Part shown: positions 1-31,693 of the stretch, in pieces | How positions within the stretch are numbered: the stretch's first letter is position 1 | Layout: every line of letters begins with the position of its first letter | Assembly (NCBI GenBank): GCA_003166335.1 | Contig: PMWA01000031.1 | Coordinates: 29,399 to 61,091, forward strand | Origin: Methanobacterium sp. | GTDB lineage: Archaea > Methanobacteriota > Methanobacteria > Methanobacteriales > Methanobacteriaceae | Direction of reading: 5' to 3' | Length of the DNA: 31,693 nucleotides | Program-made: the position numbers and the translations under genes | Notes under the pieces: generated by a model | Told to the model about the DNA's origin: nothing | What the model saw: only the letters and a program-made list of their open reading frames with translations | Databases searched by the model: none

Positions 1-60
1 AAAGATAAAATACCTCTAAATTGTAATGCGTGTATGGGTTCAGATCTCGATACATGTTAA
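1..60 (+). CDS. 3' end of a Cys-rich HTH transcriptional regulator (partial), paralog of 16845..17225
   Basis: Frame 1 reads KDKIPLNCNACMGSDLDTC*, 13/19 aa identical to KDKIPTNCTACMGSEAHSC* at the end of 16845..17225. Confidence 0.85.
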   Translation, partial: KDKIPLNCNACMGSDLDTC

Positions 61-373
61 AATTTAGAAATTAATTTTATAATTAACATATTAAGTATAG
101 TAAGTTTTTAATCGTCAAATTAATGATATTCTTTAATTAATATTTAGGATTATCATCTATAATTGAATGGACTGAATAGTCTGTTTAAACCTTTTTTTCT
201 GAAGCCTTCTGCCAGTTCATCAGAATTATCTATCTAATCATTAAAATTTTTTTTGGGAGAATATTAGAAGGATGTAAATCTTAATGGAACTTAAATAGTG
301 GAAATAGAGATTATAACTACTTAAAGAAACTGATAAACAGCACATTGAACGGTAATTTAGGGGATAAAAATTT

Positions 374-1570
374 ATGATATATGATTTCGACCAAGTATGT
401 GATAGAACAAAAACGGATTGCTTAAAATGGGATATGGTTCAATCAATCTTTGGACATGACGATTTGATTCCTATGTGGGTTGCTGATATGGATTTCCCAG
501 TTGCTCAACCTATCATTGATGCGCTTAAGAAACGTGCGGAACATCCATTTTACGGCTATACCAAACCAGGGAAAAGTGTCATTGATTCTGTAATAGAACG
601 TATGTGGAGAAAATTCAAATGGAAAATTAAGCCGGAATGGGTGGTCTTTACACCGGGAGTGGTTCCTGCCCTAAATGTTGCTATCCGTTCCTTGACTCAC
701 CCTGGTGACGAGGTCATACTGCAAGAACCGGCTTATCATCCATTTTTTCCAGCGGTTACTAATAGTGGTTGTCAGATAATAAATAACGGTCTCAAGTTAA
801 CTAATGGCTGTTATGAAATGGATTATGATGACCTGGAGCGGAAATTTCAGCCTAAAACGGGACGTTTGCGAGGGCCCGGGCGTGTAAAAACTATTGTATT
901 TTGTAATCCACATAATCCTGTTGGTCGCCTATGGAAACGTGAAGAAATAATCAGAATGGGAGAGATTGCCATACAAAATGGAGCAGTTGTTATTTCGGAT
1001 GAGATACATTGTGAGATTCTTTTTGATGGTTATCAACACACTCCTTTTGCTTCTATCTCAAAGGAGTTTGAGCAAAATTGTATAATTTGCATGGCACCGA
1101 GCAAGACATTTAACCTAGCAGGTTTGGATGTTTCTTCCATTATAATCCCGAATCGGAAGCTTCGTGAGGATTTTATCAGCATGCAATCTGGTATTGTGCC
1201 AAGTCCTACCTTGTTTGGTTATACAGCGATGGAAACGGCCTATCGGTATGGAGATGAATGGTTGGAACAGATCTTGGATTATTTACAGGGAAATCTGGAC
1301 TTTTTACTTGAGTATTTAGAGAAGAAAATTCCAGATATAAAGGTCATCAAACCTCAGGGAACATATCTTATCTGGTTGGATTGTCGCGAATTAGGTATGG
1401 ATAAACTAGTTCTTAGCAGTTTTATGCTAGATAAGGCAAAAGTAGGTTTAGAAGACGGATTTATTTTTGGAGAAGCTGGTAGTGGTTTCATGAGAATGAA
1501 TATTGGCTGTCCCCGGTCCATCCTTAAGGAAGCTTTAATAAGAATCGAATCGGCAGTAAATAGTTTATAG
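374..1570 (+). CDS. patB: PLP-dependent C-S lyase, MalY/PatB family (cystathionine beta-lyase/cysteine desulfhydrase)
   Basis: Family motifs PMWVADMDF, CNPHNPVG, SDEIH, APSKTFNLAGL (PLP lysine), GTYLIWLD, FMRMNIGCP; RBS GGGGA upstream. Confidence 0.9.
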   Translation: MIYDFDQVCDRTKTDCLKWDMVQSIFGHDDLIPMWVADMDFPVAQPIIDALKKRAEHPFYGYTKPGKSVIDSVIERMWRKFKWKIKPEWVVFTPGVVPALNVAIRSLTHPGDEVILQEPAYHPFFPAVTNSGCQIINNGLKLTNGCYEMDYDDLERKFQPKTGRLRGPGRVKTIVFCNPHNPVGRLWKREEIIRMGEIAIQNGAVVISDEIHCEILFDGYQHTPFASISKEFEQNCIICMAPSKTFNLAGLDVSSIIIPNRKLREDFISMQSGIVPSPTLFGYTAMETAYRYGDEWLEQILDYLQGNLDFLLEYLEKKIPDIKVIKPQGTYLIWLDCRELGMDKLVLSSFMLDKAKVGLEDGFIFGEAGSGFMRMNIGCPRSILKEALIRIESAVNSL

Positions 1571-1711
1571 TGTCTTATTGGGATTTTTAAATAAAATTTC
1601 CTTCTTTTGATTAGGTAAGTTTATATTAAACTTATTAATTAATTAATTTTTTTGGGGACGCAATCAGTATTATATTTGTATTATCAAATTAGATTTAATG
1701 GAATTATTTAT

Positions 1712-1730
1712 AGGTAAATATTTATATAAA
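1712..1730 (+). promoter_or_regulatory. Archaeal BRE/TATA promoter for tRNA-Cys
   Basis: TTTATATA at 1721-1728 preceded by purine-rich AGGTAAATA, about 40 nt upstream of the mature tRNA. Confidence 0.55.
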
Positions 1731-1770
1731 ATTCGATTATAGAATTAATTATTATGGTAATATTATTTTT

Positions 1771-1841
<71 letters not shown>

Positions 1842-2051
1842 TTAACATAAAGCTTTAAAAATATTATAATATTCTAGTAGAAGAATACTAATTTTTTTTG
1901 ATACATCATTATTATAAAAAATTAGATTACTGATTCAGGAAAATATCATTTTTAGTATAAGTAAAATGAATTAGCAAAATTATAAAAAATTAGAGTAATA
2001 TTGCTTCCGTTTATAAAGATTTTATAATCATTTACTGTAGGAAATGTTAGT

Positions 2052-3431
2052 ATGTTAAAAATATTCAACACTATGACCCAAAAAAAGGAAGAATTCAAGC
2101 CCATGTATGAAAATAGGGTTAAATTATTTGTTTGTGGTCCTACGGTTTATGATAACTCCCATGTGGGCCATGCAAGAACTTACATATCATTCGATGTTAT
2201 AGCTCGTTATTTAAAGTACAATGGATTTAGTGTCTTTTATTTGCAAAATATCACTGATATTGATGATAAAATTATAAAAAGGGCGTTAGAACTTAATGTT
2301 GAACCAATTAAACTTGCAAGGAAGTTTGAGAAGAAATATATGGAGGATATGAAACTTTTAGGTGTGGAAAGTGTGAATTTATATGCCCGTGCTATAGAAC
2401 ACTTACCGGAAATCATAAAGCAAATTAAAACTTTGATTGATAATGGGTTTGCTTATGTAACAGAATCGGGAGTTTATTTTGATATATCTAAATTTCCAGA
2501 TTTCGGAAAACTTTCCCGGCGTAATATTGAGGATTTAACCGTGCATAGAATCAGTCCGGATAGTAATAAGAGAAATCCGGGTGATTTCGCATTATGGAAG
2601 ATAAAGAATGATGAACCATTATGGAATTCTCCATGGGGCGTTGGCAGGCCAGGATGGCATATTGAAGATACCGCCATTACGGAGGAGTATTTGGGATATA
2701 AATATGATATCCATGGTGGTGGTTTGGATTTAATTTTCCCTCATCATGAAGCTGAGGTTGCTCAGATGGAATCAGCATCTGGAGAGAAACCTATGGTGCG
2801 TTATTGGATGCATACTGGTTTTTTAAATGTAAGTGGTGAAAAGATGTCCAAATCTCTGGGTAACTTTATAACTATCCGGGAGATTCTTCGGGACTATGAT
2901 CCTGAAGTTTTCAGATTCTTTGTATTATCCACTCATTATCGTAGTCCTATTGATTTCAGTGAATCTGCTCTCCAGCAATCTGAAAATAGTTTGCATAGAA
3001 TTTATAAGTTAATTGAAACAATTGATGAACTGCTTCGGTCAAATATTTCTGAATCTAATGAGAATGATATTAAGAATACTAATTTATTGCTTAATGCTAA
3101 GCATGATTTTTTAAATAATATGGATAACGATTTCAATACTCCAAACGCTTTATCTGTTATTTTTAATCTTATTAGAGATGTTAATCGCGGAATAGATAAT
3201 AAGAATATTTCTAAAAACAGTTTAATCTATGTTAAGAATCTTCTAATAGAATTTGGGGAGATTTTAGGTTTTGAATTCTCTATTAAACCATCTGTAGATG
3301 ATAAAACAAATGATTTAATTAAAGTTATGGTTGAAGTAAGAGAAAAACTTCGTGAACGGAAAGATTGGGAATTATCTGATTTAATAAGAAGCAGGTTGGG
3401 AGAAATAGATATTATTCTTGAAGATAAATAG
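2052..3431 (+). CDS. cysS: Cysteine--tRNA ligase
   Basis: CGPTVY, HVGH (HIGH motif), NITDIDDKII, DFALWK, GRPGWHIE, HGGGLDLIFPHHE, KMSKS. Confidence 0.97.
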   Translation: MLKIFNTMTQKKEEFKPMYENRVKLFVCGPTVYDNSHVGHARTYISFDVIARYLKYNGFSVFYLQNITDIDDKIIKRALELNVEPIKLARKFEKKYMEDMKLLGVESVNLYARAIEHLPEIIKQIKTLIDNGFAYVTESGVYFDISKFPDFGKLSRRNIEDLTVHRISPDSNKRNPGDFALWKIKNDEPLWNSPWGVGRPGWHIEDTAITEEYLGYKYDIHGGGLDLIFPHHEAEVAQMESASGEKPMVRYWMHTGFLNVSGEKMSKSLGNFITIREILRDYDPEVFRFFVLSTHYRSPIDFSESALQQSENSLHRIYKLIETIDELLRSNISESNENDIKNTNLLLNAKHDFLNNMDNDFNTPNALSVIFNLIRDVNRGIDNKNISKNSLIYVKNLLIEFGEILGFEFSIKPSVDDKTNDLIKVMVEVREKLRERKDWELSDLIRSRLGEIDIILEDK

Positions 3432-3520
3432 AAAAATTAGTTAAAAATATTTACATTCGGTAATTTTTTTTATTATAAAATGAATTTTTAAGTAGATGAA
3501 GGTTAAATATATATATCTAT

Positions 3521-3536
3521 TATAACAACCGTTATA
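3521..3536. promoter_or_regulatory. Candidate operator TATAAC-AACC-GTTATA
   Basis: Perfect match to the recurring palindrome, 5 nt downstream of TATATATA (3508-3515) and upstream of the GMC gene. Confidence 0.7.
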
Positions 3537-3587
3537 AATATTATTTATTTCATTATTTATTTACAAATAAAACTTTGAGCGGATTTA

Positions 3588-4955
3588 ATGATTTATGACG
3601 TTATAGTTGTGGGCACGGGAGCTGGAGGCGCCACAGTAGCTAAAGAACTTTCCAAAGAAGGATTAAAAGTTCTTATTCTGGAAAAAGGTAAACCCTATAA
3701 GATGGGAACTGCTGTAAATTATATTAAAAATGTGCCTGTTGACTTTAAATTAAAAAAAGATTTAATAAAAAATTCAGAATATGATTTCCTTAAATATTCC
3801 CCAGAATTAATGTATATCGAGGGTATGGGCGGTACCACTACAGTTTCATTAGCTAATGCCTGTTATTCCTGCAGTGCATGTTACTATAATTCAGCCATTT
3901 CACAACTTGAAAGTCATGATTTAAATTTATTTGAAGAGTTAATAGAGGCCAGCGGTGATCTGAAAGTAAGTCCTCTTCCTTCAAGGTTCATGGGTCGGGG
4001 TACTTTAAAAATAGCCAAAGCTGCAGAGAAACTTGGATTTATTGTTGAATCAATGCCTAAATTTATAGATTTTGATAAATGTGATAATTGTGGATTATGT
4101 ATTTATGGTTGCACTAAAGGCGCTAAATGGGATGCCACTCATTTTATAGATGAAGCCGCTATAAGTGGAGCAAAAATCCTATGGGATTTTGAAGTTTTAA
4201 GGGTTATTCATGAAGATGAAATAGCCATCGGAGTTGAGGGTAGAACAAGTGATGGTAAGCTGAAAAAATTCGAGGCTTATAATGTTGTACTTGCTGCAGG
4301 TTCTCTTAATACTCCTCACATTCTCCGTAATTCAGGAGTGACCGAGGGTGTAGGTGAAGGATTATTTGTAGATTTATTTATAACCGTAGGTGGATATTTA
4401 AGGGATGTAAAATTAAATCAGGAAATCCCTATGGGAGTTAAATCAGAATTTGGACCTTACTTTTTATCTCCTCACTTCTCCAATCAATTAGTGCAGTTCA
4501 TACAAGAAAAGGGATTCCCGGCTCGTGCGGAGGATGTTTTGGGAATAATGATTAAAATAGCTGATGAAGCTAATGGTTTGCTGCATCCTGACGGTTCTAT
4601 TGAAAAACCACTGACTAAAACTGATCTTGACCTCTTGAAGGAGGGTTATGATAAAGCCGTTGAAATTCTAGTGGAGGCTGGAGTGGATGAATCCATTATA
4701 GTTTCCACACCAATTAGAGGAGCTCATCCTGGTGGAACAGCAGCCATGGGTCGGGTGGTTAATAAGTCAATGGAAACCAGTGTAAAAGGTCTTTTTGTAT
4801 CCGATGCTAGTGTAATACCACGGGCACCAGGCAGGCCACCTATACTAACCATAACTGCCATAGCTAAAAGCGTTGCGAAAACTATCATACAAGAGATGAA
4901 GAACAAAAAATCTAACAAAACAGATATTTTCAGTGATGTATCATCACATCAATAA
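3588..4955 (+). CDS. GMC-family FAD oxidoreductase with Cys clusters
   Basis: GTGAGG Rossmann motif, GMGGTT, VLAAGSLNTP, AHPGGT, DASVIP..PG.PP.LTI; CDNCGLCIYGC and CYSCSAC motifs. Confidence 0.85.
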   Translation: MIYDVIVVGTGAGGATVAKELSKEGLKVLILEKGKPYKMGTAVNYIKNVPVDFKLKKDLIKNSEYDFLKYSPELMYIEGMGGTTTVSLANACYSCSACYYNSAISQLESHDLNLFEELIEASGDLKVSPLPSRFMGRGTLKIAKAAEKLGFIVESMPKFIDFDKCDNCGLCIYGCTKGAKWDATHFIDEAAISGAKILWDFEVLRVIHEDEIAIGVEGRTSDGKLKKFEAYNVVLAAGSLNTPHILRNSGVTEGVGEGLFVDLFITVGGYLRDVKLNQEIPMGVKSEFGPYFLSPHFSNQLVQFIQEKGFPARAEDVLGIMIKIADEANGLLHPDGSIEKPLTKTDLDLLKEGYDKAVEILVEAGVDESIIVSTPIRGAHPGGTAAMGRVVNKSMETSVKGLFVSDASVIPRAPGRPPILTITAIAKSVAKTIIQEMKNKKSNKTDIFSDVSSHQ

Positions 4956-4966
4956 TTTTTTTTTTT
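4956..4966 (+). terminator. Oligo-T tract after the GMC gene (possible archaeal terminator)
   Basis: T11 run immediately after the stop codon. Confidence 0.4.
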
Positions 4967-5142
4967 AATAGGTTTTTTGAATTTATAAAGGTTATTTTAA
5001 TTTTAAAAATAAATTAAGTTTGGTATAATATTGATTAAAATTTAAATTAGAATTAAAATTTAAAATATTTCAAAAGTAAAATCTTGATTTAAAAATAATA
5101 ATATGAATTAATGGAAAATTTCAGAAATGGAGATTTAAAATC

Positions 5143-6153
5143 ATGTTTGATAGATATTCTAGGCAGTTAATCCTACAGAATATTGGAGAGGGAGGCCAAG
5201 AAAAATTATTGAAAAGTCATGCGGTCGTGGTGGGGTGTGGTGCTTTAGGAACCGTGGTGGCTAATAATCTGGCTCGTGCTGGTGTTGGTAAAATATCTAT
5301 AATTGATCGAGATTTTGTTGAGTTAAATAATCTACAAAGACAGATGCTTTTCGATGAAAATGATGTAGGAGATCCTAAAGCAATTGCTGCTAGTAATAAA
5401 TTGCATAAGATTAATTCTGAGATTGAAGTGGAAGCTATTGTAAAGGATTTAAACCATACCAACGTGGAAGATATTCTAAAGGATGTAAGTGTGGTTTTGG
5501 ATGGTACGGACAATATTCTAACACGAATGTTGGTTAATGATGTATGTGTTGAGAAAAGCATACCATGGATTTACACTGGTGCTATTGGCACTTCGGGAAT
5601 GACTATGAATATTATACCGGGTAAGGCTTGTTTAAGATGTTTATATCCTACCATTCCCAAAATAGGTTCTCTTCCAACTTGTGATACTATGGGAGTTTTA
5701 AATACAATAACTTCGATTATGGGTTCTATGGAAAGTACTGAGGCCCTTAAAATACTGCTTGGGAAAATTAGAGAAGGTACTGATAGTAATTTAATAGTGT
5801 ATGATGCTTGGAGTAATTCCTTTGATGATGTAATTGTCAGGAAAAATAAGGATTGTGAATGTTGTGTTAAGGGCAACTATGATTATTTGAATGCTGAAGA
5901 TAGGGAAGTAATAACCTCACTTTGCGGTAGAAAAGCTGTACAAATCACTCCAGCAGACCCTAAAGAATTATCGTTAGCTGAAATGGCTTCTAAACTAGAA
6001 CCATTAGGAGAAGTTAAACTAACTCCGTTTATACTAATTTTCACAACGGATAACATGGAAATATCATTATTTAATGATGGAAGAGCCATAATTAAAGGCA
6101 CTAATGATCAAAAGGTGGCTAGATCAATATACGCTAGATATATTGGAACATAA
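5143..6153 (+). CDS. ThiF/MoeB-family (E1-like) sulfur-carrier adenylyltransferase
   Basis: RYSRQ, GCGALG, DRDFVELNNLQRQ, DGTDN, zinc motifs CLRC and CECC, catalytic-loop PTCDTMG, C-terminal LCGR extension. Confidence 0.93.
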   Translation: MFDRYSRQLILQNIGEGGQEKLLKSHAVVVGCGALGTVVANNLARAGVGKISIIDRDFVELNNLQRQMLFDENDVGDPKAIAASNKLHKINSEIEVEAIVKDLNHTNVEDILKDVSVVLDGTDNILTRMLVNDVCVEKSIPWIYTGAIGTSGMTMNIIPGKACLRCLYPTIPKIGSLPTCDTMGVLNTITSIMGSMESTEALKILLGKIREGTDSNLIVYDAWSNSFDDVIVRKNKDCECCVKGNYDYLNAEDREVITSLCGRKAVQITPADPKELSLAEMASKLEPLGEVKLTPFILIFTTDNMEISLFNDGRAIIKGTNDQKVARSIYARYIGT

Positions 6154-6233
6154 AAAGATAACTTTCAATCCATAAAAATACGAGAAATTTAAACATATTA
6201 ATAAAAAATAGATATTATGGAGTATAAAGGAGT

Positions 6234-6842
6234 ATGAAAACACTTAAAATAGGTGACAATACCTTTGAACTTGCAGAAAGCATAATTAATGACTTAAAAG
6301 CATCAGAAAATCTTGGTCTTCTTAAATGCATTCAATGTGGAATGTGTACATCAGTATGTCCTGCTGCAAGCCATACGGATTATGATCCTAGAGATATAGT
6401 TAAAAGAGTCCTTGATGAAGACGAAAGTTTAATCTCAGATGATATAATATGGAATTGCTTTTATTGTTACACTTGTCATAGCGTATGCCCCGTAAATAAC
6501 AGTGTATGTGAAATAAATCAAATTTTAAGACAAAAATCAATCGAAAAAGCAGAAGGAATTAGTAAAATAGCTTCGTTTTTAACGTATGGTGATAGTTTCC
6601 TGGAATTAGGGATAGGATCAATTCCAAATGACTTCTTCAACGACTTAATAAAAGATATTGGAGAAGAGTATTTTGAATTAAAGATTCACTTAGACGATAT
6701 AAGAGAAGAATTAGGATTGGGAACTCTAATATTACCAGAAGATGACCTTAAAAATATTAAAAAAATTTTAAAGAAAACAGGATTCACTGATAGATTAACT
6801 ATGATACGGCGGGTGAAAATAGATGAAGAAGATACCCGATAA
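6234..6842 (+). CDS. hdrC: Heterodisulfide reductase subunit C-like protein
   Basis: Two [4Fe-4S] motifs CIQCGMCTSVCP and CFYCYTCHSVCP; overlaps the hdrB-like start. Confidence 0.88.
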   Translation: MKTLKIGDNTFELAESIINDLKASENLGLLKCIQCGMCTSVCPAASHTDYDPRDIVKRVLDEDESLISDDIIWNCFYCYTCHSVCPVNNSVCEINQILRQKSIEKAEGISKIASFLTYGDSFLELGIGSIPNDFFNDLIKDIGEEYFELKIHLDDIREELGLGTLILPEDDLKNIKKILKKTGFTDRLTMIRRVKIDEEDTR

Positions 6843-7791
6843 GGAGATTTTACTATTTAAAAGCTGTCTTGTAAGTGTTGAATATCCTGGAATTGAATCA
6901 TCCACTAAATACGTGTTTGATAAACTGGGCATTGAATATATTGTAGATGATAGACAATCCTGCTGTACAGGTTTAGGATATTATTACGACTTATTTGATC
7001 AATTCTCAACCACTGCACTTGCAGCACGAAACTTTGCAATTGCACGTCAAACTAATCATAAAAATATTGCAACCATGTGTGCAACATGTTACGCGATATT
7101 AAAAAAGTCATGTAATATCCTAAATAAGAATGATAATGTGAGAGGGAAGATAAATGAGATATTTGAGGATTCTAAATTAGGAGAATTGAAGTATACGGTT
7201 GATGAATTTGATTCGAGGAATAATATTTTTCATACAGCAGAAATACTTTTCAATAAAGCGGATGAAATTGAAGAAGCTCCTAAGATAGATTTATCTCAAT
7301 TTAAAGTAGCTTCTCACCATGCATGTCACTATTGCAAAGTGCATTATAAAGATACTATAGGGAATTTAAGAGATCCAATGATTATAGAAACATTGGCAAA
7401 ATCCTGTGGCGTGGAGACTGTGGATTGGTATGATTATAAAAGAACTACATGTGGTGCAGGTTTCAGGCAGCGTTTCACAAATCTAGATCTCTCATTATCA
7501 GTTACTACAGATAAATTATTGAGTTTAAAGGAAAACAATGTGGATATTTTAATTCATATGTGTCCTAACTGTCAGATGCAGTTTGACAGATATCAACCCA
7601 AAATTGAAGAGATGTTAAATACTAAATTCAATATTGTTCACTTAAATATTTCTCAATTTATAGCCCTTGCATTTGGAGCTGACCCTTATAAAGTTATTGG
7701 TGTTCAGACTCACACTGTACCCTTGGATCCAATTTTAGAGAAGATTAAGTTGAATCAAACAATTTGTTATGAGAGGTTTTCAGGATTATGA
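6823..7791 (+). CDS. hdrB: Heterodisulfide reductase subunit B-like protein (divergent)
   Basis: Two CCG-type domains: SCLVSVEYPGIE, SCCTG, CATC, HHACH, TCGAG, CPNCQMQFD. Confidence 0.88.
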   Translation: MKKIPDKEILLFKSCLVSVEYPGIESSTKYVFDKLGIEYIVDDRQSCCTGLGYYYDLFDQFSTTALAARNFAIARQTNHKNIATMCATCYAILKKSCNILNKNDNVRGKINEIFEDSKLGELKYTVDEFDSRNNIFHTAEILFNKADEIEEAPKIDLSQFKVASHHACHYCKVHYKDTIGNLRDPMIIETLAKSCGVETVDWYDYKRTTCGAGFRQRFTNLDLSLSVTTDKLLSLKENNVDILIHMCPNCQMQFDRYQPKIEEMLNTKFNIVHLNISQFIALAFGADPYKVIGVQTHTVPLDPILEKIKLNQTICYERFSGL

Positions 7792-10163
7792 AAAATAATC
7801 ATTTCTCCAGATATGCGCCGAAAAGCAGTATTGATATTGGTGTCTTTTTATGTCGTTGTGGAGGAAATATTTCGGATACAGTAGATATTGAAAGACTTAA
7901 ATCTTCAATAGATGCTAAAGTAGTTAAAGATTTTGAAAATCTATGTTCAATGAAGTGTCAGAAAAATATTAGAGATATTATACTTGAAGAGGATTTAGAT
8001 CGTGCGGTTATAGCGGCTTGTTCACCTATTACTCATGAGAAAACATTCAGAAACCATGTAGCTCCATTGAATCCATATCTTTTAGAGATGGCTAATTTAA
8101 GAGAGCAGTGTTCATGGGTGCATTCTGATAGTGATAAAGCAACGGATAAAGCTATTTCATTAACTAACGCAGCTGTTGAACGGGTTAAATATGCTCGGCC
8201 GTTGGATACAATTGTTAGGAAAACAAAAAAGAGTGCAGCAGTAATTGGTGGGGGAATATCGGGTATAACAGCCGCGCTTTCTCTTGCAAAACAAGGTGTT
8301 AAAGTAGATTTAATTGAAAAAAAACCTACTGTTGGGGGCAATATGATAAAAATCGGTAAAGTATTCTCTCCAGAGAAGCTTGCCGAGGAATGCGCATTAT
8401 GTCTTTTTAATCCATTGATAAATGAAGCTGTACAACATGATAACATTAATATAATTACCAATGCTGAGGTTAAATCATCCGAAAGAAAAGCTGGGAATTT
8501 TAACTTACTTGTTGAGAAGAAACCTAGCCAGGTATGGGTGGATAGATGCACGGCATGTGGTAATTGTGCTGAAGTTTGTCCTGTTGATGTTCCTAATGAG
8601 TGGAATGAGAATTTGATGATGAGAAAAGCTATTTATAAACCATTCCCTCAATCAGTTCCTGATACGTATACAATAGATGAAGAGCATTGTATTAAATGTG
8701 GAAATTGTGAAAAAGTCTGTAATATGAATGCTATTAATTTTTCAATGAAAACTGAAATTATGCCACTCAATGTTGGCTCAGTAGTTATAGCAACAGGACA
8801 TAAAGGATTTGACCTTAAAAAACGTCCTGAATACGGATACACTAGATATGATGATGTAATTTCTCAAATGGAACTTGCAAGGATAATGGGTGTGAATGGA
8901 CCTACCAATGGTAAACTATTGCGACCATCTAATGGTGAAATCCCTAAAAGATTGGTGATGATTCAATGCGCTGGTTCAAGAGATGAAAAACCTGAAGGGA
9001 AACGTTACTGTAGCAAAGTTTGTTGTATGGTAGCGTTAAAACATGCAAACTTCATAAGACATTATTACCCTGAAACTGAAATTATAATTTGTTACACGGA
9101 TATGAGAACTCCTGGAATGTATGAAAATTACTTCCGCTATGGGCAATCAAATAAAATTAAATTAATAAGAGGACGTCCAGGAGATGTAACTAGGAAAAAT
9201 GGAAATCTAATTGTTAGAGTGGAGGATACGCTTCGTAGTGAACAATTAGAGATTGAAACAGATATGATTATATTATCTGAGGCTATGGAAGCGTCTGATG
9301 GAACTTTAGAGGTTGCAAAACTATTGAATGTGGGTCTTACTGAAGATTTATTTATTAAAGAAAAACATTCAAAAATAAAACCAGTTAACACTGATATTGA
9401 GGGTATTTATGTCTGCGGAACAGCTCAAGGTCCAAAAGATATTACAGATAGTGTTTCACAAGCCAATGCAGCGGCTTCAAAGGTTTCAGAGCTCATGAAC
9501 GGTGGATTAGAAATAGAACCATTAATTGCAGAAATTGACCATTCCAAATGTAAACTATGTGGAGACTGTATAAATGCATGTAAATATAAGGCAATCTATA
9601 TGTACGATGAACGCATATCAGTGGATCCAATCGCTTGTAACGGATGCGGAATATGTATTTCGAAATGTAAAAATAATGCAATAGAAATTATGGGTCAAAC
9701 CGATAGTCAAATCTACTCTATGATTTCAGGTATGCTAAGGGATAAAAAAGATGGCGAAAAAAGAATATTAGCATTCCTTGACTATATAGGCTATGTTGCC
9801 GCAGATAATATTGGAGTAAACAGAATACCTTACCCAGAATCAGTTAGAATCATAAGAATCACTTCAATAAACCGTTTAATGCCAAAACATATTATACATG
9901 CATTCGAGAATGGTGCTGATGGGATTTTCCTAGGTGAATATCCTGATAATATCATATATCCAAATATTCAGGAAAAAGTGCATGAATTTAAAACTCAACT
10001 TATAAAAAATGGAATAGATCCGGATAGATTAATGTATTATAAAGTTTATGCACCTTACTTCAGAGGTTTAGCTAAAAAATTCTATGAATTTGATAAACAA
10101 ATCAATAAATCCCTCGATAAACTAGAAGCAGTCATGTATAAAGCATCATCTAAAGATATTTAA
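7788..10163 (+). CDS. hdrA: HdrA-like flavoprotein fused to an MvhD-like C-terminal domain
   Basis: GVFLCRCGGNI, AACSP..HE..FR, NLREQCSWVH, GGGISG, QCAGSRD, YCSKVCC, GPKDITDSV, ferredoxin repeats; C-terminal YVAADNIG..YPESVRIIR..GADG is MvhD-like. ATGA overlap with hdrB. Confidence 0.92.
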   Translation: MKNNHFSRYAPKSSIDIGVFLCRCGGNISDTVDIERLKSSIDAKVVKDFENLCSMKCQKNIRDIILEEDLDRAVIAACSPITHEKTFRNHVAPLNPYLLEMANLREQCSWVHSDSDKATDKAISLTNAAVERVKYARPLDTIVRKTKKSAAVIGGGISGITAALSLAKQGVKVDLIEKKPTVGGNMIKIGKVFSPEKLAEECALCLFNPLINEAVQHDNINIITNAEVKSSERKAGNFNLLVEKKPSQVWVDRCTACGNCAEVCPVDVPNEWNENLMMRKAIYKPFPQSVPDTYTIDEEHCIKCGNCEKVCNMNAINFSMKTEIMPLNVGSVVIATGHKGFDLKKRPEYGYTRYDDVISQMELARIMGVNGPTNGKLLRPSNGEIPKRLVMIQCAGSRDEKPEGKRYCSKVCCMVALKHANFIRHYYPETEIIICYTDMRTPGMYENYFRYGQSNKIKLIRGRPGDVTRKNGNLIVRVEDTLRSEQLEIETDMIILSEAMEASDGTLEVAKLLNVGLTEDLFIKEKHSKIKPVNTDIEGIYVCGTAQGPKDITDSVSQANAAASKVSELMNGGLEIEPLIAEIDHSKCKLCGDCINACKYKAIYMYDERISVDPIACNGCGICISKCKNNAIEIMGQTDSQIYSMISGMLRDKKDGEKRILAFLDYIGYVAADNIGVNRIPYPESVRIIRITSINRLMPKHIIHAFENGADGIFLGEYPDNIIYPNIQEKVHEFKTQLIKNGIDPDRLMYYKVYAPYFRGLAKKFYEFDKQINKSLDKLEAVMYKASSKDI

Positions 10164-10354
10164 GAAAGTTTCTTAGAGGGGGGATTTTCTTTAATTCTAT
10201 TTTTTTTAGGTAGTTATTTTTCTAAGAAAATACTCTTAAAACTTTTTATTCTTTATTACACTGTTATTTTTACGATTACTGAGAGGTTTTTTTTAATTTC
10301 AAATTAGTTTCATAATAAAACTTTTAAAAAGTATTAAGGAGAATATTAAGTATT

Positions 10355-11281
10355 TTAATTCAATATTATGGAACCTGGTGAGTCATAGTGTGCTGGTTCT
10401 GGATGTGTTTTTTCGATGAATTTTAATTCAAATATATCTTCTTCTTTTAAGTTACCCTGCATGTATCCTAAGTTTTGGAGTACGGGTATAAATTTGAGTG
10501 TAGAATTTATATAGGCCTCTGGTAAACTAGCACAATATTTAGGAGATATTTTATAGGTATTAAGCACGAATTCTATATTAACTACTTCTAATTCTTTGAA
10601 AGCTATTTCTGCTGCATTTCTTGGTTGGAATCTAATTAGGTTACAGGCTTTCTCATGAGCCTTTAAGAATTGTGTTATGAATTCGGGCGATTCATCGATT
10701 AAATCCTCACGTACAACTATTCCATAACTTGGATTGTATGGCCATAGTTTATATGGTGGAATAACAATGTTAGAGTCCAATCGGTTTGAAATAACTGTCG
10801 CCAGGCTAGGGGTTCCCACTCCCGCTGCAATTTCGCCTTCCTCCATAGCATCGGGTATGAAATCTGCCCAGTTATAATTCTTTATAGTTATATCTAAGTT
10901 TTTAGTTATTTCACTTATGATTACGTCATGAATACAGCCACGTGAAGGAGTTCCAATGATTTCTCCTTCAAATTGTTCTAGAACAGTTTTTACACTTCCT
11001 AATTCATCGAAGGTCTTATAAGATGATGGTGCTACCATTACGGTGCCTTCTATATGACCTCCGGCAACACATTTGAGATTTAAACCGTTTTCAAGTCTAA
11101 TCATGACTGGAGGGAGGCCAATGAATCCAATATCAGTTTCTCCCGATTCAAATGCATCCATCATTGCAGGTCCTGTGGGATATAGTGACCATTTTAAATC
11201 ATATTCATTCAAATAACCAAAAGTTTCATTTTTTAAGATAAATGATGTATGATAAATTGTGGATAGATAACCTATGCGGAT
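10355..11281 (-). CDS. SsuA/NMT1(Thi5)-like substrate-binding-fold protein, probable ATC start
   Basis: TGPAMMDAF..GETDIGFIGLPP, IGTPSRG, FLKAH..A. The frame stays open upstream of the listed TTG (11212) and encodes IRIGYLSTIYHTSF from ATC at 11281, 8 nt after GGGGG. Confidence 0.8.
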   Translation of the reverse strand: MRIGYLSTIYHTSFILKNETFGYLNEYDLKWSLYPTGPAMMDAFESGETDIGFIGLPPVMIRLENGLNLKCVAGGHIEGTVMVAPSSYKTFDELGSVKTVLEQFEGEIIGTPSRGCIHDVIISEITKNLDITIKNYNWADFIPDAMEEGEIAAGVGTPSLATVISNRLDSNIVIPPYKLWPYNPSYGIVVREDLIDESPEFITQFLKAHEKACNLIRFQPRNAAEIAFKELEVVNIEFVLNTYKISPKYCASLPEAYINSTLKFIPVLQNLGYMQGNLKEEDIFELKFIEKTHPEPAHYDSPGSIILN

Positions 11282-11310
11282 AAAAAATTCCCCCTAAAAT
11301 TATGTTTTTT

Positions 11311-11586
11311 TTAACCACCAGCGATGGTTTGGAATATTACGATTTCATCATTTTCAGTTACAATGGTTTTTAATCCATCAATATTTCTTACATCTTCTCC
11401 GTTAATTAATATTTTCATATACTCTCTTAATTCTCCATTCTCGTTGAAAAGAGCATCTTTAAATCCTTTATCATATTTTTCGGTTAATATTTCGATTAAG
11501 GTAGATATTTCACCATCATAGTTAATTTCCAGTTCTTTCTCACCGGCAATATCTTTGAAGCGTGCTAAAAATTTTATTTTTACCAT
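11311..11586 (-). CDS. MoaD/ThiS/SAMP ubiquitin-like sulfur carrier
   Basis: 91 aa beta-grasp pattern (VKIKFLARF, ILINGEDV, DEIVIF) ending IAGG; RBS AGGAG. Confidence 0.92.
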   Translation of the reverse strand: MVKIKFLARFKDIAGEKELEINYDGEISTLIEILTEKYDKGFKDALFNENGELREYMKILINGEDVRNIDGLKTIVTENDEIVIFQTIAGG

Positions 11587-11822
11587 AAATATTTATCTCC
11601 TAGCGGTACTAATATAAATTTACTGAAATTCTTTTTTTTTAGGAAAATTAATTATTTCATAAAACTAAATATTGTTTTAGGTTATCATTTATGAAAAATT
11701 CATCTATTAATAATTTGTTAACATATTTTTTAGATAACAAATTTTTAATTACTTGAAGGTTTATGTAACTTGAATTACATAATTAATTAAGAATTAAATC
11801 GTTTTAAACATAAATTTATATG

Positions 11823-11838
11823 TTTAACGATAGTTATA
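11823..11838. promoter_or_regulatory. Candidate operator TTTAAC-GATA-GTTATA
   Basis: One mismatch to the consensus; directly follows a TTTATA box and precedes the PNPOx-like gene. Confidence 0.6.
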
Positions 11839-11858
11839 ATATAAATGGTGGTTTAGAT

Positions 11859-12254
11859 ATGCCAATGAGTAAAGAGATGATGGATGCTATAGAAAAGGAT
11901 AACGTGGTTTTTTTATCCACTAGTGCGGATAATATACCTAACGTGGTTCCAATTGGATTTGCAAGACCTTTAGATGACGAAAATATTTTGTTAGTTGATA
12001 ATTTCATGAATAAAACTCGTGATAATTTGGAGAAGAATCCTAAAGCAGCTATTGTTGTTAGAGATGCTTCGAAATGTCCTTATCAATTTAAAGGTACTGT
12101 AGAGATATTTGAATCTGGTAAGTACTTTGATGATGCAGTTGATTGGGCAACGAGTGTGATGAGTAAACTCAGTCCTAAAGCAGCAATTTTGTTCAAAGTA
12201 GAGCAAATATATTCAGTGCAACCAGGTCCAGATGCTGGTAAAAAGGTGGATTAA
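11859..12254 (+). CDS. Pyridoxamine 5'-phosphate oxidase-like FMN-binding protein
   Basis: FLSTS..PNVVP, DNFMNKTRDNLEKNP, YQFKG, YSVQPGP.AG. Start moved from 11820 to ATG 11859 because GGTGG lies at 11847-11851. Confidence 0.85.
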   Translation: MPMSKEMMDAIEKDNVVFLSTSADNIPNVVPIGFARPLDDENILLVDNFMNKTRDNLEKNPKAAIVVRDASKCPYQFKGTVEIFESGKYFDDAVDWATSVMSKLSPKAAILFKVEQIYSVQPGPDAGKKVD

Positions 12255-12294
12255 AAGACTAAGATAATTTATTTATAAATTCTTTATTTTTTAA

Positions 12295-12654
12295 ATGGAA
12301 TTAAGGGTGATTACAGTATCATTTAAAGTAGCTGTTGCAAGTAGTGATGGAAAATTCGTTAATCAGCATTTTGGTATGACTCCACAATTTTTGATATTCG
12401 AAATTGATGATAATGGAGATTATAAATTTTTGGAGTTAAGAGAAAACATTCCTGCATGTGATGTGGGAGGACATACAGAAGATGCTATGACCACGAGTGT
12501 GAGATTGATCTCGGATTGCAAAGCACTTATTGCTAGTCACATCGGACCAGCAGCTGTTAATATATTATTAGATCATGGGATAGATCCTTACATAGCGCCT
12601 ATGTTTATTGAGGAAGCTTTAAAAGAGTTGGTATTGTCATTGAAAAAAGAATAA
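12295..12654 (+). CDS. NifB/NifX-family (dinitrogenase FeMo-cofactor-like) small protein
   Basis: KVAVASSDG..VNQHFG...F.IFE, DC..LIASHIGPAA...L...GI. Start position uncertain. Confidence 0.88.
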   Translation: MELRVITVSFKVAVASSDGKFVNQHFGMTPQFLIFEIDDNGDYKFLELRENIPACDVGGHTEDAMTTSVRLISDCKALIASHIGPAAVNILLDHGIDPYIAPMFIEEALKELVLSLKKE

Positions 12655-12702
12655 TTATTGCATAATAAAAATTTAAATTTCAAATAGTTAAATCTCAATA
12701 TA

Positions 12703-12710
12703 TTTATATA
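12703..12710 (+). promoter_or_regulatory. TATA box upstream of the structured region
   Basis: TTTATATA about 20 nt before the first stem (12731), at roughly TATA-to-TSS spacing; BRE weak. Confidence 0.45.
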
Positions 12711-12730
12711 AAGATCTGTTGTATTATATA

Positions 12731-13302
12731 CTCTAAAACCGAAGATAAATTAATGGCGAAATTTATCTTCGGAATAGAGATTTATAGCAGAGTTGAACTT
12801 TTTGTTATGTACGGAGGTCATACATAACAGAGTGAAGCTTTCTAAAAAGAAATAGAAACAAGAGATGATACATTCAATTGGCAGAGGATGATTTTTTTTT
12901 GTTTCTTTAAAATTTTTTAGATGCTTTTTCACTCAATGACCGATTTTTTAGAAATGAAGCTCAGAAATTTGTCTTTGGAGATGTTCTATCCAATGAATTT
13001 TCAGTTAAAATTTCATTTCTTTTTCATTGTTTTGCTATCCAAGACTTAAAACGTACTGGTGATAAGCTGTGCTTATGAACTTTTATGGTGATAGGTTTCC
13101 GGTGGTTTTAAAGTCTTGGATAGTAAACTCGTGGTTTACATGGACTTAAATATTTAGACATTGTTTTTTTTATCTACACATTTTTATACACCTCTATTAT
13201 GGAGGTATTCGGGGTTTCCAATCGAAGTTTAATGAGATATACACCTGAATTTCTGGTTTTTTTTATTCTGGTGCATTAAACATTCGGTTGGAATGGTGAG
13301 GT
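12731..13302. ncRNA. Candidate multi-hairpin non-coding RNA (strand unresolved)
   Basis: Stems at 12739-12751/12760-12772 (13 bp perfect), 12803-12811/12821-12829, 12854-12861/12899-12906, 12950-12958/13012-13020, 13031-13052/13105-13127 (22 bp, one bulge), 13190-13194/13202-13206 and 13216-13234/13274-13293 (19 bp, one bulge). No convincing long ORF. Confidence 0.65.
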
Positions 13303-13392
13303 AATTATTTTCGTTATATAGGTTCTTATATAACGATCGTTATAATTAACCTCTAATATAACAATTGTTATATTTCATATATAAAGGTTTCC
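13303..13392 (-). promoter_or_regulatory. Minus-strand BRE/TATA promoter with a downstream operator array
   Basis: Minus strand GGAAACC-TTTATATA (13392-13378); perfect TATAAC-N4-GTTATA at 13357-13372 and 13329-13344; half-site GTTATA at 13313-13318. Confidence 0.7.
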
Positions 13393-13735
13393 ATTTTGAA
13401 TAACTCGCAAAACTGTTGTTATAAATATTTATGAATTTTGCAATTATAAGTATAATAACAAATTTGAAAAAAACGCCATTTAAAAAAAAGAAATGGGAAA
13501 AAACCATTTCAAACACTCTACAGTCCAAGAAATTGAAAATTTATAAATAGTTTTTCATACATAATATCATGGGAGAAGTTCATAAAGATCAAAAAAATTT
13601 CATCTTACAATATCAATTAATGAATCAAAACTCATTTTTAAGATTTATATGCATTTTCAAACTTTATTTTTTAAATTTATTTTTGACATATGAAAATTAA
13701 CTAGAAAATAACATCTATTTAGGAGGATTAAAATA

Positions 13736-14566
13736 ATGGTTTCTAAAGAGGAAGAACATAAAAAGGCGTTAATGCAAGAGGAAATTGACATTATAAAAAA
13801 GATGAGTAAGATTAAACATAAAATTGCAGTAATGAGTGGGAAGGGAGGTGTAGGTAAATCTACCATAGCCGTGAATTTAGCAGCTGCTTTTGCAAAAAAA
13901 GGATATAAAACAGGTATCATGGATGTTGATGTGCATGGACCCAATGTTCCAAAGATGTTAGGATTAGAAGGAAAAAGTTTAAAGTTTAGTGATGATGGTA
14001 TAATACCTATTGAAACTGAAGAAGGCATAAAAGTCATGTCTGTAGGATTTTTTTTATCTTCTCAAGATACTCCTCTAATTTGGAGAGGTCCTGCAAAAAC
14101 TGGTGTTATAAAACAATTTTTTGCAGAGGTTATCTGGGGTGATCTGGATGTGTTAATTATTGATAATCCTCCGGGTACTGGAGATGAGCCTTTAACTATA
14201 TTACAGACTATTCCATTAGATGGTGTTGTATTAATAACCACTCCTCAATCAGTAGTGCAAGAAGACGTGATAAAGAGTGTTAATTTAGTTAAAAGTTTGA
14301 AGATTTCCATAATAGGAATTATTGAAAATATGTCTGGTTTTGTATGTCCAGAATGTAAAAAAGAGATTTTAATATTTGGTAAGGGAAGTGGTGCTAAAAT
14401 GGCTGAGAAAATGGATGTTCCTTTTCTTGGAAGTTTACCATTAGATGTGGAAACATCTGCAGCCTCTGATATTGGAACTCCTATTCTAATTAAAGAACCT
14501 GAATCAGAAATTTCAGTTAAAATATTAAAAATTGCAGATAAAATCGAGTCAAAAATTATGAAGTAG
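13736..14566 (+). CDS. mrp: Mrp/NBP35/ApbC Fe-S cluster carrier ATPase
   Basis: [60 protein letters not shown]. Confidence 0.95.
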
Positions 14567-14868
14567 GATTCTTTAAAATTAATTTTTTTTTTAATCTTTT
14601 TTATTTTTAGAGAGAAATTTATAATTTTTTATTCTGCAATTAAAATGAATTATAGAAATGAAATAATTAATTCAGGTTTTAACTTTTTCATTTTTTAGAT
14701 GCTAAAGAGTCTGGGATTAAATGGTTACAGTAATGGTAAATTTATTATTTTTAGTTTTACATAATTAAAGATAGGAAAAGTAATTCTTAAAGAATCAGGA
14801 TTCCAAGTGGGTTCTTGAAGTGATTATATTTCTTTAAGGAATTTGAAGTTTTTATAATAATAAATTTG

Positions 14869-14884
14869 TATAACAATAGCTATA
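14869..14884. promoter_or_regulatory. Candidate operator TATAAC-AATA-GCTATA
   Basis: One mismatch to the consensus; lies between TTTATAA (~14851-14857) and the cysK RBS. Confidence 0.6.
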
Positions 14885-14920
14885 TATTATTAGTTAGAGA
14901 AATATTAGGAGAGATAAATA

Positions 14921-15910
14921 ATGGTTAAAATACCTGAATTGACAAGAGGAATAGCAAACAATTCAACGGAATTGATTGGAAACACTCCTTTAGTAAGGCT
15001 TAATAAAATAGCGGAAGGAGTAAATGCGGATATTATAGCTAAACTAGAATCTTTTAATCCGTTAGGTAGTGTAAAGGATAGGATTGGAGTAGCTATGATT
15101 GAAGCTGGAGAAGAAGCTGGTGTAATAACTGAGAATTCGGTTTTAATTGAACCTACCAGTGGGAACACTGGAATTGCCTTGGCGTTTGTGGCTGCAGCTA
15201 AAGGTTACAAATTAATATTAACCATGCCGGATACCATGTCCATAGAGAGGAGGAAGCTTTTAGCAACCTTTGGTGCAGAAATAGTGTTAACTCCTGGTGT
15301 AAATGGCATGCCTGGTGCTGTAGCAAAGGCAGAAGAGCTAGCTAAAGAAATCACTAACGCCGTGCTTCCGCAGCAATTCAAAAACCCTGCAAACCCAAAA
15401 ATACACAGAGAAACCACTGCCGAAGAGATCTGGAGAGATACTGCTGGTGATGTGGATATTATTGTTGCGGGCGTAGGTACTGGTGGAACAATTACTGGAG
15501 TTGCAGAAGTACTAAAAGAAAGAAATCCTGAATTTAAGGCAGTTGCAGTTGAACCTATAACTTCACAGGTTTTAGCTGGAAGAGAAAAAGGCCCTCACAA
15601 AATACAGGGAATAGGAGCGGGATTTATACCAGAAGTTCTCAGAACTGATTTGATTGATGAGATTATTCCTGTTAAAGATGAAGACGCTGGTAAAACTTTA
15701 GTAAGACTTGCTAGGGAAGAAGGGATACTTGCAGGTATATCATCTGGAGCAGCAACTTGGGCTGCACTTGAATTGGGTAAAAGGCCAGAAAATAAAGGTA
15801 AAAGGATAGTTGTAATACTTCCAGATACGGGTGAACGATATTTGAGCGTTGGATGGGTGTTTGAAGAAATTTACAAACCCTACGATGAGACAGTATTCCC
15901 ACAAATCTAA
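14921..15910 (+). CDS. cysK: Cysteine synthase A (O-acetylserine sulfhydrylase)
   Basis: [59 protein letters not shown]. Confidence 0.97.
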
Positions 15911-16011
15911 AATATTAGATAAAAGAAAATTTTTTTTAATTCACCTGTATAAAGAGGAACTAAATTATATTTACATAGGTAAAAAAACAATTTGATAAAG
16001 AGTAGTAAATC

Positions 16012-16749
16012 ATGTTTGAAAGGATAAGAGAAGATATGCAGATGGTTTATGCAAGAGATCCTGCTGCGAAAAGTAGTTTGGAGATATTTTTTCTTTACCC
16101 TGGATTACATGCTATTTGGTTTCATAGATTAGCGAACTGGTTTTGGGTTCGTAATCATTTATTCACTGGCCGATTTTTTTCGGCTCTGAGTCGTCTTTTA
16201 ACTGGAATTGAAATACATCCGGGCGCAACTATAGGTAAGCGTGTTTTCATTGATCATGGGATGGGAGTGGTTATTGGAGAGACTGCTGAAGTTGGTGATG
16301 ATGTATTGATTTATCAAGGTGTAGTTTTAGGCGGCACCAGTCTGGAGAAGAAGAAAAGACATCCTACCATTGGGAGTGGGGTGGTGATTGGTTCTGGAGC
16401 TAAAATAATTGGTGACATTAAAATTGGGGATTGTTCCAAAGTAGGAGCTGGTTCTGTAGTTTTAAAATCAGTGCCTAATGGCGCTACTGTAGTTGGAATA
16501 CCTGGAAGAAATGTTAACGAGAAGAGAAAATGCGCTATTGACTTGGATCATGGAGAATTACCCGATCCAGTCGCGGAAGTTATCCAATTAATCTTAGAAC
16601 GCCAGGATGAAATGGATAAACAAATAAGAGCGTTAGATATATCTAAAGATATAATAAAAATGAATGGGTACATGACTAAAAAATCTGAAATAGAAAAAGA
16701 AGAAGAATCAGATTTAGAAGAAATATTCGCTGAAGGAGCAGGAATATAA
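16012..16749 (+). CDS. cysE: Serine O-acetyltransferase
   Basis: [39 protein letters not shown], hexapeptide repeats, LPDPV. Confidence 0.97.
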
Positions 16750-16844
16750 AAAATAATTATTTAAATATCAATAAAATTTTAGGAAGGATAACAAAAAATG
16801 GGAATAAAAATAATCAATCGAAAAAAAATTGTGGGTGATGATAA

Positions 16845-17225
16845 ATGCGACCTCCTTGTGAAATAGTAGTATGGTATGTAATTCCAACAATACGATCTGA
16901 ATTAGCTAAAGCACTTTTAAAATTAGGCATGAAACAGAAACAGATTTCAGAACTCTTGGATATAACTCAACCTGCAGTTTCCCAATACATTAGTGATAAA
17001 AGAGGGCACGGACTTAAACTCGAGCCGGAAATTCATGATATGATTAATGAATTTGCAAAGGATATTATGGATGGAAAAGCAGACCAACGTGATATTATAC
17101 CTAAAACATGTGAAATTTGCAGGAAGATAAAGGCGGAAGAAGTAATATGTCAATTGCATCATGAGAAAGATAAAATACCTACAAATTGCACAGCATGTAT
17201 GGGTTCAGAAGCTCACAGTTGTTAA
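16845..17225 (+). CDS. XRE-type HTH transcriptional regulator (COG2522-like) with Cys-rich C-terminus
   Basis: MRPPCE..V..VIP.IR..LA, HTH QKQISELLDITQPAVSQY...KRG; Cys at 5, 89, 92, 102, 115, 118 and 126; RBS GGTGAT. Confidence 0.88.
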   Translation: MRPPCEIVVWYVIPTIRSELAKALLKLGMKQKQISELLDITQPAVSQYISDKRGHGLKLEPEIHDMINEFAKDIMDGKADQRDIIPKTCEICRKIKAEEVICQLHHEKDKIPTNCTACMGSEAHSC

Positions 17226-17901
17226 AAAATTTTGGGATTAAAAGTTTAAAATACAAATTTCTCTATTCAAACCATTTTTGATAGTGATAAATGAATTTGT
17301 TTAGATTTTTAAGTTGGTTTATATCTTATTTTTAAGTTAATTAAAGAAATTTTAAAGTTATTATAAGGATATATCTCATTATAGATGAAGTTTTAAGGAA
17401 ATCTAACTATTAGATTAATTAATTGAAGAATACATTTATTACCATATATGAAAACCTGACCATAGTTTGAGGTAAGGTTTTTTTTTATTTAGGATAGATT
17501 AAATTCTTAAAAAATAATTTAGAATGAATTCGAGGAAAATTAATACTTTCGATGAGAAAATCGAATAAAAAAATTTTAATAAAACTTGATTTATGAAGTA
17601 TTTAAAAACTTAAATAAGGCCTAATAATTCCTTTTTAGATCTGTTTTGAGTCTCTTAGTGATACCCTAAGAATTTTTTTATTGGGATATTTCTAATAAAA
17701 GTATTACCGTAAACACTAAAAAAGAATAAAAAGATAGTAGTTATTAGAACTAAGAATCCAGATTTATTGAAATACAACTGCCAAATACATGCATTCGTTA
17801 CACAAAAGGCTTATTTTATTAAATCATAAAAAGGATTTTTGAAGAATTCTAAATATTTTACTTAAATAATAAATTAAAAGTTTTTCACGAGATTTATTAT
17901 A

Positions 17902-19398
17902 ATGTGTGCTATTGTTGGAATAAAAGGGGAAAGCATCTCCAGAGAATTGTATACTATGATGGTCACTCTGAAACATCGAGGACCTGATGGGAGCGGTGTA
18001 TTTGTTGATCAGAGAATTATCCATGATAAATTGGATGATCTTAAAATACCGGAGGGTAACTTTGGTTTAGGTCATAATTTACTCTCTATTGTGGGATGTG
18101 AATCTTCACAACCTCTACGGGAAGATAATATTGTTTTAATTTGTAATGGTGAAATCTATAATTACAGGGAGCTTAAAAAGTATTTAAACATTGAATTTAA
18201 ATCGGATTCGGATTGTGAAGTTATAATACATCTGGTTAAGAATTTTTATCATGATTCGCTTAAGCAGGCTGTATTGGAAACCGTGAAATATTTGGATGGT
18301 GACTATGCCTTTGCAGTGTATGATAGTAAGGATTTAGTAGTGGTGAGGGATCCGGTGGGTGTAAAGCCATTATATTTTGGTGAAAATAAATATAAAAAAT
18401 TTCATGCATTTGCATCTGAACGGAAAGCCTTATGGAATGTGGGTATAGAAGAAGTGGAAACATTACCTCCGGGACATATGCTTTATAATTGGAGAATGTT
18501 TGAGTATGATGGATTAAAAACGATTTTAGATAATAAAAGAGTTTATAAGGTTAATGATATTCATTTAAAGGATAATTTAAATAACTTTAATGATACTTTA
18601 AAGATTCAGTTAAAACATTATTTACTAAAGGCTGTAGAGAAACGGTTGAATGGACTTTCAGAGGTGGGAGTAATGTTCTCTGCGGGTGTGGATAGTACAT
18701 TGTTAGCATATTTATCAAATGAATTAGATGTTGATACCTATCTTTACACGGTGGGTCATAAAGATTCAGTGGATCTTAAATATGCTCGCAAAACAGCAGA
18801 GATTATGGATTTACCATTACATACTAAAACCGTGGATGTGGAGGATGTTAAATATTATCTTCCCTTAGTGTTAAAGAGTATAGAAGAATTTAACATTATG
18901 AAGTTAGGAGTGGGAATGCCGGTTTATATAACTGCGGAGATGGCTTATAAGGATGGTTTAAAGGTTATGCTTTCCGGTCAGGGTGCTGATGAACTTTTCG
19001 CGGGTTATCATCGTTATCTTGAATTTTATAAACAGAAGGGTGAAGAGGCTCAAGCAGACTTAGATGAGGATTTATTGAATCTTTACCAGGTTAATCTCCA
19101 GCGTGATGATGCAGTAGCTATGGCGAGTAGTGTGGAGTTACGAGTGCCCTACTTGGATATGGATGTTATAAATATGGCAATTAATATACCTATGAAGTGT
19201 AAAATAGATAATTATAATGATGTTTTAAGAAAATGCATCTTAAGAAGGGTTGCATTAGAGTGTGGTGTGCCAGAGATTATCGTGTCTCGTCCGAAGAAAG
19301 CAGCGCAATACGGTTCTGGCATCCATAAAATATTAGTTCGTAACATTTTGAAGGATGAATCTTACATGAAAACTCTTAATTCACTTAAATGGATATAA
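17902..19398 (+). CDS. asnB: Asparagine synthase (glutamine-hydrolysing)
   Basis: N-terminal MC nucleophile, HRGPD, NGEIYN, RDPVGVKPLY, FSAGVDS, SGQGADELFAGY, ELRVPYLD. Confidence 0.93.
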   Translation: MCAIVGIKGESISRELYTMMVTLKHRGPDGSGVFVDQRIIHDKLDDLKIPEGNFGLGHNLLSIVGCESSQPLREDNIVLICNGEIYNYRELKKYLNIEFKSDSDCEVIIHLVKNFYHDSLKQAVLETVKYLDGDYAFAVYDSKDLVVVRDPVGVKPLYFGENKYKKFHAFASERKALWNVGIEEVETLPPGHMLYNWRMFEYDGLKTILDNKRVYKVNDIHLKDNLNNFNDTLKIQLKHYLLKAVEKRLNGLSEVGVMFSAGVDSTLLAYLSNELDVDTYLYTVGHKDSVDLKYARKTAEIMDLPLHTKTVDVEDVKYYLPLVLKSIEEFNIMKLGVGMPVYITAEMAYKDGLKVMLSGQGADELFAGYHRYLEFYKQKGEEAQADLDEDLLNLYQVNLQRDDAVAMASSVELRVPYLDMDVINMAINIPMKCKIDNYNDVLRKCILRRVALECGVPEIIVSRPKKAAQYGSGIHKILVRNILKDESYMKTLNSLKWI

Positions 19399-19461
19399 AA
19401 ATATAGATAAAATTAGAACTAATAATATTAAAAAATTTTTGAATGGGGGATTGTAAGACTT

Positions 19462-19677
19462 ATGAAGATTGAGAAGGAAGCGGAATTGATACTTGAAAAG
19501 TTTTCAGAGGCTTTAAAAAATATTCCTGAACTTGAAGAGACTCATTACATGGTGGATAACGTGAATTTAGCACGTGAAGATGTTGGAGTAGATAAAAATC
19601 CTAATAAGATACTTAGAAATGCTCATGTTGATGAAGAAGGTAATGTTATAGTGGAAATAAGTAAATGGGTTAGATAA
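19462..19677 (+). CDS. gatC: Asp-tRNA(Asn) amidotransferase subunit C, archaeal type
   Basis: 71 aa with IEKEAE.IL.KFS..L, EETHY.VD..N..RED, LRNA and a terminal KW. Confidence 0.8.
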   Translation: MKIEKEAELILEKFSEALKNIPELEETHYMVDNVNLAREDVGVDKNPNKILRNAHVDEEGNVIVEISKWVR

Positions 19678-19678
19678 T

Positions 19679-20167
19679 ATGAGGTTAAAACTTGTCCTGG
19701 AATTATTAGATGTGCCGGGTCAGCTTTTGGATGCACTAAACCCTATTGGAAGACTAGGCGCGAACATTGTAGCGGTGATCCATCAAAGGGATGTGAAAAC
19801 TGAAAGGGGAACTATTCCGGTTCAAATAACGATTGAAGGTGATGAAGAAACCTTAAATAAAGTTTTAAAGAAGTTAGAATCTGAAGGGATTCAGATCATC
19901 CGAGTGGATGGAATCCTCCGTAAGGAGAAAATCACTACCATACTCATTGGAAATATTATTGATCAGGATGTTAAGGATACAGTGAATACATTAAACCAGT
20001 TGGAAGGTGTAAGAGTCGCTGATTTAGATTTGAAGATGTCTGATTATCCTGAACACTCAGCATCTAAAATTATAATTGAGGCAGATTATGGCCGTAAAAA
20101 AATGGTTACCAGTAAAATAAAGGAAATAGGGAGTAATAAAGGATTTTTAGTTATAAATGAAGTTTAA
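19679..20167 (+). CDS. ACT-domain amino-acid-binding protein (putative regulatory partner of homoserine dehydrogenase)
   Basis: LELLDVPGQL..AL.PI...GANIVAVIH ACT signature; immediately upstream of hom. Confidence 0.85.
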   Translation: MRLKLVLELLDVPGQLLDALNPIGRLGANIVAVIHQRDVKTERGTIPVQITIEGDEETLNKVLKKLESEGIQIIRVDGILRKEKITTILIGNIIDQDVKDTVNTLNQLEGVRVADLDLKMSDYPEHSASKIIIEADYGRKKMVTSKIKEIGSNKGFLVINEV

Positions 20168-20224
20168 AAAAAATTTATTTTAGGAATAAAAATTTTTTTT
20201 TATTTATGGGGAGGAATTTATTTT

Positions 20225-21247
20225 ATGAGGATATGTATTATTGGCTTTGGATCAGTAGGGCAGGGAGTCGTCCGAGTATTCAATATGAAAAGAAACCGTA
20301 TAAAACAGGATTATAATTTAGATCTTCAATTAGTGGCGGTGGCTGATAGTAAAGGAGCAGTTATATCCGAGGAGGGTATTAATCTTGCATTGCTTCTGGA
20401 GACGAAACTAAATACAGGTAGAGTATCCGATTACCCGGAGTGTGGTGTAAGTGGTTTAACGGGTATGGATTTACTGGATAAGGTTGAATATGATTGTTTA
20501 GTGGAGGTTACTCCCACTAATATAGTTGACGGGGAACCTGCAAGAAGCCACATGTTAAAAGCTATGAATAAGGGAAAAAATGTGGTAACCAGTAATAAAG
20601 GTCCGTTAGCATTAGGATTCACTGAATTAAGGGATACTGCACTGAATAATAATGTAATGTTTAAGTATGAGGCTTCAGTTGGTGGAGCTATGCCGATTAT
20701 AAATTTTGCTCATGAAACTCTCTCCGGCTGTGAAATAAAGTCAATTTACGGTATTTTGAATGGTACCACTAATTATATACTCAGCCGAATGGCTAAAGAA
20801 GGTTCATCATATAACCAAACACTTAACGAAGCTAAAGAGATGGGTATAGCTGAAACAGATCCCACTCAGGATGTAGAAGGAGAGGATGCTGCCTGTAAAG
20901 TGGTGATACTAGCTAACAGTATAATGAATATGAATGTAACTTATAATGATGTTATAGTGAAGGGTATATCACAGATTACACCAGAATCAATACAATTAGC
21001 GAAAAACGAGGGTTACCTTATAAAACTCATAGGAGAAGTTTCACCTGACTCTTTAGAAGTATCACCTCGATTGGTTAGTGAAGGTTCACCATTCGCTGTA
21101 GAGGGCACTTTGAATGTTGCTACTCTCAAAACAGACTTAGCGGATGATGTTACAGTAGTGGGTAAGGGTGCTGGTTCAATTGAAACCGCTTCTGCTATAT
21201 TAAGTGATCTTATAAGCATCTCGAAAGCAATAAAGAATATTAAATAA
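20225..21247 (+). CDS. hom: Homoserine dehydrogenase
   Basis: [63 protein letters not shown]. Confidence 0.96.
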
Positions 21248-21345
21248 AATCTTTTTTTTATGTAAAAACGTTATATGATTATTTTTCATTATGGGATTTA
21301 ATCCCATAAAAATTAAAATAAGTAGTTGGGAGAGTAGTTTAGTTT

Positions 21346-22551
21346 ATGAAGTATGTAGTAGTTATAGGAGATGGTATGGCTGATAATCCCCTAGAGGAGT
21401 TAGAGGGTAAAACACCCTTACAAGCTGCAGAGACTCCTAACATGGATTATATAGCAGCCCATGGTGTAAGTGGATTACTTAAAACTGTACCCTATGGTAT
21501 GGATCCGGGTTCAGATGTGGCTAATCTATCCATAATGGGTTACAATCCTAAAGAATGTTACACTGGCCGTGGACCATTGGAAGCAGCTAGTATAGGTGCT
21601 GATTTTAAAGAAAATGAATTAGCCTTCCGCTGCAATTTCATAACCGCCGAAAAAAACCGCATAGTAGATTTCAATGCTGACCACATTAGTACCGAGGAGG
21701 CATCAGAACTCATAGAAGCTTTAAATCAACATTTTTATCATTGGGGAAAGTTTTATCTCGGAACTAGTTACAGGAACCTATTCATATTCAAAAATAATGA
21801 ATCATCATATCTTAAATCAACACCACCACATGACATTGTGAATAAACCCATATTCGATAACCTTATAAAACCACGAGACTATGAAAAAGCTGTTATACTT
21901 AATAAAATAATGAATGACTCCCAAGAAGTGCTTGAAAATCATCCAATAAATCTTAAAAGAATAGAAAATGGTAAAAAACCTGCTAATATGATTTGGCTAT
22001 GGGGTCAGGGTGGTAAGCCGCGTATGACTCCATTCAAAGAAAAATATGGTCTCAAAGGAGCCACCATCACCGGAGTGGATCTCATAAAAGGAATAGGATT
22101 TTATTTAGGATTCACCAATATACAAGTTCCAGGCGCTACCGGTTACTATGACACTAATTACTGTGGAAAAGCTAAATATGCTCTTAAAGCATTAGAAGAG
22201 CATGACATTATATTTATTCATGTAGAAGCTCCTGATGAAGCTGGCCATGCAGGAGACCTCACTGAAAAAATAAATGCTATAGAACGAATTGACCACAGAG
22301 TTCTAGAGAAACTCTTAAATAATTTATCAGAGTTTAAAGATTACTCTATTTCTATTCTACCTGATCATCCCACACCAATACTAATTAAAACACATACATG
22401 TGATCCTATACCTTACGCTATGCACTCAACACGGGGTAAATGGGATGAAGTGGAATTTTATGATGAATATTCTGCAAAGAATGGCTCACAAGGTTTAATG
22501 GATGGGTATAGATTCATAGAGAATTATATTACTTACTCTAAGATAATATAA
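21346..22551 (+). CDS. apgM: Cofactor-independent phosphoglycerate mutase family protein (ApgM)
   Basis: [54 protein letters not shown]. Confidence 0.9.
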
Positions 22552-22706
22552 AGTTTTTATTATAAGTTTCTAATTCATAAAAGAAAGAGTTTTAATATAA
22601 AAGGTTTTACATTAATATTCATTAAAGATTAAAAAAAAATGAGGTTTAATAAAAAAAATTATTTATGTATTCCATTCGGGGAACCTAAATTTTTTTTAGG
22701 AGTTGA

Positions 22707-24311
22707 TTGATCTTGTCAAAATATATAGTAGTTACTGGTGGTGTAGTAAGTTCTATTGGAAAAGGAATAACAGCTGCATCTATTGGAAGGATTTTAAGGA
22801 GTTATGGTGTGGATGTTACAGCTATAAAGATTGATCCCTACCTGAACTGGGATTCCGGGACGCTTAACCCTTATCAACATGGAGAAGTTTTCGTAACCGA
22901 GGATGGTATGGAAACTGATTTGGATTTAGGTCATTACGAAAGATTCCTAAATGTTAACCTCAGTGGTGAATCCAATATAACTACGGGTAAAGTTTACTCA
23001 TCAGTTATAAATAAGGAACGTAAAGGTGATTATCTTGGAAGCTGTGTGCAGATAATTCCACACATCACTGACGAAATAAAATCTATGATCAGGGAGATTT
23101 CAAACAAAACCCAGGCTGAAGTAGTCTTAGTAGAGGTGGGTGGAACTGTAGGTGACATTGAAAGCCAACCCTTCCTAGAAGCTCTCAGACAGCTTCGTAA
23201 CGAGGAGGGTCATGATAATGTAATGTTCGTTCATGTGACTTATGTGCCATATTTAAGGGCAGCTGGGGAGTTTAAAACTAAACCTACCCAACACAGCACT
23301 AAAGAACTTAGAAGCACGGGTATAAATCCTGATATGATAATTTGCCGAAGTGAACTCCCCATTGATAGTCATTTAAAAGATAAAATAGCTCACTTCTGTG
23401 ATGTGGAGAGGAAAGCGGTTATAAACGCTCCTGATGTTCACTCCATATATGAAGTACCTATAATACTGAATCGGGAGAATATGGGTGATTATATATTAAA
23501 CCGGCTTAAAATGGAGGCTCATAAACCCGACCTCTACGAATGGAGTCAGATAGTGGAATCATTGAAATTAGACGGGACACGAGTTAAGATTGGTATAATA
23601 GGTAAATACGTGGAGTTAGAGGATGCTTATATCAGTATAAGAGAAGCTTTAAAGCATGCTGCCGCGGAATTAGGTGCTAAAGTAGATATTGAATGGATAC
23701 GCGCAGAAGATACTTTAAATATGGAGAAAATTCGCAAATTCAATGCATTACTAATACCTGGTGGTTTTGGTGAGCGTGGTATTACTGGTAAACTAGATGC
23801 AGTTCGATACTCTATTGAAGAGGAGATACCACTATTTGGAATATGTTTAGGTATGCAGTGTATGGTTATTGAATATGCTCGATTGCATGGTTGGGAGGAT
23901 GCTAATAGCACGGAATTTGAAAGTAACGCTAAACATCCAGTTATTGATATTATGTTGGAGCAGGAGAATATTGAGAATATGGGTGGTACTATGAGATTAG
24001 GTGCTTATCCTTGTAAAATAAAGGAGGATACCATTGCTTACGAGGCTTATAAAGAAGATTTAGTGAATGAACGGCATAGGCATCGGTTTGAATTTAATAA
24101 TGAATACAGAAAGAGTCTTGAGGATGAGGGTTTAGTGATCTCTGGGGTGTCGCCGGATAATGTTTTAGTGGAGATGGTGGAAATTAAGGATCATCCTTGG
24201 TTTTTAGGATGCCAATTCCATCCTGAATTCAAATCCAGACCCAATAATGCTCATCCTATCTTCGTATCCTTCGTTAAGGCGGCTATTGATAACAAGAGGA
24301 AATTAGTTTAA
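22707..24311 (+). CDS. pyrG: CTP synthase
   Basis: [58 protein letters not shown]. Start TTG 22707 or 22713. Confidence 0.98.
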
Positions 24312-24410
24312 TTTATTTCAATTATAAATCATTATAATTTATATATTATCCATAAATTCAACCATTATATTATATAATGGTTTAAAGAATGAATGGAGGT
24401 TTCATTTCAA

Positions 24411-25571
24411 ATGATTATTAGTATACCATTGATAGCTATAATTATAGCTGTAGTTGCATGTATTTATGCAAGTTACTCCGATCTCCGATGGGGTGTAATC
24501 CCTAATAAACTCACTTTTCCATTAATTGGTGTAGGAATATTATTAAATGGAATTTACTACATAACGCTAGGCAACCTCTTACTTCTACTGGGAACACTCA
24601 TCATCACATTTGTGGTCTTTATTTTTGGTTACATACTTTGGAAAATGGGTGCCTGGGCTGGAGGGGATGTTAAACTATTCACAGCACTTGCCGCGCTCAT
24701 ACCATTCTACCCAGCATTACTGAATTACCATCTTTTCAACATCAACTTCCCCATCACCGCCAGTTATCCATTCCCCTTAACCCTAATAATCAACAGTATA
24801 CTCGCCATGCTACCATTCCTTCTAATCTACGTATCATTTATAGTAATTAAAAATAAACCTCACTTAATAAGTAAATTATTATCACCAATAAAGGATTACC
24901 GGAATAATTTTGTTTTAACATTAATTATAACTTCATCAGTTACTTTAACCATCTTTATAACACCCCATTTACCATTACAGATAATATTAGTATCATTAAT
25001 ACTGATTTATCTACTCTCACTCTTAATTTCAAAACTTCCCAATCAGGTGAAAGCAGTATTAATATCCTTAGTCACCGTCTTTGCTTTAATCCAAAACTTC
25101 AAGGTAACCATCCTAGGCATAACTGTATTATTTATTAGTCTCACAGCCTTTGGAGTAATTAGAGTATTATTAACAAGCGTAAGTAGGGAAGCTCTCCAAG
25201 ATGAATACACTATAAATGAACTTAAAGAAGGCATGATACCCGCCTATAATCTCTACGAGAAAAATGGAGAAGTTTATGTGGATGATAAAAGATTCACAGA
25301 GAAATTCAAAAATAGTGTAAAAACTGGAGATCTCACCCATATGAATAACACAAATGGTAAAATATTAATATATAACCGCGCCGCCGGTTTAAACCAAGAA
25401 GATATAACTCTTCTGAAAAAATTACACAGTGAAGGCAGGATAAAAGACAGTTACCGAGTTAAAAAAGGAGTGCCTTTCGCACCTTCCATATTTATTGGAC
25501 TTTTAATATCACTCTTCATCGGGGATTTAGCCTTCATACTATTGAAAATTCTAAACACGTTCTTATACTAA
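24411..25571 (+). CDS. eppA: A24-family prepilin peptidase, EppA-like
   Basis: SYSDL...IPN and GGDVK catalytic aspartates, many transmembrane helices, C-terminal VPFAP; adjacent pilin. Start placed at ATG 24411 after GGAGGT (ORF open from 24393). Confidence 0.85.
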   Translation: MIISIPLIAIIIAVVACIYASYSDLRWGVIPNKLTFPLIGVGILLNGIYYITLGNLLLLLGTLIITFVVFIFGYILWKMGAWAGGDVKLFTALAALIPFYPALLNYHLFNINFPITASYPFPLTLIINSILAMLPFLLIYVSFIVIKNKPHLISKLLSPIKDYRNNFVLTLIITSSVTLTIFITPHLPLQIILVSLILIYLLSLLISKLPNQVKAVLISLVTVFALIQNFKVTILGITVLFISLTAFGVIRVLLTSVSREALQDEYTINELKEGMIPAYNLYEKNGEVYVDDKRFTEKFKNSVKTGDLTHMNNTNGKILIYNRAAGLNQEDITLLKKLHSEGRIKDSYRVKKGVPFAPSIFIGLLISLFIGDLAFILLKILNTFLY

Positions 25572-25620
25572 AAATATTTATATATCAACAATTAATATCA
25601 AAATATAATAGTAGAGGTGG

Positions 25621-26082
25621 GTGAAATTGGATAGTAAAGGACAAGTTTCAGCGGAATACTTATTCTTAATATTAATATTCCTAATAATCCTTTCCACAGT
25701 AACTGTACCAATGGCCGCTAATTCTATAACCGCTAGTCAACAAGTTTCAGTAACTAGTGATTCAGAAACAGCCGTATCCACCATAGCTAATGCAGTTAAT
25801 TTAGTATACGCGAATGGGCCCAGCTCAGAGAGAACAGTTAACGTTTATATTCCTCAAAGCACTACTTTGACTTATGATAATATTAATAATCAACTGGACT
25901 TGAATCTTACTGGTGTTAGTTATACTAATGGTACCCAAAAAGCCACAGTAAATGCATCGGTACCAACTAATATTCCAATCACAATCAATGGTAATGGTTC
26001 TATAAGCAATGCCAATACTAAATGGCATACTTTCACGATTACCTGGCCCGTGGGAAGTACTATTACCATTAATATAAATTAA
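25621..26082 (+). CDS. Class III signal peptide (type IV pilin-like) protein
   Basis: SKG/QVSAE with +5 Glu and a hydrophobic helix; IANAVNLVYANGP; many N-x-S/T sequons. Confidence 0.88.
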   Translation: MKLDSKGQVSAEYLFLILIFLIILSTVTVPMAANSITASQQVSVTSDSETAVSTIANAVNLVYANGPSSERTVNVYIPQSTTLTYDNINNQLDLNLTGVSYTNGTQKATVNASVPTNIPITINGNGSISNANTKWHTFTITWPVGSTITININ

Positions 26083-26155
26083 ACATTTATAAAATATTCA
26101 AAATTTACATTCATCAAAATTAATAATTATAATCGTTCAGGGAGAATACCTAATA

Positions 26156-27022
26156 ATGAATATATTTGCTAAATTCGGTGAATTAATCCTCAAATTAATC
26201 GATATTATAGGCATGCTTATCCTAGCAATCCCTAAGATTCCACAGTTAATAATGAATATCAACACTGATGAAATCAAGGATAAAATGGATTCAGAAGAGA
26301 TTAAAGAGAATGTATCCAAGATAACTAATAACATAAATATCTCGGGATTTAAAGAAGCTTACAATAATCAAAAACAGGCAGTTCAATCCACCAATAAAAG
26401 AGAAGATTCAAATCCAGTTTATATATCTGGAAACTTCACTTCCGAGGAAAAAGAGAGTACAGTACTTCATCTTCAAATAGCAGGCGCAGGTTTCCTAGTA
26501 TTTTCTATTCTTGAAATATTCAATTTCCTATCATTAACTTTATTCATTATATTAGGTGGTTTAACCACAGCTTTCATCATATATGTACTATTCACTAAGG
26601 TTAAACTCATGTACCAAGAGGATTTCAATGCTTACCGGGATTTCTTCTTAATGTACCTGGCGGTGGGTATAATCTTAATCATAGTTAGTGGTAATCCTAG
26701 TTTAACAATGGCTTTCACATATCAATTCTTCCCATCTCTATCAGTGCTTATCTACGCGGTAATAGCTGTAGTGGCTGTTTTCCTAATATTCAGGATTAGA
26801 TACTCCCGTAAATTCACCTATGGGATTGTTATGGAGACTGGTAAAAACATAGCTCATGTTAAAATAGAATATGATATTAGATCCAACGTTAAACCAGACC
26901 TCTATCTTGTCGAGAATAATCAGGGAGCAGTAGATGGTGACATGGTAAAAGTTAAAGTAGAGGAAAAACTTTTAAATACTCAGGGTAATAAGCCAATAGA
27001 AATCATTGAAGTTTTAAAATAA
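26156..27022 (+). CDS. Membrane protein, DUF2101-like
   Basis: Four hydrophobic helices and a C-terminal Y.R..TYG.V...YDIRSNVKPD.Y.VE pattern; pilus-locus context. Confidence 0.65.
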   Translation: MNIFAKFGELILKLIDIIGMLILAIPKIPQLIMNINTDEIKDKMDSEEIKENVSKITNNINISGFKEAYNNQKQAVQSTNKREDSNPVYISGNFTSEEKESTVLHLQIAGAGFLVFSILEIFNFLSLTLFIILGGLTTAFIIYVLFTKVKLMYQEDFNAYRDFFLMYLAVGIILIIVSGNPSLTMAFTYQFFPSLSVLIYAVIAVVAVFLIFRIRYSRKFTYGIVMETGKNIAHVKIEYDIRSNVKPDLYLVENNQGAVDGDMVKVKVEEKLLNTQGNKPIEIIEVLK

Positions 27023-27148
27023 AAAAATAATAAATTTGAACTTATAAATATTTTTTTTTAATTTTTAGTATAAATAATAAAGATTAATTTTTTTTTTAAT
27101 TATTAAATAAGTAAAAAATAAATTTTGATTTAAAGGATTGATTTAATA

Positions 27149-27898
27149 ATGGTATTACCTAGTCATCCCCGGTATGAATCGCTCATGCTACGAGCTAAGA
27201 TGGTGGAAGCATATAAAAATGGAATCCTATCAGACTCTGGATTAATAGCTCATGGTAGAGGAGAAGCCTTCGATTATCTTATAGGAGAAAAAACATCACT
27301 TAACGCAGGTAAAGCTACTCAAGCAGCAGCAGCAGCTTTAATACTCGCGGAATATCCTGTAATATCCGTTAATGGTAATACAGCAGCTCTTGCAGCACAT
27401 GAAATAGTGGAATTAAACAAGAGATTGAATGCTAAATTAGAAATAAATCTATTCTATAGTACACCAGAAAGAATAAAAAATATAAGAAAGGTTCTAGAAG
27501 AGGCTGGTGCATTGGAAGTTTTAGGATTAGAAGAAGAAACAGTAAGTATAACAGGATTAAAAGGTCCCAGATCCGAGAGTAGTAAAATAGGAGTGCATCA
27601 ATCAGATGTAGTTTTAGTTCCATTAGAGGATGGTGACAGAGCAGAAGCATTAATATCAAATGGAAAATTTGTTATAACTATAGATTTAAATCCATTATCT
27701 CGAACCTCTCAAAAAGCATCTATAACCATAATAGATAATCTAGTGAGAGCCATTCCACATTTAATAATAGAAGTGGATAAACTTAAAAAAATGAGTAAAA
27801 TTGAACTTAGGAGTATAGTTAATAGTTTTGATAACCAGTTGAATTTGCAGGATTCTATGGAATTAATAGTTCAAAACTTAATAACTAAAGAGGATTAA
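27149..27898 (+). CDS. 4-phosphopantoate--beta-alanine ligase (archaeal phosphopantothenate synthetase)
   Basis: SHPRYESL, GLIAHGRGEAFDYLIGE.T, SVNGN, VLVPLEDGDR, IDLNPLSRT. Confidence 0.93.
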   Translation: MVLPSHPRYESLMLRAKMVEAYKNGILSDSGLIAHGRGEAFDYLIGEKTSLNAGKATQAAAAALILAEYPVISVNGNTAALAAHEIVELNKRLNAKLEINLFYSTPERIKNIRKVLEEAGALEVLGLEEETVSITGLKGPRSESSKIGVHQSDVVLVPLEDGDRAEALISNGKFVITIDLNPLSRTSQKASITIIDNLVRAIPHLIIEVDKLKKMSKIELRSIVNSFDNQLNLQDSMELIVQNLITKED

Positions 27899-27921
27899 AA
27901 AAAAACTATAAACTGATTAAT

Positions 27922-28464
27922 ATGAAGGTTATTGGAGTAACAGGGATGCCAGGCTCTGGTAAAGGAGTAGCTTCAGGAGTAGCTCGGAGTTTGGGTTTTA
28001 AACTGATTAGGATGGGTGACGTTATCCGGGAGGAATCAGAGATTAGAAATGCTGATATAGGGGAGACCGCGGTTAAATTACGACAAGAGTATGGAGAATT
28101 TGTAGTGGCCGAGCGATGCGTCGAGAAAATAAAAAATTCTCGAAATAATAGTGATTTATACATGATTGAGGGTATTAGAAGCCCATATGAAGTGGAGATA
28201 TTTAAAGAGAATTTTCCTAACTTCAAGGTTATAACAGTACACTCCACACCTCATACTCGTTTTAACAGATTAAGAAAAAGAATGCGATTAGATGATTCTG
28301 CAGAAAAATCTGAATTCCTTAAAAGAGATAAACGTGAATTAAATTTTGGAATAGGCGATGTGATAGCCACCAGTGATTATATAATAGTCAATGAAGGGGC
28401 AATAAAAAAATTTAAGAGTATTGTAAGGAGTATACTACAGAATGAAATACAAAATGAAAGCTAA
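27922..28464 (+). CDS. UPF0200 P-loop kinase (dephospho-CoA kinase-like)
   Basis: GMPGSGKG, MGDVIREE, EGIRS..EV, RD.REL..G.G.VIA..D. Confidence 0.85.
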   Translation: MKVIGVTGMPGSGKGVASGVARSLGFKLIRMGDVIREESEIRNADIGETAVKLRQEYGEFVVAERCVEKIKNSRNNSDLYMIEGIRSPYEVEIFKENFPNFKVITVHSTPHTRFNRLRKRMRLDDSAEKSEFLKRDKRELNFGIGDVIATSDYIIVNEGAIKKFKSIVRSILQNEIQNES

Positions 28465-28822
28465 AGTCCTTATAAATCCTACTGAAGACTTAGATAAAGT
28501 ATTACAATCATTATCCAATATTTTAGATTATGATGAATTAGAAATTGATGATGATTACATTATAGTCACAGGCGAAGAAGAGTCTCTTTTAAGATTAAGG
28601 GAATCCCTGGAGAAAAGAAGGATCCGGAATACTGCCCGTAAAATAATGTTGAAAGGACTACAGGATCATGTTATATTCTTCAAATTAAGTAAACAAGCCG
28701 CCTATGCCGGATTAGTTAATATGATAGGAGAGGATTTATCCGCATTAGGTGAGATAAATGTTATAATAGAAACAGATGATGTGGATGCTTTCTTGGATTG
28801 GATTGCACCACAAATAAAATGA
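28442..28822 (+). CDS. UPF0201/DUF54 putative RNA-binding protein
   Basis: PTED..KV, IR.TAR, L.KQAA..G, LG.I.V, WIAP. Confidence 0.85.
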   Translation: MKYKMKAKVLINPTEDLDKVLQSLSNILDYDELEIDDDYIIVTGEEESLLRLRESLEKRRIRNTARKIMLKGLQDHVIFFKLSKQAAYAGLVNMIGEDLSALGEINVIIETDDVDAFLDWIAPQIK

Positions 28823-28831
28823 AGTTTTTTT

Positions 28832-29512
28832 TTATTTATCAGCTAACACTGCTTTTTTAATATTGTAATGTCCACTGTCTCTTTGCCAAATATTTTCGGC
28901 TTCAATTATATTTATTCTTTTCTGGAATAAGGGGCAGTCTAATACTAATGTTTCAGCTTCCCCTCCTTCAAATGCTAGATGCACACCGTATTTATCATTT
29001 AACTTTAGGAGATCATCTAATAATTCTTTATTTATTCGTCTTCCCAGCCATGATTCATCTAATCCCTCTGCTGAGACACTGACTATTATTACTTCAAAAT
29101 TATATTTTATAAGTTCCTCCATGTACTCCTGGGGGTCACGGTGCCAGAGAGGTGCGCAGGATTTTAGTGAGAGACTATTACAAAGTTTATCTATACGGGA
29201 TTTCTGATATTGGGAAGCTAAAGCACCAGTGAATATGGCTTCCACCCCATCATCCTTCAAATCACTTAAAACCAATCTTAAATCTTCTAATTCCTTCTCC
29301 TTTTCACCCTTAGTATTGGCTTTAATTAAGGGTATATTCATAGCTTGAGCTGATAGTTCTGTGATGTGAATGTTACTGGAGTGATACATGTAGGATTCTG
29401 AATTCTCAGATATCATAGATACCAAATATTTGATTCTCCAGCCTTGTTCCAGGGCTTTGTAGATGGATATGGTACTGTCTTTCCCTCCAGAGTAAAGAAC
29501 TGCTGCTATCAA
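28832..29512 (-). CDS. Diphthine--ammonia ligase (Dph6 family)
   Basis: LYSGGKDS, SYMYH, GALASQYQ..R, PLW, EGGEAETLVLD.P.F. TTG 29512 chosen as start because GAGGTG at 29522-29527 looks like the RBS. Confidence 0.88.
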   Translation of the reverse strand: MIAAVLYSGGKDSTISIYKALEQGWRIKYLVSMISENSESYMYHSSNIHITELSAQAMNIPLIKANTKGEKEKELEDLRLVLSDLKDDGVEAIFTGALASQYQKSRIDKLCNSLSLKSCAPLWHRDPQEYMEELIKYNFEVIIVSVSAEGLDESWLGRRINKELLDDLLKLNDKYGVHLAFEGGEAETLVLDCPLFQKRINIIEAENIWQRDSGHYNIKKAVLADK

Positions 29513-29633
29513 ATTTTTTTGCACCTCAAAAAAAAATTCTATAATAAAATTTTATTTTCAGTATTCTCTTCTCATACTTTAAGAAAAAAAATAATATAAT
29601 ATATTTTAAATGGAATTCGGTAAACAAATTTTT

Positions 29634-30440
29634 TTAATCTTTCCGGTTTCTTAACCATTTACTTATTCTTTCCCAGGCTTGATATATACCGTCAATGGAT
29701 AAGCCAATTAAACCAATGAATAATCCTATTAATCCGCAGATTAGAATGATAGTATTACTATCAGGAAGTGTCTTCTGTAAATTAGCGATTTTATCCTCGA
29801 CGGGGCCTGTTATATTAGTTACAACCGATTCATTCCCTGGTAGGTTAGTTGAAACTGATTCCACCTGACTGGAATTGACGTTAATGGAAATCATCACGTT
29901 ACTAGTCAATACAGTTACATTGTCAACTAAGTTTATCCAATCACCTAAATTATTAGTAATAGCTGTGGGATCACTGTTATTCTGGACAGTTAAAATAATA
30001 GTATCATTAGGTATTACCGTAGCTGAAACTATACCAGGATCAGATTCAGGTATACGTGTTTGCAGTGAATCAACCCAGTCACTACTAATAGGAGTTGTCG
30101 TTATAAGTATATCACTACTTTGAACACTATTAACTCCCTTTAATTGTTTAGTATCATCTATGAAAGACTCAACATTATTCTGCGTTGAAATATTAACATT
30201 AATAGTTTCAGTTCCACCGCCATTATTCCAAGTATAAATTGTCCGAGCGATATCTGGAATATCACCATATAAAGGTGCTATTAAAAATCCTCCACCCACT
30301 AATCCCACTACGAATCCTATAGATAAAACAAATATTAGATTTTTTTTACCAATAATGGGTGTTAAAAGTGCGATTGAGAATACGAAAAACATTAGAAATA
30401 TAAATAATACAAGCATTACTATTACAGTGAGTGTATCCAT
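29634..30440 (-). CDS. Hypothetical membrane protein
   Basis: 268 aa with two N-terminal and one C-terminal hydrophobic helix around an Asn/Ser/Thr-rich domain; RBS GAGGAAGG. Confidence 0.75.
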   Translation of the reverse strand: MDTLTVIVMLVLFIFLMFFVFSIALLTPIIGKKNLIFVLSIGFVVGLVGGGFLIAPLYGDIPDIARTIYTWNNGGGTETINVNISTQNNVESFIDDTKQLKGVNSVQSSDILITTTPISSDWVDSLQTRIPESDPGIVSATVIPNDTIILTVQNNSDPTAITNNLGDWINLVDNVTVLTSNVMISINVNSSQVESVSTNLPGNESVVTNITGPVEDKIANLQKTLPDSNTIILICGLIGLFIGLIGLSIDGIYQAWERISKWLRNRKD

Positions 30441-30473
30441 TGTATCCTTCCTCTGAAAAATATAAATTGTAGT

Positions 30474-30890
30474 CTATGTTTCAAGTACTATTAACCCTGT
30501 GTTGGTATCTATATATATGGTTTTGGACATGCCATTCAATGATAAAGGTATGATCCAAACATTATGATTAGTGTTGTTAACCTCCACACTACCCTGAATG
30601 GGCTGCCCTACATTATAACCAGGGTTATTTTGTATTGCTATATTTGTAGCCTGTACTGCAGTTAAATTAGAGGTTAAATTTGTAGCTGAGGAGTTAGATG
30701 AATTATTTACAACTTGAGGTTGACTATGGGTATATGTTACTGTTTGAGTAGGTGTAACATTTTGAGTATCATTGGGAGGCGTACCCCACTGGAATGGGTT
30801 AAATGCATAAATAACTGAAATAATGAATACCACTCCCACTATTATTAAAGCTTTCCTCTCCCAACCTTCCGGTAAATCACTTAAATCGAT
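30474..30890 (-). CDS. Membrane-anchored protein with a PepSY-like C-terminus, probable ATC start
   Basis: LTAVQATNIA..VW.IP..IYIDTNTGLIV is PepSY-like. The frame extends upstream of GTG 30839 to ATC 30890, 7 nt after GGTGAT. Confidence 0.7.
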   Translation of the reverse strand: MDLSDLPEGWERKALIIVGVVFIISVIYAFNPFQWGTPPNDTQNVTPTQTVTYTHSQPQVVNNSSNSSATNLTSNLTAVQATNIAIQNNPGYNVGQPIQGSVEVNNTNHNVWIIPLSLNGMSKTIYIDTNTGLIVLET

Positions 30891-30909
30891 AAATTAAATC
30901 ACCAATTTT

Positions 30910-31317
30910 TTAATTAAATATTATAAGATAACTACCACTACTAGTATTAGTATTAGTAACAATATGAGTACCACTAGTCAAAGTAGCATTGTTTACATTC
31001 AATGGTATAAATTTAACACTCACATTTTGTCCATTCGACAATGAATCAACTGTAACATACCCTGAAGAACCGTTAATATAAAATATCATATTACTTGGAA
31101 CAGTTAAATTAACAGAATAACCCACTCCATTAGTATAAACCGTGTTAATAGTTTCAGCTGCCATCTCCCCCGTAATCCTCGCCTGAGCAATATTACCAGT
31201 CGACGTTTGGCTTTGTTCATTAGATATTAAGCTAACAAAACCACCTATAATAATAAGAACAACAAGTGTAATGAATAAGAACTCTACACTGGCTTGTCCA
31301 TTCTCATCTAAAAACAT
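30910..31317 (-). CDS. Class III signal peptide (type IV pilin-like) protein
   Basis: ENG/QASVE with +5 Glu and a hydrophobic helix; AETINTVYTNG resembles the 25621 pilin; RBS AGGAGA. Confidence 0.85.
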   Translation of the reverse strand: MFLDENGQASVEFLFITLVVLIIIGGFVSLISNEQSQTSTGNIAQARITGEMAAETINTVYTNGVGYSVNLTVPSNMIFYINGSSGYVTVDSLSNGQNVSVKFIPLNVNNATLTSGTHIVTNTNTSSGSYLIIFN

Positions 31318-31332
31318 TTATATGATATCTCC

Positions 31333-31693
31333 TTAAGGATAATTAAAATTAAGACCAAGATTAGTTGCATAAGTCGATGAAATAAGGAAAGAATTACCTG
31401 AACCTGGGCAATGAACGACTGATCCTTTAGAGGTTATTGTAGAACCGGATACACCAGAGAAATATTCATGATCCAACATAGAAGTAGGATTGTTTCCATG
31501 TTCAGTGCTTAAAACATCATAAATTATAAATGTACTCATCCGTGCTGAAGCAGGACTTCCACTAGTATTATTTGTTCTATTTTCTAATCTATCAAAGAAG
31601 GAGAGTCCATGAGGATCGGGGAAGTAATAAGGATTAATAATATTAGATGAATTCGATCCGTAAATATTAGATGCGTTCGAACCGTAAAGGCAT
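31333..31693 (-). CDS. C-terminal part of a hypothetical, probably pilus-associated protein (partial)
   Basis: The frame of the listed 68-aa ORF is open to the window edge (..CLYGSNASNIYGSNSSNIINPYYFPDPHGLSFFDRLEN..); it ends just upstream of a pilin gene. Confidence 0.7.
   Translation of the reverse strand, partial: CLYGSNASNIYGSNSSNIINPYYFPDPHGLSFFDRLENRTNNTSGSPASARMSTFIIYDVLSTEHGNNPTSMLDHEYFSGVSGSTITSKGSVVHCPGSGNSFLISSTYATNLGLNFNYP
31640..31687. repeat. 2 x 24-nt in-frame tandem repeat
   Basis: ATATTAGATGAATTCGATCCGTAA / ATATTAGATGCGTTCGAACCGTAA, 21/24 identical. Confidence 0.8.

Follow-up and report, generated by a model that had tools for sequence, protein, structure and literature searches.

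A candidate cysteine-sensing leader-type RNA without a downstream gene in a sulfur gene island of a Methanobacterium-like archaeon

The sensing of amino acids by a ribosome translating a small open reading frame (mini-ORF) in a leader RNA is textbook knowledge for bacteria. In the attenuators trpL, hisL and pheL, regulatory codons are read by the ribosome, and the folding of the RNA depends on the ribosome position. To our knowledge, this ribosome-based sensing has not been established in archaea. RNAs of the CsrB/RsmZ type feature many GGA loops and need the protein CsrA. A literature search, judged mostly from titles and the openings of abstracts, returned no archaeal case of amino-acid sensing on a leader mini-ORF, and the nearest published systems are bacterial. 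In mycobacteria, polycysteine short ORFs attenuate cysteine operons, with the stalled ribosome blocking a structure which hides the ribosome-binding site (RBS) of the next gene (10.1101/834739). Likewise, leader peptides with Cys codons were predicted in Actinobacteria (PMC1262725). The leader-peptide attenuator RNA rnTrpL of Sinorhizobium additionally works as a trans-acting sRNA (PMC7968998).

The mycobacterial "Cys ribulon" (Ms5788A type, 10.1101/834739) and the actinobacterial leaders (PMC1262725) have in common with the present locus that the leaders of cysteine or sulfur genes contain a very short ORF with Cys codons, that RNA pairing hides an RBS and that several loci follow one signal, charged tRNA-Cys. 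Unlike them, the present element is archaeal and led by a Shine-Dalgarno (SD) sequence instead of being leaderless, comprises 3-5 codons with 1-2 Cys instead of Cys runs of up to 8, and features 400-650 nt of structured RNA behind the frame, an operator-controlled promoter and, in this genome, no gene following. rnTrpL illustrates how a leader with no gene behind it (an "orphan") might act here, although it is bacterial, concerns tryptophan and has a defined terminator (PMC7968998). With Methanosarcina mazei sRNA162 (PMC3510493), the locus shares an archaeal non-coding RNA with RBS-complementary stretches; here, however, a predicted mini-ORF is the best-conserved part and some family members lack the motifs. 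The proposed ribosome reading of regulatory codons with position-dependent RNA folding is common to trpL, hisL and pheL, whereas their terminator/antiterminator pair was not found. Repeated short purine motifs, some of them in hairpin loops, are reminiscent of CsrB/RsmZ, but only 2-4 loops with mixed motifs are present and the opposite strand is the likely one.

The window, i.e., the whole stretch of 31,693 nucleotides that was analysed, is an island of cysteine/sulfur genes from a Methanobacterium-like archaeon of peat. It comprises genes for a PatB C-S lyase, tRNA-Cys, cysS, a ThiF/MoeB-type E1, Hdr-like proteins and an SsuA-like protein, and further, in this order, a ThiS-like gene, a PNPOx-like gene, an ORF-free gap of 1081 nt (12655-13735) and finally cysK and cysE. 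A preliminary description had placed eight SD- or anti-SD-like motifs in this gap, all of which were found at exactly the positions claimed, within an ORF-free unit of about 660 nt (12735-13395; Table 1). It had interpreted them as motifs, several of them in loops, of a minus-strand RNA that could silence Fe-S- or Cys-rich mRNAs on sulfur shortage, or else of a plus-strand decoy. The observation was partly confirmed and this interpretation partly supported: most plausibly, the motifs belong to a leader-type RNA of the minus strand with a link to cysteine, in which they represent an SD, the anti-SD sequence pairing with it, and elements of loops and linkers. With a probability of roughly 0.55, this RNA is a ribosome-read, cysteine-sensing leader, which is an "orphan" in this genome without a downstream gene and whose translation, cysteine response and output we infer.

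Table 1. Coordinates of the features in and around the ORF-free gap, counted from the first letter of the window.
Feature	Position	Strand	Basis or remark
tRNA-Cys	1771-1841		island member
NifX-like gene	12295-12654	+	left flank of the ORF-free gap
Mrp/ApbC-type Fe-S carrier gene	13736-14566	+	right flank of the ORF-free gap
TGGCGA	12754	+	loop of hairpin 12739-12772
CGGAGGT	12812	+	loop of hairpin 12803-12829
GAGGATGA	12884	+	in block A
TGGAGAT	12976	+	motif of the preliminary description
TGGTGATA	13057 and 13086	+	two copies, in the large hairpin
TGGAGGT	13200	+	stem, paired with CACCTC 13189-13194
TGGTGAGGT	13294	+	unpaired stretch
T-runs	12892-12900, 13163-13170, 13258-13265	+	candidate RNA ends
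BRE-like purine stretch GGAAACC and TATA box TTTATATA (TATA 13388->13381)	13381..13395	-	sequence
Double operator: TATAACAATTGTTATA (13357-13372), 12-nt G-rich spacer, TATAACGATCGTTATA (13329-13344)	13329..13372		pattern search
Pyrimidine-rich stretch UUACCUCACC (complement of TGGTGAGGT), unpaired	13294..13304	-	fold; UUACC(U/C) kept in other genera
Long-range helix CGAAUGUUUAAUG / CAUUAAACUUCG	13222..13283	-	RNAalifold of 4 orthologues
SD-sequestering hairpin: ACCUCC 13206->13201 pairs with SD GAGGUG 13194->13189	13189..13207	-	fold
Predicted mini-ORF AUG UGU AGA UAA (Met-Cys-Arg-stop)	13170..13181 (13181->13170)	-	7 nt after SD
Large hairpin with two UAUCACCA motifs (complement of the two TGGTGATA) in inner loops	13031..13127	-	folds
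Block A: UCAUCCUCUGCCAAUUGAAUGUAUCAUCUCUU, contains GAGGATGA, A-run before	12860..12891	-	comparison
Hairpin 2, loop GACCUCC (complement of CGGAGGT)	12803..12829	-	fold
Hairpin 1 (CCGAAGAUAAAUU...AAUUUAUCUUCGG), loop with TGGCGA	12739..12772		covariation, 13 sequences
RNA-library contig coverage	12787..13339		3 of 4 metatranscriptomes; contigs carry no strand, ends or level

The SD consensus used for scoring, AGGAGGTGATC, was inferred from gene starts; the 16S gene is not readable in the assembly. On the plus strand of 12752-13302, four separate SD hexamer sites were counted in comparison to 0.60 expected from 1000 dinucleotide shuffles (P ~0.006, post hoc), and at least four such sites occur in 169 of 48,508 overlapping 551-nt windows genome-wide (0.35%). 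A modest enrichment over shuffled sequence thus holds for strong hexamers but not for pentamers on this strand (5 sites vs 2.9 expected, P 0.17), and the minus strand of the same segment features no enrichment of SD motifs. TGGCGA, TGGAGAT and GAGGATGA are not SD-like when scored against AGGAGGTGATC. The location in loops described for several motifs was recovered in the minimum-energy fold for TGGCGA, CGGAGGT, the TGGTGATA copy at 13086 and TGGTGAGGT, whereas TGGAGGT is part of a stem; clear hairpin loops hold two of the motifs. Neither ORFs nor SD-start pairs on the plus strand are conserved behind the motifs, and candidate plus-strand ORFs behind SD-like motifs were rejected (the frame MVLKSWI.. 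is broken in G012). Among homologues, the GACCUCC hairpin loop is kept within the genus, UAUCACCAU in two genera and the ACCUC/GAGGU hairpin, via compensating changes, in deeper comparisons; nevertheless, the motifs are gone in paralogues and in two other genera.

Several other identities of the element were considered. At the gathering score, Rfam 15 matches only tRNA-Cys in the window, and the region 12500-13900 yielded only sub-threshold chance matches (mir-182, snoRNA and others), the mir-182 match coinciding with the large hairpin. A C/D-box sRNA reading of block A was ruled out by eye, as the RUGAUGA/CUGA pair is absent, and a coding or pseudogene reading was ruled out by indels of 1-2 nt scattered across the alignment. 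No further copies of the element were found in its own genome, which rules out a repeat or mobile element there.

The right end of the unit is formed by a 70-nt module (13326-13395) comprising the TATA box and two palindromes of the TATAAC-N4-GTTATA type. In all module copies inspected, RAAA..TTTATATA is located 3-4 nt ahead of the first palindrome and a purine-rich BRE-like stretch lies upstream of the TATA box. The double module is found in 21 of 201 genomes sampled from the family, belonging to 7 of 27 genera, with 0 matches in the backwards control. Single palindromes occur upstream of cysK (14869), the PNPOx-like gene (11823) and ORF 3588 (3521), as well as before tusA/dsrE-, OAH-sulfhydrylase-like and other genes on the same contig, and at 7 gene-linked sites of the genome a TATA-like box precedes the palindrome by 0-12 nt on the strand of the gene. 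In five genomes (G021, G102, G105, G091, G057), a gene follows in the direction from TATA box to palindromes. Since this direction is that of the genes elsewhere, the module in the window would fire on the minus strand, as judged from sequence comparison. The operators presumably belong to a cysteine/sulfur regulon of this genome. Accordingly, the link to sulfur and cysteine suggested in the preliminary description is borne out by an operator-controlled promoter common to cysK, tusA-dsrE and O-acetylhomoserine sulfhydrylase-type genes. An HTH_3 gene (16845-17225) was considered as regulator of the palindromes, but it is present in 181 of 201 family genomes vs 21 of 201 for the module, so that the link is unspecific.

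The start codon of the mini-ORF is the only one on the minus strand preceded by an SD. This SD is canonical in sequence and is half-buried as the 3' arm of a hairpin, whose anti-SD arm ACCUCC is the complement of the motif TGGAGGT. The hairpin covaries (ACUC/GAGU in copy 2 of G005, CUCC/GGAG in G014), and other mini-ORFs feature a C/U-rich stretch 2-7 nt upstream of GAGGUG. For the comparison, 23 sequences were used, comprising 16 oriented module flanks, this genome (G000), G014, three orthologues and two paralogues; 18 module flanks had been fetched from 13 genomes, and two of these flanks (L123 of G155, L125 of G160) were left out due to an unclear direction or a contig end. According to a relaxed rule (ATG-TG(T/C) start, 9 codons at most, firing strand, within 900 nt), 22 of the 23 module-adjacent sequences contain such frames (33 in total), while their reverse strands contain none. 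The encoded peptides are MCR (17 times), MCSCR (four times), MCSCK, MCNCE, MCCN, MCRCN and MCK, besides a small number of longer or questionable ones. Under a strict SD rule, 20 Cys-containing frames in 12 of the 23 sequences were obtained, 19 of them starting with Met-Cys, vs none on the reverse strands; one strict-rule frame, MPCTIN, is located inside a tusA gene, and the whole genome features 17 such frames in 4.98 Mb on both strands. The SD of the G014 group, AGGAGTG, falls outside this rule.

In every length variant (MCSCR, MCSCK, MCNCE, MCCN, MCRCN), the second TGT remains in frame. The frame of this genome has a single UGU, and MCCN (G102) is the only variant with adjacent Cys codons, the other multi-Cys variants being of the Cys-x-Cys type. 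The 23 sequences are related and not independent, with G046 and G099 nearly identical and likewise G014 and G018, and roughly ten lineages, distributed over five genera, carry the weight. All 17 copies share the identical 12-mer without any synonymous change, and thus a constraint on an RNA or protein-binding motif fits as well as coding. Across the order, GAGGTG-N5-8-ATGTGTAG resulted in 46 matches in 35 of 328 genomes vs 19 in the backwards control; hence, this pattern alone does not define the family. In G155, a match of SD and ATGTGTAG lies about 340 nt from its module. Another MCR frame, ATG TGC AGA TAA on contig C9, is located within a 244-codon ORF and was therefore discarded as chance.

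Three species of the same genus (G005, G004, G012) align with the element over about 12720-13400 at 80-84% identity. This is no better than the 73-85% identity of third codon positions of the flanking genes in these species, so that close-species conservation proves nothing and was abandoned as proof of selection. G017, belonging to the same genus, is cleanly without 12709-13256. In G005, two further, more diverged copies (paralogues) precede, on the same strand, an OAH sulfhydrylase-type gene and a tusA-dsrE-cysteine desulfurase operon; G005 additionally has an IS transposase directly next to the element and fragments of genes in its vicinity. Distant copies were not detected with an nhmmer profile; the copy present in G014 was missed by both BLAST and nhmmer. 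Scans with an 18-mer resulted in 46 loci in metagenomes (5 real) and 32 loci in genome contigs (4 real), all from the same four species. The leader is followed by tusA-dsrE in G102, G105, G091 and G057 (genera g22 and g28) and by an Hdr-like gene in g17 (G200, G164). Seven species of this genus, as well as G196 (g23), have it head-on with a NifX-like gene and with nothing behind; likewise, the minus RNA in the present genome is directed head-on at the NifX-like gene, and no minus-strand gene lies behind it within the window.

Downstream and around the mini-ORF, the helix 13283-13222, the large hairpin, block A (AUCAUCCUCUGCC..AUGUAUCAUC), hairpin 2 and hairpin 1 recur in this order in this genus, g17 and g23. 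The long-range helix is retained by paired changes in paralogue 2 of G005 (by eye), where the stem of the large hairpin is also kept with an A:T->G:C change; CCUAUCACCAU of this hairpin is kept in G014 and g17. The core of block A is identical in three orthologues and two paralogues, with AUCAUCCUCUGCC..AUGUAUCA being kept in G014, g17 and g23. The loop of hairpin 2 is preserved with a replaced stem (AUGUUUUA/UAAAACAU) in G014, G018, G008 and G003. For hairpin 1, 86.9% of the cells are paired in 13 sequences and 4 pairs are changed on both sides, resulting in a covariation of 0.161 vs 0.094, which was reached by 0 of 500 shuffles. On the minus-type (firing) strand, its imperfect pairs are A.C five times vs G.U once, and therefore hairpin 1 may serve the other strand, e.g., as the 3' end of the NifX-like mRNA. 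The minus strand folds with -148 kcal/mol (z -8.1) vs a z-score of -6.4 for the plus strand; the raw folding energy is lower for the plus strand, which we ascribe in part to its G+U-rich composition. Besides the SD hairpin of the mini-ORF itself, no terminator/antiterminator or other mutually exclusive pair was definable. Archaeal termination needs only oligo-U, and the U-run closest to the mini-ORF on the minus strand is about 320 nt downstream of it.

In the RNA libraries, the element is covered at 12787-13284 (X17), 12813-13339 (X18) and 12937-13251 (X15, a variant strain), with no contig in X16. Adapter letters are present at either end of the X17 contig, and the P7-side adapter behind 13284 places read 1 on the plus strand; this fits a minus RNA in common dUTP libraries, with a 5' end or processing site at 13284. 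In X18, a P5-type adapter tail lies within the PNPOx-like gene and, like this gene, on the plus strand; accordingly, the libraries may be unstranded or sense-first. The contig gaps (X16 on the element, X18 at 13392-14261, all runs between 12783 and 12813) prove nothing. From 13340 to 12850, the minus strand features no run of T5 or longer, while on the plus strand runs of T9, T8 and T8 and, at 12704, a TATA-like box are present. The minus strand, suggested in the preliminary description, is indicated jointly by promoter, mini-ORF and the order of genes at the paralogues, and we regard it with good confidence as the functional one.

According to the proposed mechanism, one non-coding minus-strand transcription unit would extend from about 13358 down to about 12790 or 12735, with its RNA driven by the BRE/TATA promoter and the two palindromic operators. 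The SD, partly locked by the anti-SD-like ACCUCC, would precede AUG-UGU-AGA-UAA, and a ribosome would read this frame. At scarce charged tRNA-Cys, the ribosome would wait on UGU right after initiation and keep the SD hairpin open, which may alter the folding or fate of the structured RNA downstream, i.e., of the large hairpin, block A and hairpins 2 and 1. In other genera, the device ahead of tusA-dsrE or Hdr-like sulfur genes would set their expression, and in this genome the output may lie in the RNA itself as an independent regulator, or in antisense transcription.

As for direct tRNA sensing of the T-box type, a crude duplex scan of the leader revealed no special pairing with tRNA-Cys, which ranked 13 of 35, and this reading was rejected. 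Points that speak against a cysteine-sensing leader are the presence of one Cys codon only, the invariant 12-mer, the lack of a minus gene behind and the loss in G017; further ones are the raw energy of the plus strand, the wobble pattern of hairpin 1, and the plus-strand T-runs together with the TATA-like box.

Among the other explanations, a minus-strand trans-acting sRNA, whose anti-SD-like stretches (ACCUCC, AUCACC, CCUCACC, UCAUCCUC) would mask the RBSs of Fe-S- or Cys-rich mRNAs on sulfur shortage, is closest to the preliminary description, and we consider it unlikely. In its favour, the firing strand is enriched in anti-SD hexamers both in this genus (3-4 vs 0.4-0.8 expected) and in g17 (2-3 vs 0.5), GACCUCC and UAUCACCAU are kept in position, four motifs are unpaired in the fold, and the absence of a downstream gene makes an action in trans plausible; besides, an archaeal sRNA masking an RBS is known (PMC3510493). 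Nevertheless, no anti-SD hexamers occur in the leaders of g22 and g28 and in paralogue 3, and only one in paralogue 2; they are thus a feature of a sub-family and not of the device. The stretches of g17 pair in cis with downstream partners (by eye), and the features conserved across genera are the SD-led Cys mini-ORF, the SD hairpin and the helices instead of RBS-masking loops. The suggested preference for Fe-S- or Cys-rich targets was addressed by a rough duplex scan of six anti-SD-like segments against 1670 self-called, rough start regions. The best 50 predicted targets showed a marginal excess of Cys (1.9% vs 1.13%, Mann-Whitney P 0.016) and include ferredoxin-like and MvhD/HdrA-like proteins, the best 25 reached P 0.04, and reversed-segment controls gave P 0.11-0.59; still, the signal was gone at the top 100 and 200, and SD-complementary sequence pairs with almost any gene start.

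Such masking could coexist with the mini-ORF, the latter acting as sensor and the remainder as effector. In this combined form, the Met-Cys-Arg frame would report tRNA-Cys charging, and the waiting ribosome would unmask anti-SD-like loops (GACCUCC, UAUCACCA, UUACCUCACC), which would act in trans on RBSs of Cys- or Fe-S-rich mRNAs or antisense on the NifX/PNPOx-like operon. We regard this as quite improbable; if true, a cysteine-sparing response would be wired directly to translation.

Similarly small are the chances that the element is a decaying remnant, i.e., the leader of a lost or moved sulfur gene which is still transcribed and without function here. The absent downstream gene would suit such a remnant, as would the close-species identity at the level of third codon positions, the loss in G017, and the abutting transposase and broken gene pieces in G005. 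However, the same head-on arrangement is maintained in the seven species of the genus and in G196, and the element has retained SD, mini-ORF, hairpins and block A in intact form.

A functional plus-strand RNA, in which SD-like loops would serve as decoy, is very doubtful; it could belong to the NifX-like mRNA as its 3' UTR, or comprise one to three small RNAs that terminate at the T-runs. Its lower folding energies, the G.U pairs on plus in hairpins 1 and 2 of G012, the TATA-like box, the T-run after block A (in G014 too) and the NifX contigs extending to 12783 are consistent with such an RNA. Nevertheless, the RNA-library contigs cross T9 and T8 unbroken, the z-score is better for the minus strand, no ORF or SD-start pair is conserved on plus, and promoter, SD, Cys frames and downstream genes across genera are all on minus. 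The CsrB-like decoy of the preliminary description was not upheld: the minus strand is favoured by promoter, mini-ORF and paralogue order, and a search for CsrA/RsmA (PF02599), which was positive in the controls E. coli, B. subtilis and T. maritima, gave 0 matches in the 99.4% complete genome. A control region acting at the DNA level by protein-binding sites and inverted repeats, with an RNA devoid of a role, can hardly be the explanation: the invariant 12-mer and the block A repeats CUCUGCCA resemble binding sites and the adjoining palindromes are certainly DNA sites, but compensating changes keep the helices, the length variants retain the frame of their Cys codons and the element is covered in RNA libraries.

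As a cysteine-sensing leader, the element would belong to a family present in at least five genera of Methanobacteriaceae, with an unusually minimal frame of 3-5 codons, always beginning with Met-Cys, and a conserved operator-controlled promoter. The position of this leader family ahead of sulfur-trafficking genes would offer a testable handle on cysteine or sulfur sensing in methanogens, and TATAAC-N4-GTTATA defines a candidate cysteine/sulfur regulon. Moreover, the family may bear on the regulatory use of transcription-translation coupling in archaea and on the role of an "orphan" leader lacking a downstream gene.

The palindrome TATAAC-N4-GTTATA marks a candidate regulon, and nearly all of the exact sites in this genome are carried by one contig. 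At cysK, at the PNPOx-like gene and at the ORF resembling an FAD oxidoreductase, a TATA-like box immediately precedes the palindrome, and the genes similar to tusA/dsrE and to OAH sulfhydrylase likewise feature such a box with the palindrome directly after it. As listed, the PNPOx-like ORF starts at ATG 11820 and includes the operator (11823-11838) within the stretch 11820-11859; the ATG at 11859, which is preceded by GGTGG, is more likely to be the true start of this gene.

Palindrome sites and the HTH_3 gene (C107 and C123, contigs of the same genome)
Feature	Position	Remark
TATAAC-N4-GTTATA sites, window	3521-3536, 11823-11838, 13329-13372, 14869-14884	
TATAAC-N4-GTTATA sites elsewhere in the genome	C107 20529, 22700, 27292/27310; C123 38701	
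HTH_3 protein gene, 126 aa	window 16845-17225	after cysE

The HTH_3 gene is too widespread, being present in 181 of the 201 Methanobacteriaceae genomes sampled, to be linked by co-occurrence to the module formed by BRE/TATA and two palindromes. Genomes of another genus, g17 (loci L115, L117, and L131), hold a second module with a double palindrome, located upstream of tusA-dsrE. The leader behind it differs from that of the first; the MCR 12-mer (AUG UGU AGA UAA) is absent there, only doubtful ATG TGC frames being found, and a terminal hairpin (CUAACCAGAGAU...AUCUCUGGUUAG) is common to both leaders.

The 12-nt GGAATGGTGAGG (13290-13301) is found again on contig C113 near 16932, in the start region of an ORF similar to dihydrodipicolinate synthase, with about 0.3 such matches expected by chance; a stretch of 12 nt in the minus-strand RNA thus has full complementarity to the SD region of this ORF. 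On the minus strand, (C)UCUGCCA occurs two or three times, in block A (12860-12891) and before hairpin 1 (12780-12795), where the genome studied here has the variant CUCUGCUA; the relative G008 (L121) has three copies. For hairpin 1 itself (12739-12772), the non-Watson-Crick cells on the mini-ORF strand comprise five A.C vs. one G.U, and selection looks as if it acts on the opposite strand, i.e., on the NifX-like mRNA at its 3' end.

In G005, a species of the same genus (L012 1-669 and 1839-2108), an IS-type transposase gene takes the place of the NifX-like gene beside the element, and a fragment of a methyltransferase gene sits between the element and mrp; the region of G004 corresponding to this interval comprises about 1.2 kb devoid of ORFs. 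In G017 (L013), the palindromes are degenerate and 548 nt of the element, the counterpart of 12709-13256, are cleanly absent. Within the genus, this stretch is a presence/absence difference.
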